NCBI GenBank assembly: GCA_963823725.1
Contig: CAWGMJ010000003.1
Coordinates: 45,649 to 109,648 of the forward strand
Length of the DNA stretch: 64,000 nucleotides
Origin: an uncultured delta proteobacterium
GTDB taxonomy: Bacteria; Desulfobacterota; Syntrophorhabdia; Syntrophorhabdales; Syntrophorhabdaceae
Direction: 5' to 3'
The first letter of the stretch is position 1. Each line of letters starts with the position of its first letter. The notes under the pieces are model-generated. The model was not told where the DNA came from. It was given only the letters and a program-made list of their open reading frames with translations, and did not search any database. The position numbers were made by a program, and so were the translations under genes. Below are positions 1 to 64,000 of the stretch, piece by piece.

Positions 1-66
1 GGACCCTGTCGACCAAAAGGAACGGATACTTATGAGGAAGCAGATTCAGGATCTCATTTATATCAA

Positions 67-1099
67 TCATCGGTATCCTCCGCAGAGAAGTTTTTTCTCG
101 ATCTCTTTCATTCTTTCGAAAAGGTCAGGAAGTCTTTTCATATAGATCTGGAGCTTCATCCATTCCTTGTGGGGCATGTGGGGCGTGCCCCAGATGATAG
201 AGCCGGCAGGTACATCCTTCGTAATTCCCGTCCCGCCTCCTGCCATCACGCCATCCCCGATAGTGACATGGTCCCGCACCCCTGCCTGTCCGGCAAGTAC
301 GACGTTATTTCCTATTCGCGAACTGCCGGCGATACCGACCTGGGACACGATGATCGAATTCTGCCCTATGGTCACATTATGGGCGATCTGGACCAGATTA
401 TCGATCTTGGTCCCTTTCCGATAATGGTTTTTTCGAGGGAAGCCCTGTCTATCGCCGTGTTTGCCCCTATCTCAACGTCATCCTCAATAATGACCGACCC
501 GAGCTGGGGGATCTTTGCATGTTTGGCGCCGTCCCACGTATAACCGAAGCCATCGGCAGCGATCACGGTATTGGCATGGATTATCACGTTCCGGCCGATC
601 GTGGTGTCGCGGTAGATGGTGACATGGGGATAGATGATGCTGCCCTCGCCGATCGTCACGTTCCGGCCGATATAAACGTAAGGATAGATCGTGACATTGT
701 CGTCGATCCGGGCATTATCTTCTATACACGCAAATGCCCCGATGGAAGCCCCCGGGGCAATGACTGCTGCTTCGCTTACCGAAGCTGTAGGGTGTATGCC
801 CGGGCCTGATTACCGGACTTTCCTGAAACATGGCCGGCTACCGAGATATAAGCGAGTTCAGGATTGTCTACGACGATAAGATTTTTAACCGCCCTTACGT
901 CGGCAAGAGAAGTTTTCCTGCCGACAATAAGGGCGGAAGCTTTGCATTCAGGGACAAATTTTGTATAGCTTCCGTGGGTCAGGAAGCTTATCTTTCCCTC
1001 GACCGCACTTTGAATGCCTGCGATCCCATCAATCGGGATATCTCCGTCACCAATCAGATCTCCCTTGACCGCGGCAGCGATATCCTTGAGCGTGATCAT
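67..1099 (-). CDS. lpxD: UDP-3-O-acylglucosamine N-acyltransferase LpxD, frame broken into 3 collinear pieces (67-375, 372-659, 776-1099)
   Basis: LpxD-type N-terminal domain ([11 protein letters not shown]...VVDNPELAY), then hexapeptide left-handed beta-helix repeats ([26 protein letters not shown]) and a C-terminal helix. Sits in the canonical bamA-skp-lpxD order. Confidence 0.85.
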
Positions 1100-1634
1100 T
1101 ATTTGATCGGTTTCTTCTTTGCTGCCTCGTTAAAAAGAGCAATCACCTTGTTTGTAATGTCTATCGAGGGCGTGGCGAACAGAATGCCTGCCTGGCTTTT
1201 CTCGAGGATCAGCGTGTATTTTTCCTTTTCGCCGAGGGTACGCACAACTTCCTCGACCTGCTTTCAGGACCTTCTGGGTAAATTCCATATCCTTCTGCTG
1301 GAGCTCGGTCTGATAATCATTATAAAGCCTCTGATAATCTTTGAGCTTTGCCTGATACTGTTTTTCCTTGTCGGCCCGTGCCTCAGGTGTCATGGTAGCG
1401 CCCTGTTTCTCGACCGCATCCTTCAATCTCTGAAGTTCTGCCTGTTTTCCGTCAAGACTGGCTTTGAGCCTTTCTGCTTCCTTCGTTAATGTCCGCGGAT
1501 CTGTTTACCGGGTTCTGACTCGAGCATTACTTTTTGCAGGTCTATAAATGCGACGCTGGCCGCTGATTGACTTTTCGCTGCAAGTGGTGTGAGCAGAATC
1601 GCTACGACAAAAAGGACCGTAAAAAAATGTTTCA
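1099..1634 (-). CDS. skp: Periplasmic chaperone Skp/OmpH, at least 2 frame breaks
   Basis: Signal peptide MKHFFTVLFVVAILLTPLAA. Coiled-coil Skp-like body (KEKQYQAKLKDYQRLYNDYQTELQQKDMEF). C-terminus recoverable as ...VIALFNEAAKKKPIK. Stop overlaps the lpxD ATG (TAATG). Confidence 0.75.
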
Positions 1635-1647
1635 TAAAGCCTCCTTA

Positions 1648-3902
1648 CTAATATTGGGTGCCGATTGCAAAATCGAAAAGACTCGTTCTCTCGTCTTCTT
1701 TGGGATTGAGGTTGAATCCGAATTCCAGGCGAATTGGGCCAAGCGGTGAGAACCAGCGTATGCCTGCTCCGGCTGAAGTCCTCATTCTCAGGCTGCTCCA
1801 GCTGTCAAAGCCGGCACCTGTATCAAAGAAGAGAACCCCTTTGACACCCGCTGGTTTATATATGGGGAAGATCCATTCGAAATTAAAGAACATCTGATTC
1901 TTGGCTCCGATGGGTTCGTCATTTTCATCCATCGGGCCGGCTTCACCATAGCGGAAGCCGCGAACAGAGTTGAGGCCGCCGACATAAAATTTCTCGGTAA
2001 TGGGGACCTCTTTGCCGTTGTATCCCCCGATGCTGCCCATGGTTCCCTTAACGAAGAACGAACTATCCATGAATTTGATGGGTATATACCTGCCGTAAAA
2101 GCCCGTAATGCTCACAAAGTCATTGTCGCCGCCAAGCGGGCCGCCGGCTGTTTCCAGGGTTATTCCCGTGTTGATCCCTTTGGTCGGGTTCATGATATCA
2201 TCGATAGTGTTCTTGTTAAGAGAAAATATCAAACTGCTCGTAAGGCTGGTGCCTTCCTGTTCCTTGATATATGTGCTGGCATCAGCGGCTATATTGGTTA
2301 CGTCCACATTTTCAAGGCGATACTTGACGGTGCCTTTGACGTTATCGGTCAATGGTTTGATAAGGGCGATATTGCCGCCCACTCTCTTGTAATCGTACGT
2401 ATCCAGGTAACGCTTGAAATTGAAAATACTGGTTCCCAGCGAAAGGTTTTTGTCAAATATGTACGGTTCGAGGTATGTCAGCCTGAACTCGTTGGTATAA
2501 CTGCTCAGTGCCGGCCTCAAGAGAGACCCTTCTGCCTGTGCCGAAGAAATTATCTTCCGATACGGACCCTGACACGATCACCTGTTCAGCCGTGCTGTAG
2601 CCGGCTCCGACACTGAAGGTCCCGGTAGGTTTTTCCTCGATAGCGAGATCGATATTTACTTTTTTCGGATCATCCGTTTTGAGGACCTTGAAATCGGTAT
2701 CTTTAAAGAATGTCGTATTTTTAAGTTTCTTCTTACTTTCTTTAATATTGGTTATGGAGAACCGGTCACCTTCCGCAAATTTCAGTTCACGCCTGACGAC
2801 CTTGTCGCGGGTCCTCGTATTTCCCACAATATTTATCCTGTTAAAGTATACTTCCTGATTTTTGGTGATATTGAACGTGGCATTGACAATATGGTTGTAT
2901 CGTCGATCATCGTTAGTGGGAGAAACCTCGGCAAAGGCATATCCCATATCCTGATAAATATCGGTCAGGGCCAGAACATCTTCATAAAATACCGTGGTCC
3001 TGAACATCTGGCCCGGTTTTGTTTTTATCCTCTTAAGAAGCTCTTCCTGAGGAATAATGATATCACCGGCAAATTCGATGGTGCCGACCTTATGGATGAC
3101 GCCTTCTTCGATCGCCGTGGTGATCGAGATGCTTTTGCCATCTTTTGACATCGTGACTTCGGGAACCCCTACCTGGACCTTGGTGTACCCGTTATCGTGA
3201 TAAAAGGCCTCAATGTTCCTGCGGTCCTGGCCCAGTATATCTTCATCAAGTATACCGGAACCGGTGAACCATGAAAGAATACCTTTTTCCTTGGTCTGCA
3301 TGTAGCCCTTTAACTTGCTGTCCTTAAAATGCTTATTGCCTGTAAAAGCGATCTTCCTTACATAGGACTGCTGAGGTTCGTCAATGACGAAGGTGACGGT
3401 AGCGTCATATTTTTCGCCGTAGTCGATATTGCATATGTGACCCTGGCAGCATAATATCCTTTGCTGGAATACAACTTCCTGATCTCATCCATGCTTTCTT
3501 TGACTTTTTCAATATTGAGAACGGTTCCGGTCTTGATCTTTACCTTGTCGATAAGATCATCTGTTTTTATCTTTTTGTTCCCGGACACCAGGATGGATTT
3601 TACGGGAGGCCTTTCGATAACGACAAATGTGACGGCTTTCCCTTTTTCGGTATCCCTGATATCGATCTGGACATCGCTGAAAAAGCCCGTCTTGTAAATA
3701 TTTTTCATATCCTCGCGTATCTTGTCGAGGTTATACGCGTCGCCTTCCTTTGATCTTGATATTGTTTGTGATAACGGCAGTATCAACCCGTTCGTTTCCC
3801 GTAACTTCAACCTTTGCGACCCGTTCGGATTCCTGGGCGGGAACAATGACAGGAAGGCACAGAATCAGCAGGAAGAAGATGAGGACCTTTCAATTTTTTC
3901 AT
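1648..3902 (-). CDS. bamA: Outer membrane protein assembly factor BamA, at least 4 frame breaks
   Basis: Signal peptide recoverable from the ATG at 3902 (MKKLK / VLIFFLLILCLPVIVPAQE). POTRA-type repeats in pieces 3358-3846 and 2453-3301. C-terminal Omp85 barrel piece 1648-2520 ends ...FDFAIGTQY. Confidence 0.85.
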
Positions 3903-4516
3903 ATGATTGCAAAATTACCAAAAAAACATCTGTTTTGTAAAGGTAAAAAAACAATAATTGCGATTGGCTGGAATTAGCCATATGAGATATGGTAATTTCA
4001 GCGAAATTATGTTCCTTTTCCCTGTATGGATCTTTTTAGCCGGAGCGGCTCTCGTCTGTCTGGCAGGGTCGCTTCAAGGCGGGAAGAACCGTTTTTTCGG
4101 CTATATCTTTGCTCGCTGCAATAAGCGCCGATCACTGACCCTGGTCCCATTTTTTATTTTTCAGCCAGCCCCGGATCGTGGGTTATTTCGGAGACTTCCT
4201 GTTGTTCAGGATAGAACCTTTCGCCTGCAGCGGCCGCTCTTTGCCTATCCGTGTCGGCTGCAGGATCTTTCGCCTGGTTAACCGCACACTATCGCGAGCC
4301 CGCGAATAGTCCGGGTCTTCACTTTATTGCTTCTCGCTATGAGCTTTGCCACGGCAAGCATATTTGCCGCAAATTTACCCTCGATGGTGTTCTTCACTTC
4401 ATTGACATTTCTGGCATTGTTCTTTTTGCGGAAAAAGTCAGGGCTCGGGAATTAAAGAGCATGTACTCAGGTGGAGGGTTGAAAGGCCGTGCCGTATACG
4501 TAAGCGTAGCGTGCTG

Positions 4517-5184
4517 TTACCGCGATCGCGTTACGCCCTTTTTTTCGCAAAAGCCTTCAAGGGGGCATTCGCTGCATTTCGGGGACAGCGGTGTGCAGAT
4601 CCTTTTACCGAACGTGACAAGGAGCGCATTATATATTATCCAGTATTGCTGGGGCAGTATTTTCCGCAGCGTCGTCTTCGGTCTGGTTCGGGTTTCTGGT
4701 CGATACGATCCCGAGCCGGTTTGATATCCTGTGGACATGGGTATCGACACAGATGCCCGGTTTCCCGTATCCTTCGGTGACAACGAGGTTCGCAGTCTTG
4801 CGTCCTATTCCGCGGATAGTCAGCAATTCCTCGATAGTATCGGGAACCGCTCCGCCATAGGTGTTGATTATCACCGAGGCGACTTCTTTGAGTATTTTCG
4901 CCTTGTTCCTGTAAAACCCAACCGGGTAGATAAGCTTTTCCAGTTCTTGAGCGGGTATATCGACGAGGTCCTGCGGGCTTTTTAATGATCGGTATGAGAA
5001 CCCCCATGACTTTTTCGGTCGTTTCATCTTTGTCCTCAAGACTAAGCAGGGTGCCGACAAGGATAATAAACGGGTCCTTTTTTGTATCGCGGGAAAGGCG
5101 CGTAATGACAGGAGCCGCTTCCTCGGGAAACAGCTCGGTCAGTGTCTTCATCATTGTGTCGAAAGGAAATTTATGTCTCATCAT
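4517..5184 (-). CDS. nth: Endonuclease III (DNA glycosylase/AP lyase), 2 frame breaks
   Basis: HhH-GPD region (ELLTIRGIGRKTANLVV...GICVDTHVHRISNRLG) and a C-terminal 4Fe-4S cluster loop (CTPLSPKCSECPLEGFC). Pieces lie in three frames. Confidence 0.85.
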
Positions 5185-5741
5185 GTCGTAAAGCGTAAAA
5201 CGTAAAACGTGAAACGTAAATAGTAAATGCGGATTGCGTGTGAAGTAGTTACGTTTTCCCATCGCCTATCACCCATCTTACCCATTACTATCTCATCACC
5301 CATCACCTCCCTTATCCATAACTGCATTTCATCCGCATGCGATCCTTCCCAGTATACTTTGCGGCATGACGGACAGGTCTTGAACGTCATTATGATGATG
5401 ATAGATATACTCGGGAACAAAGGGTTCTATATCTTCTTTTTCTGACCGCGACCAGGAGAACGTTGCATTCTATGCACCGGGTCATAACCGCGGCTGGATC
5501 TATATATGGTTCTATGTATTCCTTTATTTCCAGGACCTGTTCCCGGGGGTCGTTGCTGTGGACCATAGATGGTGCCGGGACGGCCTGCTTTCGCAGCTGC
5601 TCTTTGTAAAAGAAGAAATGTGTGCCTTCCTTCGGAGGCGGACCGCGGGCTTTCTCCCTGCCGTATGTAAGGGGCGTCAAGCCCCAGCATCCTGAGATAC
5701 CGGGCGAGTTTGCCGAGCATTACGTCGCATATGAAGATCAT
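5181..5741 (-). CDS. Mut7-C (DUF82) PIN-like RNase domain protein, 2 frame breaks, 3' end uncertain
   Basis: N-terminus MIFICDVMLGKLARYLRMLGLDA is typical of Mut7-C. C-terminal zinc ribbon (CIECN...CPSCRKVYWEGSH). ATG overlaps the mtaD stop (ATGA). The last frame runs through repeat 5186-5307. Confidence 0.7.
5186..5307. repeat. Heptamer arrays of two different types back to back (GTAAAAC type, then CCCATCA = GGTGATG type on the other strand)
   Basis: GTAAAGC GTAAAAC GTAAAAC GTGAAAC GTAAATA GTAAATG (5189-5229). Short partner TAGTTACGTTTT (5246-5257). Then CCCATCGCCTATCACCCATCTTACCCATTACTATCTCATCACCCATCACC (5258-5307). Confidence 0.8.
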
Positions 5742-6997
5742 CTTTTTACGAGATTGTGCGCCGCTTCGGAGGCCTTTGCCATGATCTCCTCTTCGCCGGG
5801 GACGATGCGGTTTTCCATCAACAACCTCACCCCTGCAGATGACGGTATCCACGGCGGAGCCGTTCGTTGCGTACACCATATCGGAGTATATCTCAAAATT
5901 AGGGACGAATTCGGGCCTCATTCAGGTCAATAAGGATGATATCGGGGCTCAAGCCTTCCTCAATTGACCATTTGCCAAGCCGGAAGATATCGGCTGCTGT
6001 CTGCGTTGCCATATCGAATGTCTGGCGGGCCGGCAGCATCGTGGGGTCTGACGAGCAGAATTTGGCGAGAAGCGATGCAAATTTCATTGTCTCCAGAATG
6101 TCGAGATGATTGTTCGATGCGCAGCCGTCCGTTCCGAAGCAATAGGGTATCCGGGCCTCCTGCATAAGGCCGTGCGGGAATATCTTTTCGACGGCAAGCT
6201 TAAGGTTGGATACAGGCACATGCACAAGCTTTGCGCCGCGTCTCCCAGGATCTCTATATCATTTTTATCGAGCATGCACCCGTGGCACCCAATGTAGCGC
6301 TCGGACAGGATATCGAGCGAATCAAGAAATGCCGTTGGTGACAAGGCCGTACGTCTTCTGGGAAAAAACCGATTCATTCTCTGTTTCGGCAAGGTGCATG
6401 TGGATAAGGATGTCGTTTTCCGCTGAAAAATCCCGCATCCATTCCAGGCTCTCCCGGGAAACCGTGTATATTGCGTGGGGACCGAATGTAAAGGTCGACA
6501 TACGGCGCATAATCTTTCGACAGGGCATACAGGTCGCGATTGAGGGCGATCTGGTCCCGGCCTTTGCCGTTATCAAACATATCGATAAAGACCGCGCTGA
6601 TAAACCCGCGTATCTTCATATCCTTAACAGCCCGCGCAGTAGCTTCCCAATGCCAGTACATATCATTGAATACAGTAATTCCATTCTTGATCATTTCAAG
6701 GCATGCAAGGCGCGCACCCCAATAAACATCATCGGGGGTAAGTTTTTCTTCGAGCACCCAGATCTTTTCCTCCAGCCATGCCTTAAGCGGCATATCATCG
6801 GCAAAACCCCGGAAAAGGGTCATTGCCGCATGGGTATGCCCGTTTATGAGCGAGGGAAGGGCGGCCTTGCTGCGGCCGTCTATGACCTTATCCGCGCTGC
6901 GGCTGCATGCAGGAGAAATTTCAAGGATAGTGCCGTTCTCGATAAATATATCGGTGGCCGCCCCATCGAGCAGGACGTTTTTGATCAGGATGTTCAC
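5738..6997 (-). CDS. mtaD: 5-methylthioadenosine/S-adenosylhomocysteine deaminase-type amidohydrolase, at least 3 frame breaks
   Basis: Amidohydrolase metal motif LINGHTHAAMTLFRG; HMHLAETENE; C-terminus recoverable as ...EIMAKASEAAHNLVKR. Collinear pieces 6374-6997, 6322-6576, 6084-6392, 5899-6225. Confidence 0.8.
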
Positions 6998-7697
6998 GTC
7001 GTATTCCTATCTATGAATGTATTGAGTATATTTTCGATCGTCCGCGCGTTATTCGCGACATTCTGAAAAATTTCGTCCATTGTGAGGGGCGTCTTGTGTA
7101 TCCCATGACAATAATTGTCGACCGAGCATATACTGGCATACGGCAATTCCAATTCCATGGCGAGGGTTGCCTCGGAAGCAAGGGTCATGCCGACAATATC
7201 CCCAAATCGTTTCAGCATTTTTATTTCTGCCCGCGTTTCCAGTCGGGGCCCGATAGTTTGCACATATGTCCCGCCCATCCGGACCGATCTCGTGTGCATG
7301 GCGCATATTTCGAAAAATCTCCCGGGCAAACGCCTCATCCATTGCCGGTATCATAAAACGGGCTGCATCATCGAAAAATGTCTCAACATGCCAGGGACAG
7401 ATAAAATCATCAGGTATGATAAGGGTTCCCGGTTTTATTGTGCTCTTAAGACTGCCCACGGAATTAATTGCCAGGATCTTCTCGACCCCCAGATCTTTGA
7501 GCGCGGCGATGTTCGCCCGATGACCGATCCTGTGCGGCGGCAGGCAGGGGTCGCCATGGCGCTGCAAAAATACCGCGTTGCCGGACGTTTTGACCGCAAC
7601 GGTACCGAATTGCGTGGTGACAGCACATGTCGCACCATTCAGTAAAAACAGCCGTATCAAGAAGTGATGTACCGCCGATAATTGCAAACATTGTCAA
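6994..7697 (-). CDS. mtnP: S-methyl-5'-thioadenosine phosphorylase / purine nucleoside phosphorylase family, at least 2 frame breaks
   Basis: MFAIIGGTSLL N-terminus; FLQRHGDPCLPPHRIGHRANIAALKDLGVEKILAINSVGSL; IGPRLETRAEIKMLKRFGDIVGMTLASEATLAMEL. Stop overlaps the mtaD ATG (ATGA). Confidence 0.8.
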
Positions 7698-7750
7698 GAT
7701 ATTTTTGTACAGGGAAAGGGGGGATGAGTCAATAGAAAAGAACGAAGGAC

Positions 7751-9929
<2,179 letters not shown>

Positions 9930-10154
9930 TTATCCATCCGGTTAATTATACCCCGCCAAAAACCCGCCTTCCTAAGGATGCGGGATGCCTCTATTTTAGC
10001 ACATCCGGCAGCGATCTATCAGCGATTTTTCAGTATATCCTGCCATGTGAGGCGATATTCAAAATAGTTTCCCGAAACAATATATAAAGGGTTTACAGCG
10101 TCTTGCCGATAAATTCTATAACATATGAATCCACTAAAAAAAGAGAGTTTATAA

Positions 10155-12182
10155 ATGAATCAGGAGAGAATTAAGATAAACTTGATATCTTTACTCTATC
10201 TCTGCGTTGTTCTTATTCTGTTAACCCTGCCATCAGTGTCCCGTGCAGAAGAACCTGAGACAAGGACGCCGTCCGATCTTGCTCAATTGCCCATTGAAGA
10301 ATTAATGGGAGTCGATGTTTCGACAGTGCTCGGCGCCTCGCGATACGAACAGCGCATCTCGGACGCGCCGGCACCCATAAATATTGTCACGTCGGAAGAT
10401 ATCAAATGGTACGGTTACCGTACCATGGCGGATATTTTAAACAGTTTACCCGGCCTGTACGTGACCTATGACAGGAACTACAATTATCTTGGATCGGGTG
10501 GGTTTTTACGGCAGGGCGATTACAACACGAGGATGCTGCTGCTCGTCGATGGGCACAGGATCAACAATAACATCTACGATACCGCAACGATCGGCCGGGA
10601 ATTTATCCTCGACGTCGACCTGATAGACCGGGTCGAGGTAATTCACGGGCCGGGGTCATCGCTCTATGGGAGCAATGCATTCTTTGGGGTTATCAATGTC
10701 ATAACAAAGACAGTTTCCCACATAAAAGGAGTGGAAATATCCGCTGAGATAGCCAGCTTCGACACGGACAAGGAAAGGGCAAGCTTCGGGCGCAAATTCG
10801 GAAATGGGCTGGAGATGTTGTTTTCGGCAACCCGGTACCGCAGCATGGGACAGGATTTTCAATATAAGGAATATACCGGTCCGGAAACGAACTTCGGCCG
10901 GTCGGACAATAATGATCTCGAGAAATATTCTTCATTTTTCACCAATATCAAATACGCGGGGTTAAACGTACAGGGTGCATACGGAAGCCGGACCAAAACC
11001 ATCCCGACCGGCGCCTGGAACACCGTATTCAATGATGATCGAACAAACACAGCCGATGAGCAGGGGTATATAGATCTGAAGTATCAAAAAAAGTTCGAGA
11101 ACTCGAACGACCTCACTATGCGGCTTTTTTACGATTATTACCGGTATGACGGGAAATATGTCCTCGATTACCCGCCGGTTACAATGAACAAAGACATTGC
11201 GGTCGGCAAATGGTGGGGTGCAGAAGGCCACTATACGGCCCGGATAGCCGGCCGCCATACGGTAATAGGCGGTATCGAATACCGCGATAATTTTGTTCAG
11301 CAGCAAAAAAATTACGACGAAAATCCGTATGCGGGTTACCTTGACGACAACCGGTCATCGTACAGCGTCGGCGCATATGCCCAGGGCGAGTTTATCCTGA
11401 CCGATACGCTGCTCATCAATGCCGGCGGACGTTATGACCACTATAAAGACTTCCAGGGCAACTTAAGCCCCCGGATCGCACTCATCTATACCCCGTTTGA
11501 AAAGACCACCATCAAGCTCATATATGGGGAAGCATACCGCATACCGAACACATACGAACTTTATTACACCGACGGTAATATTTCCCAAAAGGCCAACCCC
11601 GGCCTTGATCCGGAGAAGATCCGGACATATCAGGTCGTTTTAGAAAAATATTTTAAAGGTTTTCGAACGGCTGTCACAGGTTTTTACTATGACGTGGAGA
11701 ACCTTATCAGCCTTGAAACGGATGTTGACGGCCTGATGGTCTTTAAAAATACTGCGCGCGCTGAAGGTAAGGGAATCCAATTCGAGATCGAGAAAAAATG
11801 GCCCGTTGGGATTGGAGGCCGGTTTTCATATTCATACCAGGAAGTAGGCAGCAATGAGGAAAATATCAGTTTCAAAAATTTCCCAAGGCATCTGGCCAAG
11901 TTGAATATATTCAGCCCGTTGATCAAGAACAAGCTCAGTGCAGGCTTCGAACTGCAGTATGTAAGCCCCCAGCAGAATCTCAATACGACCAGTGATGGGG
12001 GTTATACCCTTATAAATACTACATTCCTGAGCGACAGGATCATCGGCAACCTGGACCTGTCCTTCAGTATTTACAATCTTCTCGATAAGAAATACAGCAA
12101 CCCTGCATCCCGCGAACATATTCAGAGCGATATAGGGCAGGATGGCAGGGCATTCAGGTTTAAAGCGACATACCGGTTCTGA
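10155..12182 (+). CDS. TonB-dependent outer membrane receptor
   Basis: Signal peptide, plug domain (ISDAPAPINIVTSEDIKWYGYRTMADILNSLPGLYV), long beta-barrel, terminal ...FRFKATYRF. Confidence 0.9.
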   Translation: MNQERIKINLISLLYLCVVLILLTLPSVSRAEEPETRTPSDLAQLPIEELMGVDVSTVLGASRYEQRISDAPAPINIVTSEDIKWYGYRTMADILNSLPGLYVTYDRNYNYLGSGGFLRQGDYNTRMLLLVDGHRINNNIYDTATIGREFILDVDLIDRVEVIHGPGSSLYGSNAFFGVINVITKTVSHIKGVEISAEIASFDTDKERASFGRKFGNGLEMLFSATRYRSMGQDFQYKEYTGPETNFGRSDNNDLEKYSSFFTNIKYAGLNVQGAYGSRTKTIPTGAWNTVFNDDRTNTADEQGYIDLKYQKKFENSNDLTMRLFYDYYRYDGKYVLDYPPVTMNKDIAVGKWWGAEGHYTARIAGRHTVIGGIEYRDNFVQQQKNYDENPYAGYLDDNRSSYSVGAYAQGEFILTDTLLINAGGRYDHYKDFQGNLSPRIALIYTPFEKTTIKLIYGEAYRIPNTYELYYTDGNISQKANPGLDPEKIRTYQVVLEKYFKGFRTAVTGFYYDVENLISLETDVDGLMVFKNTARAEGKGIQFEIEKKWPVGIGGRFSYSYQEVGSNEENISFKNFPRHLAKLNIFSPLIKNKLSAGFELQYVSPQQNLNTTSDGGYTLINTTFLSDRIIGNLDLSFSIYNLLDKKYSNPASREHIQSDIGQDGRAFRFKATYRF

Positions 12183-12185
12183 TAG

Positions 12186-12725
12186 ATGAAAAATATTGCG
12201 ATCATCCTGATAATTGCGGGTTTCATCGGCACAGTGCAAATATCGTCAGGAAACGCCGGTCCGAGGGAATTTGACGAATACGAGGTAAAGGCAGCTTTTC
12301 TTGGAAATATCCTTAAATTTATCGATGGCCCGAATAAAGAACGGGAAACCGGCAATTACAGGATCTGTATTTACGGGTCCGACCCGTTCGGCCGGTATAC
12401 CGATATCATACAGGGAGTCAAGATCCGCGGAAAGGCCGTTCAGGTCAGGAACACGGGTTCGCTCAGGGCCTTGAGTGGATGCAGCATCCTCTTTGTTTCG
12501 TCATCAGAACGAAGGCGGATCAATTCCGTTCTGGAAGCGGTCCGCGACCTCGATGTTCTTACGGTTGGGGACACGGAAGGATACGCAAAACAGGGGATCA
12601 TGGTCAATTTCTATATAGAAGCAAGCAAGGTAAAATTTGAGATAAATCTTACGTCGATAAAAAGGTCCAGGATCAATGTTAGTTCTCAACTGTTAAAGTT
12701 GGGAAGGGTGGTTGACCATGATTAA
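12186..12725 (+). CDS. YfiR-family (DUF4154) periplasmic protein
   Basis: Signal peptide plus EYEVKAAFLGNILKFI...ILFVSSSE...LTVGDTEGYAKQGIMVNFYIE..KVKFEINL pattern. Starts 4 nt after the receptor stop. Confidence 0.8.
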   Translation: MKNIAIILIIAGFIGTVQISSGNAGPREFDEYEVKAAFLGNILKFIDGPNKERETGNYRICIYGSDPFGRYTDIIQGVKIRGKAVQVRNTGSLRALSGCSILFVSSSERRRINSVLEAVRDLDVLTVGDTEGYAKQGIMVNFYIEASKVKFEINLTSIKRSRINVSSQLLKLGRVVDHD

Positions 12726-15096
12726 ATGGCTGAAATTTGCACGCCGAGAGAAATTCTCCGTGATCTTTCCCTGAAGCGGAAACTTATCATCATATTTATT
12801 GTATCAATGGTGGCTATCCTCGGAATGATGGGGACTATCATTACGATAAACGAGATATACTCCGCACGGAGGATGTTTATTTCGGATTCAGAAGGGATCA
12901 TGCGGACAGTGGGCAAGAATAGCGCCGCGGCCCTGCTCTTTCACGACAGGGCAAACGCCGAAGATACCATCAGGATATTACACGTTTTCCCCGATGTAAA
13001 ACATGCGTCGATCATAAGCGCCGACAGGGCCGTTTACGCCGAGTATAACCGTGACAGTTCGTATAGAGCGCCGGCTGAAACACTCAGGCCGAAAGAGGGC
13101 CATATTTTTTCTGCCTCAGGTGCCCAATTCACCCAGGATATTGTCCTCGATAACGAAACTGTCGGTAAAGTTTACCTGGTCCGTGACCTGACGAGGCTCT
13201 ATTCAGAGCCTTTATAAGAATGTCAGCACCATAATACTTGCAATTGTTGCATCACTTGTCATCGGGTATTTCCTTTCGGTATATTTTCAGAAGATCATCA
13301 GGGACCCGATAACGGAACTGCTTGTTATGATGAAAACGGTCACCGACAAGAACAGATACGGCCTCAGGGCAGATGTATCAAGAAAAGACGAGATCGGGGA
13401 AATAGCGCATGGTTTCAACGAGATGCTTGAAAAGATCGAAGAGCGTGATGCGGAGCTTAATGCCCATCGCCAGCATCTGGAAGAGCTGGTACGGAAGAGG
13501 ACCGAGGAGCTGATCAGGGTAAACGACGACCTTACTCATCAATTGGACGAGCGGAGAAAATTCGAAAAAGCGCTCCAGGAATCGGAGGAAAGATATCGCG
13601 CCATTTTTGAACATACCGGGAACGCCAGCATCATCGTCGAAGAGAACGGGACGATCTCTCTTGCCAACGAGGAATTTGCCAGGTTATCGGGTTATGACCT
13701 GAAAGAGGTCACAGGAAAATTGACATGGACAACTTTTATTCCTCCTGACTATATCGATCGGATGATGGAATACCATACCTTAAGAAGGATGGGGCACGAC
13801 GTGCCCTCGAAGTATGCATTCAAGATCCGGGACAAATCAGGCAAGATATTGGACGTTCACCTCACCGTCGGGCTTTTGCCGGGCTCGCGAAGAAGCATTG
13901 CGTCTATAGTGGACCTGACAGAATCCAAGGCCCTCGAGGAACAGCTTATGCAGTCTCAAAAAATGGAAGCAGTGGGGCAGCTCGCCGCCGGGGTGGCACA
14001 CGATTTCAATAACATACTCACGGCAATTATAGGTTACGGAAGCCTTCTGCAATTGCGGTTCAGCGGGGATACCCCGGAAAGGACGTATGCCGATTCAATC
14101 CTCAGTGCCGCCCAGCGGGCCGCGACGCTTACCCAGGGTCTTCTTGCATTTGGCAGAAAGCAGGTTATAGCACCGAAAAAGATCGATCTTAATGCGTCAA
14201 TACAAAATATGGAAGGCCTTCTGCGCAGAATAATCGGCGAAGACATAGAACTCAAGTGCATTTATTCCCCTTACGACATACCCGTGCTTGCGGATGCAGG
14301 CCAGATAGGCCAGGTGATCATGAATCTCGGGACGAACTCCCGGGATGCCATGCCTCTCGGCGGTGTGTTCACGATAACGACCTCTACTGTTACGGTCGGG
14401 AAAGAGTATAGCCCGGAACCCGGGATGCAGCCCGGTCAGTATGCCCTTGTCGAAGTCGGTGATGTAGGGCAGGGGATGTCAAAAGAGATCGCCGAACGAA
14501 TATTCGAGCCATTTTTCACGACGAAGGGCGTCGGTAAGGGGACCGGTCTTGGCCTTTCGATCGTATACGGAATAATAAGCCAGCATTCGGGGTATATAAA
14601 TGTTCGGAGCGAACCCGGAAAAGGAACAGTTTTTTCGATCTATTTCCCCATCGTCGGTTCGGGGGCCCTTGAATCTGTTGATAACAGGGCTATAAGCCCG
14701 GTTGAGATCGGCCGGGGAAACGAAACGATCCTGCTTGCCGAGGATGACGATACCGTAAGAAAATATATGCAGACGGTTTTGACCGAGTATGGTTACAGGA
14801 TCATAGAGGCATCTGACGGAGAGGACGCATTAAAGATATTTAAAACGCATCAGGAAATGATCGATCTCCTTCTCCTCGATGTCGTCATGCCAAAGATGAA
14901 CGGGAAGCGGGTATTTGACCACGTGCAAAAGTTAAAACCCGGCGTCAAGACTATCTTTATGAGCGGCTACACGGCGGACATAATCCATAAGAAGGGCTTA
15001 CGGGAAGAGGGCCTTCAGTTCATTGCCAAACCGATAATTCTCAAGGAGCTTATGACAAGGATCAGGTCCCTGCTTGATGACGCCCCGATCGCATAG
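12726..15096 (+). CDS. Hybrid sensor histidine kinase (periplasmic sensor, HAMP, PAS, HisKA, HATPase, REC), one frame break near 13200
   Basis: Two TM segments flank a sensor domain. HAMP (IRDPITELLVMMKTV). H-box AAGVAHDFNNILTAI. N/G boxes NLGTNSRDAM, DVGQGM, GTGLGLS. Receiver ILLAEDDD...LLLLDVVMPKMNG. ATG immediately follows the yfiR-like stop. Confidence 0.85.
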
Positions 15097-15175
15097 CATT
15101 GACGCACCTACCGGAAAATCCGGAAAGATGACCATCGGCCGGGCTTTGCCTGACCGTGCTTGTGACAAAATTATC

Positions 15176-15202
15176 TTGACAAACAAGGCGCATGATTATA
15201 AT
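15176..15202 (+). promoter_or_regulatory. Candidate sigma70-type promoter upstream of secD (TTGACA-15 nt-TATAAT)
   Basis: Perfect -35 and -10 hexamers are read directly, but by my count the spacer is only 15 nt. Confidence 0.3.
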
Positions 15203-15257
15203 TTGGTTGTACTTTTTGAGCAGTAGTTTATCGAATCCACCCGAATGAGGTTAATAC

Positions 15258-16853
15258 GTGATCAAATCACTAAAATTGAGATTTATTCTCATTCTTGTCT
15301 TCCTTGTCCTGTCGATAGTATTCTGCCTTCCCAATATCGTCGAATTGGAAGGTGTCTGGAAGAAGTATCTGCCGAGCGATAAGATCCATCTTGGGTTGGA
15401 CCTTAAAGGCGGCATGCACCTGCTTCTCGAATTGGATACGGCGAAACTTATGGACAACATCGTAGACAGGAAAATGACCAGCCTGAAAGATGCGATGATC
15501 ACGGAGGGTGTGAGGTTTCTCGGTATCGATAAAAAAGGGAGCAGCATCCTGGTTTCCATACGGCCCGATCAGAAAGAGAAATTATTTAATGTTGTGGGAA
15601 CAAAATTTCCCGATCTGAAGGCAGGCATCCCGAGGGCCGAGGGCGATCTCATGAACATTGATTTCCTTATTCCCGATAAAGATCTTGCCTCGATAAAAGA
15701 GAATGCCGTGAATCAGGCCCTCGAAACGATCCGGAACAGGATAGACCAGTTTGGCGTCTCCGAGCCCGTCATCATTAAGCAGGGTGAAAATCAGATACTG
15801 GTACAGCTTCCCGGCGTGAAAGACCCGCAAAGGGCGCTTGAGCTCATCGGCAAGACCGCTCAGCTCGAATTCAAGCTTGTTGATGAGGCGGCGACCGCCA
15901 GCGCCGGGTCCGGTGCGATTCCCGCTGATGCTGAGGTGCTTAAGATACGGTCGAAGAACAGGGAAACCGGGGTCGAGACCACGCTGCCGATTGTCCTTAA
16001 GAAACAGGCATTGCTTACCGGTGAACTTCTGACAGACGCCAAGATCAATATGGGCGGCAGAGATATAGGCAGTGAAATATCGGTCGGCCTTGAATTCAAT
16101 GCGGAAGGCGCCCGGATCTTTGACAAGGTGACCGCGGAAAATGTCGGAAAACGCCTTGCCATTGTCCTCGATAATACCGTTTATTCGGCGCCCCAGATAC
16201 GCGAAAGGATCTCGGGAGGAAGGGCTTCCATCACGGGAGGTTTTTCGGTCGATGAGGCGAAAGACCTTGCAATAGTGCTTCGCGCCGGCGCTCTCCCGGC
16301 CCCCGTTAAGGTTGTACAGAATATCATCATTGGCCCGACACTCGGACAGGATTCCATCAACGCAGGTGTTCTTGCAACGTTTCTCGCCAGTATTTTCGTA
16401 ATTATCTTTATGGTTGTCTACTACCGGGGTTCCGGTGTTATTGCAAACCTGGCCCTTGCGCTTAACCTGATCTATCTGCTCGGCGTCTTCAGTGCATTTA
16501 AAGCCACAATGACATTACCGGGTATCGCCGGCATCGCGCTGACGATAGGTATGGGCGTCGATTCGAATGTTCTCATCTTTGAGAGGATCCGCGATGAATT
16601 GCGTCTTGGAAAAACAGTGCGTGCCGCAGTGGATGGCGGTTATGCCAAGGCATGGGTGGCCATATTCGATTCGCATATCACCACTCTCATTACAGCTGCC
16701 GTCCTTTTTATTTTTGGAACGGGACCGATCAAAGGCTTTGCAATAACCTTGATCTTTGGAATGGTCATAAATCTTTTTACTGCAGTATTCGGATCGAAGA
16801 CGATCTTCGACTGGATACTCACGAAATACAAACCAAGAACTTTGAGTATATGA
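15258..16853 (+). CDS. secD: Protein translocase subunit SecD
   Basis: Intact 531-aa ORF (GTG start). Large periplasmic loop, then 5 C-terminal TM segments with SecD/SecF signature (GIAGIALTIGMGVDSNVLIFERIRDE). Confidence 0.95.
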   Translation: MIKSLKLRFILILVFLVLSIVFCLPNIVELEGVWKKYLPSDKIHLGLDLKGGMHLLLELDTAKLMDNIVDRKMTSLKDAMITEGVRFLGIDKKGSSILVSIRPDQKEKLFNVVGTKFPDLKAGIPRAEGDLMNIDFLIPDKDLASIKENAVNQALETIRNRIDQFGVSEPVIIKQGENQILVQLPGVKDPQRALELIGKTAQLEFKLVDEAATASAGSGAIPADAEVLKIRSKNRETGVETTLPIVLKKQALLTGELLTDAKINMGGRDIGSEISVGLEFNAEGARIFDKVTAENVGKRLAIVLDNTVYSAPQIRERISGGRASITGGFSVDEAKDLAIVLRAGALPAPVKVVQNIIIGPTLGQDSINAGVLATFLASIFVIIFMVVYYRGSGVIANLALALNLIYLLGVFSAFKATMTLPGIAGIALTIGMGVDSNVLIFERIRDELRLGKTVRAAVDGGYAKAWVAIFDSHITTLITAAVLFIFGTGPIKGFAITLIFGMVINLFTAVFGSKTIFDWILTKYKPRTLSI

Positions 16854-16863
16854 GGCGGCGCCC

Positions 16864-17763
16864 ATGATGGAGCTCATTAAAAATACGAAAATAGATTTTG
16901 TCGGCCTGCGAAAAACAGCGTTTATTATTTCCGCGGTCCTGGTAGCAATAGGGGTCTTCTCCTTCATAATGATATCCCTGGGAAAGGCAAACCTCAGCAT
17001 AGATTTTACCGGCGGCACAAATGTTCAGGTCAGGTTTGCCGAGAAGGTCAACATAGGGGATTTAAGGCACGCCCTTGAGTCAGGCGGGATAAGTGATGTG
17101 CAGATACAGGAAGTAAGCGGAACCCGCGACTTTTTTATCAAGACAAAGCTGTCAGATACGGAGAAGGAATCCGTTGGGTCGAAGATAACAAACATTCTTT
17201 CCACGCAATTGAAAGGCGCGAAGTTTGAAGTGCTGGGAAGCAACATGGTCGGGCCGGGCGTTGGCCAGTCGCTTAAGAAATATGCGATCATCGCAGTGAT
17301 CCTGGCACTGCTCGGAATTATCGTTTATATTGCATGGAGGTTCACGTTCGTATCAGGCATAGCCGCAACGATAGCGACCTTCCATGACGTTCTGGTTATC
17401 TGCGGCGTCTTCTATTTCCTTGGCAAGGAATTCAATCTTCTTATCATTACAGCCTTGTTGACGATAGCCGGATACTCACTCCAGGATACGGTCGTCGTCT
17501 TTGACCGCATACGTGAAAATTCAGCGAAAATGAAATCGCGTGATGATTTCGGGAATATCATCAACGTCAGTATTAACGAGGTCTTGAGCCGGACGATAGT
17601 CACCGGTATCACGACCCTCATAAGCCTTGCGGCCATAATGATATTCGGCGGTGAAGTGCTCTTCGATTTTGCCTTTGCCCTGTTTCTCGGTCTGATCGTC
17701 GGAACCTATTCTTCAATTTTCGTTGCAAGCCCGATCGTATACGCGTGGCGGAAAAAGATTTGA
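16864..17763 (+). CDS. secF: Protein translocase subunit SecF
   Basis: Intact 299 aa. IDFTGGT motif; TIAGYSLQDTVVVFDRIREN. Confidence 0.95.
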   Translation: MMELIKNTKIDFVGLRKTAFIISAVLVAIGVFSFIMISLGKANLSIDFTGGTNVQVRFAEKVNIGDLRHALESGGISDVQIQEVSGTRDFFIKTKLSDTEKESVGSKITNILSTQLKGAKFEVLGSNMVGPGVGQSLKKYAIIAVILALLGIIVYIAWRFTFVSGIAATIATFHDVLVICGVFYFLGKEFNLLIITALLTIAGYSLQDTVVVFDRIRENSAKMKSRDDFGNIINVSINEVLSRTIVTGITTLISLAAIMIFGGEVLFDFAFALFLGLIVGTYSSIFVASPIVYAWRKKI

Positions 17764-17767
17764 GAAG

Positions 17768-19204
17768 ACAGTGAGGAGTGAGGAGTAAATAGTAAGGAGT
17801 TAATTCTTGGTAATTTATTCGGGAAAATAGCTAACAATTTCTACCGGTACATCGGTTACACTTTTCGATTTCATGCTGCCCGGCCTGTTATAGATCTGCC
17901 TCAAGGGCAGTCTTTCGAGAAAATCCTGAATCCTTAGTTTGTTTTCCATGAACCGCCCTATCAGCAGGTCGCAGAAGTATAAATCATACACGCCATCACC
18001 TTTTTGCTCAAGGCCGATATATTACCCGCCAAGGGAACGATTTACAAAAGCAAACTCATTCTTCCACCGGATGCAGGAGTTATTGTGGCTCAAACGCCGT
18101 ACCTGTAAGTGCAGGGGATAATCGAATTGACAGAGCTTCCGGGGCATCGTTCTCGGGGATGATATATAGAGAGATCCGGGTGTTTTCTGGCCCAGGGACT
18201 AATGAGGCCTTATCTAGTTATATTCCCTGCGAGAGTTAACGACTCGTGTGGGCTGTGTACCTTATGTCTTTTTGGGGAGGTATAGTTGCCTCTTCCTTCA
18301 ATGTCTTGTGAATCCTTTCATGATGTGAATATTGCTCTGGGTTTCTGTGTTCTGACTGCTAGGGGTATATGCTGAGACTGACCTACTAGAAGGACAGGGA
18401 AGACAGGCGTGATATCGCATTCGATGCGAAGAGAACCCTGTTACCGCTGCGTATCTTCCGGGGCAGCCCGTATTACTCGAAGAGCCGGGTAAAGCAAAGC
18501 TTCGTCTTCGCAAAGGAGAAAGTATCATGGGCGTCAATCCCGAAGAGGAACCTGGTCTTTATGTTGCACACGGTAAGCGGGTAACAGTAGATGCCGTTTC
18601 TCATCCGGAACTGGCCCTTGTAATAGGAGATTCATATATCGATGGGTTACACTGCAATGGCCCGCGTGCACCCGGGGAGTCTGCGCCTTATTTTCTTCAC
18701 AGGCTTTACGAGGCCATGGCGCTTGAGGATGTCCGATGCGGTGGAGGCGGCGGGAAGGGAGGGATACCGGGAGGACAGACGGGCGAGCATATTCTTGGGC
18801 CCCCACGTGAGGTGTTTCCTTTTCTCCTTCACGATGGCCTCTATGATCTCTTCACCGGTCCTGTGCGGGCAGGAAAGGGGACTTCTCGGCCTGTCCATGA
18901 GGCCTTTGGGACCTTCTGAAAGATATCTCTCAACCCACTTGTACCCGGTCTTTCTGCTGATGTTGAATTCCTGGCATAGTTCTCTAAAGAAGAGATCATC
19001 CTCGAGGTATTCTCTGATAAACCTTTAATTTCTGATCCATATTTGGTAACTCCATTTCATGCCATAGACACCTCCTGAAAGGCAACTATGCATGATACAA
19101 AAAGTGTTACCCATGTACCCGGATTATTTTGTTACCCGGATCGTCTCATCAATCAGCGTTCGTTTGTAATGTAAAATTGTTTTAAACTCCTCACTCCTCA
19201 CTGT
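17768..19204. repeat. Heptamer-array inverted repeat, GTGAGGA type, split by an IS element (arms 17768-17800 and 19186-19204)
   Basis: Left arm ACAGTGAGGAGTGAGGAGTAAATAGTAAGGAGT. Right arm ACTCCTCACTCCTCACTGT is its reverse complement. Lies between the convergent 3' ends of secF and the Smr gene. Confidence 0.85.
17822..19143 (-). mobile_element. Decayed IS481-family insertion sequence (~1.3 kb) with a multiply disrupted transposase
   Basis: Terminal inverted repeats, each a doubled GTGTAACC-N-ATGT-N-CCGG motif (17841-17861; 19104-19143). N-terminal HTH recoverable (MDQKLK..ELCQEFNISRKTGYKWVERYLSEGPKGLMDRPRSPLSCPHRT..KHLTWGPKNMLARL..ASTASDILKRHGL). DDE core and C-terminus (...ERLPLRQIYNRPGSM) survive only as fragments with stops. 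Confidence 0.7.
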
Positions 19205-19879
19205 TCACCCAATTATCGTTATTTTCTTTTTTTGGGGTTTATTTCTCAGAAGGATGTAGGTTGCTCCGGGGCCGCCTTCGGGCATTACGGCATTGGAGAA
19301 TGCGGTCACCCATTTTCGGTGCATGGCCCGTACTATCCATGTTTTCAAGTAGTCTTTGATTATCGGTGCCCTTTTTGATTTCAGTCCTCGCCCGTGGATG
19401 ATCTTGATGCATCTGAGGTTCTTTTTTATAGCTTCGCTCAAAAAATATTCAAAATGTTCGCGGGCGCTTTCGATCGATAGCCCGTGAAGGTCGACAACCT
19501 GTTGTACTGAAAACTCGCCATCACGGAGCTTTTCCATGACAAGGGGGCTCACGCCCTCTGCATAGCCTTCCATGTATTCGGGAAGGTTCGTCACATTGAT
19601 CGTATTGCCGTCTGCCAGAATGCTCTTGAGAAGCCGTTCTTCGTCGCTTTCTTTGCCGGCATCCGACACAATGGGCGTTTCTCTCTTATTGCGGACACGG
19701 TTATCGCGTTTACGGATGGTACGGACATCCTTCATTGCCTGGCTGAACAAAACTTCGTCATCCTCCGGCCGAGGTTCACTTTCGGGAAGCGGCGGTTCCT
19801 TTTGGAGCCGTATATGACGTTCTCTGAGGAATTGAGACAGGTCGGCAAATGGCTTGTTTATCGAATCTTTTCCGTCCAT
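19205..19879 (-). CDS. Smr (MutS2-related small endonuclease) domain protein
   Basis: C-terminal Smr domain: VVDLHGLSIESAREHFEYFLSEAIKKNLRCIKIIHGRGL... Confidence 0.8.
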   Translation of the reverse strand: MDGKDSINKPFADLSQFLRERHIRLQKEPPLPESEPRPEDDEVLFSQAMKDVRTIRKRDNRVRNKRETPIVSDAGKESDEERLLKSILADGNTINVTNLPEYMEGYAEGVSPLVMEKLRDGEFSVQQVVDLHGLSIESAREHFEYFLSEAIKKNLRCIKIIHGRGLKSKRAPIIKDYLKTWIVRAMHRKWVTAFSNAVMPEGGPGATYILLRNKPQKKKITIIG

Positions 19880-19893
19880 GAAAACACTGCTCG

Positions 19894-20304
19894 TCAGGAA
19901 ATTTCCATATCGCTTACAGCGATCGAATACGTTTCGGCGGTCTCCTGAAAATCAAGAAGTTTGACGTCGAATGAGCCCTTCTGGCCGGATTCGACTGCGA
20001 TAACATCAGAATAAAGGCCCAGGAGGTCATTCTTTTCATCAAAAAGCGTGACTGTGACCGTAATAAGAGCTTCGTCCTGCCGCTCATTGATCAGCCAGCC
20101 GGAGATCTTTGCCCAGAATGGAAGGGAAAGCAGGCCGCAGCAGGGCATCAGCGAGGGAAGGAAGACATGGCCTTCAATGGATATGCCGTCTATTGAACAA
20201 ACACTAGTGCAACGAGGTTCTTTCTGGTCTTGCGGGGTGATGCACCCGATAAGATTTTTTATCACTGTCATAACTGCAGATCCACCGTTATCTTTATTTA
20301 CCAC
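19894..20304 (-). CDS. Hypothetical protein
   Basis: 136-aa ORF co-oriented with and 14 nt upstream of the Smr gene. No motif recognised. Confidence 0.45.
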   Translation of the reverse strand: MVNKDNGGSAVMTVIKNLIGCITPQDQKEPRCTSVCSIDGISIEGHVFLPSLMPCCGLLSLPFWAKISGWLINERQDEALITVTVTLFDEKNDLLGLYSDVIAVESGQKGSFDVKLLDFQETAETYSIAVSDMEIS

Positions 20305-20352
20305 AGGTGAAGAACTTTTGACAACAACCAGTATTTATAATAAATTACAAAG

Positions 20353-20817
20353 ATGCAATGGCTTGTTTATGTGATTGATTACGGTATTATAGGGCTTCTC
20401 GCATTAATGTCTTTCTTTTCTGTCGCTTTTTTCATCGAGCGGTATCTGTTTTTCAGGCGGCTCGACATTGCCCATTATGACCTGAACAGAAAATTGCTCG
20501 AAATTGAAATTACAAAACGGATGTCTGTTATCGCGACAATAGGCAGCAATGCGCCCTACGTCGGGCTCCTCGGAACGGTGCTTGGCATCATGCTCACATT
20601 TTCAACCATAGGTTCGCATGGGTATGTCGACGCAACAGGCGTTATGCTGGGCCTTGCCCTTGCATTGAAGGCGACTGCGATCGGGCTTGTTGTCGCTATC
20701 CCATCCATAGTGTTTCATAATTACCTTGTGAGAAAGGTTAAGATTGCCCTGCTGCGATGGGATGCCGCATATACGGCAGATGGGTCCACACCTGCCGGAG
20801 AAAAGGGCAAAGTATAG
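20353..20817 (+). CDS. exbB: ExbB/TolQ/MotA-family proton channel (short ExbB type)
   Basis: Three TM segments. IATIGSNAPYVGLLGTVLGIM and LALKATAIGLVVAIPS motifs. Followed by exbD and tonB. Confidence 0.85.
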   Translation: MQWLVYVIDYGIIGLLALMSFFSVAFFIERYLFFRRLDIAHYDLNRKLLEIEITKRMSVIATIGSNAPYVGLLGTVLGIMLTFSTIGSHGYVDATGVMLGLALALKATAIGLVVAIPSIVFHNYLVRKVKIALLRWDAAYTADGSTPAGEKGKV

Positions 20818-20872
20818 GTCTTCGTAAAGCGTCACGTATCTTTGGACGGAAAAGGTCAATCAAACCCGGCAA

Positions 20873-21253
20873 ATGGAAGAAAAAGAGATCAGTTATATAA
20901 ATATGGTCCCGTTCATAGACGTGATGCTCGTCCTTCTTGTCATCGTCCTCATGACAGGGACTTTCGTCGTTACGGGCGTGATCCCGGTCGAATTGCCGAA
21001 GGTTGCGGCCACCCAGGATAAGGCAATGAAGACAGGGATAATCGAGATCGACCGTACCGGCGCGATATATTACAAGTCGAAACGCATCGGAGTTGAAGGT
21101 CTCAAGGATACTTTAGCGGGTGTTTCGCGAGATACTCCTTTCCTTATCCGGTCCGACCGGAATATTCGCCTTCAGGAATTTGTGGATGTCCTGGCGGTCG
21201 TAAAATCTATGGGATTTAAAAAAGTGAGCCTCCAGACAGAGGACAGGAAATGA
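20873..21253 (+). CDS. exbD: Biopolymer transport protein ExbD/TolR
   Basis: INMVPFIDVMLVLLVIVLM N-terminal TM, then the periplasmic domain. Confidence 0.85.
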   Translation: MEEKEISYINMVPFIDVMLVLLVIVLMTGTFVVTGVIPVELPKVAATQDKAMKTGIIEIDRTGAIYYKSKRIGVEGLKDTLAGVSRDTPFLIRSDRNIRLQEFVDVLAVVKSMGFKKVSLQTEDRK

Positions 21254-21960
21254 CCGGGGAGCGCTATTCCGGTTATATATTTTCTTTTCTGCTGCATGGT
21301 GTGTTAGCGGCAGTTGTATTAATGAACCCTTTTTCCGATATCAGGCGGTCCGGCCCGGTAGCCATAGATTTCACCATTATCACATCGAACGATACATACC
21401 CGGCGGGCGGCAGTGAGTTCCGGCCGAATAATCCCGGCAAGACCAGGAAAAATGAAAACACGTCACTTTCCGCGACTTTAAAAAGGGTAACGGATAATGA
21501 GCGGAATATCAGCCGGGAACGCGAGGCGGATAAAGACGGGAGTCAGCTCGACAGCGAACCACAAGGGCCCGTACAACGTGCAGGAGATACAGGCGCGCAC
21601 CAAAATGTATCTTCGGCACCGTCAGGCGGCGGCCCGGGAGATTTTAGAACCCTGAATTATGCCCGTCCCGGCGGGGCTGATGAGAGGCATTTTTCCTTCG
21701 TGCGTGAAACCATAATGCAGGGAATAGTCTATCCGGAGCGTGCACGGAGAATGGGTTGGGAAGGGAAGGTCGTACTATCTTTCGTTGTACGTGAGAATGG
21801 ATTTATCGATGACGTGAAAGTTATCTCCAGTTCGGGTTTCTCAGTGCTCGATGAAAATGCCCGGGACACCATAGCAAAAACACATCTCAAGAATAAAGTG
21901 CCAGTCCGGCTTTATGTCCTGCTTCCCGTAGAGTACAGGCTTACCGAGAAGAAGCAGTGA
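21250..21960 (+). CDS. tonB: Energy transducer TonB
   Basis: N-terminal TM, low-complexity linker, C-terminal TonB domain (IVYPERARRMGWEGKVVLSFVVRENGFIDDVKVISSSGFSVLDENA). 4-nt overlap with exbD. Confidence 0.85.
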   Translation: MTGERYSGYIFSFLLHGVLAAVVLMNPFSDIRRSGPVAIDFTIITSNDTYPAGGSEFRPNNPGKTRKNENTSLSATLKRVTDNERNISREREADKDGSQLDSEPQGPVQRAGDTGAHQNVSSAPSGGGPGDFRTLNYARPGGADERHFSFVRETIMQGIVYPERARRMGWEGKVVLSFVVRENGFIDDVKVISSSGFSVLDENARDTIAKTHLKNKVPVRLYVLLPVEYRLTEKKQ

Positions 21961-21969
21961 TATTGCCGG

Positions 21970-22755
21970 ATGGTAAAAGGAAATTACATGAGGAAAATTG
22001 AAGACAACCAGTTGATATTATTAATCTGGCGCGGCAGAAAATATCTCAAGCGCGTTTCGCTCGACCAATCATTTCACGGCAAGGGCGGTATGCTCCGCTA
22101 TAGCGATCTTATTGGAAAACCATACGGGATCAGGATCGGTGACTATGACATCTTCGAACCTACCATCGAAGACATAGTCATGTATGGTCTTAAAAGAGAA
22201 ACGCAGATCGTCTTTCCGAAGGAAAGTTTCTTCGTTGCCTTCCGGCTGGGCCTGAAAAATGGCTCGCATGTCCTCGAGGTTGGCACCGGGAGCGGTGCTA
22301 ATACGTACATTCTTTCCCATGCGGTTGGGCCTCAAGGCAGGGTTGTTTCGTTTGAACAGGAAGAGAGGCATTTCAGGAACGCCAAGCGGAATATGGAACG
22401 TTATTGCGAATGGGGCAACGTCGAACTCCATAATGAAGAATTTACCGGATGCGATGGCGAGGAATTTGACGCTGCATTCATTGACGTACGGGAACCATCG
22501 ATGGTACTCGGCAAGGTTAGGGAATGCCTGAAAGGCAGTGCCCCGATAGGGATGATAGTCCCTACCGCCAATCAAATATCGGATGTCCTGAAAACTCTCG
22601 AAGAAGGGTATGGCGATACAGAGGTCCTTGAGATCCTTATAAGAAAATACAAGACAGTAGCCGAACGTGTCCGTCCCACCGACCGTATGATAGCCCATAC
22701 CGGGTATCTTGTTTTCACGAGAAAACTGGACATACTGGAATTGGAAACTGCTTAG
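21970..22755 (+). CDS. trmI: tRNA (adenine-N1)-methyltransferase TrmI/GCD14 family
   Basis: SAM-binding motif VLEVGTGSGANTYILSHAVGPQGRVVSFE and the GCD14 N-terminal beta domain. Confidence 0.8.
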   Translation: MVKGNYMRKIEDNQLILLIWRGRKYLKRVSLDQSFHGKGGMLRYSDLIGKPYGIRIGDYDIFEPTIEDIVMYGLKRETQIVFPKESFFVAFRLGLKNGSHVLEVGTGSGANTYILSHAVGPQGRVVSFEQEERHFRNAKRNMERYCEWGNVELHNEEFTGCDGEEFDAAFIDVREPSMVLGKVRECLKGSAPIGMIVPTANQISDVLKTLEEGYGDTEVLEILIRKYKTVAERVRPTDRMIAHTGYLVFTRKLDILELETA

Positions 22756-22779
22756 TCCGGGGAATTGGAAAGATCTTGG

Positions 22780-23043
22780 GTTCAACGTTCAATGTTCAAC
22801 GATCAACGATCTGGGGAGTGAACGGAATGACTCGAACAGATAAGTTACACAATTAGTCCGAGCATTGCAGGTGCAGGCACCCGGCTTGGTAGGTTCTGAG
22901 GCCGAAGATACCCAATAGCTGGAAAATCGCTCAGTTCACGATGTCGTGACACATTTTTTAGTCTACGATGTCGTGACACTTACCACATAGAAAGTAGAAC
23001 AAGAACGTAACGTTTGCACCTTGAACGTTTGAACCCTTGAACT
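22780..23043. repeat. Heptamer-array inverted repeat, GTTCAAC type, with IS-derived core
   Basis: Left arm GTTCAACGTTCAATGTTCAACGATCAACGATC. Right arm ...CCTTGAACGTTTGAACCCTTGAAC. Between the convergent 3' ends of trmI and the LOG gene. Confidence 0.85.
22812..23004 (-). mobile_element. MITE-like remnant related to the end of the IS481-like element
   Basis: GTTACAC-aattagtccgag...cacccggcttggtaggt aligns with the C-terminal/IRR region of the IS at 17841-17900. Also 2 x CACGATGTCGTGACAC direct repeats (22936-22951, 22964-22979). Confidence 0.55.
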
Positions 23044-23048
23044 ATCCC

Positions 23049-23699
23049 TTATAGTATCACAAACCTTTTCACGTAATCGACGATCTCCTGAGGGTCGTCC
23101 ATTATCTTGAATATGTCAAAGTCTTCTTTCACGATCCTGCTATGGGTCAGCATCTGATCTTTCATCCATTCGATAAGTCCCCGCCAGTACGTTGAATCGT
23201 AAAGGATGACGGGAAAAGGCCTCATCTTTTTCGTCTGAATAAGCGTGATGGCCTCAAAAAACTCGTCAAGCGTGCCGAAACCGCCGGGCATGACGACATA
23301 TGCCATGGCATACTTGAGAAACATAACCTTCCTTACAAAAAAGTACCGGTAGCTCAGACGGACATTGGCGTAGGGATTAGGTTTCTGTTCAAAAGGGAGT
23401 TCTATGTTGATCCCTACCGATTTTGCCCCTCCGTCTTTAGCGCCTTTATTTGCGGCCTCCATAACGCCTCCGCCTCCGCCCGTGATGATGTTGAAGCAGT
23501 TCTTCGCAAGAAGCTTTGCAATATCATACGTTTTTTCATACAGCACCTCGCCTTTTTGCGCGCGCGCGCTGCCGAAAATGGTAACTGCCGGGTTTATATC
23601 GTTGAGGTTTTCAAAACCCTCTACGAACTCAGCCATTATATGGAACAGCCTCCAGGATTCCTTGAGGTTTATATCGTCTATGACGTACTGTTTCTCCAT
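23049..23699 (-). CDS. LOG-family (TIGR00730) nucleotide phosphoribohydrolase
   Basis: GGGGGVMEAANKGA and PGGFGTLDEFFE motifs. Confidence 0.85.
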   Translation of the reverse strand: MEKQYVIDDINLKESWRLFHIMAEFVEGFENLNDINPAVTIFGSARAQKGEVLYEKTYDIAKLLAKNCFNIITGGGGGVMEAANKGAKDGGAKSVGINIELPFEQKPNPYANVRLSYRYFFVRKVMFLKYAMAYVVMPGGFGTLDEFFEAITLIQTKKMRPFPVILYDSTYWRGLIEWMKDQMLTHSRIVKEDFDIFKIMDDPQEIVDYVKRFVIL

Positions 23700-23775
23700 C
23701 GTTTCCCCTTTTGCCTTGAGATTTTGGGCGCTGACATATATTATTTAGATAGAAATTACTTGTCAAATTAAAACT

Positions 23776-24594
23776 ATGGGCGAAATATTGATCGGAACAA
23801 GCGGCTTTTCCTTTGATGACTGGATAGGCGAAGTCTATCCGCCGCGAACAAGAAAACAGGACATGCTTCCTTATTATACAAATACGTTAGGGTTTAAGGC
23901 CCTTGAGGTGAATTATACGTATTATTCGATGCCTTCCCGCAAAACCATGGAATCCTTTGCTCGGCGGACCTCACGGGATTTTTCCTTTGTCGTGAAGGCC
24001 TATAAAGGCATTACACATTCGCTTGAGACCGATATTAAGGAGACCTGCCGGTTTTTTAGAGAGGGTATAGAACCGCTCGGTTCGAATTTGAAGGCATTGC
24101 TTTTCCAGTTTCCCTACATGTTCGTTCCGACCGATCAGAATATTGACTATATCCGGACACTGAAGGATGAATTCGCCGGTTATGAGTCGATTGTAGAATT
24201 CCGGAATGCACGATGGTTTGATGAGAGGTATTTTGATCTCTTGAAGGAGCTTTCGCTGGGATTTTGCGTTGTCGACGAACCCAAGCTCAAAGGACTTATG
24301 CCCTTTACACCTGTTTTGACCTCAACAACCGGTTATTTCCGGTTTCATGGAAGGAATAGATCATGGTTCCGGGAACCCGTCGATATTCGCTATGATTATC
24401 TATATTCCGAGAAGGAATTGAAAGCGTTTGTGCAACCTATTGCAGATGTTGCCTCCCGGGCGTCCGGTGCCACCTTTGTTTTCTTCAACAACTGCCATTC
24501 TGGCAAAGCGGCCAGGAACGCTCTCATGATGATAGAGCTCCTGAAGGAAAAACCGGTGTTTGGTTCGGCAGTACAAGCCGCTCCTCATAACTAA
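23776..24594 (+). CDS. DUF72 (YecE-like) family protein
   Basis: ILIGTSGFSFDDWIGEVYP...LEVNYTYYSMP...FVVKAYKGITH pattern. Confidence 0.8.
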   Translation: MGEILIGTSGFSFDDWIGEVYPPRTRKQDMLPYYTNTLGFKALEVNYTYYSMPSRKTMESFARRTSRDFSFVVKAYKGITHSLETDIKETCRFFREGIEPLGSNLKALLFQFPYMFVPTDQNIDYIRTLKDEFAGYESIVEFRNARWFDERYFDLLKELSLGFCVVDEPKLKGLMPFTPVLTSTTGYFRFHGRNRSWFREPVDIRYDYLYSEKELKAFVQPIADVASRASGATFVFFNNCHSGKAARNALMMIELLKEKPVFGSAVQAAPHN

Positions 24595-24684
24595 TCTGTA
24601 TTAACGGGTTGAATTTTTCTCGCCCTGGCGAAGTCAATCGAGGCCGGGGTTTGCAATATTACAAATTCCAGGAGATAAGGCGCG

Positions 24685-26044
24685 ATGAATACTGAAATAT
24701 TCAGGGAATATGACATCAGGGGAGATGTTGAGCGTGACCTGACGGATGACGTCGTACGGAATATAGGCAGAGCGTTCGGGTCATACATGGCATCTGCCGG
24801 AAAAAAGAAGGCATCCATCTGTCGTGACTGCCGTTTGAGTTCCGAACACTACAGGGACATCCTCGTAGAATCAATGACCGGGGCCGGCCTTGAGGTCACG
24901 GATATCGGTCTTGCGCCGACACCCCTGTTTTACTTCTCGCTCTTCACCCTGGATGTCGAAGGCGGCATCATGGTCACAGGCAGTCATAACCCGCCGACCA
25001 TGAACGGTTTCAAAGTTGCCGTCGATAAAGCGACCATTTATGGCGACCAGATACAGGACCTGCGAAAGATCATCGAAGCCGGAAAATACGTATCGGCCAA
25101 AGGATCATACAGGGAATACAGAGATATCGTAACAGGATTATTATACTTATCTCCGTTCGAACATTAGTCTTGGAAAGAATTTCAAAGTGGTTATCGATGC
25201 GGGGAACGGTACGGGCGGAGTGATAGCGGCCCCCATAATGCGGGAATTCGGCCAGAACGTCACCGAGTTATTTTGCGAAATGGACGGTCATTTTCCCAAC
25301 CATTTCCCTGACCCGACCGTAGAGGCAAATCTTGTGGCCCTTCGTGATACCATCCTCAGGGAAAAGGCCGATGTCGGGATCGGTTATGACGGCGATGCGG
25401 ACAGGATCGGTGTTGTTGACGAAAAAGGCGGTATCATCTGGGGTGATTACCTCATGCTTATTTTTGCGCGGCAGATCCTCAAGGAGCACAAGGGAGGAAC
25501 TTTTATCTCCGAAGTGAAATGTTCGAGGAATCTGTTTGACGATATAGCGAAGCGCGGCGGATAGCCCATAATGTGGAAGGCCGGCCATTCACTCATTAAG
25601 CAGAAGATGAAGGAAACCCACGCATTGATGGGCGGGGAAATGAGCGGCCACATTTTCTTTGCCGACCGTTTCTTCGGCTATGACGACGCAATATACGCGT
25701 CTTTACGGTTCCTTGAAATAATGGAGCGCGATGGCAGGCCGGTATCTGAATTTTTAGGCGACCTTCCGAGAACATACTCGACCCCGGAATTGCGCGTTGA
25801 CTGCCCGGATAATGTAAAGTTCAAAGTTGTCCGCGAATTGACCGAACTTTACCGGTCAAAATACCCTATCATTGACACGGACGGTGTCAGGGCGACCTTC
25901 GATGGCGGCTGGGGACTCGTGAGATCTTCCAATACCCAGCCGATCCTCGTTCTGCGCTTCGAGGCCGGCACGCCCGAAGGCCCTCGACCGGATAAAGAAC
26001 ATCGTCATGGAAGATCTGGAAAAGATAAAAAGGAAATAGTTTAA
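24685..26044 (+). CDS. Phosphomannomutase/phosphoglucomutase, at least 3 frame breaks
   Basis: FREYDIRG start; active-site loop VTGSHNPPTMNGFK; metal loop GIGYDGDADRIGVVD; GGEMSGHIFF. Pieces 24685-25167, 25187-25564, 25571-26044. Confidence 0.85.
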
Positions 26045-26046
26045 AT

Positions 26047-26100
26047 CGTAAGGCGTGAGGCGCATAAACTCACATTACTTTAACACCTTACGCCTTACGG
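26047..26100. repeat. Heptamer-array inverted repeat, GTAAGGC type, 'empty' (short loop)
   Basis: CGTAAGGCGTGAGGCG - 21-nt loop - CACCTTACGCCTTACGG, directly after the phosphomannomutase stop. Confidence 0.8.
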
Positions 26101-26116
26101 TCCACAGGATATTAAA

Positions 26117-27830
26117 ATGATAGACATACCCCGACACATAATGAGGCCCGGCCGATATATCGGCTGCGAGCCGAACCATACCATGAAGGACCTAAAGGAC
26201 GTCAAAGTCCGCTTCGCCCTGTGCTATCCGGATATATACGAGATCGCAATGTCATATTACGGTCTGTTCCTTCTCTATGAGATCTCGAACCTATCGACGG
26301 GGTGTGGTGTGAGCGGTGCTTTGCTCCCTGGGCCGACATGGAAGAGCATCTGCGGCAAACAGGGAGGCCTTTGACCACCCTTGAATCCAAAACCCCTCTT
26401 TCATGCAATGGACCTTGTCGGGTTTTCGGTGACATATGAGCTTAATGTCACAAATGTCCTGAACATGCTTTCCCTTGGCGGTGTGAAGATACGTTCGGAC
26501 GAGCGCCAGGGAAACCGACCCGATAGTCATCGGCGGCGGCCCCTTAATGCTCAACCCGAAACCGTACGAACGCTTTTTTGACATAATTGTAGCCGGTGAA
26601 GCGGACGAAGCCCTCGTTTCAATACTCACAATGTCCCGGGACATGGCGGGCGAAAAACGCGACAGGGTAATAACCGAGTTATCCAGGCTGGATGGTGTTT
26701 ATTCCGCCCATTCGCGGACGGTCAAAAGACTGTTCGTTCAGGACCTCGACCGGGCATTTCATCCGGTCCGGCCTCCGATACCGACCGTTGACAGCGTCCA
26801 TAACCGGCTGAATGTCGAGATATCACGCGGCTGCGGCAATGGCTGCAGATTTTGCCTGGCCGGGTTCGGCTACAGACCCTATCGCGAGCGCTCTTTTGAC
26901 GCCGTCAAGGCAGTTATCGATGAGGGACTGCATAATACAGGGTATGAAGAGATATCGCTGCTATCGTTAAGCTCGGGCGATTACGGGCATCTTTTTGACG
27001 TTCTTGACTATGCAAGAAAAGAGTATAATGGCCTGTCGGTCAGCCTGCCATCGCTCAAGATAGGCAGTATCGGGGATGATGAGATCGCGGCAATGGGCAA
27101 GATGGCGCGAACCGGTTTTACCTTCGCGCTCGAGGCGCCGACGGCGCACCTTCGCCAGCGCCTCAATAAGGATATCGATGTCGAAAATCTGGTGGCGCAG
27201 CTACCGCAGCTCAAGGCCCTCGGATGGCGCCGGTTAAAGCTTTATGTCATGGTGGGCTTCCCCTGGGAAACCGAAGACGACTTGAGCGCGATCCGTGACG
27301 TGATCGCTCCGTTTCGGGCAGCGGGCTTCGATATTAACCTGTCGGTCTCACCGTTCACTCCGAAACCTCATACCCCGTTCCAATGGCTGCCGATGGATGA
27401 CGAAAGCGTCCTCATCGAGAAGATCATGCTGATAAAAGACGTCCTGAAGAAGACGGGTGTCCGGGTTCGATATCGCGATACCTCGGTCAGCATCATCGAG
27501 GGGATTGTGGCGCGGGCGGACGAACATCTTTCATCATTGTTCGAATATCTTCACGCCCGCAATGTTCGTCTTGAGGCATGGCGGGAGTTTTTTTCATTCG
27601 AACCATACCGTGAATGGTTCGAAGCGAATTCAATTGATATGAAAAAATATACCGGCGCTCTTGATATGCATGACCGATTGGCCTGGGATGCGGTCGATAT
27701 GGGTTTTGATACGCAGTTCCTCCGGGACGAACTTAAAAAGGCCGAATCCGGCGAAATGACCGCCGATTGCCTGAACGGGTGCGCAGGGTGCGGCCTTTCG
27801 TGCAGGAAACGATGGCCTCAAGACGGATAG
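26117..27830 (+). CDS. B12-binding-domain radical SAM protein (TIGR03960-like), at least 3 frame breaks in the N-terminal third
   Basis: RPGRYIGCEPN start. CxxxCxxC cluster motif in VEISRGCGNGCRFCLAGFGYRPYRE. Confidence 0.8.
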
Positions 27831-27860
27831 GGCGATAGAGCAGAGCTGATAGGGCCGCAA

Positions 27861-28394
27861 ATGATGCGGGCATGCCCGTCAATGTCCAGCTGCCCGCCAA
27901 AGAAGATCACATTTCGCTACGGAAAGTATGGGGATGCACGGTATATCGGGCACCTTGATACTATGAGTATTCTCGTGAGGGCCATGAAGGCGTCCGGGAT
28001 ACCCATAAGGATGAAGGGAAAATATCACCCCCTTCCCAAGATAGCCCTGACGGATGCTCTTCCCGTCGGGATCGAAAGTTTCTATGAATTTATTGAGATA
28101 GAAACAGACCCCGATCTGCTGGTAGATAATGCAAGGATAAAGAATATTAACCGAAGGCTGTCGTCGGGTATAAAAATATACGAATTTATTGAAGGTTCTT
28201 TGAAAGATGTGGTAAAAGATTATCTGTTTATTTTAATTGCCGCCGAGCCCCTGGAAGGCGATTTCTCCCTGTGGAAAGAAACAGAGGACAAGCATTTTTA
28301 TGTGTGGCGTGGCAAGGGGGTTAAGCAGCTCTGGAATCAGGGAACTTTTTCCCGGATTATCAAAATAGAATCGAGACCAAATAATGGCATCTGA
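27861..28394 (+). CDS. Radical SAM-linked protein (TIGR03936/DUF2344 family)
   Basis: ITFRYGKYGDARYIGHLDTMSILVRAMKASGIP pattern. Lies between the radical SAM gene and RNase G. Confidence 0.7.
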   Translation: MMRACPSMSSCPPKKITFRYGKYGDARYIGHLDTMSILVRAMKASGIPIRMKGKYHPLPKIALTDALPVGIESFYEFIEIETDPDLLVDNARIKNINRRLSSGIKIYEFIEGSLKDVVKDYLFILIAAEPLEGDFSLWKETEDKHFYVWRGKGVKQLWNQGTFSRIIKIESRPNNGI

Positions 28395-29865
28395 GCTTGT
28401 CATAAATGTTACATACAGCGAAACGAGGATTGCTTTCCTTGAGAATGGCACTCTTGTGGAGTTCTTTATCGAGAAAAAGAACGACCGTAGCATGGTCGGC
28501 AGCATTTACAAGGGAAAAGTGGTACGGATCGTTCCCGGGATGGATGCCGCATTCATCGATGTAGGGCTTGAGAAATCTGCATTCCTCTATGTCGGCGACA
28601 TCATCCTCGACGGGATGATGTATGAAGAATTCGATAGTTCTGAATTTCATTTTGAGACAGGCGAACGAATTGAAGGTGTTCTTGAGGACGGTCAGGAAAT
28701 CATTGTCCAGGTATCACGGGAACCGATCGGGCAAAAGGGCACAAGGGTCACGTCGAAGATCACCCTGCCGGGAAGGCTGCTGGTCCTTATGCCGGGAACA
28801 GACCATATCGGTGTGTCCCGGAAGATCGAAGATGAAGAGGAGAGAAAACGCCTTGGCACAGTAATGAAGGACATATGCCCGAAAGGGTACGGGCTTATCG
28901 CGAGGACCGCATCTGAGGGTAAGAGCGCGGACGAACTTGAAACCGATCTCAATTTTTTGAGGCGTATATGGGAAAGCATACAGGAGAAGGCTAAAGGGTC
29001 ACGGGCCCCGGCAATTCTTCACCAGGAACTTGGTATCATCTTCAGGGTGATCCGGGACCTCCATTCGCACAATTTGAAAAAGGTCATCGTCGATGACGAG
29101 TTCATTTACAAAAGGCTTGAGCATTTCCTGAAAGAATACCTGCCTGAGGAAGGGTGCGAGGTTGTTTATTTCGATGAGAAAGATCCTATCTTTGAGGTCT
29201 ATGGCATCGAAATGGAGGTGGCAAAACTCCTGCAAAGAAAGATATGGCTCAAGTCCGGCGGCTATATCGTTCTCGATTATACCGAAGCGCTTACGGTGAT
29301 CGATGTAAATACCGGTCGATATCTGGGCAAGAAGGACCTCGAAGACACCATATTGAGGACAAATCTTGAAGCGGTCAAAGAGATAGCATACCAGATACGC
29401 CTTCGCAATATTGGCGGAATAATAATTGTTGATTTTATCGATATGGAGCGCAAAGAATCCCGCGAGACTGTCTTCCAGTCATTGATGGACACACTGAAAA
29501 AAGACAGGATCAAGACATTTGCATATCCCATCAGCGAACTGGGGCTTGTTCAGCTTACCCGGAAACGAACGCGTCACAATGTCGTGAACCTTCTGACCGA
29601 GACATGCCCGAACTGCGAAGGTTCGTGTTATGTAAAATCCCGTTATACCGTCTGTTATGAAGTACTCAGGGAACTTCGGAGCTCATGCAAAAAGGGAGAG
29701 GGAAGGATCTTCAATATCTATCTCTCGACCGACGTTGCAAACCTGCTCTATGAAGAAGAAAAGACCTCCCTTGAACAGATAGAATCGACATACGGAACAA
29801 AAGTAAATCTTATTGCCAATCCCAATTTTGCAATCGACAAGTTTCAGATCGAAGGAATACTCTAA
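28384..29865 (+). CDS. rng: Ribonuclease E/G family protein (RNase G-like)
   Basis: Intact 493 aa. S1 domain (GSIYKGKVVRIVPGMDAAFIDVG), catalytic region (ALTVIDVNTG...GGIIIVDFIDM), Zn-link CPNCEGSC. Confidence 0.9.
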   Translation: MASELVINVTYSETRIAFLENGTLVEFFIEKKNDRSMVGSIYKGKVVRIVPGMDAAFIDVGLEKSAFLYVGDIILDGMMYEEFDSSEFHFETGERIEGVLEDGQEIIVQVSREPIGQKGTRVTSKITLPGRLLVLMPGTDHIGVSRKIEDEEERKRLGTVMKDICPKGYGLIARTASEGKSADELETDLNFLRRIWESIQEKAKGSRAPAILHQELGIIFRVIRDLHSHNLKKVIVDDEFIYKRLEHFLKEYLPEEGCEVVYFDEKDPIFEVYGIEMEVAKLLQRKIWLKSGGYIVLDYTEALTVIDVNTGRYLGKKDLEDTILRTNLEAVKEIAYQIRLRNIGGIIIVDFIDMERKESRETVFQSLMDTLKKDRIKTFAYPISELGLVQLTRKRTRHNVVNLLTETCPNCEGSCYVKSRYTVCYEVLRELRSSCKKGEGRIFNIYLSTDVANLLYEEEKTSLEQIESTYGTKVNLIANPNFAIDKFQIEGIL

Positions 29866-29870
29866 GGGTC

Positions 29871-30731
29871 ATGAAAACGTCGGTTTTTTCTCCCGCTAAG
29901 GTTAATCTGTATTTACGGGTTTTGTCCCGGCGGCCGGACGGGTATCATGATCTGCAGAGCCTCGTCGACATTATTTCTTTGTCGGATATTATTCACATTG
30001 AGGATATCCCGGGAAACGAGATCATCCTGGATGATGACAAGGGCATCCTGCCTAAAGGAAAAGGTAATACTGTTTTCCGCGCCGTGCAGACACTTAAGGA
30101 AACAGCCGGCATCAAGCGCGGCATCCGTATATATATAGAGAAGAGGATCCCTGTCGGCAGCGGACTGGGGGGACCCAGCAGCAATGCTGCCGCTGTGTTG
30201 AAAGAATTGAACAGCCTTCTGGGGCCTTGACCTCAGCGCCGGGGAATTAAATGCGATAGGAAGCCGGATAGGCGCCGATGTGCCTCTTTTTCTTCATGGG
30301 AAGCCATGCATTATGGAAGGGATCGGCGATATCATCAATCCGGTAATTTACCGCATATGTGGTACGTCATTGTTTATCCTAATGTCAGCATATCGACAAA
30401 GGCCGTCTATGAAGGCCTTAGAATCGTGTTGACAAAGGAGCGCAATGATATTAAATTGATGGGGAATTTCAGTAATCCTGTTGCAATCGCGGGCATTCTT
30501 GAAAATGATCTTGAGCAGGTTGCAGTAAAAATGTGTCCGCACATTAAAAGCATCAAGGATGTCCTGAGAGGTACCAAAGCCCTCGGTTCGCTGATGAGCG
30601 GAAGCGGTTCATCGGTGTTCGCTATCTTCGATAATGAAGAAGATGCCCGTCTGGCATCGTTGTCGGCAATAAATGAGATGGGAACAGTCTTTATTGCACA
30701 TAGCGTACAGGGAGGGGTACACGAATGCTGA
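29871..30731 (+). CDS. ispE: 4-diphosphocytidyl-2-C-methyl-D-erythritol kinase, frame break(s) near 30230-30300
   Basis: PAKVNLYLRV start and GHMP kinase motif IPVGSGLGGPSSNAAAVL. C-terminal piece 30306-30731. Confidence 0.85.
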
Positions 30732-30991
30732 TCACGGATATAAAGATCTTCCCCGTGGATGAAAGACGTGTCAAGGCATACGCGTCAATCGTTTTTGATA
30801 ATTGTTTTATCGTGCGTGATGTAAAGGTGATCGAGGGCGACAATAAGTTTTTCGTCGCCATGCCGAGCAAGAAGATGAAGGATGGGTCTTTTCGGGATAC
30901 AGCCCATCCCTTAAATAATGTCACCCGGCAGATGATAGAAGATAGCGTTCTCGGGGCTTATAAACTGGAAGTGGCCAGTCCGCAGACATGA
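30725..30991 (+). CDS. spoVG: Septation/regulatory protein SpoVG
   Basis: [44 protein letters not shown] is diagnostic. Confidence 0.9.
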
Positions 30992-30997
30992 AATTAT

Positions 30998-31069
30998 TGG
31001 GGTGTCGTCAAGCGGTAAGACACAGGCCTTTGGAGCCTGCATTCGGAGGTTCGAATCCTCCCGCCCCAG
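30998..31069 (+). tRNA. tRNA-Gln (anticodon UUG)
   Basis: Manual fold: acceptor TGGGGTG/CGCCCCA, anticodon stem CAGGC/GCCTG, loop CTTTGGA, T-arm GGAGG-TTCGAAT-CCTCC. Confidence 0.9.
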
Positions 31070-31095
31070 CATATATCTTCAGGAGGGTTTTGATT

Positions 31096-32032
31096 TTGGA
31101 TAAACTCAGAATATTGACTGGCAACGCAAACCCGGAATTGGCCCACAAGATCAGCGAGTATCTCGGGATCAAGCTCGCAAAAGCGCGAGTCAACCAATTC
31201 AGCGATGGCGAGATACAGGTCTCGATCGATGAAAGTGTTCGCGGGATGGACACATTTGTCGTACAATCGACGTGTCCTCCCGTCAATCACAACTTGATGG
31301 AATTGCTTATCATGATCGATGCCCTGAAGAGGGCTTCAGCCGGAAGAATAACAGTTGTCATGCCGTATTATGGCTATGCCAGGCAGGACCGTAAGGTCAT
31401 TCCGCGGACATCCATTTCGGCGCGGCTCGTCGCTAACCTTGTGACTGTGGCAGGTGCTTCGAGGATACTTGCAATGGACCTCCATGCCGGCCAGATACAG
31501 GGGTTTTTTGATATACCGGTGGACCATCTTTACGCTCTTCCCGTTCAGTTCGATTACATTAAAAAGATCGAAGGGGATATCGTCGTTGTTTCTCCCGATG
31601 CGGGCGGCGTGGAACGCGCCAGAGAATTGGGAAAGAGGATCAATGCAACCATCGCAATAATTGATAAGAGACGGGAAAAAGCAAATGAATCAAAAGTAAT
31701 GCATGTCATTGGCGATGTCAGGGGCAGGACCGCTATATTGATCGACGATATGATCGATACCGGCGGGACTATCGTGCAAGCCGCGCAGGCCCTTGTCGAT
31801 GGCGGGGCAAAAGTGGTGTATGCGTGCTGTACGCACGCCTGTACTTTCGGGCAAGGCTATCGAGCGCATCAATGCATCACCGCTCAAAGAGTTAATAGCG
31901 ACGAATACGATCCCTCTATCAGACGAGGGAAGGGAATCAAAAAAAATAAAAGTTCTGGATGTATCGCCCATTCTCGGTGAGGCAATTAAGCGCATACACA
32001 GTGATGCATCCGTAAGTTCGTTGTTTATATAG
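31096..32032 (+). CDS. prs: Ribose-phosphate pyrophosphokinase, one frame break near 31840
   Basis: TTG start 8 nt after [17 protein letters not shown]; [16 protein letters not shown]; PRPP loop [12 protein letters not shown]-terminus continues in ORF 31793-32032. Confidence 0.9.
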
Positions 32033-32046
32033 TTGGGAGGAACAGC

Positions 32047-32668
32047 ATGGAACAGGTCTTAATCAAGGCAGACAAAAGAAGTTCGAGAGGAAAGGGACGC
32101 TGCACGAAAATCGAGGGGCGCTGGACGGATACCGGCGATTCTTTACGGAACTAATATCGAACCGGTTTCGATAACCATCTCAGCACGTGACTGGGAGTAT
32201 GTTACCCGTCATATGAAAAGGAATGTTATCTTCGATATGGAGATCCAGGACGATGCGGCAGTCGACAAAAGGCCCGTAATGGTAAAGGAAATACAGCGGG
32301 ATGGCCTGGGAGTTAAAATCATGCATATTGATTTTTTCCAGGTTTCTATGGAAAAGACTGTTGAGGTCGAAGTTCCGATCCATCTCAAGGGAAAGTCCAA
32401 AGGCGAGGTCCTTGGAGGGATTGTCGACATTCATCTGAGATCAATACGGGTTGAATGTCTCCCCAACCAGATCCCGGAAGAGATCTCATTCGATATCTCA
32501 GAACTGGATATCGGTGATTCAATTCACGTCAGCGATATTTCCCTGCCGGGCGTTAAAGTGGTGGAGCATGGCGAGATAGCCATCTTAAGCCTTATACCGC
32601 CCACTGTAGAGGAAAAGAGAGGCGCTGCAGAAGTGCCGGAAGCCGCCGTAGAGGAGAAAGAGGAGTAA
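32047..32668 (+). CDS. rplY: Ribosomal protein L25/general stress protein Ctc, frame break(s) near 32095-32170
   Basis: MEQVLIKADKRSSRGKG start after GGGAGG. Body ...VMVKEIQRDGLGVKIMHIDFFQV...HLKGKSKGE, acidic tail. Confidence 0.8.
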
Positions 32669-32675
32669 CATCTCA

Positions 32676-33233
32676 TTGCATCTACTTTGCGGGCTTGGAA
32701 ATAAAGGCTCGGAATATACGTTCACACGGCATAATATCGGCTATCTCGTAATAGACCGTTTTTCAGAACTCTTCAAGATACCGGTTAAGAAGAAGGATTC
32801 GGGTTGCAGGATCGGGTTGAAAGATGACCTGATCCTTGCAAAGCCGGATACTTTTATGAACCTGTCGGGTGGCCCGGTTGCCAGGCTGGTAGATAAGACC
32901 TCGGTCCCGCCGGACTCAATTATCGTAATACATGATGACCTTGACATGGATTTCGGTAAGTTGAGGATACGGCTTGGTGGACGGGACGGGGGGCACAAAG
33001 GTGTCCGATCGATAATCGAAAGCCTGGGAACGCAGGATTTTTATCGCCTCAAGATAGGTATCGGGCGAAACCCCGCAATACCTGCTGAAGAATATGTCCT
33101 GTCCCGGTTCGAGTACGAAAAGCAGCAGGAGCTTGCAGAGATCATTGATATAGCGTGCGAGGCCCTGAATGTTTTTGTATCCGGCGGCGGCTCGAAGGCT
33201 ATGAGCATGTACAATAAACGAGGTCCGGAGTGA
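32676..33233 (+). CDS. pth: Peptidyl-tRNA hydrolase
   Basis: TTG start. LLCGLGNKGSEYTFTRHNIGY, DDLDMDFGKLRIRLGG..GGHKGVRSI. Confidence 0.9.
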   Translation: MHLLCGLGNKGSEYTFTRHNIGYLVIDRFSELFKIPVKKKDSGCRIGLKDDLILAKPDTFMNLSGGPVARLVDKTSVPPDSIIVIHDDLDMDFGKLRIRLGGRDGGHKGVRSIIESLGTQDFYRLKIGIGRNPAIPAEEYVLSRFEYEKQQELAEIIDIACEALNVFVSGGGSKAMSMYNKRGPE

Positions 33234-33243
33234 TTGCCGAACC

Positions 33244-34333
33244 ATGAGCTTCTCATGTGGTTTTGTAGGCCTGCCAAATTCAGGAAAATCAACTATTTTT
33301 AATGCGCTGACATCTCTTGCCGTTCCATGCCAGCCGTATCCCTTTTGTACGATCGACCCGAACGTGGGTGTAGTTCCCGTCCCGGACCGCACGTTGTTTC
33401 GCCTGGCCGAGCTTCTGAAGCCCGAAAAGGTGATTGAAACCACGATCCAATTTGTCGATATTGCCGGCCTTATCAAGGATGCCCACAAAGGCGAGGGTCT
33501 TGGCAACCGGTTCCTTGCCCACATCAGAAATGTCGATGCAATAGCCCACGTGATCCGGGCATTCAGTGCGGGCCAGGTGCCCCACGTATATGAGGATATC
33601 GATCCTGCCAGGGATATGGATATTGTCGAAACTGAGATAATCATCTCGGACCTGGAGATAGTTGAAGACCGCATCAAGAAGATCGAACGCCTTGCAAAGA
33701 TCTCCAAAGACAAGGGCGAAACAGAAATGGAGCTTCTCTCCCGGATAAAAAGATACCTCGATGCCGGCCGTTTCGTGGCGATGGAAGATTTTGACGAATC
33801 CGAGCGGCATATCATCCATGGCTTCGACCTGATAACAACAAAACCGCTTTTTTATATCGCCAATGTCGATGAAGACACCCTTGCCGGCATACCCGTTCCC
33901 GAGGATCGAAAACGCCGCGAATGAGCGCAACCGTGAGGTTGTCTACATATGCGGCAAACTTGAGCAGGACCTGAGCCTTCTCCCGGAAGAAGAGCGTTCC
34001 TCATACATGGAATTATATGGAATGAAGGAATTCTCGATCGAAAAGATAATCCACGTTGGCTACCAAATTTTGAACCTGATTACTTTTTACACGATCGTGG
34101 GAAAAGTAATGCGTGCCTGGACGATCCCGCGGGGAACACCCTGCGTCAAGGCGGCCGGCAAGATCCATACTGACATGGAAAAGGGATTCATACGGGCAGA
34201 GGTCATAAATATTGATGATTTCATCGCCTGCGGAAGCGAACACACGGCGCGCGAAAAAGGGATGCTGCGGCTGGAAGGGAAAGAATACATAGTACAAGAC
34301 GGAGATATCCTCCATATCCGCTTTAACGTCTGA
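33244..34333 (+). CDS. ychF: Ribosome-binding ATPase YchF, one frame break near 33900
   Basis: P-loop GFVGLPNSGKSTIFNALT; DIAGLIKDAHKGEGLGNRFL; C-terminal TGS-like piece 33863-34333 (...ITFYT..G....AWTI..GT.CV.AAG.IH.DMEKGFIRAEV). Confidence 0.9.
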
Positions 34334-34345
34334 TTACTTCCCCCG

Positions 34346-34470
34346 CGTCATTCCGGCGAAAGCCGAAAGGCACCACCAAACGTCCGCGAAAGCCAGAATT
34401 TACCACTAAACGTCATTTTGACGAAGAGACTGGGTCGCAATCCGCAATCCACGCCGTCAATCCGGGCCGG
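34346..34470. repeat. REP-like small palindrome motifs (CGTCAWTCCGGSC / CCGGCGAAAGCCG)
   Basis: Copies at 34346-34365 and 34454-34470. The same motif recurs at 36231-36476. Confidence 0.6.
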
Positions 34471-34522
34471 GAAACATGGAACAATGGTTGAAAGCTGTAT
34501 CTTTTTGGGATAGAATCCCATC

Positions 34523-35102
34523 ATGAACCGATCGACGGGGTTTTTCTGGGGATTTATCTGCTGCTTCTCGCCCTGCATCGATTTTTTTCGGTATCGGGGC
34601 AAGGGTACAGCAAAAAGCCATCAAAAGGCAAGATGGAAAGATCGAAAATGGTCGCTATAGTTAGCTGGTACGTGTTATTGACGGCGATACCGTGCTTGTG
34701 GCTGAAGAAGAGCAAAAGCCCGCCCATGTCAGGATACTGGGTATAAAATCCTTTGATGCAAAGATCGAAAAAGATGTTGTAAGCCCCTACGGTAGGGCTG
34801 CCTTTGAAGCCCTTGAGCGGACACTCGGAAATAAGCCCTTGCGGATGATGCTGCATAATGGAGCGAAAGACCGTTTTGGACGCTACATTGCAACGGTCTA
34901 CGCTGATGAGCACGACGTCGCCCTCAACATGATCGAACAGGGCCTTGTGATAGCGTATACGGTATATCCGTTTCCCGCGATGACCGTATATTTGCAAGCC
35001 CAGGATGCGGCGAAAAAGATGAGACGAGGTCTATGGGCCAATAGCGAGGCTTCGGAGCGGGCAATAGCGCTTATTAAAGAATCTCAGAGGCAGACCAGGT
35101 AA
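34523..35102 (+). CDS. Staphylococcal (micrococcal) nuclease-like protein, frame break(s) near 34600-34690
   Basis: SNase fold signature: VIDGDTVLV...VRILGI..FD...PYGRAAFEALE..L.....DRFGRYIA.VY.....V...MIEQGL. Signal/TM at the N-terminus. Confidence 0.7.
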
Positions 35103-36143
35103 TGTACGGCGTGATGCAATATTTCTTTAAGTATCTGGTGCGGAACCCTCCGGCGACTGTTCGCATCATGGTACTTCTTTTCGTCATCCTTGCCTATGGA
35201 ACGACAGGGTTCCTTTACTTCGAGCTTTCCGCAAACCCGGATGTGACATGGCTTGACGGATTATGGTACACGGTCGTGACGATGACAACCGTCGGTTACG
35301 GCGATTTTTTCCCGAAGACAACAGGCGGGCGATTCCTGATCGGCTGGCCCGTCATGGCATTTGGAATAGGCCTTCTGGGATATGCCCTGTCATTGATAGC
35401 CGCTGCATTCATCACATCGAAGACAAAGGAGATGAAAGGCATGTCATCGTTTTCATTGAAGGATCATATCGTGTTCTTTAATTTTCCCGGGGTATCGAAG
35501 ATCCTGCGGCTTATCGAGGAGTTGTTTCTCGATCCGTCGATCGGGAAACATACCTCAATTGTGATCGTCGATGATGGGCTTGACGAACTCCCGGCAGAAC
35601 TTGTCAAACTGGGCGTTCATTATGTGCGGGGCAACCCGGTTCGTGATGAAACGCTGGTCCGCGCATGCATCGATCAGGCGCGGCATGCGGTGATCCTGTG
35701 CAAAAATGATCTTGAGGCCTCGGACAGCCTCAATGTAACGATAGCGCTTGCCATCGAGGGAAGAAGCCATAAGGTAAATACGGTCGTCGAAATAGTCGAT
35801 CCCGCCTCTGAAGAATTGCTGAAAAAAGCAGGCTGCGACAAGATCGTCTGCACGTCCCGTTTTGGAGCTCATTTCTTGAGCCAGGAATTGTTGAACCCCG
35901 GCGTGCAGGAGGTTATCCAGGATCTCTTAAGCGCCCAGGGGCGGGCAGCAATTTTATTTTGTTGAGGTAAAAACAAAAAGAACATTCAGTGAGCTGTCGG
36001 AAAAATGCAGGCAAAGCGGTCATATCGCGCTGGGAGCCGCAACGGGGAACGGGATCAGATTGAATATAAAAGAGAAGGTTGAGCTGAACCCCGGTGACCG
36101 GGTAATCACAATAGGACCATCACGAATTCAATACCTGGAATAG
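35102..36143 (+). CDS. Potassium channel with RCK (TrkA-N/TrkA-C) domains, one frame break near 35945
   Basis: K+ selectivity filter TVVTMTTVGYGDFFP. RCK domain HIVFFNFPG.... C-terminal TrkA-C recoverable (...ALGAATGNGIRLNIKEKVELNPGDRVITIGP). Confidence 0.8.
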
Positions 36144-36230
36144 GCAATCGTTTAATCATTTTCATCATATCGGCAATGGTTTGTCGCAATCACTCACTCC
36201 GGTTACCCGGCGAAGATCGCAACCCTCGCC

Positions 36231-36476
36231 CCGTCATCCGGGCTTGAGGCCGTGTCATAATTATTCTCGCCCGGCATACTGAGAAATGCCCGAATCACCA
36301 CGCGACGTCATTCCGGCGGCTTTTTGACATTTTTATAACTGGTTAGTAGAATCCGTAGTTTGCACTGCATGTTTCTCATATGTCATTAACATCATTGAAT
36401 AAAGAAAAACCAAAGACACTGGACCCCGGCTTTCGCCGGGGTGACGGGGTTAGGATTGGCTTCGCCGGGGAGACGG
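36231..36476. repeat. Cluster of REP-like small palindromes
   Basis: CCGTCATCCGGGC (36231), CGTCATTCCGGCGG (36304), CCCCGGCTTTCGCCGGGGTGACGG (36424), CTTCGCCGGGGAGACGG (36460). Confidence 0.6.
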
Positions 36477-36495
36477 ATGTGGGGAAGATGCCGGG

Positions 36496-37798
36496 TCAAA
36501 TATTCTGCCCAAGCTTGAGGGCGTTCTTGAATAAACTGACGTTCATATCGGGCTGGATCAATTCATGGTTATTTTCGGTGAAGGGGACAAGTACCAGAAG
36601 CGCATCACGGATCCCTGTCGTAATATTCTCCAGGGTCGGGAAAAATACCTTCTTTCGCAATGTCAGGTCGGCAATAAGAGTCCTGGCGCTGTCGAAGGCA
36701 TCCTGAAGCGCCAGGTTCACAGGAATGACGGTCCCATGAGGCAGTTTGTCGTCTATCCCTTCAGGATTGGCTATAGTGAGTTGCTTCGCTATGCGTAAAA
36801 ATGCGGATGGAGCGGTCTTAAAGGCGGGAAACCAGAAATAAAAAGGTTTATCCTCCCAGGAGGGCTGTAATGCCCGGGGAATATTGGTAAAGCGGATGAA
36901 ATCCGCATATGAGTCAAGCGCATGCACCGGTCATGTTGACTGAAATACGCCAGAACGGCAGGAATAGACCGGATCCTCCTTCGGAAATTTTAGAATTCAT
37001 TCTGGCAAATACGGAAGGGAAAAGGCCTTTTTCTGTGACGTTCCACGCCCTGCTGCAGTTCATACAGAACACAGTGGAGCTGTCCCTGCCTGACATGGTG
37101 TCCGATCCGCAGTTGGGGCATATTGTCGGTAAGAAACTTATATGCCAGTTATCTTTGATCTTTTCCGCGTCGAGGATCGTGCCGGGTTCGATGCCAAGAA
37201 TATCGTCCGTTACTCCATCGTGCAGTTTTTCGTTGCGTATATAAAAAGGCGCATAGATCATGCTCAGCGTATCCGCTATGAACGCCTCGTGATAGATGCG
37301 TTCTTCTTTTATCTCAAGCCGAACATCAGGAACAATATCGTAATCATCCTCAGAAACCCTGACTATGCGTGATTCCGGTGTGCGGACCAATTCATACTCC
37401 ACGGTATTTTTGGCCTGGGCCAAAGATGGGTCAAAGGGCATGGTTGGCTTGAGGTAATGCGCGCTGCCGCCGGGTTTTGCTAACTTAAGCTTAAGGGACT
37501 GCGGCCGTATACCGAGCGATGATGGGAGGCCGGAAATTTTTACGGCCAGGAATGTCTTATCGACAAGGCCGTTCTCTATGCCGCTTGTCTTGCAGAGAAA
37601 GCGCATGCCTTTGAACCGCCAGTAGGGGACATAAAACACATCTTCCAGGAATGGATCGTGCGGCGATATGCAGTACCGGAAATATTCAGGGACCTGCATG
37701 AACAGTTTTGTTTTGCAGAAACTGCAGGAGAGCAGCGTATCGGTCTCATCAAGGATAACGGGAGCCCCGCATTGCGGGCATTCATGCTCGATCTGCAT
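36496..37798 (-). CDS. Double zinc-ribbon protein of unknown function (YdjG-like by context), one frame break near 36920
   Basis: Two CxxC...CxxC ribbons (CPQCGAPV..CSFCKTK; CPNCGSD..CMNCSRAW). Pieces 36914-37798 and 36496-36927 are collinear. Starts 2 nt after the SPFH gene. Confidence 0.6.
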
Positions 37799-37800
37799 CG

Positions 37801-38904
37801 TTACGAGATCTTATCCCCGCAATGATTGCAAAATATAGAGCCATGAAGGTTGTCGGACCCGCATTTAGGGCATTTCACCGATTCGGGCCTTTTCGTGACC
37901 TCGCATCCGCAGGATGGGCAAAACCGTGCATGGGCAGGAAGGTTCTTATGACAGTCAGGGCACTGCGAAACAACAAGCAGATGGTGCCCGCATGCCTGAC
38001 AGAATTGTGCATTGGCCGCTACAGGGTTCTGACATTCAGGGCATTTGATGGCGTCTGACGGTTGGGAGAGGGCTTTCATATTCTCCGCATACATGGCAGG
38101 CATCATGAACCCCAGGCCCATGCCAAGCCCGGCTCCTGCCTGGGATGGATTCTGGGCCGCGCTTTCCATGGCCATTGCGGTCTTCATCTTGAGAAGTTTA
38201 TTGAGATCGTCAAACATTGCCAGTCTGCTCTTATCATCGATTGCCTGCTGTACTTCCTGGGGAGGGGTTATCGAATTTATGAAAAGGCCTGACAGTTCGA
38301 TCCCGAAATGCGACAGATCTTTCTGGACGAGAGCGCTCAATCCGGCGGATATCTCGTCATACCGCCCCGGGAGGTTAAAAAGAGTGTCAAGATTATCGCC
38401 AAGGTAATCATTGAAACGGGAAAGGATGACCTTGCCAAGGTATTCTTCAATATCCTCGACTGTATAGGACGATTTTGTCCCTACCAGCGTATTGATAAAA
38501 AGCGACGGCTGGATGACCCTGATATTGAACATCCCGAAAGCTCTTAACCTGATGAGCCCGAGCGTGGAGTCTTTGAACGCGACGGGGTCCCTGGTTCCCC
38601 ATGCAAGGTTCGTAAACATTTTCGTATTGATAAAATATACTTCGGCGCGAAGAGGGCTCGTAAATCCCCACGGCAGGCTCAGGAGTTTCGTAATGATAGG
38701 GATGTTGAGGGTGTTGAGAGTGTAGCGTCCGGCCCCTACGGCGTCGTAGGCTTTTCCTTCATAAAAAAATATCGCCGCCTGGCTTTCGCGCACGGTAAGC
38801 TGCGCGCCATACTTGATATCCCCGGAACCATCCTCAGGAATCCTGTGCGCGAGTTCCTTGCCTGTATCATCGAACCATTCGATTATTTCAAGAAAATTCC
38901 CCAT
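37801..38904 (-). CDS. SPFH/Band-7 family protein with C-terminal zinc ribbons (COG4260/YdjI-like)
   Basis: N-terminus FLEIIEWFDDTG.E...RIPE.GSGDIKYGAQLTVRESQAAIFFYEGK is typical of the YdjI-like SPFH group. C-terminal tail has CPECQNP..CQACG, CPDCHKN..CPSCG, CPKCGSD..CNHCG. Confidence 0.8.
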   Translation of the reverse strand: MGNFLEIIEWFDDTGKELAHRIPEDGSGDIKYGAQLTVRESQAAIFFYEGKAYDAVGAGRYTLNTLNIPIITKLLSLPWGFTSPLRAEVYFINTKMFTNLAWGTRDPVAFKDSTLGLIRLRAFGMFNIRVIQPSLFINTLVGTKSSYTVEDIEEYLGKVILSRFNDYLGDNLDTLFNLPGRYDEISAGLSALVQKDLSHFGIELSGLFINSITPPQEVQQAIDDKSRLAMFDDLNKLLKMKTAMAMESAAQNPSQAGAGLGMGLGFMMPAMYAENMKALSQPSDAIKCPECQNPVAANAQFCQACGHHLLVVSQCPDCHKNLPAHARFCPSCGCEVTKRPESVKCPKCGSDNLHGSIFCNHCGDKIS

Positions 38905-38928
38905 GCCTTGCCCCCTGTGAATGAATTA

Positions 38929-39011
38929 GTTCAACGATCAATGATCAACGATCAAGATCAATGTTCGATTTGTTAAGAACATTGAACTGTATGAACATTG
39001 AACTATTGAAC
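38929..39011. repeat. Heptamer-array inverted repeat, GTTCAAC type, 'empty' hairpin
   Basis: GTTCAACGATCAATGATCAACGATCAAGATCAATGTTC - ~10-nt loop - GAACATTGAACTGTATGAACATTGAACTATTGAAC. Between the pstB stop and the SPFH start. Confidence 0.85.
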
Positions 39012-39017
39012 TATTTC

Positions 39018-39770
39018 TTACCCATACCTGCCCGTTATATATCCTTCAGTCTGTTCCTCCCGGGGCGAGGTGAATATTTGCGAGGTATCACCGAATTCAA
39101 CGAGAACGCCGAGCAACATAAAGCCGGTGTAGTCGGAGACCCGGGCCGCCTGCTGCATGTTATGGGTAACAATAAGGATCGTGTACCGTTCCTTGAGTTC
39201 GATCATGAGTTCCTCGATCCTCAGTGTGGCAATGGGATCGAGGGCAGAGCAGGGTTCATCGAGGAGGATGATCTCGGGTTCCACAGTGAGGAGACGGGCA
39301 ATGCACAGACGCTGTTTCATTTCCTCTGAAAGATCGAGCGCCTGTGTATGAAGCTTGTCCTTTAATTCTTCAAGAAGCCCGACCGAATGAAGGCAGCGGT
39401 CCACGATCTCTCTCATCGTTTTCCTGTTAGCCATTCCGTGCACCTTAAGCCCGTATACCATGTTTTCATAGATCGTGAACGGAAAAGGGTTGGGACGCTG
39501 AAAGACCATACCGACTTTCTTTCGCAGGTTGATTATGTCGATATCCTGCAGCGGTTCATTATGAATGTAAATGCCGCCTTCTATCCGGACATCTTCCTGG
39601 AGATCGTTCATGCGGTTAAAGCAACGGAGAAGGGTTGATTTTCCGCATCCGGAGGGGCCTATAAGAGCTGTAATCGCCCGGGAATACACATGGAAATCGA
39701 CATCCTTGAGAGCGTGGAATTTCCCGTAATGAAGATTAAGTTTCTCGGTCCTGAGGGCGAATTTGTCCAT
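39018..39770 (-). CDS. pstB: Phosphate ABC transporter ATPase PstB (copy 2; degenerate signature motif)
   Basis: Walker A GPSGCGKST, Q-loop GMVFQRP, Walker B ILLDEP, H-loop VTHNMQQAAR, C-terminus TEGYITGRYG. The signature position reads LSEEMKQR instead of LSGGQQQR. Confidence 0.9.
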   Translation of the reverse strand: MDKFALRTEKLNLHYGKFHALKDVDFHVYSRAITALIGPSGCGKSTLLRCFNRMNDLQEDVRIEGGIYIHNEPLQDIDIINLRKKVGMVFQRPNPFPFTIYENMVYGLKVHGMANRKTMREIVDRCLHSVGLLEELKDKLHTQALDLSEEMKQRLCIARLLTVEPEIILLDEPCSALDPIATLRIEELMIELKERYTILIVTHNMQQAARVSDYTGFMLLGVLVEFGDTSQIFTSPREEQTEGYITGRYG

Positions 39771-40531
39771 TATCCAAATTTCCCCTGAATGTAATCTTCG
39801 GTCTTGCTTTCGGCGGGGGTGGTGAAAACCTTATCCGTAGTGTTGTATTCGATCAATTCGCCAAGATAAAAGAAGGCCGAAAAATCGCTGATCCTCGCTA
39901 TCTGTTTTGTATTATTGGAAACCAGGATGATGGTGTACTCCGATTTCAATTCGTTCAGCGCATCTTCTATCTTTGCCGTCGAGATAGGGTCGAGGCCGGA
40001 GCAAGGTTCGTCGAGCAGAATGACCTCCGGTTTCAGGGCCAGTGTCCGGGCAAGGCAGAGACGCTGCTGCTGTCCGCCTGACAATTTTAAGGCCGACGTT
40101 CCCAGCCTGTCTTTTACCTCGTTCCAGAGAAATGCCTTCTTGAGAGAATCTTCCGCAATGTGATGAAGGCTGGTTCGGTCCGTTATGCCTTTCAGTTTCG
40201 GGCCATACGCGATATTTTCGAAGATAGAGCGGGGAAGGGGGATCGGAACGGCAAAGACAGTTCCGACGCGCCTGCGCAACTCGATGGGGTTTATGCCGCC
40301 ATTAAGAATACTTTTTCCGTCTATCTTTACATCGCCCTCGATCTTTACATTATTCTCAAAATCGATCATCCGGTTAATAACCGAGATAAGAGTGGATTTT
40401 CCGCTGCCGGACGGTCCCATAAAACCGGTGATCATGTTTTTCCGGACTTCAATGGTTATATCTTTCAGCACTGCTGCCTTGCCGAAAGAAACCGTCAGTT
40501 TTTCAGTGAATATCTTCGTTTCCATCAACAC
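39770..40531 (-). CDS. pstB: Phosphate ABC transporter ATPase PstB (copy 1; degenerate Q-loop and H-loop)
   Basis: Walker A GPSGSGKST, signature LSGGQQQR, Walker B ILLDEP. The Q-loop position reads GTVFAVP and the H-loop position LVSNNTKQ. Confidence 0.9.
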   Translation of the reverse strand: MLMETKIFTEKLTVSFGKAAVLKDITIEVRKNMITGFMGPSGSGKSTLISVINRMIDFENNVKIEGDVKIDGKSILNGGINPIELRRRVGTVFAVPIPLPRSIFENIAYGPKLKGITDRTSLHHIAEDSLKKAFLWNEVKDRLGTSALKLSGGQQQRLCLARTLALKPEVILLDEPCSGLDPISTAKIEDALNELKSEYTIILVSNNTKQIARISDFSAFFYLGELIEYNTTDKVFTTPAESKTEDYIQGKFG

Positions 40532-41368
40532 CTATGAATATCGCGCAATAGTCTTGTTCATTATGTAATAGGCAATGATATTTATAAACAAAATACTCAG
40601 GACGAGAACAACGGCCGTCCCGTATGCCTTTTCCATCGAGATGCCTTCCCGTGCCAGGATATAAAAGTGAACGGCCATTGTTCTGCCGGATTCCATAAGG
40701 GAAAGCGGCAGGCGCAGAGAACTTCCCATCGTGAAAATGATCGCGGCTGTTTCGCCGACCGCCCTTCCGATACTGAGCATGATGCCCGTTAATATCCCCG
40801 GCATAGCGGCAGGCAGAACAACCTTCTTGATCGTCTCCCATTTGCTGGCGCTCAATGAATAACTGACTATCCTCAACTGGCGAGGAACCGAGCGGATCGC
40901 TTCCTCGGATGTTCTGATTATTGTCGGCAGTATCATGATCGTCAGCGTCAGCACGCCCGCGAGCAATGACCATCCCATCTTGAGCTTGATAACGAAGAAA
41001 ATAAAGCCGAACAGGCCATAAAGAATGGAAGGGATGCCGGCAAGCGATTCTACGCCAAAGCGTATAAGTTTTGTAAATGCCGATTCACGGGTATATTCGG
41101 TAAGAAAAATTGCCGTGCCCACGCCCAGCGGTGTCGCGAGAAGTATGGAAAGGAAGGCAAGTTGTATCGTGCCCACTATTGCCGGGAATATGCCTCCATG
41201 CCTTCCCATGTCCTGCGGAAAGGAAAAAATGAAAGCGAAATTGATCTGGGGGAATCCTTTGAAAAAAATGATCCCGACTATAACGATAAGGATCGCCACA
41301 GTGAAATATGCCTGGGCAACAAGCCCCCAGCGGACGAACCGGTTGATTATCCTGGGATTGATCCTCAT
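40532..41368 (-). CDS. pstA: Phosphate ABC transporter permease PstA
   Basis: 6-TM permease with EAA-type loop (EEAIRSVPRQLRIVSYSLSASKWETI). Confidence 0.9.
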   Translation of the reverse strand: MRINPRIINRFVRWGLVAQAYFTVAILIVIVGIIFFKGFPQINFAFIFSFPQDMGRHGGIFPAIVGTIQLAFLSILLATPLGVGTAIFLTEYTRESAFTKLIRFGVESLAGIPSILYGLFGFIFFVIKLKMGWSLLAGVLTLTIMILPTIIRTSEEAIRSVPRQLRIVSYSLSASKWETIKKVVLPAAMPGILTGIMLSIGRAVGETAAIIFTMGSSLRLPLSLMESGRTMAVHFYILAREGISMEKAYGTAVVLVLSILFINIIAYYIMNKTIARYS

Positions 41369-42234
41369 TTCGCGATCTTCCTTTTTATCCCGAAATTTGC
41401 GATATAGTTGAGTATCATTATAATGATCATCAGCACGACACCCGTTGAAAAAAGCGCCAGCCTGTGATCGCCGGTCGCATAAGCCAATTCCAGGGCAATA
41501 TTGCCCGTCAGCGTCCTTAATGGATCAAGAAGGCTTGTCGGTATTTTCAGGGCATTACCTGCGATCATTATCACTGCCATCGTTTCTCCGATGGCCCTTC
41601 CCATGCCGAGGATAAAGCTCGCCAGTATGCCGGATTTTGCCGAAGGAATTATCACCTTGTAAATGGTCTGCCATTTTGTGGCTCCCATTGCGGCCGATGC
41701 TTCACGATACGTTTTCGGGACACTGACAAGCGCATCGAATGAAATGCTGATTATGGTCGGCAGTATCATGATCCCCAGCACGAGCGATGTCGAGATGAGG
41801 GAAAACCCCGATCCGCCAAGATAATTCCTGACAAGGGGAACGATGTATATAACACCGAGAAAACCGAAGACTACGGACGGGATGCCGGCAAGAAGTTCAA
41901 TTGCGGGCTTCAGCAGCATCTTCATTCTCTTGCCCGCGTATTCGGACAGGTATATGGCGCAGGAAAGCGCCAGGGGGGCCCCGATGACCAGGGCGCCGGC
42001 TGTAACGAGAAACGAGGAGATTATCATGGGAAAGATACCGAAATAACCTTTGGTCGGAGCCCATTTCATGCCCAGTATGATATTCTTTACGCCGACCTTC
42101 AGGAAAAGAGGCAATCCTTCTCCCAGTATAAAGGCGAAAATAACAAAGAGAAAGAGAAGTGAAGACATTGCAAAGGCGATGAGGACCCATTTGACGAATT
42201 GTTCTTTAAAAACAGTTCTGTCAATCATGAACAC
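41365..42234 (-). CDS. pstC: Phosphate ABC transporter permease PstC
   Basis: 6-TM permease (DALVSVPKTYREASAAMGATKWQTIYKVIIP). 4-nt overlap with pstA. Confidence 0.9.
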   Translation of the reverse strand: MFMIDRTVFKEQFVKWVLIAFAMSSLLFLFVIFAFILGEGLPLFLKVGVKNIILGMKWAPTKGYFGIFPMIISSFLVTAGALVIGAPLALSCAIYLSEYAGKRMKMLLKPAIELLAGIPSVVFGFLGVIYIVPLVRNYLGGSGFSLISTSLVLGIMILPTIISISFDALVSVPKTYREASAAMGATKWQTIYKVIIPSAKSGILASFILGMGRAIGETMAVIMIAGNALKIPTSLLDPLRTLTGNIALELAYATGDHRLALFSTGVVLMIIIMILNYIANFGIKRKIAK

Positions 42235-43024
42235 CTACCAGGCCTTCATTTTTCAGGATGTGTTGACCGTCCCTCGAAAGTACGTAGTCAACAAAGATTT
42301 TTGCGTTTTTGTTTAGCGGGCCGTTGTTTATATAAAGAAATGGCCTGACTATTTTATACTTTCGTGATTTGATGGTTTTGATCGACGGGACAATGCCATC
42401 TATCGCAACAGGTTTGACCTTTGCATCGACGAGCCCCATCGAAATATACCCGATGGCATATGGGTCGGTTGCGACCACTTCCTTTACCGAGCCGTTTGAA
42501 TCCTGGACCATTGTGGCATCGCTAATTTCCTTGTCTTTCATGATCAACTCTTCAAAAGCCCCGCGGGTCCCCGATCCCTCTTCGCGCGATACCGCGTCTA
42601 TCTTCCTGTTCACCCATCCCAACTGCTGCCAGTTTGAAATGCTTCCGCTGAAGATCCCACGGATCTGATCGAGGGTCAATGCCGTAACGGGATTGTCCCG
42701 ATGAACAACAATGGCTATACCGTCATAACAGATGACTATTCTGTTCAATATTTTTTCGTCATCTTTTAACTCCCGCGATGACATCCCGAGGTCCACAGTT
42801 TTGTTGAGCGTTGCCTGGATACCGGCAGTTGACCCGCCGCCCTGAACATCGATGATTATGTTTTTATTATCGATCATAAAATGCTCGGCCAGTTTCTCTG
42901 AGAATGGCATGACCGACGTCGACCCGGCGATCGTGATCGCGTGTTTCCCTGAGCTGTTGTTGTTGCCGCAGGAAATAAAAAGACCTATGATAAACGGCAA
43001 AAGTACGAACCATCGCAGGCGCAT
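42221..43024 (-). CDS. pstS: Phosphate-binding lipoprotein PstS
   Basis: Lipobox LFISC. ITIAGSTSVMP, SREEGSGTRGAFE periplasmic binding motifs. Confidence 0.9.
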   Translation of the reverse strand: MRLRWFVLLPFIIGLFISCGNNNSSGKHAITIAGSTSVMPFSEKLAEHFMIDNKNIIIDVQGGGSTAGIQATLNKTVDLGMSSRELKDDEKILNRIVICYDGIAIVVHRDNPVTALTLDQIRGIFSGSISNWQQLGWVNRKIDAVSREEGSGTRGAFEELIMKDKEISDATMVQDSNGSVKEVVATDPYAIGYISMGLVDAKVKPVAIDGIVPSIKTIKSRKYKIVRPFLYINNGPLNKNAKIFVDYVLSRDGQHILKNEGLVGVHD

Positions 43025-43029
43025 ATTGT

Positions 43030-43713
43030 TTATTCCTGGGACTCCTTTATATGCCGTATTATCTTTCCTTCCACGAGAAAGATGACCAGTTCGGCAATAT
43101 TGACCGCATGGTCGGCCATACGTTCCAGATATTTCGATATAAATAGGACCCGGGTCGCCCGCGAGATCGTTTTCATATCCTGCATCATATATGTCAGGAG
43201 TTCACGAAAGATCTGATCAAGGAACTGGTCGACCTTTTGATCATCTTTCGTCACTTTTCGTGCCATCGCGACATCTTCCCTGACAAAGGCTTCGAGGCTT
43301 TCCTTCAACATCAATTGGACCGTTTCAGCCATCATCGGGAGATCTATATACGGCTTCAAGATCGGTTCCTGATTCAATTCCTGTACCCGCTCACAGATAT
43401 TTACCGCCATATCGCCTATGCGTTCGAGATCGTAGTTTATCTTGATCGCCGTGGTTATGAAGCGAAGATCGCGTGCAGCCGGTTGGCGAAGGGCGAGAAG
43501 TTTGAGACAGAACTCGTCTATCTCGACTTCCAGCGCATTTACGATCGGATCGTCCTCTATTACGTTTTCCGCGAGTTCTGAATTGCGTTCGAGCAGTGCC
43601 TTAATAGCGTTGCTAATAGCTTTTTCAACCAGTCCGCCTTCGTGAAGAAGTTTTTCCTTAAGTTCTTTCAATTCAAGATCGAAAGTCTTGTAAATATGCC
43701 CTTCAAGCATCAT
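43030..43713 (-). CDS. phoU: Phosphate signalling regulator PhoU
   Basis: Two PhoU repeats (DLERIGDMAVNI, YLERMADHAVNIAE). Located upstream of pstS. Confidence 0.9.
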   Translation of the reverse strand: MMLEGHIYKTFDLELKELKEKLLHEGGLVEKAISNAIKALLERNSELAENVIEDDPIVNALEVEIDEFCLKLLALRQPAARDLRFITTAIKINYDLERIGDMAVNICERVQELNQEPILKPYIDLPMMAETVQLMLKESLEAFVREDVAMARKVTKDDQKVDQFLDQIFRELLTYMMQDMKTISRATRVLFISKYLERMADHAVNIAELVIFLVEGKIIRHIKESQE

Positions 43714-43942
43714 ATGCCTCCTGCTCTGAATGGCAAGAGTATAGTAGCTTTTGCCATTGATTACAATCGGATTTTAAGGCCGCTCGAGCGTTGACAAAGC
43801 GTGAGCGATGGTGTCCGGACGATATACCCGACCGACGTTTCTATTGCCGCCGGAATGTTGGATGTCCAACAGTAGGTATGCCCGGTTGCGGATCGCCGTT
43901 TTTTAAATGCCGATAACGGTGAATGTTTTCTGATCGCCGGCT

Positions 43943-44215
43943 TTAAATGACGACCACTGAATTATAGCTGCCGAATTCGTTGATCTCCTTGTGCGGAGAA
44001 GCCGGGTCCTCGATCCACTGCCCATCGACAATAAAGCGGTATTGATGTGCCCCTTGGGGAAGAGTTATCGTTGTTTTCCAGATCCCTTTTGCGTCTTTTT
44101 TGAGAGGACGGACCGAGGGGTCCCAAGAATTAAATGAACCGGCTATATAGACCGTACTGGCGCCGGAATCGCTGAATTTAAATGTAATCCGTTTTTTTGC
44201 TTCTTTATCTGCCAT
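43943..44215 (-). CDS. Glycogen-binding (CBM48/AMPK-beta GBD-like) domain protein
   Basis: FKFSDSGASTVYIAGSFNSWD...W.TTITLPQGAHQYRFIVDGQWIEDP. Start chosen at MADKE, preceded by AAGGAGGG. The ORF track extends to 44299. Confidence 0.7.
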   Translation of the reverse strand: MADKEAKKRITFKFSDSGASTVYIAGSFNSWDPSVRPLKKDAKGIWKTTITLPQGAHQYRFIVDGQWIEDPASPHKEINEFGSYNSVVVI

Positions 44216-44298
44216 TTCACCCTCCTTGATAATACCCAACATAGTAGCATAATTGGGTGTATTTTGCATCCAGAGTGTATCGGATAAAATGAAAGACA

Positions 44299-44333
44299 AG
44301 CCGTAGATTACTGAAAATAGGTAATCTACGGCT
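44299..44333 (-). terminator. Perfect 13-bp stem-loop downstream of the aminotransferase gene
   Basis: AGCCGTAGATTAC-tgaaaatag-GTAATCTACGGCT. No clean U-tract, so terminator function is inferred. Confidence 0.4.
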
Positions 44334-44356
44334 GATTGACGAGGGTGGGTTAAGTA

Positions 44357-45544
44357 TTATTTCAATGAGGCGACTGCCTTCTCTATCCTTTCCAGGCCTT
44401 TCTCAATAACATCCATCGATGTGGCGAATGAGAGCCGCAAATACCCTTCTTTGCCAAATTCAACCCCGGGGACAACAGCGGTATGGAATTCATCGAGAAG
44501 TATCTCGGTCCATGTCGTGGAATTATCGATGATCCGGTCCTTGTATTTCTTTCCGATCACGCAGTTAAAATTGGGGAATACGTAAAATGCACCCCGCGGA
44601 TCGTAGCAGGTAACGCCGTTTATGGCGCGCAGGCCTTTTACAAGAAAATCCTTTCTCTTTCTAAATTCAGTTACCATTGTGCCGATGCAGCTCTGGTCGC
44701 CATTCAAGGCGGCGACGGCTGCCATCTGGGCAATTGATGTGGGGTTGGATGTGCTCTGGCTCTGGATGTTCCCCATTGCCTTGACAATTGGGGCCGGGCC
44801 GGCGGTGTATCCTATCCTCCATCCTGTCATTGCGTATGTTTTTCCCACTCCGTGGCATATAATGGTCCGTTCCTTAAAGGAAGCATCCATCGAGGCAATG
44901 CTGATATGCTCGTAATCATAGACAAGTTTTTCGTATATCTCGTCGGAGATGAGGAAGAAATTATGTTCCACGGCCAACTTTCCGATGGCCTCGAGATTTT
45001 CGCGGTAAAAGACCGATCCAACAGGATTCGACGGGTAATTGAGAATAATTGCCTTCGTCTTCGGCGTCAGATATTTTTTAAGAAGCTCCGCCGTGATCTG
45101 GTAATCGTCTTCTTCCCTGGTTTCCACGATGACGGGTGTTCCGCCTGCCAGTTCGATCATGGGAGGGTATGACACCCAGAAAGGAGCAGGGACGATGACC
45201 TCGTCACCTTCCTGAAAAAGTACCTGGAAAAGATTATAGAGGCTATGTTTCCCGCCGCACGAAATGATGATCTCCTCACGTTTGTAGGAGAGCCCGTTAT
45301 CGCGGCTGAATTTGTCTATGACGGCATCCTTGAGAGGGTCTATCCCGGCAACCGGGGTGTACCGCGTGAAATTATCATGAATGGCCTTGATGGCGGCATC
45401 TTTTATGTGATCAGGAGTGTTAAAATCCGGCTCGCCCGCGCCAAACCCGGCTATATCTATGCCCTGGGCTTTAAGCATTTTTTCTTTTGCCGAGATCGCA
45501 AGTGTCGCTGAGGGTTTCAGTGAGGCAGCTCTTTTGGATAACAT
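44357..45544 (-). CDS. aspC: Aspartate/aromatic aminotransferase (class I PLP-dependent)
   Basis: Intact 395 aa. PLP lysine context GVGKTYAMTGWRIGY. NYPSNPVG. Confidence 0.9.
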   Translation of the reverse strand: MLSKRAASLKPSATLAISAKEKMLKAQGIDIAGFGAGEPDFNTPDHIKDAAIKAIHDNFTRYTPVAGIDPLKDAVIDKFSRDNGLSYKREEIIISCGGKHSLYNLFQVLFQEGDEVIVPAPFWVSYPPMIELAGGTPVIVETREEDDYQITAELLKKYLTPKTKAIILNYPSNPVGSVFYRENLEAIGKLAVEHNFFLISDEIYEKLVYDYEHISIASMDASFKERTIICHGVGKTYAMTGWRIGYTAGPAPIVKAMGNIQSQSTSNPTSIAQMAAVAALNGDQSCIGTMVTEFRKRKDFLVKGLRAINGVTCYDPRGAFYVFPNFNCVIGKKYKDRIIDNSTTWTEILLDEFHTAVVPGVEFGKEGYLRLSFATSMDVIEKGLERIEKAVASLK

Positions 45545-45637
45545 AACGGACTCCTTTGATTGTGATGTGCCCGATTCAGGCCTTAGTGCGGATACTTATT
45601 TACACCAGGCGGGAATAGCCTGTCAATCATATTCTGA

Positions 45638-47032
45638 TTAGGGTTGACAGGTTTTTTTCACGGTTACTTTCAGGAGATTCCGTGTAGTGCCTTCGAGCTT
45701 ATAATTTTCATTTATCCGGTGGCCTACGATCCATATTATCTCATTCCCCGAAAGCATAAGAGGGATATGCCTGCGGTCTTCGAGCGGGACCTTGCGGGAG
45801 ATAAAAAAATCCTTCAGCTTTACCGGCTGCTTCATGCCAAGCGGATGGATCCTGTCCCCGGGTCTGAATGTCCGGACTGTGAGGTCCTGGCATTTATCGG
45901 CGTCAAAATATGCAATAAAGGGATCCTTCGGAAAGGATAGGGGGGTTTTTTTCAGTGTCTTGACATTCACATCGATATTCAGGCGAGGGATATGATTGAT
46001 GCCGGCATGGAGTTCAAAAGCTTCGGTGGTTATCCCGGGAATGGGCCGCGTGCTAAGGACAAGTTTGCCGTATATCTTCTTCGCCTTAAGCCCCGACGGC
46101 AGGTCGACCCGCAAGTTCGGCCTGTCTGAAAAGACCAGCTTATCGATGAGGCGTATATGTTCCCGTAAAGGGATGAAAGAGGGGGCAAGGCGCATAAACA
46201 TATCGGCCATAACCCTGTACCGGACCTCTTCGTCGAGTTTCGCGAAGTCTCCGAGCGGTATCGTAATATCCTTTTCCGCATGGTGTGCCAATTTCATAAA
46301 TGCATCTTTCTTCTGATCAAAGATCGCGTTGATCCCGATGATATCATGAAGGAGGGATGCGATCTTTTCCCTGAATGCGGGGTTTAGCTCATCGAAAAGA
46401 GGCATGATCCTGTGCCGGATAAAATTGCGCTCATAGACGGTCTTCTTGTTCGAAGAATCCTCGACAAACTCAACCGAGTGATGCTCGGCAAATAACGCTA
46501 TCTCCGACCGGTATATAGTGAGAAACGGGCGGATTATCCTGTCCCGCATGGGCGGGATCGCCGATAGACCGCGGATACCCGAACCTTTGATAAGGCGAAG
46601 CATGAACGTCTCGATCTGATCATCAAGATTATGGGCTGTGGCAATTCGCGTAAATCCCTCGCTATCCGCAATTTCATTGAGAAACTGGTACCGGATGTCC
46701 CGTCCTGCATGCTGCACGGACAATCCATGCAATTGAGCATGGCCTTTTACGTCCGCTCTTTTCAGAAAAAACGGAAGGCCATATTTTGCTGCGATATTCC
46801 GGACGAAGGCCTCATCCCTTTCCGATTCCTGGCTGCGCAAAAGATGGTTTATATGGGCTACGCCCAACTCAAAGGCAATTTGCCTTCGGGCTTCATTGAG
46901 GACGAACAGCAATGTTGCCGAGTCTATCCCGCCGGAGAAGCCGACAAGAACGCGGTCCCTATCGGTGATGATCCCCTGTTCGCGAATAAGCCTTATTGTT
47001 CTGTTGATGAGGTCTGGGGAGAGTTTCGCCAC
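45638..47032 (-). CDS. tilS: tRNA(Ile)-lysidine synthetase
   Basis: PP-loop VGFSGGIDS. AHNLDDQIETFMLRLIKGSG. C-terminal TilS domain. Confidence 0.9.
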   Translation of the reverse strand: MAKLSPDLINRTIRLIREQGIITDRDRVLVGFSGGIDSATLLFVLNEARRQIAFELGVAHINHLLRSQESERDEAFVRNIAAKYGLPFFLKRADVKGHAQLHGLSVQHAGRDIRYQFLNEIADSEGFTRIATAHNLDDQIETFMLRLIKGSGIRGLSAIPPMRDRIIRPFLTIYRSEIALFAEHHSVEFVEDSSNKKTVYERNFIRHRIMPLFDELNPAFREKIASLLHDIIGINAIFDQKKDAFMKLAHHAEKDITIPLGDFAKLDEEVRYRVMADMFMRLAPSFIPLREHIRLIDKLVFSDRPNLRVDLPSGLKAKKIYGKLVLSTRPIPGITTEAFELHAGINHIPRLNIDVNVKTLKKTPLSFPKDPFIAYFDADKCQDLTVRTFRPGDRIHPLGMKQPVKLKDFFISRKVPLEDRRHIPLMLSGNEIIWIVGHRINENYKLEGTTRNLLKVTVKKTCQP

Positions 47033-47067
47033 GTTGAATTCTTAATTGTCCCGGATGGGCATCGGCA

Positions 47068-47286
47068 TCATGAGCAGCTTGAACAATCGGACGATGAACA
47101 GCCGCTGCATCCGCCGCCTGTTTTACCCGAAGATTTGAATTTAGATCCGACGGAAAAACCAAACGATGACATATTCTTTTGAGGGTCTTTGGCGCCGCAT
47201 TCGGGGCATTCCGGCGTGTCGTCGCCGAATATTATGACTTCGAATTCATTGCCGCATTTCCGGCATGTATATTCGTATATAGGCAT
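47068..47286 (-). CDS. FmdB-family zinc-ribbon protein
   Basis: MPIYEYTCRKCGNEFE....CPECG plus Cys/Ser/Gly-rich tail. Confidence 0.85.
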   Translation of the reverse strand: MPIYEYTCRKCGNEFEVIIFGDDTPECPECGAKDPQKNMSSFGFSVGSKFKSSGKTGGGCSGCSSSDCSSCS

Positions 47287-47298
47287 TGAATCCTCCTG

Positions 47299-48183
47299 CT
47301 ATCTCCTTTTCTTCTTCATTTCTCTGGTAAGGTCTGCTATGAGTCTCTTTAACGGCTCACGATACGGGAACTTGATATTTTCATCAACTTTCATGGTGCT
47401 GGCTCGTTCGGCAAGCGCAAGGGCCCGGGTAAACATGTTCTTGAAATAAAAATAATTGGCCGATGAATAAAGGTACAAGAATAAGGCGGCATTGTTCGAG
47501 CTATCCATTCGGATAATACGCTTAAAGAGCTTTCTTGCCGTTTCAAAATATTCACTTTCAAGATAACTTGTCGCCGTCTTGAGTATGAGAAGCTTTCTCC
47601 CGTCTTTATAGGCCATCGACAGTATTTCATCAAAGCCCTTCCGCCCGTAGCTTTTGATTATAAGTTTTTCATTTTCATAGAGGAAACGGGGAAGGAGATA
47701 ATTTTCTTTATAGAGGAGGATAAGGTCTTTTAGCTGTGCGACAAGTTCGTCTGCAAGCGTGGCTACCTCTTTGAATTCCTCCTTCAATCGCGCCTGGGCT
47801 TTTCTGACAAGCACTCCGATTTCGTTAACTATCTTTCGTTCCTGCGGACTTAAGTTCTGCTGGGCTATTTCTGACTGAGGCTGATAATATTCCAGCAGAT
47901 AGAGGTTCTCCCGAAGCTTCATCGCCCCGTGAAACGTATAGCCCACAGTGATATCGAAAAGTTTCTCCTTATAGCTGGCCTCGGTCGAATTGCGGAAAAG
48001 GTCGTGGCACATTTCTTTAAGCCTGAACAGACAGCTTCTTCCCCGGTCATCGACGAAATCCTGTATATTTTCAAAGAACAGCTTCTGCTGGCGTAAAAGG
48101 ACCTTGCATTCCCTGGCTTTTTCATAAACACATAAAGATTCCTTGATAAGATCGATCTGTTTTTTATCAAGATTGGTTACCAT
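47299..48183 (-). CDS. Hypothetical helical protein
   Basis: Intact 294-aa ORF overlapping the ftsH stop by 17 nt. No motif recognised. Confidence 0.5.
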   Translation of the reverse strand: MVTNLDKKQIDLIKESLCVYEKARECKVLLRQQKLFFENIQDFVDDRGRSCLFRLKEMCHDLFRNSTEASYKEKLFDITVGYTFHGAMKLRENLYLLEYYQPQSEIAQQNLSPQERKIVNEIGVLVRKAQARLKEEFKEVATLADELVAQLKDLILLYKENYLLPRFLYENEKLIIKSYGRKGFDEILSMAYKDGRKLLILKTATSYLESEYFETARKLFKRIIRMDSSNNAALFLYLYSSANYFYFKNMFTRALALAERASTMKVDENIKFPYREPLKRLIADLTREMKKKRR

Positions 48184-50074
48184 GATCTCCCTCCGCGTAT
48201 TCCTTTAGCATTTTCCTCAGCTCTTCGCCGTCGATGGATTCTTTTTCAAGGAGAGTTCTGGCAACGAAAATGAGCAGATCTTTTTTGCCGCTGAGCGTGT
48301 TATTGACTTTCGTATATACATGTTCGATGATCGACCGCACCTCGTTATCTATCTCGCGGGCAGTCTCTTCACTGTAATCCCTGGTCGCCGAACCCGGTAT
48401 CTCGAGGAAAAGAGGTTTTCGCTCCTCTTCAAACGTCATGTGCCCGAGCCTGTCGCTCATGCCGTATTGCTTGACCATTGACTTCGCGATGTCGGTTGCT
48501 CGTGCCAGGTCGTTCTGGGCCCCCGTTGATATTTCGTGAAACACTATTTCTTCGGCTATCCTGCCGCCAAGCAGGACACACATGCGATCGATGAGTTCGG
48601 TGCGTGTCATGAGATACCTGTCTTCGGTAGGAAGCTGCATAGTATATCCGAGAGCCGAGATGCCCCGGGGGATTATCGATATCTTGTGAACCGGATCGGT
48701 GGTTTCGAGAAACTCCGCCATCAATGCATGGCCGGTTTCATGATGCGCCACGATCTCTTTTTCCTTCTTGCTCATCACTCTTTTCTTTTTTTCAAGGCCG
48801 GCAACCACACGGTCGATGGATTCTTCGAATTCCTCCATTGCCACCGAGCTTTTACCTTTTCGTGCAGCAAGCAGGGCAGCTTCATTGATGATGTTTGCCA
48901 GGTCAGCCCCGACAAAACCGGGTGTTCTCGCAGCTATTACTCCAAGATCGACATCCCCGCCAAGCTTGACGTCCTTAATATGCACCTTAAGGATCGCTTC
49001 GCGTCCTTTTATATCAGGCCGGTCAACCAGAACATGGCGATCGAACCTGCCCGGCCTCAGCAGCGCAGGGTCGAGGATCTCCGGCCGGTTCGTAGCGCCG
49101 ACAATGATCACGCCGGTTTTCGTCTCAAATCCGTCCATTTCAGCGAGCAGCTGATTAAGCGTTTGTTCGCGCTCATCGTGGGATGACAGGGGATTCATTC
49201 CGCGCGCCTTTCCGAGTGCATCAAGCTCATCTATAAAGATAATGCATGGCGCTTTTTGCTGTGCCTGCGAAAACAGGTCCCGTACGCGCGAGGCCCCAAC
49301 ACCGACGAACATTTCGACGAAATCGGAACCGCTCATGCTGAAAAAGGGGACTTTAGCTTCTCCGGCAACGGCTTTCGCCAGAAGCGTCTTGCCTGTGCCG
49401 GGAGGACCGACAAGAAGTATCCCCTTTGGTATCTTTCCGCCCAGATCGAGAAATTTTTGAGGAAAGCGGAGATACTCTATGATCTCCTCGAGTTCCTCTT
49501 TTGCCTCGTCAACTCCCGCAACGTCATTGAAGGTGATCTTTATCTCGTCTTCACCATATATTTTCCCGCGGCTTTTCCCGAAATTAAGGACGCCCGACGG
49601 CGCGCCGCCCATCCTGCGCATGAGGAGGTTCCAGATCAGGATAATAATGGCAAAGGGAAGGACCCATTCGATAATAATGCGGAGGAGTTTGTTTTCGAAT
49701 GATCCGGAAAATTTTATGTTGGCTTTCTGGAGGTCCTTCACGAGGTCCGGGTCTTCCACCCTGCTGGTCACAAATTTTACCTGCTTCCCGTCTTCCTTCG
49801 TTACCATCCCCTGGACCTTTTCATTATCTACCATAAGGTCGGCAATTTTTTTCTGGGCTATGAGGGTCTTGAATTCGCTGTAAGGGATCGTCCTGATCTC
49901 AGACCGTAAAGACAGATAGCTGTGGATGAGGAAGATGCCGACAATTGCGATGATAAAATAGAGGAAGGTAAAATTCTTTTTTTTCTTTTCCTTGCTGTTG
50001 CCGTTCTTTATCTCGAGAATGATATCTTTGCGTTTTTTAACGTTTTTTTTAGATTCCGACTTGTCTTTCGGCAT
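48167..50074 (-). CDS. ftsH: ATP-dependent zinc metalloprotease FtsH
   Basis: Walker A GPPGTGKT, Walker [19 protein letters not shown] zinc site. Start chosen at MPKDK. The ORF is open to 50221. Confidence 0.93.
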
Positions 50075-50255
50075 AGTAAAGCATATCAGAAAATAATAAG
50101 CTTTAAAATATGTTTCTCTGTGCCGGTTCGCAGCGTTTTTACCCGGTCGTGCGGCCGTCCAATTTCCGGTTCGGTTTACAAAACCGGACGCGGTGCTATA
50201 GATTCCCTGTAGGCTCGACAAGGACTATGCATCCCCTTCGTGCCGGGAGCAACAG

Positions 50256-52211
50256 ATGGAAGAAGTAGATCCATTATTCGGACAATTATCCGGTATCCAG
50301 TTATTCACGCTCTTCAGTCATGCAAGCCATGAGGGAATTCTGCTTCTCGATGACAAAGGAAAGATCGTTTACGCCAATTTGGCCGCGTTTACCATTACCG
50401 GCAGGGAGAAAGATCAGGGAGCAGGTCTCGGGGTCCATGAATTTCTGAGGCCCTGCAATTATTCCGCTGAGCAACGGCTTGATATGGCCATCACCGAAGC
50501 TTTGCCCGTTGCCTCATTGCCGGACAGACCAATCGGGTCAGATAATATCCTGGAACTATCGATAATGGGGAAAGGCGGCAAAGAAACTTCTATAGAATTA
50601 TCTCTTGCCTCCGAAAAAGTCGCAGGAAAATGGCATATCATGGTCTTTTTCAGGGATGTGACCGATAAAATAAAGGCCCGGGAATCCCTGCGAAAATCGG
50701 AAAGGAAATATAGAAAGCTGTTTGAGGATACCAAAGACGCGATTATCATGACAACGCCCGAAGGAAGGATCATAGATATAAACAGGGCGGGCCTGGAAAT
50801 GTTCGGGTACACGAGTAAAGACGAGATGATGAAACTGAATGTGGCCCGCGATCTGTACTTAATTCCCGAGGAACACGCAAGTTTCAGGGCGGGGATCGAA
50901 CGCTACGGGAGCGCGACCATGCACGATCTTTCGCTCAAACGCAAGGACGGAACAATGATCATGGTTTCGGTGACCGTAAATGCCGTCTACGATGAAGTGG
51001 GCGAGATCGTTGTTTTTCACGGCATAATGCGTGACATTACCGGTATCAGGCAGCTTGAACATCAGGTCGAGGTCTATCAAAAGATGGATGCAGTCAGAAG
51101 CTTGATAGGTGACATAGCGCACCACTTTAACAATATACTCAACATCATTGTCGGCAATGCGCAGCTTGCTAAAATATCCCCCGATTGCAGCGATCAGATA
51201 GGGTCCTATCTTTCCAGGATCGAGGACGAGGCTTTCACGGCCGCGGATATGGTCGATGAACTTCTGGCGTCAGGGTGTAAGCACCCGATGGATATGCACA
51301 CGGTGAATATCGTCGACATGGTGGGAGATTTTGAGAAGCTGATACGGAATGTTGTCGGCACCGGCATTTTATTGCTGGTGGCTTTTGCTGGCGAGCAGAT
51401 CCCGGTCAGGTTGGATATCGCGAGAATAGGCCAGGCGCTTCTCAACATCGTCGTCAATGCCCGCGAGGCCATGAACGGGGCGGGCACCTTAACGGTCCGG
51501 ATATATACAGAAGAAATAAAAGATCTTACGACATCGCTCGATGGCCAGATCACGCCCGGTCCGTATGCTGTCGTCTCCATAGCTGACACAGGACGTGGAG
51601 TTGATCGCACCCTGATCGACAAAATTTTCGAACCTTTTTTTACCACAGACACGTCCGGCGAGAAAAAAGGCCTCGGGCTCAGTGTGGTATTGGGGATTAT
51701 CAAGCAACACGGCGGATTCGTAATGTGCGAGAGCGAAGAAGGCAAAGGTGCGGTATTCAAGATCTATTTGCCGGTATCATCTGAAAGATCGAAGGAGCAA
51801 AAGTTTTTAGAAGAGGAAGAAGCGGGCGGCGCGGAAACCATTCTGATAGGCGAAGATGACGAGGCCTTGAGGAAGGTCACGTCAGAATACCTCGATAAGC
51901 TTGGTTATCGTGTCATCATGGCAGAAGATGGCAGGGAAGCCCTTGATATATTCCGGGAGCGGTACGGGGAAATAGATATAGCCCTCATCGATATTGCTAT
52001 GCCGGGCATGGGCGGGCTCGACGCATATCATGAGATAAAGCAGATAAAACCGCGCATTCCCGTATTGTTCATGACAGGGTACAATCTTGAAACCGCAAAC
52101 CTGAAGACGGCAACAGGCAAGGGGGGGATAAATGTGATCCGCAAACCATTCACAATGGCAGCCCTGGCAAGGAAAATAAGGGGAATCCTTGATAGAGACA
52201 GTGAAGAGTGA
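50256..52211 (+). CDS. Hybrid sensor histidine kinase (2 PAS, HisKA, HATPase, REC)
   Basis: H-box IGDIAHHFNNILNII; NIVVNAREAM; DTGRGV; GLGLS. Receiver ILIGEDDE...IALIDIAMPGMGG. Confidence 0.9.
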   Translation: MEEVDPLFGQLSGIQLFTLFSHASHEGILLLDDKGKIVYANLAAFTITGREKDQGAGLGVHEFLRPCNYSAEQRLDMAITEALPVASLPDRPIGSDNILELSIMGKGGKETSIELSLASEKVAGKWHIMVFFRDVTDKIKARESLRKSERKYRKLFEDTKDAIIMTTPEGRIIDINRAGLEMFGYTSKDEMMKLNVARDLYLIPEEHASFRAGIERYGSATMHDLSLKRKDGTMIMVSVTVNAVYDEVGEIVVFHGIMRDITGIRQLEHQVEVYQKMDAVRSLIGDIAHHFNNILNIIVGNAQLAKISPDCSDQIGSYLSRIEDEAFTAADMVDELLASGCKHPMDMHTVNIVDMVGDFEKLIRNVVGTGILLLVAFAGEQIPVRLDIARIGQALLNIVVNAREAMNGAGTLTVRIYTEEIKDLTTSLDGQITPGPYAVVSIADTGRGVDRTLIDKIFEPFFTTDTSGEKKGLGLSVVLGIIKQHGGFVMCESEEGKGAVFKIYLPVSSERSKEQKFLEEEEAGGAETILIGEDDEALRKVTSEYLDKLGYRVIMAEDGREALDIFRERYGEIDIALIDIAMPGMGGLDAYHEIKQIKPRIPVLFMTGYNLETANLKTATGKGGINVIRKPFTMAALARKIRGILDRDSEE

Positions 52212-52404
52212 GGAGCAAATAGTGAGGAGTAAATAGTGAGGAGTGAGGAGTGAGGATATCATTGAAAGACTGCCCTTGAGGCAGATATATAACAGACCGG
52301 GAAGCATGAACCCGGGGAGAGTGTAACCCATGTGTCCGGAATAAAGTGTAACCTATGTGTCCGGACCATACCCTCCTTACTATTTACTCCTCACTCCTTA
52401 CTGT
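52201..52404. repeat. Heptamer-array inverted repeat, GTGAGGA type, with IS-end remnant in the loop
   Basis: Left arm 52201-52256 (GTGAAGA GTGAGGA GCAAATA GTGAGGA GTAAATA GTGAGGA GTGAGGA GTGAGGA). Right arm 52371-52404 (CCCTCCTTACTATTTACTCCTCACTCCTTACTGT). Between the convergent kinase and serA stops. Confidence 0.9.
52259..52364 (+). mobile_element. Solo end remnant (transposase C-terminus plus IRR) of the IS481-like element
   Basis: Translates IERLPLRQIYNRPGSM..., matching the C-terminus recovered at 17880-17940. Followed by doubled GTGTAACC(C/T)ATGTGTCCGG. Confidence 0.7.
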
Positions 52405-52406
52405 CT

Positions 52407-54029
52407 CTACAGATGTATTTCCGTGGCTTCGATCATTCCGTCTATGGCGCGGATGTGTTTCAGGACGTCCGGGCCGATGGGGTCATCGACAGATATAAAC
52501 GCGACTTCCTCACCGCTTTGGATCCGGGATAGACTGAAACTCGCTATATTGATCCCATGATTGCCGAGGATAGTACCGACTGTGCCTATAACCCCCGGCC
52601 TGTCGATGATCTTGAACGCAAGGAATGTGCCTTCAGGTACCATGTCCAGGTGAAAACGGTCGAGAAGCACGATCCGCCCGAGCTTGTCAGGAAAGACGGT
52701 CCCGGCTATGCTGATCTCCTCGACATCGGTTTTCAGATTAAAGATTATCAGGTCATTAAATTTATCGAATGCGTCTGTTTTTGATTCTTCGACAACAATG
52801 TTGCGGTCCTTGGCCAGATAGGGGGCATTGATATATGTTACCGTACCCTGCAGGCTTACTTTGAGAAATCCGTTAAGGCCGGCGATGGTAAAGGGCTGGT
52901 AGCTGAACGGGACGTCAAATTTACGTTCACAAAGGTCTTCCTCGAAATTTTTCCCGACCATCACGACATTTATTTTTTCGGGCCGCCCCTTAGATATCTG
53001 GGCTGCGAACTTGCCTATTTTTTCCGCTACCTTAAAATAGAGTTGGAGATGATCGGGGAGGAGCGATGTCATAAACGGTATATTGACACCGTGCTGATAG
53101 GGCCGTCCGTGCAGGGCATTCAAGACCTGCTCGGCGATAATTGCCGATACGGCTTTCTGGCCTTCTGCGGTGTTGGCGCCTAAATGCGGTGTAACAAAAA
53201 CATTCTCGAGCGCGAGGAATTTTGTATTTGTAGGCGGTTCGTCGACAAATACATCGATACCTGCGGCAAATATCCTGCCTGACACCATGCAGTTATACAG
53301 GTCCTCTTCATTGACAATGCCGCCCCGGGCACAATTAACGAGAATGGCATCATCTTTCACAAGCGCCAGTTTCTCGGCAGTGATCATGTTATTGGTTATA
53401 GCTGTCAGCGGAGTATGGATGGTGATCACATCGGCTGTCTTTAAAAGGTCATCGAGGCTGTCGTAGAGGGTGACGCTCAGTGAGTCGGCTTTGCTTTTTT
53501 TAATGTAAGGATCGTACGCAATGACCTTCATCCCGAAAGCCCTGGCGCGAATGGCGACATTGCTTCCGATACGTCCGAGGCCTATAATGCCGAGTGTCTT
53601 ATTGTAAAGTTCGATCCCCATGAATTTCTTTCTGTCCCATTTTCCATCTTTGAGGGAATTGTTTGCGAGCGGGATCTTCCGGGCAGCAGTAAGTATCTGT
53701 CCCATCGTTAACTCTGTTGCAGCGAGCGTATTTCCTGTCGGGGCATTGAGGACAATAAGGCCCTTTTTACTGGCTGCTTCGATATCGATATTATCGACTC
53801 CGACACCGGCACGGCCGATTATCTTGAGCCGGCCCGGGTTTTCTACGAGGTCTTCCTTTATTGTCGTGCCGCTGCGGGTAATGATCGCATCATAATTGCC
53901 GATGATCTTTTTTAATTCATCGAGCTTTATGCCTGCCTGTACTTCAACTTCGACCTCATTATCCGCCGCGAGTATTTTGAGCCCTTCTTCGGCGAGATGA
54001 TCCGTGACCAAAATCTTGAATTTTTCCAT
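52407..54029 (-). CDS. serA: D-3-phosphoglycerate dehydrogenase (long form with ACT domain)
   Basis: Intact 540 aa. NAD motif GIIGLGRIGS. Catalytic region NCARGG..., C-terminal ASB and ACT domains. Confidence 0.93.
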   Translation of the reverse strand: MEKFKILVTDHLAEEGLKILAADNEVEVEVQAGIKLDELKKIIGNYDAIITRSGTTIKEDLVENPGRLKIIGRAGVGVDNIDIEAASKKGLIVLNAPTGNTLAATELTMGQILTAARKIPLANNSLKDGKWDRKKFMGIELYNKTLGIIGLGRIGSNVAIRARAFGMKVIAYDPYIKKSKADSLSVTLYDSLDDLLKTADVITIHTPLTAITNNMITAEKLALVKDDAILVNCARGGIVNEEDLYNCMVSGRIFAAGIDVFVDEPPTNTKFLALENVFVTPHLGANTAEGQKAVSAIIAEQVLNALHGRPYQHGVNIPFMTSLLPDHLQLYFKVAEKIGKFAAQISKGRPEKINVVMVGKNFEEDLCERKFDVPFSYQPFTIAGLNGFLKVSLQGTVTYINAPYLAKDRNIVVEESKTDAFDKFNDLIIFNLKTDVEEISIAGTVFPDKLGRIVLLDRFHLDMVPEGTFLAFKIIDRPGVIGTVGTILGNHGINIASFSLSRIQSGEEVAFISVDDPIGPDVLKHIRAIDGMIEATEIHL

Positions 54030-54140
54030 TAAAATCCGCCTAAGTTATTATTTCTTGTAATATTTCAATGCTCGTGATATACGTAACGACAGTAAAAGAT
54101 ACCACCCGTACTAAGAAAAAGCAAGACAGGACCTTGAGTT

Positions 54141-54908
54141 GTGCAAAAGAACCAAATCGCTGAAGAAAAAGTTCTATCCCGGAATGATGCAGAGCTAAAC
54201 GGCGAAGCGCATAGCAGGCGTCCTATCATTAATCGCAGCAATCTCCGGGACATTATCATAGTTGTCTGCTTTATTTCCGCAATATTATATGATCTTGATT
54301 GGATCAGGCTTGCCCTGTCCGGCGTTCTTTTGATCGGTGGATGTTTCTTTCATTACATGACGAAGGGCGTTCTCATCCGTAATGTGGTCCTTTGCCAGAC
54401 GGGAACGTACAAGGTTGTGCGGCATCCGTATTATATGGCCAATTATCTTATAGATTCGAGTTTTTGCCTGATGAGCGGGAACGTATATCTGCTTTTGATA
54501 TACCCGTTCTTATTTTATTGGTCATACGGCCCCACGATCAGGCAGGAGGAAACGACACTTGCAAAGCTTCACGAAAGCGACTTCCTTCGCTACAGCCTCA
54601 AGGTTCCCCAGATCTTTCCCGATGCATATTCTATACGCGACATGAAGGAAATAGCGAAGGGGTTTTCGACCAAGCGAATAACCCGCAACGAAATATCCCG
54701 CTTCATGCGGTTCTGGGCAACAGGTTGTTTTATACTCTTCATCCATACCTTTAAAATATCCAACCTTGAAATGCTCTGGCATTTCGATCTTAATTATATC
54801 CGCGATTATCCTCAAGGTTTTGCACTATTTGCGTTCACCCTGGTCTTGTTTATCGCCAGCCTTCTGGTGCAATGCAAAAGAGGCCGTACCCTTTATAAGA
54901 TCGAATAA
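54141..54908 (+). CDS. Isoprenylcysteine carboxyl/phospholipid methyltransferase-family membrane protein
   Basis: Multi-TM. GTYKVVRHPYYMANYL...RQEETTLAKLHESDFLRY is the ICMT/PEMT signature. Confidence 0.75.
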   Translation: MQKNQIAEEKVLSRNDAELNGEAHSRRPIINRSNLRDIIIVVCFISAILYDLDWIRLALSGVLLIGGCFFHYMTKGVLIRNVVLCQTGTYKVVRHPYYMANYLIDSSFCLMSGNVYLLLIYPFLFYWSYGPTIRQEETTLAKLHESDFLRYSLKVPQIFPDAYSIRDMKEIAKGFSTKRITRNEISRFMRFWATGCFILFIHTFKISNLEMLWHFDLNYIRDYPQGFALFAFTLVLFIASLLVQCKRGRTLYKIE

Positions 54909-54912
54909 ATTA

Positions 54913-56613
54913 ATGAATTCAACTTGTTTTCGTGAGCCGAACGGAAAATGGTCTTTGGTCGATTATGCAGGATTGGCAATTCTTGTTGCTGCAGCCTCGA
55001 TACTCTACTTTTCCGGCCTTTCCCTGAAGTCATTGTGGGGGTCTGAAGGCCGCTGGGCAGTGATAGCCCGGGAGATGATGCAGAACGGCAACTATTTTTT
55101 GCCTACCATTAACGGTCGGGTCTACTTCGACAAACCGCTCTTAAGTTATTGGGCCATTATTCCCTTTTCCTGGTTTACAGGCGTTACGGAGATATCGGCG
55201 AGGCTTCCCGGAGCTCTGGCGGGTGTCGGCACCGTGGCGCTGACCTTTGTGACAGGCAGACGCATGTTTGGCTTCGCCACCGGTCTTTTGAGCGGGGCTG
55301 TCCTTCTTACGACACCCATGTTCGGGTTCTGGTCCCGAACGGCATCCGCAGAATTGCTCAATGTTCTTGCAATCTGGCTGATGCTCTCGGTACTTGCCGG
55401 ACGTGGCCGGGAACCTGTTTTCGGACGATATTTACTGTTTTATGTCATTGCGGCCGTATCGTCGTTCTGCAAGGGGCCGGTTGCACCCGCCGTCGCTTTG
55501 TTGACGATGGTTGCGCTTTCTTCCACAGAGACAGTCGTCGAGATCCGGCATAAGGGCTTCGATAAGGGCCGTCAGGTTATAATCGATCAGTTTGACTGGA
55601 TACTCTCACTAAAGGGATCTTTAGCGGCATTGTCCGGGGTCGCCGTTTTTGCTCTCCTTCTTTTTCTGCCTGTGATCGTTACCGGTTCGTGGGATGCTGT
55701 TGAATTAATGTGGCGAGAGAATGTAACAAGGTTTTTTAAACCTTTTGACCACGTAGAGCCTTTTTACAGCTATTTGAAGCATATCCCGATATTTTTAACC
55801 CCGTGGACATTTATTGCTGCCGCTTCCCTTATTCACATGAGAAAATGGGAGCCCGGCTGGTCGCGGCGATGGACGGTCTGTGTACTCATTACGATCTTTA
55901 TGTTCTTCACCATCTCGGGCTCACGCAGGAGTTATTATATCCTGCCGATAATTCCTGTCTTTGCGCTGATCGTCGGACGATCACTGGCCGGTTTCCTGGA
56001 TCGGACCCAGGGGGATGATCGCTCGAGCATGAAAGCCGCCTTGCTCGTAACGGGTTGTATCGTCTTTTTAGCGGGCATAGTGATGCCGGTCGGATATTTT
56101 AAATTCGAACAATACCGGCACATCTCCGAGATCATCCTTGGCCCGGTTATTGCCGCGGCTGGCGGCCTGTCTGTGCTCCTTATATACAAGCGAAGATTTT
56201 TTCAGGGAACCGCAATACTGGTCTTTGCTTTGTATTGTGTTCTCCTGTGGGGTTATACGGCCGGAGCAGTTATCGGTGAAAGGCCAAGGACGTTAAAGCC
56301 CTTTGCGGGTCAGCTTAAAAAATATTTGGACACTATTGACGGTGAAAGGATGGCAATGTACGGGGTTGGAAACTCGTCATTGATCTTCTATCTCGGCATG
56401 TCAAAACCGATCCGGACCCTTGATGAACTCAATGATGTATGTGCGTATGTAAAGAAGCCGGAAAATTACCTCCTTACGGAAGAGGTTTTAGCCGACCGGA
56501 TTTTGGGTCAGTGCGGTCCCGTGAACCTGGTCCGCATCCTTATCCAGACGAACGAAGGAAAAAAACGCGACCGGGAAGGACTGGTTCTTTTGAGGACCGG
56601 GGAAGGTGCGTAG
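54913..56613 (+). CDS. ArnT/PMT-like (GT39/GT83-type) membrane glycosyltransferase
   Basis: About 12 TM segments. N-terminal loop LWGSEGRWAVIAREMMQNGNYFLPTINGRVYFDKPLLSYW. Start chosen at MNSTC, downstream of the previous stop. Confidence 0.8.
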   Translation: MNSTCFREPNGKWSLVDYAGLAILVAAASILYFSGLSLKSLWGSEGRWAVIAREMMQNGNYFLPTINGRVYFDKPLLSYWAIIPFSWFTGVTEISARLPGALAGVGTVALTFVTGRRMFGFATGLLSGAVLLTTPMFGFWSRTASAELLNVLAIWLMLSVLAGRGREPVFGRYLLFYVIAAVSSFCKGPVAPAVALLTMVALSSTETVVEIRHKGFDKGRQVIIDQFDWILSLKGSLAALSGVAVFALLLFLPVIVTGSWDAVELMWRENVTRFFKPFDHVEPFYSYLKHIPIFLTPWTFIAAASLIHMRKWEPGWSRRWTVCVLITIFMFFTISGSRRSYYILPIIPVFALIVGRSLAGFLDRTQGDDRSSMKAALLVTGCIVFLAGIVMPVGYFKFEQYRHISEIILGPVIAAAGGLSVLLIYKRRFFQGTAILVFALYCVLLWGYTAGAVIGERPRTLKPFAGQLKKYLDTIDGERMAMYGVGNSSLIFYLGMSKPIRTLDELNDVCAYVKKPENYLLTEEVLADRILGQCGPVNLVRILIQTNEGKKRDREGLVLLRTGEGA

Positions 56614-56649
56614 AACCCCTTCCAATAAGCCTAAATCTCAAAGTTTTAC

Positions 56650-56676
56650 TTGACTTAGAGCAACAAATATTATAAG
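56650..56676 (+). promoter_or_regulatory. Candidate promoter upstream of rplM (TTGACT-15 nt-TATAAG)
   Basis: Hexamers read directly. Same short 15-nt spacing as the secD candidate. Confidence 0.25.
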
Positions 56677-56696
56677 TTAGACAAATTTTTCTAAGG

Positions 56697-57155
56697 GTGA
56701 AAATGGTTATGAAAACATATTTTCCAAAAGAAGGCGAAGTTTCAAACGATTGGTGTGTAATGGACGCTGACGGCGTTGTTCTGGGGCGGCTGGCTGCAAA
56801 GGTAGCGATGATCCTGCGCGGTAAAACAAAACCTGTTTTTACACCGCATACTGATACCGGCGACTTTGTTATTATTGTCAATGCCGAGAAGGTAAAGCTT
56901 ACAGGCGCCAAGTTGCTGGACAAAACCTATCAGAAGCACAGCAACTATCCCGGCGGGCTCAGGGTGGTCAATGCAAAGACAATGCTCGAGAAAAAACCGG
57001 AAGAGGTTATCTACCAGGCAGTAAAGGGAATGCTTCCCAAGAATACGCTTGGCAGGAAGATCCTCAAGAAATTAAAGGTATATCGGGGTGCTGAGCATCC
57101 GCACAAAGCCCAGATGCCCAAGGAGATATCATTGAAGGAGGTACAAGGTGCCTGA
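56697..57155 (+). CDS. rplM: 50S ribosomal protein L13
   Basis: [28 protein letters not shown]... Likely true start is the ATG at 56703 or 56709. Confidence 0.93.
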
Positions 57156-57540
57156 AAAGAGGTACTACGCAACGGGTAAAAGAAAGACCGCGGTAGCGCG
57201 GGTTTGGATAAAGCAGGGGTCCGGGGAGTTCATGATCAACGGCAGGCCGTTTGAGAATTATTTCCCGGTTGAAGAACTGAGGCTAATGGTCAACAAGCCT
57301 TTTCTCCTCACAGGGAACGTCGGCAAGTACGATGTTATCGCCAACATTTACGGCGGAGGCATCCCTGCGCAGGCCTGGGCTCTTGGTCACGGCATTGCCA
57401 AAGCCCTTCTCGAAGTTAACGCCTCCCTCAGGGCAGCCTTGAAAAAACAGGGCCTCATCACAAGGGATCCGAGATCGAAAGAAAGGAAGAAATACGGAAA
57501 GAAAGGCGCACGCGCCAGCTTCCAGTTCTCCAAGAGATAA
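57148..57540 (+). CDS. rpsI: 30S ribosomal protein S9
   Basis: [14 protein letters not shown]...; C-terminus [14 protein letters not shown]. Confidence 0.95.
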
Positions 57541-57544
57541 TATC

Positions 57545-58568
57545 ATGTACACTATCGGAGTTGTGGGAGCAACGGGCTATACAGGCGTTGGCCTGATGTC
57601 CTTGCTCCTTACTCATCCCGATGCAAAAATAAGCCTTATCACATCGAATACATATCGGGGACGCAAAGTCTCCGATATTTTTCCCTTGTTTAAGGGGAGG
57701 TTCGAAGAAGTTCTCCAGCCTACCGATGATGATCACAGGGGTAAATGCGACGTTTATTTCCTGTGCCTGCCTCACGGAACGTCTATGGCAAAAGCCCGTG
57801 AGTTATATGACGGCAAGGCCTTGATCATTGACCTTAGTGCCGATTTTCGCTTTGAGAATATAGCGATGTACGAAAACGCTTACGTGCCGCATACCGCTTC
57901 CGAGCTTGTTCCCGATGCTGTTTTCGGATTACCGGAATTGTACAGGACACTGATCAAGGGGAAGAAATTGGTAGGCAATCCGGGATGCTACCCGACTTCT
58001 GCCATTCTCGCACTCTACCCCCTCATTAAAAATAATAAAATTGCGGGCGATATATTCATCGATTCGAAATCGGGAGTGAGCGGCGCGGGCAGGGAAGGGA
58101 AGATCGGCAGCCTGTTTTGCGAGGTTTCCGAGGGTTTCCGGGCATACAATGTCGGCGTGCACAGGCACGAACCGGAGATACAGAAAGAAGTTAACAAATA
58201 CATTCCGTCGAAGATCTCCTTTGTGCCCCACCTGGTCCCTATGTCCCGGGGCATTCTCACCACAGTGTACGGCAGGCTGTCCGGGCAGGAAAAGACCGCC
58301 GACATCATTTCTCTCTATCCGTGAAACCTATAAGGATGACCATTTCGTCCGCATCATGGACGAAAACATATATCCCGACACCCGGTTTGTCCGGTTTTCG
58401 AATTATTGCGATATCGGCCTCAAAGTCCTCGATGACGGCCGGATCGTGATCATCTCAACGATCGACAATCTCGTTAAAGGCGCCTCCGGCCAGGCCGTCC
58501 AGAATATGAACGTCGCTCTCGGGCTTGACGAGAGACTAGGTCTGTCCGCCATCCCGCAGTATCCATAG
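57545..58568 (+). CDS. argC: N-acetyl-gamma-glutamyl-phosphate reductase, one frame break near 58310
   Basis: IGVVGATGYTG; active-site Cys in NPGCYPTSAILAL; C-terminal piece 58149-58568 (...NLVKGASGQAVQNMN). Confidence 0.9.
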
Positions 58569-58574
58569 AAGACA

Positions 58575-58718
58575 GGTTATGGGTTATGGGTGATAGGTGA
58601 TGGAAACACTTTTACCATCAATCTTATTCGCAATTAATAATAGATATAGAGGATTAAGAATTACTCCGGGATAGTTTTGCCGTTCCTATTACCCATAACC
58701 TATTACCCATCACCCATC
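58575..58718. repeat. Heptamer-array inverted repeat, GGTGATG/GGTTATG type, with an unrelated ~80-nt core
   Basis: Left arm GGTTATGGGTTATGGGTGATAGGTGATGG. Right arm CCTATTACCCATAACCTATTACCCATCACCCATC. Between the convergent stops of argC and the UPF0104 gene. Confidence 0.85.
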
Positions 58719-59677
58719 TTCTTTATATCCTTGATGTGCAGATGTTCCTTTATGACGAATATGAAGCCGAGGATGTTGTAGGGAACGTACCACGACGCAT
58801 GAAAAAATATTGCGACCGCGAAGGATTCGTATTTTGGGACTCCGAAGATGCCGAGAAGACTGATAAGGAGGAATTCATATACACCGATATATCCTGGCGA
58901 TGAGGGGACTGCAAGCCCCATGTTTAAGATGGTGCAGACGAACGGGACGTAAATGAACGGCAGCGAAACACCAAATGTCTTGAGGGAAAAATAGAGTGCC
59001 ATTACCATGGAAAACCAGTTGGCAATTGTCAGGACGATGAATAAGGAGAGTCTTCCCGGGGTGCCGTATCCGGCGAAGATTCTCATGGATCTCGAATATT
59101 CTTTTCGCCAGTTTGTTCAATAATGGCATTCCGGTGTTTCTGGAAATAACCGGTAATTTTCAAAGCTATCTTTTCCTGGCTGATGGCAAAAAGCGCTATA
59201 ACGCATATAATAAATATCGTGACGAGGACATACAGGGCCTTTGATACAGATGCGGGAAGGGCCTGACCGGGAAAGAATATAAATGTGATCAAGAGCAGCC
59301 CTAAAAGGTCGAACACCCTGTCGATGAATACCGTTGATACCGCGTATGTGAAAGGGATGTTCATCCGTTTTGACAATGCGTAGCCGCGTGCCACCTCACC
59401 GATGCGGGCAGGCAGGACATTATTGATGAAAAGGCCGATGATAAGGGAAATAAAGGCATCCCGGAAACGGGTATTGTATCCGACAATTCTCATCCACCTC
59501 AGGGAGCACAGGGAGACACAGGTCATGATGCAAGCAGACAGGCAGGAATGCAAATGCGATATCGGCCCGCTTTATGGTCTCTCCAAGCTGCCGGTAATCG
59601 ATTCCCCGCAAAGAAAGATATAAGAGAACGATACTGATGATAAAACCTGCAATTGTGATCAGTCGATGTTTTTTCAT
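58703..59677 (-). CDS. UPF0104/TIGR00374 flippase-like (lysyl-PG synthase TM region-like) membrane protein, 2 frame breaks
   Basis: MKKHRLITIAGFIISIVLLYLSLRGID... N-terminus; INNVLPARIGEVARGY motif. Three collinear pieces. ATG overlaps the EamA stop (ATGA). Confidence 0.7.
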
Positions 59678-60555
59678 TTTGTGTAATTTGTTACATAAAT
59701 GCCGGCACATACCATCAAAAGCCCTGCCATGAGGCCGGCCGTTACCTGCTCGTGCTGAAAAAGCACGGCGAACATAACGCCGAATACCGGCGTCAAAAAA
59801 GTGAAAACAGACAGCTTCGCAACGGGATAATCATGGATCAGTTTGAACCATACCAGGTACGAGATAAAAGCAATAATAATTGATTGAAAGGCAAGGGATG
59901 CGATCTGGACCGTGCCGGGGTCTTTGACCCATTCAGTCTCAATGAAATATGAACACAGGAAGAGCACCGGTATTGAAAATACAAGCTGGTAGAGAAATGT
60001 ATTAATAGGATGCACCTTTTCCGCAAGGTATTTCTTTATATAAAGGGTGGTTGCGCCCCAGACAAATGCGGCGACGATCTCAAGTATGTCGCCAATAAAC
60101 ATAAGCCGGTTATAATGCGAAGGCTTTCCGTAAAAAACGCTCACGAGCCCTCCGAATGCCAGGACAAGGCCGGCCCACTTGAGAGGGCTTAGCCGTTCCC
60201 CAAGAAATAAATGCGCCCCCGCAGCAACGACAAAAGGCGAGAGGTAAATGAGGATCACCGCTCTGGCGGAATCAGTAAAAAGCATGCCAAGGTAAAGAAA
60301 AGCGAACTCAAGGCCGAAGAGTATACCGACAACCAATCCGTGCAATAGCAGGATCCCGCGATGATAAAGGTTCTGCCTGATGATAAGGCAATAGCCGACA
60401 CCTAAAGCGGCGGCTATGACGGAGCGAAGAAAAGATGTAAAGATAGGCGAAAACCCTGCGTTTGTGATCTTGATCGCCGAGTAGTTTGATCCCCACAGGA
60501 CAGTAATGATCAGGATCGTCGTAAATCCTTTAATGTCTATATGCTCAGCTTTCAT
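59674..60555 (-). CDS. EamA/DMT-family transporter
   Basis: Intact 293 aa, 10 TM, two EamA repeats. Confidence 0.85.
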   Translation of the reverse strand: MKAEHIDIKGFTTILIITVLWGSNYSAIKITNAGFSPIFTSFLRSVIAAALGVGYCLIIRQNLYHRGILLLHGLVVGILFGLEFAFLYLGMLFTDSARAVILIYLSPFVVAAGAHLFLGERLSPLKWAGLVLAFGGLVSVFYGKPSHYNRLMFIGDILEIVAAFVWGATTLYIKKYLAEKVHPINTFLYQLVFSIPVLFLCSYFIETEWVKDPGTVQIASLAFQSIIIAFISYLVWFKLIHDYPVAKLSVFTFLTPVFGVMFAVLFQHEQVTAGLMAGLLMVCAGIYVTNYTK

Positions 60556-60723
60556 TAATATAATGACCCATGTTTTATAGGGATAGCCGCTTTATGTCAA
60601 GCAAATTAACTCCTTGATATTCAAGGTGGGAGTGCGGGGAAAACACGGGTTTTCCCTTGACAATCAGATAGGATATTTGTTTCTATTTAACAGCAAAATC
60701 AAGATATTCAATACGGAGCTTCC

Positions 60724-61711
60724 ATGAAGAAAACTGCAATTGTCGGGACGGGTTCTTTTGTGCCCGATCATATCATGACGAATTTCGATATCGAGAAATT
60801 CCTCGATACAACGGATGAATGGATATTTACCCGGACCGGTATTAGGGAACGGAGAATTGCCGACAAGAATCAGGCCACATCAGATCTTTGCAAGATTGCC
60901 TGCGAAAGGGCCCTCGATGCAGCGGGCATGAAGGCGGAGGATATCGATCTTCTTATCCTGGCAACAATTACCCCGGATACTCATTGTCCTGCCGGGTCTA
61001 ACTGGCTTGAGGCGAAATTAGGATGTGTCAACGCCGTGTCGTTTGACGTCACCGCCGCATGCTCAGGTTTTCTGTTCGCCCTTCATGTTGCTGATAAGAT
61101 GATAAAATCAGGGGCCAACAAGAGGGCTCTCGTAGTTGCAGGCGAGATCATGAGCAGGGTGGTCAACTGGAAGGAACGTGAAAGCTGCATCCTGTGGGGC
61201 GACGGGGCCGGTGCCGCCGTCGTGACACAATCGGATAACGGGGCGCAGATACTATCCACGCATATCCACACCGACGGGCCTGCCGGCGATACGCTTCTCA
61301 TGCCGGGCGGCGGGTCGAAGACAACGCCCATCTCCTATGAAAGCGTTGACAACGGCCTTCATTTTCTCAAGATGATCGAGGCCAACAAATCTTTCAAGGT
61401 TGCCGTCACGCGTTTCGCGGAGGCAAGCGAAGAAGCTGCCGCGTTCAGCGGTTACACGATAAAAGACGTCGACCTGATCATCCCTCACCAGGCAAATCTC
61501 AGGATCCTTCAGGGAGTGGCAAAGAAATTAGCGGTCCCCCTGGAAAAGGTCTATATGACAATAGCAAAAATATGGCAATATCTCCTCGGCAACAGTTCCC
61601 ATAGCGCTTGACGAAGCAGTACGCGACGGCTCCATAAAAAAGGGTTCGCTGGTGCTTCTCACCGCGTTCGGCGGCGGACTTACCTGGGGCAGCAGCCTGG
61701 TGCGCTGGTAA
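60724..61711 (+). CDS. fabH: 3-oxoacyl-ACP synthase III, one frame break at the A-run 61566-61570
   Basis: Active-site Cys ([10 protein letters not shown]), HQANLRI, and after removing one A ...[47 protein letters not shown]. Confidence 0.9.
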
Positions 61712-61754
61712 CGGTTTACATTTGAAATAAAAATATTTAGAATAATCAATTCCC

Positions 61755-61844
61755 GGAGGGATGGCTGAGCGGCCGAAAGCGGCGGTCTTGAAAACCGTTG
61801 GGCGTGCAAGCGCCCCGTGGGTTCGAATCCTACTCCCTCCGCCA
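61755..61844 (+). tRNA. tRNA-Ser (anticodon UGA), CCA encoded
   Basis: Manual fold: acceptor GGAGGGA/TCCCTCC, anticodon loop CTTGAAA, long variable arm (class II), T-arm GTGGG-TTCGAAT-CCTAC. Confidence 0.9.
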
Positions 61845-61853
61845 TATTTTCCC
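61820..61853 (+). repeat. attL-like direct repeat (tRNA-Ser 3' end plus 9 nt)
   Basis: GGTTCGAATCCTACTCCCTCCGCCATATTTTCCC is identical to 63904-63937. Confidence 0.85.
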
Positions 61854-61899
61854 TTGTAATATTAATATAGTTAACTTCTTAGGTGCTTGGGTCCGTCAG

Positions 61900-62200
61900 C
61901 TTCTTTGATGAGCGTAACGATTCCTGACATTTTTTTCTCTAAGATTGACCAACCGTGACATTTCTGGTGTGAAGCTCTTGCTCACTTAATTTGGTGAATG
62001 ACGCATGATTGCGCCCGACGGCATCTTTGCCTCCCCGTCATCCGGCACCACCCAACTACATAGAGATCAACATTGTGCGGCTCGTGGCGTCATGCGGGTA
62101 CCCTCCCTATTATTTCCTGGAAGGCAAGTAGCGTGGGCAACGCCAATCTTATTGTCGTCTTTTTACCGGAACGAATATTGAAGTTTCTCAGGTTTTGTAT
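61900..62200 (-). pseudogene. Possible decayed tyrosine-integrase C-terminal remnant
   Basis: Fragments resemble integrase boxes across frames with stops: ...SGKKTTIRLALPTLL..., ...GAIMRHS..., ...RLVNLREKNVRNRYAH... (compare HxLRH...LLGH...RYAH). Weak. Confidence 0.3.
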
Positions 62201-62288
62201 GCAAAACAGAAAGCTTAGATGTCAGAGATTGGCCATCTAATCATATATAAATCGCTTTATTTTAATGGGTTAGTTTCAGCTGACTCAA

Positions 62289-62675
62289 TTAGTCAGGCTG
62301 TGTTCCATCTGCAACTTGATCAAGTGTCAAAAGCACTTCCTTCACGACGGCTTCAAGGGGATCTATATCTTCATGTATGGACTGCCATACAATGTCAAGA
62401 TCAACACCAAAATACTCGTGGGCAAGTTTATTCCGCATCCCCATTATTTCCTGCCAGGGGATTTCCTTGTGACTGCTTCTAAGAGGTTCGGGAATTTGTT
62501 TCGCTGCCTCGCCAATGATCTCAAGGCTTCTGATAACTGCTTTTGAAGTCTTTTTGTCTCTAAGGAAGTTTTCGTAATCAATTCCGGCAACGAACTCTTT
62601 GATGTCTGATATTGATTCGAGGATATCATTAAGGTAATCGAGTACCTGCCTGTCTTTACCTTTATACACTTTCAA
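62289..62675 (-). CDS. hepT: HepT (DUF86) HEPN-family RNase toxin
   Basis: Rx4HxY motif in MRNKLAHEYFGVD. 14-nt overlap with the upstream MNT gene. Confidence 0.9.
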   Translation of the reverse strand: MKVYKGKDRQVLDYLNDILESISDIKEFVAGIDYENFLRDKKTSKAVIRSLEIIGEAAKQIPEPLRSSHKEIPWQEIMGMRNKLAHEYFGVDLDIVWQSIHEDIDPLEAVVKEVLLTLDQVADGTQPD

Positions 62676-62955
62676 GCTCTCTCAAAATATTCTGCCCCAT
62701 ATAGGGTTTCAATGCTTTTTTGGTTACAAGATCGACCTTAACACCAATCAGATTGCTAAGATAATTTTCCAACCTGTATGAATTTGACAAACCCGACAGG
62801 TTTTCGAACTCGACGAGGATATCAATATCGCTGTTTTCCGATGAGAGCCCATTCACGTAAGAGCCAAATATGCCAATTTTGCTTACATGATAATCGTCTG
62901 CCAATTGCCGTTTGTGTGCGCTTATGATCTGTTTTATTTCCTGTAAGGCCTTCAT
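62662..62955 (-). CDS. mntA: MNT-type nucleotidyltransferase antitoxin
   Basis: GS-x10-DxD motif: IFGSYVNGLSSENSDIDILVEF. Confidence 0.9.
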   Translation of the reverse strand: MKALQEIKQIISAHKRQLADDYHVSKIGIFGSYVNGLSSENSDIDILVEFENLSGLSNSYRLENYLSNLIGVKVDLVTKKALKPYMGQNILRELESV

Positions 62956-62974
62956 ATTTTTGGAATCCTTTATT

Positions 62975-63003
62975 ATTCTATATCAATACCAGGTTTTTCT
63001 CAA
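62975..63003 (-). promoter_or_regulatory. Candidate promoter of the mntA-hepT operon (TTGAGA-17 nt-TAGAAT)
   Basis: Read on the minus strand. -10 lies ~20 nt upstream of the ATG region. AT-rich context with an 8-bp inverted repeat TATATCAA/TTGATATA nearby. Confidence 0.4.
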
Positions 63004-63903
63004 TATCACTTCTCTTGATATAACTCTCTTATTCTATTTTGATAAATATCAGGGGAACCACCACTCGATCCTGCAGGGATATATACTTGTTTTGACAGTT
63101 CAACTGCCAATGTGGCCCGATTAGCGCCCCGGCACCCCAATAAACTAGAATACCGGAGAATCTCATGGGCGAGTATAGGCCGAGTTCAAACAGTACTTGA
63201 ACCCATTTCAACCTCCCTGAGAGCCGGGTTACGATGTTACATGCTAGCCTATAGGTAAGCTATCGATGGGCCGGACCGAGATTACCCTCTGTCTGCCGAT
63301 ACCAGGATGAAATATAATGCAAGGGGTTCGAAGCACTGTCGGAAAGGCCGAACCGTCCAGGTCTTTAATGGCGCGGCTGTGGCATGTCCCTGGTCGATTG
63401 CAGGAACGATGGAAGTTATCATCGTATCGGGCAACGCGGTTATGCAGAATGCTTGACGGCTACATGACAAGGCAGCATTCTGATGATCGAATTGGGTTTG
63501 CCGGTCGGAAGATTTACACACCAGAAACGGATGACGGATGGCCCAAAACGTTTTCACCCGTGGGCTCACTTTATAAATGAGATTGTCAAAGCCTGAAACG
63601 CTCGAGATGAAGAAACGGTATCCATCCGTCAAGGATGGCGCAGTCTTATGTGGCTCACGGCGCCTTGGTCGGTAGCATCACCATTCCCGTGACGAGCGTG
63701 GAAAACCGGCAGTAAATCGATAGGGTATGAATGAGGCCCAGATGGTAACTGAATGGCCTTTAGACCTGAGCGATTAGTATGGCGGTGGCGCCGGGCAACG
63801 AAGAATTTGACAAATTTTTAATAAGAAAATATGCTATAAAAATATCCGGGCCGTCAGCGGGCCGTGAATCCTTGAAAATGCTTTGTAACACTGAAGGTGA
63901 GTT

Positions 63904-63937
63904 GGTTCGAATCCTACTCCCTCCGCCATATTTTCCC
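63904..63937 (+). repeat. attR-like direct repeat (orphan tRNA-Ser 3' fragment)
   Basis: 34/34 identity to 61820-61853. Weaker similarity extends back to a CTTGAAAA anticodon-loop-like string at ~63871. No 5' acceptor half, so not a functional tRNA. Confidence 0.85.
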
Positions 63938-64000
63938 AATAAGTTCAACCATAACAGTCTTATATATTTGTGTCTTATTCCTACCAAGACCATTCATTCA

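Follow-up and report, generated by a model that had tools for sequence, protein, structure and literature searches.

Remains of IS481-family elements lie within hairpins of tandem heptamers in the 64,000-nt stretch of DNA analysed here (the window), and we consider it probable, at roughly three chances in four, that their presence there would be explained by sequence-directed targeting on the part of this IS lineage. About 39 intergenic spacers of at least 40 nt occur in the window, seven of which hold heptamer hairpins, and IS-derived DNA was confined to four of those seven. When seven IS copies were compared with the whole window by BLASTN, no IS-derived DNA appeared outside the heptamer hairpins, and the roughly 32 other spacers yielded no IS remnant.

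The heptamer arrays stand out clearly from background. With 6.1 occurrences expected, the motif GTGAGGA is found 15 times in the window, a count that none of 100 shuffles attained, and a period-7 autocorrelation detector found eight arrays where shuffled sequence gave none or one; TRF recovered this same set of arrays. Paired arms fold far more strongly than shuffled sequence does (z = -5 to -10), except at 5182-5300, where the arrays fold on a par with it (z = -0.9). The loci are as follows:

5182-5300: two adjacent non-complementary arrays, CGTAAAA type and then CCCATCA type; no IS remnant found
7745-7943: hairpin with a left arm of CGTAAGG type (7745-7797)
17765-19204: hairpin enclosing the longest IS copy of the window
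22778-23045: GTTCAAC-type hairpin, arms 22778-22812 and 23004-23045
38927-39018: unoccupied hairpin, GATCAAC type, loop of about 10 nt, fold z = -6.1
52196-52408: hairpin with a left arm at 52196-52256 and a right arm at 52373-52408
58571-58720: unoccupied hairpin, GGTGATG type, loop of about 80 nt, recognised by period-7 detection and fold

Neither BLASTN nor alignment with the IS copies revealed any IS similarity at the hairpins 38927-39018 and 58571-58720. The sequence-only reading had counted four of eight palindromes as carrying this IS or its remnants. Four occupied loci were indeed found, three of them firm and one weak, out of a total of seven, which becomes eight only if the dissimilar arrays at 5182-5300 are split. 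A gene 3′ end adjoins every heptamer locus in the window, and four of the seven lie between convergent genes. An Rfam scan of the whole window returned two tRNAs only, neither the hairpins nor the IS matching a known structured RNA, and a literature search on heptamer-array hairpins found nothing relevant.

The most complete insertion occupies a 1.44-kb spacer flanked by the stop codons of two converging genes, secF on the plus strand (16864-17763) and a Smr-family gene on the minus strand (19205-19879). The spacer is composed of the following parts:

17765-17800, plus strand: left hairpin arm, foot AGACAG followed by units TGAGGAG, TGAGGAG, TAAATAG and TAAGGAG
17801-17810: residual loop or spacer of about 10 nt between the left arm and the decayed IRR tip, placed by extrapolation from the BLASTN end
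17811-19158, minus strand: decayed full-length IS481-family element of about 1.35 kb, colinear in BLASTN with the intact copies L001 and L006
17817-17865, minus strand: IRR, its subterminal repeat doubled; the inner unit at 17844-17861 is preserved and the outer one, at about 17817-17840, has decayed
17857-19024, minus strand: transposase pseudogene with about ten in-frame stops and one frameshift near 18270
19104-19143, minus strand: IRL with doubled subterminal repeat, inner unit at 19104-19122, outer unit (19129-19143) with an internal deletion
19159-19185: residual loop from the IRL tip to the right arm, extrapolated
19186-19204, plus strand: right hairpin arm, 2.4 copies of ACTCCTC and foot CTG

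The left arm, which begins 2 nt past the SecF stop, is the IRR-proximal arm of the IS, and the right arm is the complement of two GTGAGGA units and adjoins the stop of the Smr gene; together they fold with a dG of -21.3 (z = -9.8). The boundary at 17801-17810 is uncertain by a few nucleotides, since the IRR tip is decayed. That a decayed IS lies between GTGAGGA-type arms, as had been noticed from the sequence, was thus borne out by the arm enrichment and by the BLASTN, NCBIfam and Pfam matches. The ends proposed at that time, 17841 and 19143, do place the element between the arms and fall slightly inside its true span, which, extrapolated to the tips, is about 17811-19158.

Intact relatives align colinearly to 17817-19136 at 70-82% nucleotide identity in BLASTN, and the most distant ones (L064 and L073) reach 64-66%; since the intact copies L001, L002 and L006 are colinear over this whole range, the window IS is full length. 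Against the NCBIfam models, the pseudogene matched IS481 (NF033577) with E = 2.6e-35 and a score of 122, the next-best model being IS630 (3.7e-9), with IS3 and ISNCY also far weaker. Pfam recognised LZ_Tnp_IS481 (PF13011) and HTH domains in the pseudogene, and rve domains (PF00665/PF13683) in the transposases of intact relatives. The IS481-family profile is thus the best among IS families for this transposase, and the bit scores of intact proteins against NF033577 (222.2 for P0001, 218.3 for P0002 and 230.6 for the L007 copy) fall on either side of the NCBI curated equivalog cutoff of 224. The window element belongs to the IS481 family, at the edge of the curated model.

Among intact proteins the nearest is P0001 (402 aa), which shares 83% amino acid identity with the window transposase. 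In tblastn it aligned in two blocks, residues 14-268 in frame -1 (83%, six stops) and residues 263-402 in frame -2 (77%, four stops), and a three-frame translation of the minus strand likewise gave an IS481-type transposase full of stops. The copy at 17811-19158 is full length and mutationally dead.

At IRL, intact copies have a pair of CGGGTACATRGGTAACA units, and at IRR a pair of GTGTAACCNNRGTACCCGG units, which confirms the doubled terminal repeats read from the window; the outer units are decayed in the window copy. Terminal inverted repeats (IRL TGAYCGAACGGGKACATRGGTAACA and IRR ...GTAACCYATGTACCCGGAYCATACC) are present in more than 25 copies, and collapsed-repeat contigs begin and stop exactly at the IRL and IRR tips. 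Neither the window copy nor L126 has a recognisable target-site duplication (TSD). The sequence GTGTAACC is a repeat at the IS's own ends. TACC at the IRR tip was considered as a target or TSD and rejected; it never occurs at the IRL side and is therefore part of the IS.

Three further loci of the window hold the right end of the element only:

7798-7889, minus strand: solo IRR remnant, matched over 7798-7835 at E = 0.005, with the alignment extending to about 7889
22823-22894, minus strand: fourth IRR-type remnant, strongly decayed, separated by about 10 nt from the left arm of its GTTCAAC-type hairpin
52245-52372, plus strand: solo IRR remnant (E = 1.6e-35) that retains both subterminal repeats and the final 27 codons of the transposase

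Solo IS ends in the hairpin loops at the first and last of these sites had been noticed earlier and are upheld. At 52245-52372 the terminal 27 codons are 89% identical at the amino acid level, and the tip (...CCGGACCATACC) meets the right arm with no intervening nucleotide; on its 5′ side the remnant runs into the left arm through a GGA microhomology, a junction that looks as would be expected after a deletion. The tip of the 7798-7889 remnant (GGTATGATCC) likewise lies 0 nt from its left arm. The weak fourth remnant was recognised by alignment of 22823-22860 with the IRR end (local score 31, attained by none of 300 shuffles) and of the 22823 region with 7798-7883 (P = 0.001). Its surroundings, 22812-23004, had been described as a MITE-like fragment, an identification we rejected: the segment, taken as 22809-23008, is without terminal inverted repeats (best inverted half-alignment score 14, P = 0.78), and its right-hand doubled 20-mer is unlike IRR. 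Judged by these alignments, 22812-23004 is a fourth decayed IRR stub together with unrelated sequence, the left part alone being IRR-like.

Checking intact copies of the IS elsewhere for heptamer arms, as the sequence-only reading had proposed, revealed such arms throughout the close subclade. The nearest relatives in a genome scan come from an uncultured Syntrophorhabdus MAG (L026, 90%, and L029, 81%, both decayed), the orthologues of the window's flanking genes belong to Syntrophorhabdaceae by their NCBI names, and heptamer arrays are present in Syntrophorhabdaceae loci. Within this close subclade a heptamer array was found at every readable junction, and the unit sequences differ among loci. 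Both intact and decayed copies are joined to arrays (L001-L003, L006, L026/L101, L029, L034, L035 and L126), amounting to about twelve independent junctions outside the window; a tally of unique heptamer-context junctions gave 10, plus L126. The IRR tip lies 0-2 nt from the array in most of them, and it is always IRR rather than IRL that does so. The junctions read as follows:

L001, L003, L004: junction with a (GGCTAAC)n array
L002: 8 nt, then three GGCTAAC units forming the 5′ arm of a complete hairpin, the IS lying outside the hairpin
L006: arrays on both sides, with a core-like ATACAAC at +10
L034, L035: junction with a (GCCTTAC)n array
L101/L026: complementary GTAAAxx arms, each 0-2 nt from an end of the IS
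L029: heptamer arms on either side
L126: 94.7-kb contig with a GTGAGGC-type left arm, a 95-nt loop, an intact IS and a 75-nt solo IRR stub, the tip of which adjoins (CTGTTTA)x4

Copies with an identical transposase (P0002) showed four different IRR/array junctions and phases. A 3-bp TSD was found in five of 28 copies, namely L053, L092 and all three of those on long contigs (L007, L008 and L014); it is lacking on the short metagenome contigs, which are perhaps chimeric across the repeat, so that left/right pairing is unreliable there and single junctions are still real. A search of 157 kb of flanking sequence from the distant relatives returned no heptamer arrays at the threshold that finds eight in the window, and three marginal matches one threshold step lower.

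Of 41 unique right flanks, taken from other contigs and the window, 24 have YWAC at exactly +12 to +15 past the IRR end, as against 1.2% per position in the background (binomial P = 1.7e-35), although heptamer arrays repeat TTAC every 7 nt and, since the IS abuts the array in a fixed phase, the match is automatic in those contexts, where the independent information is the abutment itself. In most of the remaining flanks YWAC is shifted by 1 nt. The stretch from +9 to +15 in heptamer contexts coincides with the array's second unit (ATTTTAC, GCCTTAC, CTCTTAC or TATTTAC), and three junctions are loose: L006, the window copy at 17811 (TTAC at about +15 to +18, with a decayed tip) and the window remnant at 22823.

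The right flanks of relatives with 58-66% identity have a different setting and the same spacing: 8 nt, then RYYTAAC (GCCTAAC, GGCTAAC, TTCTAAC and others), followed by an imperfect palindrome that ends in GTTRRRY. At Chloroflexi loci, copies of the RYYTAAC...GTTRRRY repeat are spaced 0.6-1.2 kb apart on a single strand, arranged like a cassette array, and we take the flank to have the anatomy of an integron attC site, judging from the 59-base element of aadA1. Read in this way, from folds, core positions and the cassette-like periodic recurrence, the core in the 58-66% relatives is the putative R″ of an attC, 8 nt from the IS; a crude 12-mer partner search for the R′ boxes of attC recovered 3 of 26. 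The attC context holds, by flank sequence and fold, for the 58-66% relatives inside cassette arrays, and the window copies are not at attC, their flanks being heptamer arrays between housekeeping genes. The flank comparisons support a single rule for both contexts, under which a YYTWAC core lies about 8 nt 3′ of the IRR tip. The earlier suggestion that the IS targets the palindrome loop was therefore right in so far as heptamer arrays recur at independent junctions; the determinant would be the core and not the loop, since at L002 the IS lies outside a complete hairpin and the loop itself is thus not the target.

The history that we propose for the window runs as follows. In the Syntrophorhabdaceae host, many genes would end in hairpins of tandem 7-nt units (GTRANNN in the 5′ arm and NNNTYAC in the 3′ arm), in arrays that arise and change locally. 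An IS481-family lineage with a single-ORF DDE transposase, doubled subterminal binding-site repeats and a 3-bp TSD would pick its target by sequence, each insertion placing IRR (...CCGGAYCATACC) about 8 nt 5′ of an RYYTAAC/YYTTAC core. In most hosts this core would be the R″ box of an integron attC, and in the Syntrophorhabdaceae subclade heptamer units of the form ..CTTAC or ..CTAAC would act in its place. Only the 3′ arm, on either strand, has the polarity of the core, and the IS would therefore land in the loop with IRR against an arm; either orientation is indeed seen (plus at 52372; minus at 7798, 17811 and 22823). Four old insertions in the window would thus include one that stayed full length and died and three that were later trimmed by deletions from the IRL or loop side, leaving solo IRR stubs beside an arm. 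We infer that the transposase reads the core, possibly since the core resembles its own GTGTAAC binding repeat, and the stubs may persist because deletions into an arm would harm a 3′ hairpin under selection.

A reading in which both arms, or one of them, move with the IS as a composite element was raised by the near-identity of the arms noted at 17768 and 52404, and this likeness is real: the IRR-proximal arms 17765-17800 and 52373-52408 agree at 34 of 36 positions, unit order included (four variant units and the foot), as against about 65-85% for the IS ends. We nevertheless regard such joint movement as highly improbable. Orthologous spacers are empty or hold arrays free of the IS, so that the comparison of empty with occupied sites, also proposed earlier, could be made directly. 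Between secF and Smr, L116 (Smr 82%) has an IS-free spacer of 33 nt with a single-unit hairpin, L114 (87%) has AAGACC-GTTAGGC x3 and, beyond it, a dispersed repeat of another kind, and L117 (79%) retains a SecF-side arm (CAAACAG-TAAATGG-TAAGGTG-TAAGCAG) that is homologous to the window arm and without the IS. The SerA spacer, which corresponds to the window's 52200 locus, is 7 nt long with no array in L121 (89%), and carries arrays without the IS in L122 (93%; GTGAACA-GTAAATA-GTAAGCG-GTTAGCG-GTAAGAA) and L125 (86%; GGTAATA-GGTAATG). The differing units among loci, the different junctions and phases of copies with an identical transposase, and the unoccupied hairpins also speak against it. These comparisons indicate that the heptamer arrays are local to gene 3′ ends, change fast there and can be present in the absence of the IS, and our best guess is that the agreement at 34 of 36 positions reflects one array family or gene conversion. 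An origin of the arrays as 7-bp TSDs or excision footprints was rejected as well, as the flanks are inverted rather than direct and the TSD, where visible, is 3 bp.

Near-random insertion followed by survival only in dispensable spacers at gene 3′ ends, which here happen to be filled with hairpins, would also concentrate remnants where we find them: the hairpins all adjoin gene 3′ ends, mostly of convergent genes, where an insertion does least harm, and other mobile repeats also gather in loops (L114 and L117). Such passive retention nevertheless leaves unexplained both the nucleotide precision with which IRR rather than IRL meets the array and the fixed 8-nt offset to the attC R″ shared by about 20 independent sister-clade insertions, and it does not account for the window's other spacers lacking remnants; we think it unlikely. 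Recognition of structure rather than of the core, at the loop or the stem-loop junction and comparable to IS1397 at REP loops, strikes us as equally doubtful. It would suit the position of most close-subclade copies between two arms (all four in the window, L006, L029, L101 and L126), and attC sites and heptamer hairpins are both imperfect palindromes able to extrude. Against it stand L002, where the hairpin is complete without the IS, and L035 and L001, where an array is present at the IRR side only; moreover, at attC the IS sits outside the stem, 8 nt from its 5′ foot, and at heptamer hairpins it is within the loop, yet the offset to the core is equal in both. Targeting of the core by sequence thus remains the reading we prefer. 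Beyond it, there is a slim chance that arrays and IS co-evolve, the heptamer units (GTTAGGC, GTAAGGC/GCCTAAC-like) mimicking attC cores and the GTGTAAC repeat, with transposase or recombinase action on core-like units creating, expanding or homogenising the arrays. If true, this would explain the 34/36 arm identity and the fast change of units at orthologous gene ends, and the lineage would have switched from attC to a host-specific landscape of pseudo-attC sites.

Palindrome-homing IS are already known as a kind; what appears to be new here, judged against the literature found, is the involvement of the IS481 family, the positional rule and the two target classes. IS481 would thereby join the few IS families with a strict preference for structured extragenic repeats. 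The rule itself, a spacing of about 8 nt between the IRR tip and a YYTWAC core on its 3′ side, is simple and testable, and would place sister elements at attC sites within the cassette arrays of uncultured members of the Chloroflexi, Desulfobacterota and Nitrospirota. Our literature search found no report of a DDE IS that targets attC, and such an element would affect the disruption and rearrangement of cassette arrays. For annotation, these insertions would explain assembly breaks at gene 3′ ends in Syntrophorhabdaceae, and the heptamer-array hairpins are a lineage-specific repeat system that deserves its own description. What this analysis adds comes mostly from the unforeseen attC result and from the heptamer arrays.

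The closest precedents are IS that target REP sequences, which include IS1397 and ISKpn1 (IS3 family), ISPsy8, ISPpu9/10, ISPa11 and IS621; the families surveyed were IS3, IS110, IS4, IS256 and IS5, with IS481 absent (Tobes and Pareja, 2006; PMC1525189). Like the window lineage, REP-targeting IS have copies almost only within the extragenic palindromic repeats of their host, have a short TSD, which in the present lineage was seen in five of 28 copies, and leave occupied and empty palindromes side by side, and IS1397, ISKpn1 and ISPsy8 share with it an rve-type DDE domain and an N-terminal HTH/leucine-zipper region. Unlike them, the window lineage would target tandem heptamer arrays rather than classical REP, its position would be set by a core about 8 nt beyond IRR rather than by the loop centre, and its sisters appear to use integron attC.

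Among attC-specific elements, our literature search returned the IS1111-attC group and group II introns, and nothing that ties the IS481 family to attC targeting. IS1111-attC elements (IS110 family) and group IIC-attC introns insert within attC. Both resemble the 58-66% relatives in being site- and orientation-specific at attC, and both are unrelated to this IS, the former using a DEDD transposase with a guide RNA and the latter a ribozyme and a reverse transcriptase. The 58-66% relatives differ from them in sitting 8 nt 5′ of R″, and the window copies in not being at attC at all.

With IS481 and IS1002 the lineage shares a single long ORF with HTH, LZ_Tnp_IS481 and rve domains, terminal inverted repeats, a length of about 1.0-1.35 kb and NF033577 as the best NCBIfam model. 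IS481 itself makes a TSD of 6 bp with a preference for NCTAGN. The present lineage is set apart from IS481 proper by straddling the cutoff (218-231 against 224), by its doubled subterminal repeats at both ends, by a TSD of 3 bp where one is visible and by a strong and different target specificity. For the arrays, the nearest parallel lies in cyanobacteria, where Elhai and colleagues reportedly described, in 2008, STRR heptamer repeats with small mobile elements nested in them. The STRR resemble the window arrays as tandem 7-nt intergenic repeats that form hairpins and are preferred landing sites for small mobile DNA, and differ from them in phylum, in units and in inserts, which are tiny SDRs rather than a DDE IS.

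We compared right flanks, one per IS copy, at loci L007-L015, L022, L025, L036-L064 and L092 on other contigs. In relatives of the IS481-family element at 58-66% identity, the tip of the right end (IRR) lay exactly 8 nt, or in rare cases 7 or 9 nt, 5′ of an RYYTAAC box, and these boxes look like part of integron attC sites. The attC-like sites lie within cassette-array-like repeats, in uncultured Chloroflexi, Desulfobacterota and Nitrospirota hosts. We found no report in the literature of an attC-targeting IS481-type element.

At L126:4257-4339, on a 94.7-kb contig carrying an intact copy of the IS, a 75-nt solo IRR stub of this same IS directly follows that copy, and a heptamer arm adjoins the far side of the stub. 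This arrangement suggests either that one site was used repeatedly or that a tandem dimer collapsed.

A second dispersed repeat, with the core GTCATTCCGGC...GCCGGGATGAC and in certain copies also ...ATTGTAACACAGTCTC, was observed both in the window and, in related genomes, inside the loops of hairpins, and may be another small mobile element exploiting the same spacers. Its copies are as follows:
window 34343-34365 and 36427-36449
L002:1-36, at an IS-copy locus
L114:3795-3856 and L117:6520-6590, in orthologous SecF/Smr spacers
L118:3775-3810

The loop of the GTTCAAC hairpin contains a 20-nt direct repeat, AGTyyACGATGTCGTGACAC, present twice (window 22933-22952 and 22960-22979; 27 nt apart), whose similarity to the IS ends was not significant. 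Elsewhere in the window, the 3′ end of a tRNA (61755-61841) recurs 2,084 nt downstream (61817-61853 versus 63901-63937; 37 nt, 97%), and Rfam calls no second tRNA; this is the attL/attR pattern that a small element leaves behind on integrating into a tRNA gene.

We also compared the heptamer arrays at gene ends, using the following:
window hairpins
L114:3679-3713 and L114:1690-1802, locus with an orthologous SecF/Smr spacer
L116:3673-3705, SecF/Smr spacer
L121:4121-4131, L122:1786-1830 and L125:4124-4150, SerA spacers
L126:2783-2817 and L126:4334-4378, locus with the intact IS copy

The arrays begin a few nucleotides past stop codons, after a short "foot" (AGACC, AGACAG or GACG). At orthologous gene ends, array length ranges from 0 to 8 units, and the unit sequence is not constant among close relatives. 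Window 5182-5300 holds a CGTAAAA-type array followed by a CCCATCA-type array, the latter complementary to the arm at 58586-58609 and not to its CGTAAAA-type neighbour. These two half-hairpins of different families stand side by side with no joint fold (z = -0.9). Among all the arrays compared, one consists of three GTTAGGC units, and this unit is identical to the attC R′ consensus.

Follow-up and report, generated by a model that had tools for sequence, protein, structure and literature searches.

Paired heptamer arrays at gene 3' ends in Syntrophorhabdaceae DNA as putative slippage-built hairpins

Eight loci in a 64,000-nt stretch of Syntrophorhabdaceae DNA (the window) carry tandem arrays of 7-nt units at gene ends, and at seven of them the arrays form locus-specific inverted arms with strong folding. 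The description given in an initial annotation, i.e. paired, type-specific, stop-bearing heptamer arms at gene ends, is confirmed. We read the loci as REP-like and STRR-like 3'-end hairpins, which would have been built by slippage and then tolerated or selected at gene ends, any function being putative; the chances that this reading is correct seem to us about even.

Results

The loci listed initially (5186-5307, 7751-7937, 17768-19204, 22780-23043, 26047-26100, 38929-39011, 52201-52404 and 58575-58718) were all present, and no ninth locus with three or more units was found when the whole window was scanned. Counting arrays of at least three units with at least 80% self-match (TRF and own scan), the 64 kb contained 9 period-7 arrays compared to 0.1 in shuffles, and periods of 5, 6 and 8-11 showed no enrichment in the window over shuffles. 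The loci thus have what defines a heptameric simple-sequence repeat, at least three head-to-tail 7-nt copies above chance. At least five unit types occur in the 64 kb, each at one or two loci, and not one or a few unit sequences genome-wide in the style of STRR1-3, TAACTGA or GGGAATC. The background mean was 2.2 period-7 arrays per 64 kb in 994 kb of unrelated metagenome contigs, which came from a LigA scan of metagenomes where the LigA relatives are at most 71% identical. The window also carries indels or frameshifts, and occasional 8-nt units may be errors for that reason.

The eight loci lie between genes or reach into the last codons of a gene at most; non-coding position and lineage-specific abundance are features of STRR-like repeats. 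A survey of the flanking ORFs bore out that every locus abuts a stop codon and that four (17768, 22780, 52201 and 58575) lie between convergent genes, while the genes flanking 7751, 26047 and 38929 are co-directional. Random placement relative to genes, named beforehand as an outcome that would speak against the family, was not what was found.

At the focal locus the inverted repeat spans 52193-52409, wider than the 52201-52404 first annotated. It takes in the end of a PAS/histidine-kinase/receiver gene (50256-52211), whose last codons and TGA stop (52209-52211) lie in the left arm, and the stop of serA (52407-54029, minus strand), which is the outer TAG (52407-52409) of the right arm. The left arm (52193-52256, plus strand) consists of a non-repeated foot, TAGAGACA, followed by eight heptamers (GTGAAGA, GTGAGGA, GCAAATA, GTGAGGA, GTAAATA and three times GTGAGGA), and the right arm (52373-52409, minus strand) reads TAGAGACAGTAAGGA, GTGAGGA, GTAAATA, GTAAGGA and G on the minus strand. 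The core between them (52257-52372, plus strand) represents the 3'-terminal ~116 bp of an IS481-family insertion sequence (IS) that has decayed, with z 38.8 against the copy at 17768. Alignment with the intact IS ends in two metagenome copies (L128 and L131) showed in it what is left of the final ~15 codons of the transposase, together with the right inverted repeat, in which the motif GTGTAACC..GTCCGGA occurs twice and which ends ..GGACCATACC at 52372. The break between left arm and core lies at the microhomology GGA(TATC).

The second GTGAGGA-type locus begins 4 nt after the secF stop with a left arm at 17768-17799 (plus strand), and its 19-nt right arm (19186-19204, minus strand) is 100% complementary and adjoins the TGA of a Smr-domain gene (19205-19879, minus strand). 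Its loop holds a decayed full-length IS481-family IS of ~1340 bp (17809-19148, minus strand). At the first CGTAAGG-type locus a left arm (7751-7798, plus strand) is followed by an IS481 3'-end relic (7799-7907, minus strand; z 22 against the focal core) and by a right arm (7908-7937, minus strand) containing the ligA stop codon (7932-7934). On the plus strand the first sequence of this relic is the IRR terminus in reverse complement, GGGTATGATCC, immediately adjoining the array. The remaining loci are annotated without strand. A minimal CGTAAGG-type hairpin at 26047-26100, with arms of ~17 nt and a loop of 20 nt, lies 5 nt past the stop of a phosphoglucomutase-like gene. A GTTCAAC-type palindrome (22780-23043; arms 22780-22811 and 23009-23043) lies between convergent genes and has a core weakly related to that of 7751 (z 7.4; only a 25-nt block in common), and a GTTCAAC/GATCAAC-type hairpin (38929-39011) is found between the stop of an ABC ATPase gene (39018-39770, minus strand), which adjoins it, and an SPFH gene. 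The GGTGATG/GGTTATG-type palindrome at 58575-58718 (arms 58575-58604 and 58685-58718), likewise between convergent genes, has the TAA stop of a lysyl-PG-synthase-like ORF inside its second arm (58703-58705). At 5186-5307 two convergent, non-complementary arrays occur, CGTAAAA at 5186-5227 (plus strand) and GGTGATG at 5258-5307 (minus strand), the first TAA serving as the stop codon of an ORF.

The arms match within loci, as had been claimed: each left arm pairs best with its own or a same-type right arm. Complementarity exceeds that of cross-locus pairs, and at the focal locus it is also above that of unit-order shuffles, the mirror order of units scoring 29 compared to 21.3±2.9 (4 of 300 shuffles reach 29). 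Complementarity no better than in shuffled arrays, another outcome named beforehand as adverse, was not what was found. The focal sequence (52190-52412) folds with -91.4 kcal/mol (z -7.9 on the plus and -8.7 on the minus strand), and z was -6.3 at 26047, -5.4 at 58575 and -3.6 and -5.2 at 38929. The locus at 5186-5307, already set apart as the exception, forms no hairpin (z -0.8). An inverted-repeat search found no other comparably long local inverted repeat in the window.

The outer ends reported to be common to 17768 and the reverse complement of 52404 are identical in 31 of 32 bases. While the arms of these two GTGAGGA-type loci are 31/32 identical, the adjoining IS relic is only 66% identical (P = 3e-5), which we count as support for arms that may be under constraint or homogenised. 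Since loci of the same type have a common order of unit variants in addition to common outer ends, slippage in situ is not sufficient alone.

Every unit embeds a stop codon, as stated initially, but in the two GTTCAAC-type loci it is on the outward-reading strand and not on the one that incoming ribosomes translate. Fail-safe stopping alone can therefore not be the function of the whole family. At the six GTRA-type loci the stops face incoming ribosomes; the strand that ribosomes read closes two to three frames, and the opposite strand none in most arms. All three frames are closed in 52201-52256, and one frame stays open in each of 7751-7798 and 5258-5307, in agreement with the first account. 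Arrays of relatives also carry stops on the outward strand, and only half of an unbiased sample of heptamer arrays has a stop. Compared to a relative (L001; SerA 89% identity), two gene ends have been rewritten by arrays in their last few codons: the kinase ends in ..ILDRDSEE-stop versus ..ILDQQI-stop, with divergence starting at the focal left arm, and the LPG synthase in ..MGDG-stop versus ..LEE-stop.

The loop or core was initially taken as part of the element, and for four loci this did not hold. At least three of the eight loops, the focal one included, contain a decayed IS481-family copy or 3' relic, and a fourth shows a weaker trace. The loops of the four other loci have no IS-related sequence, and BLAST of the 22780 core, the 58575 loop and the 5186 loop against IS copies gave no match. 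The transposase frame at 17768 (~17900-19066) is a pseudogene. It runs in one frame that is interrupted by many stops, and its best match, an intact protein of 402 aa, is 80% identical. Homologs of the pseudogene carry the HTH and rve (DDE) domains of an IS481 transposase (PF00665, PF13011 and others; precomputed), and terminal inverted repeats bound an element within the ~1.0-1.4 kb range; the size of ~1.34 kb and ends starting TGTA../GGTA.. agree with the IS481 family.

In the window the right end of the IS is separated from a TYAC-oriented array by 0-10 nt, as it also is in independent copies from metagenomes (L126-L129, L131), and the palindromes may be a preferred landing site for one IS481-family element in this lineage. 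A literature search on IS481 target specificity gave no report of a right end beside heptamer arrays. IS relatives at 55% identity had no arrays at their flanks, and for them a conserved targeting of arrays is not supported. Two further ideas were rejected. The heptamers are not subterminal transposase-binding repeats of the IS, because units differ between loci with homologous IS ends, four loops are without IS sequence and the arms lie outside the IS inverted repeats; nor are the arrays piled-up 7-bp target duplications, because the arms are inverted and not direct.

It seems unlikely that the loci are non-autonomous mobile palindromes (MITE- or REPIN-like), copied by a remote transposase or carried or targeted by the IS481-family element. 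Mobility would agree with the occurrence of each type twice in 64 kb with common outer ends and variant order, with presence or absence varying at orthologous sites, with gene ends that are overwritten and not extended, and with the position of the IS right end at the arrays. However, the focal locus replaces 19 nt of the L001 empty site and has no target-site duplication, the arms are unrelated to the IS481 ends, which lie inside the palindromes (TGTACGAAC.. / ..GGATCATACC) and not around them, and the 55%-identity relatives lack flanking arrays. The arm starts (ACAGTRA, CGTAAGG, GTTCAAC, GGTTATG) have no common head, there being no terminal sequence conserved among all types and neither of the GTAG and CGTC heads of REP/REPIN, although the loci are imperfect, repeated extragenic palindromes as REPs are. 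Another relative (L213) carries one copy of the unit of the 58685-58718 arm, GATGGGTGA, at the corresponding gene end, which suggests local seeding. No RAYT (IS200/IS605-like) transposase was found beside any locus among the flanking ORFs of the 64-kb window, and a non-exhaustive screen of the window ORFs identified no transposase near the loci other than the IS481 pseudogene. A catalogued REP or MITE family with its own transposase, which had been named beforehand as evidence against a new element, was not identified. Integron attC core sites (GTTRRRY), the target sites of IS608 and ISDra2 (TTAC, TTGAT) and DNA uptake sequences in inverted pairs may bear some resemblance to the loci; neither an integron integrase nor an HUH transposase was seen beside the loci.

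Canonical terminators were not recovered at the loci. Sites with a canonical hairpin and T-run are not enriched in the window and the terminator scan flagged no locus, the same being true of the promoter scan. The stems are long and not G+C-rich, with loops of 12-1400 nt instead of short ones. A T-run directly after the stem is absent at the focal locus (..ACTGTCTCTACAGATG) and most others; it is present only at 7751 (GGTTTTT) and weak at 38929 and 58575, and the orthologous palindromes of L213 have one. Rfam families gave nothing at the loci by either gathering score or E-value. At the focal locus a plant miRNA hairpin scored best (18 bits versus 64), and the window held only two tRNAs.

Discussion

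In the slippage-built hairpin reading, replication slippage would gain and lose units, and intrastrand template switching, gene conversion or selection acting on the hairpin would keep the arms alike. Arrays would persist only where changes of ±7 nt are harmless, i.e. past a stop or ending in one, and with all sense frames containing stops. The long hairpin in the transcript may then give one of the converging genes, or both, a structured 3' end, putatively as a termination aid, exonuclease barrier or insulator, and not as a canonical U-tract terminator. We count against such hairpins the loss in L001, the 5186 locus without a hairpin, the outward stops and the missing T-run at most loci. The options raised initially, i.e. 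hairpin terminators or insulators, protein-binding arrays or a mobile palindrome family, are all still live.

Relatives bear on whether the hairpins are kept. L001, with no period-7 arrays in 21.6 kb, has lost both syntenic palindromes and has 7 nt between the convergent stops; the palindrome is therefore dispensable there. In relatives at 80-93% identity palindromes persist at the same convergent sites with changed unit sequence and period, and those of the 80%-identity relatives have A/T-tract flanks as in bidirectional terminators. The window, L004, L002 and L212/L213 all have different units at one site. The arrays have practical effects as well: short-read assemblies break at them, as with L002 and L003, which both end in arrays, and the annotated ends of genes are shifted.

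It is possible, although we rather doubt it, that the loci are neutral or selfish by-products without host function. Heptamer slippage, a mutational bias known from some genomes, and palindrome-templated repair would fill permissive spacers, and purifying selection would only filter the sites of arrays (3' ends, stops in sense frames). The loss without replacement in L001, the fast unit turnover at one site, the non-complementary 5186 locus and the missing U-tract would all be expected of by-products, as would a genome-specific, patchy trait, 66 of the 80 unrelated contigs being without period-7 arrays and a few having many. 7-nt slippage has moreover been proposed as the cause of heptamer excess (cited in PMC4679880 and PMC4692102). 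By-products fit less well with arms that are 31/32 identical beside a neutral IS relic at only 66%, with palindromes kept at the same convergent sites across the 80-93% relatives despite unit turnover, and with the strong head-to-head bias described below (24:4 among the matches listed).

The same array architecture was found in more than 10 phyla, in a scan that gave at least 120 loci; cultured carriers among them include Terrimonas ferruginea, Chryseobacterium contaminans and Halonatronum saccharophilum. With ORFs of at least 300 nt considered, GTRA arrays ended an ORF in sense in 44 of 100 cases and in antisense in 10, compared to 7.7% for random positions, among the matches listed; the antisense figure is an underestimate, since on the TYAC strand an ORF is not bound to stop. 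The TRA of the array itself was the stop codon at 23 of the 44 sense ORF ends, and inverted partners were head-to-head in 24 cases versus 4, both among the matches listed. The window and the loci from other phyla suggest a simple rule uniting many heptamer cases: it is the stop codon (G)TRA that is conserved in the unit, the arrays stand in sense at gene ends and the partners face each other. In the part of the literature covered, no published account was found in which gene 3' ends carry, as a rule, paired arms with the stops facing in sense.

We put forward only tentatively that GTRA arrays are a pan-bacterial, so far undescribed gene-3'-end module under selection or concerted evolution, which in some lineages would be a specific target of an IS481 subgroup. 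The sense-facing arm would close all frames and, with its inverted partner, would form a long hairpin shared by converging genes. An excess of heptamer repeats in bacteria has reportedly been known since 2007 (Mrázek) and is still without explanation. If the rule is true genome-wide, it defines a testable 3'-end element (termination, mRNA stability, insulation of convergent transcription, frame-change buffering), and the arrays would also be a structural target for an insertion-sequence family.

It appears very improbable to us that the arrays are binding sites in the 3' UTR for a protein that recognises single-stranded nucleic acid and covers 7 nt (cold-shock protein, S1 or CsrA-like), even though the period of 7 nt and the GTRA part of the unit are conserved across loci and phyla and the GTGAGGA and GTAAGGC units contain GGA. 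CspB binds heptamer repeats with one protein per unit, as reviewed in PMC4679880, and such a mode of action was proposed for TAACTGA repeats. Against this, the three variable positions of the unit change from locus to locus, there is no GTRA motif in GTTCAAC-type or GGCTAAC-type arrays, and the arms are paired with each other, which would hide single-stranded sites.

The slippage-built hairpins proposed here have relatives among several known systems. REP/BIME (REPIN) sequences occur in many copies as short imperfect palindromes behind stop codons, in many cases where two genes converge. Stabilisation of mRNA 3' ends and termination are their candidate roles, and some insertion sequences are known to target them. 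The window loci resemble them as extragenic palindromes after stop codons. REP stems are not tandem arrays and come with a GTAG/CGTC head and a RAYT transposase, whereas the stems in the window are tandem arrays, with head and RAYT not found.

In the cyanobacterial STRR, the units, such as CCCCAGT, TTGGTCA and CAACAGT, are a few genome-wide sequences. Like the window loci, STRR are tandem heptanucleotides that have proliferated in the non-coding DNA of particular lineages, a proliferation ascribed to polymerase slippage. STRR and the general excess of heptameric long simple-sequence repeats go back to Mazel 1990 and Mrázek 2007 (cited in PMC4692102 and PMC4679880).

The initial annotation knew of no described paired, stop-containing heptamer element. 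This does not stand for pairing, which is known from Xanthomonas GGGAATC, or for the closing of all frames, which is known from TAACTGA; PMC4692102 and PMC4679880 each treat a single unit sequence. The GGGAATC heptamers form 70-75 convergent opposite-strand array pairs per genome (Rehm et al. 2015, PMC4692102), which can form stem-loops and vary in length among close relatives while the pair type is kept (PMC4692102). They are intergenic tandem heptamers in convergent pairs like those of the window, but with a single genome-wide unit that is G-rich (G-quadruplex potential) and has no stop codon, with only 16% between convergent genes and no reported IS association. TAACTGA repeats of Beggiatoaceae, Cyanobacteria and Bacteroidetes close three frames in forward orientation (MacGregor 2015, PMC4679880), some overlap the end of the upstream ORF (PMC4679880), and their phylum distribution overlaps that of the GTRA arrays. 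Unlike the window loci they have a single unit, are almost always direct (1 inverted case in 170) and lie mostly just upstream of start codons, suggesting translational regulation. Heptamer repeats are thus already known as STRR, TAACTGA and paired GGGAATC, and we rate the loci of the window as a variant of them.

Heptamer arrays in the window

All eight heptamer loci initially described in the 64 kb were recovered, and no further ones were found, by Tandem Repeats Finder and our own period scan. The window contains 9 period-7 arrays compared to 0.1 in shuffled sequences, and no array enrichment was observed in the period scan against shuffles for periods 5, 6 and 8-11. Unrelated background contigs (994 kb) had a mean of 2.2 period-7 arrays per 64 kb, far below the window, and 66 of these 80 contigs had none. 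Two unrelated metagenome contigs, L144 (13.5 kb) and L147 (10.5 kb), were crowded with heptamer arrays built on many different units (9 and 8 array calls, respectively, some overlapping), showing the trait to be concentrated in certain genomes.

The loci, named here by their start positions, differ in unit sequence as first annotated: GTGAGGA at 17768 and 52201, CGTAAGG at 7751 and 26047, GTTCAAC at 22780 and 38929, GGTGATG at 58575 and in the right half of 5186, and CGTAAAA once. Seven loci are inverted pairs. The exception, 5186, already noted as chimeric, consists of two unlike arrays placed head-on and has no fold (z −0.8). The matching of arms within a locus was confirmed in an all-against-all comparison, where the best partner of a left arm was its own right arm or one of the same type. 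Shuffled sequences give far less stable hairpins than those predicted here; at the focal locus (52201-52404) the value is −91.4 kcal/mol, with z at −7.9 on one strand and −8.7 on the other. The two focal arms mirror each other in their order of unit variants (score 29 compared to 21.3±2.9 for unit-order shuffles, matched in 4 of 300).

The window has a G+C content of 48.8 %, and the SerA it encodes (52407-54029, minus strand) shares 73-93 % identity with Syntrophorhabdaceae MAG proteins. There is at least one frameshift, near 58318 in the otherwise conserved asd-like gene (57545-58568), and the phosphoglucomutase-like gene at 24685-26044 is split over several ORFs, which suggests sequencing indels or pseudogenes. 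Caution is therefore needed with single-base indels of the arrays, among them the occasional 8-nt 'units'. An isolated near-perfect palindrome at 34079-34110 (ATTACTTTTTACACGATCGTGGGAAAAGTAAT) is unrelated to the heptamer family.

Placement at gene ends

Each of the eight loci touches a stop codon, and the flanking-gene scan bore out the placement of four between convergent genes: secF and Smr (17768), a tRNA methyltransferase-like and a LOG-like gene (22780), the kinase and serA (focal locus), and asd and an LPG-synthase-like gene (58575). At three loci the flanking genes are co-directional and the array lies 3' of one of them (ligA, phosphoglucomutase or an ABC ATPase), and 5186 terminates a short ORF. 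The stop codon is within the array for the kinase (52209), ligA (7932), the LPG-synthase-like ORF (58703) and the ORF ending at 5189. The kinase ends in ..ILDRDSEE* compared to ..ILDQQI* in L001, a relative's contig with 89 % SerA identity and no elements, and the LPG synthase in ..KKMGDG* compared to ..QKLEE*; this comparison shows gene ends overwritten by the arrays.

In the six GTRA-type loci (12 arms), two to three frames are closed on the strand met by an incoming ribosome, compared to none on the opposite strand in 10 of the 12 arms. In the two GTTCAAC-type loci this closure is reversed. A non-repeated motif, (A)GACAG(T), was observed at the outer foot of several arms (17762-17772, 52195-52202, 52400-52407 and 58569-58575). 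It is also found just past the serA stop in L004, L212 and L213, contigs of relatives, and is kept though the repeat unit differs between the genomes.

An IS481-family element between the arms

The loop or core had been regarded as part of the shared architecture, which does not hold at the focal locus, where the core (52257-52372) is an IS relic. Alignment matches this core to the left part of the 17768-19204 locus (z 38.8), to the 7751-7937 core (z 22) and, at their 3' ends, to intact insertion sequences from metagenomes. The 17768-19204 locus contains a complete but dead IS481-family element at 17809-19148. Its transposase frame is a single one interrupted by many stops; an intact 402-aa transposase matches it at 80 % identity, and the homologs have HTH and rve domains. 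The focal and 7751 (7799-7907) cores are the terminal ~110-116 bp of such an element, i.e. a remnant of the last ~15 codons and the right inverted repeat, ending ..GGAYCATACC. The break between focal core and left arm lies on a microhomology, GGA(TATC), as would be expected from an internal deletion. The 22780 core has a 25-nt block in common with that of 7751 and nothing more (z 7.4).

In intact IS relatives from independent samples, 0-10 nt again separate the right end from a heptamer array, of yet other unit types, and ..GGAYCATACC adjoins TYAC-oriented arrays in both window and metagenome copies. The flanking arrays have GGCTAAC units in L126-L129, a whole palindrome lies beside the IS in L127, and in L131 the IS is between a GTRAACA and a TYACGAC array. 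The flanks of two relatives at 55 % identity (L216, L217) were examined and had no arrays. We read this as lineage-specific targeting of heptamer palindromes by the IS. That the arrays are an IS component was rejected, since loci that have homologous IS ends carry different units and IS-related sequence is absent from the loop at four loci.

Evolution of the arrays

As proposed, same-type loci have common outer ends: the GTGAGGA loci (17768, 52201) are 31/32 identical in the arm that borders the IS end, compared to 66 % identity in the adjoining IS relic (P = 3e-5), and thus these arms are either constrained or homogenised. The common outer ends and the variant order indicate that some copying between loci occurs. 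We consider it improbable that the palindromes are a mobile family.

The comparison of related genomes that the initial annotation called for showed that every relative differs at the orthologous serA 3' end; L001 has no array, its converging stops being 7 nt apart. The units are GTGAACA, GTAAATA and GTAAGCG in L004/L005 (93 % SerA identity) and GTAATAG in L002/L003 (86 %), whose contigs end within, and L212/L213 (80 %) have ACAGTTTCAA(N) arrays of period 8. The short-read contigs L002/L003 stop ~46 bp past the serA stop, just beyond a short GGTAATR array, consistent with an assembly break at the array or an adjacent repeat. The L213 palindrome is flanked by A5 and T7, a shape that would fit a bidirectional terminator. 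L212 (3625-3765) and L213 (11618-11712 and 3578-3700) have palindromes at the corresponding convergent gene ends, built from tandem units of 8-9 nt (GTTTCAAN, GCTTGAACN), some of them with A- and T-tract flanks like bidirectional terminators.

The asd/LPG site agrees with this picture. The L213 gene end there bears a single copy of GATGGGTGA, the unit of the window's array at this site, which suggests that the array was seeded locally, from sequence including the stop codon. It is possible, if rather doubtful, that the palindromes are a neutral by-product of slippage. Overall, a palindrome persists over long times at these convergent sites even as its sequence, and the period itself, changes.

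Occurrence in other bacteria

A scan for five GTRANNN units, with each species represented by one genome, gave at least 120 loci, compared to ~35 chance matches in the whole collection by our own estimate from the information content of the pattern. Among the matches listed, the main carriers were Cyanobacteria, Chloroflexota, Bacteroidota, Acidobacteriota, Planctomycetota, Verrucomicrobiota, Desulfobacterota, Nitrospirota, Omnitrophota and CPR, with few in Proteobacteria, Firmicutes and Actinobacteria; the three variable bases were locus-specific, and inverted partners within 600 nt lay downstream of the GTRA strand 24 times, compared to 4 times upstream.

Placement at gene ends was non-random here also: among the matches listed, 44 of 100 usable arrays terminated an ORF of 300 nt or more in the sense direction, 23 of the 44 with the array's own TRA as the stop, compared to 7.7 % at random positions and to 10 in antisense, a figure biased low because the TYAC-side strand need not hold stops. 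Our best inference, which we consider about evenly balanced, is that the palindromes serve as 3'-end hairpins.

Individual examples from other genomes closely resemble the window's loci. In L078 (Anaerolineales), a GTRA-heptamer palindrome at ~3134-3215 fills the spacer between a 1923-nt ORF, whose stop is the first TAA of the array, and an ORF starting MATKRDYYDILGV; by eye, these look like dnaK and dnaJ. That every unit embeds a stop is true of the window's loci. When heptamer arrays were sampled without bias, in small number, only half had one; GTRA arrays with their stops therefore make up a large part of all heptamer arrays, not the whole.

Comparison with known systems

For these loci, a MITE was rejected, as there is no target duplication and the IS ends are inside, and a REP element, as the GTAG/CGTC head is missing. 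A canonical intrinsic terminator was rejected because there is no short loop, and no T-run at the focal locus. In a literature search of partial coverage, no description was found of GTRA arrays that vary between loci and follow a 3'-end, sense-facing, head-to-head rule, or of an IS481 link of heptamer arrays. That bacteria have an excess of heptameric repeats is established, as is a slippage hypothesis for it (cited in PMC4679880 and PMC4692102). Heptamer arrays in convergent pairs have already been described for Xanthomonas GGGAATC (PMC4692102), and heptamers closing all frames and overlapping ORF ends for TAACTGA (PMC4679880). The finding is genuine and well described, and belongs to a known, poorly understood repeat class; it goes beyond the published cases in the diversity of unit types inside one genome, the stop-orientation rule and the behaviour as an IS landing pad.
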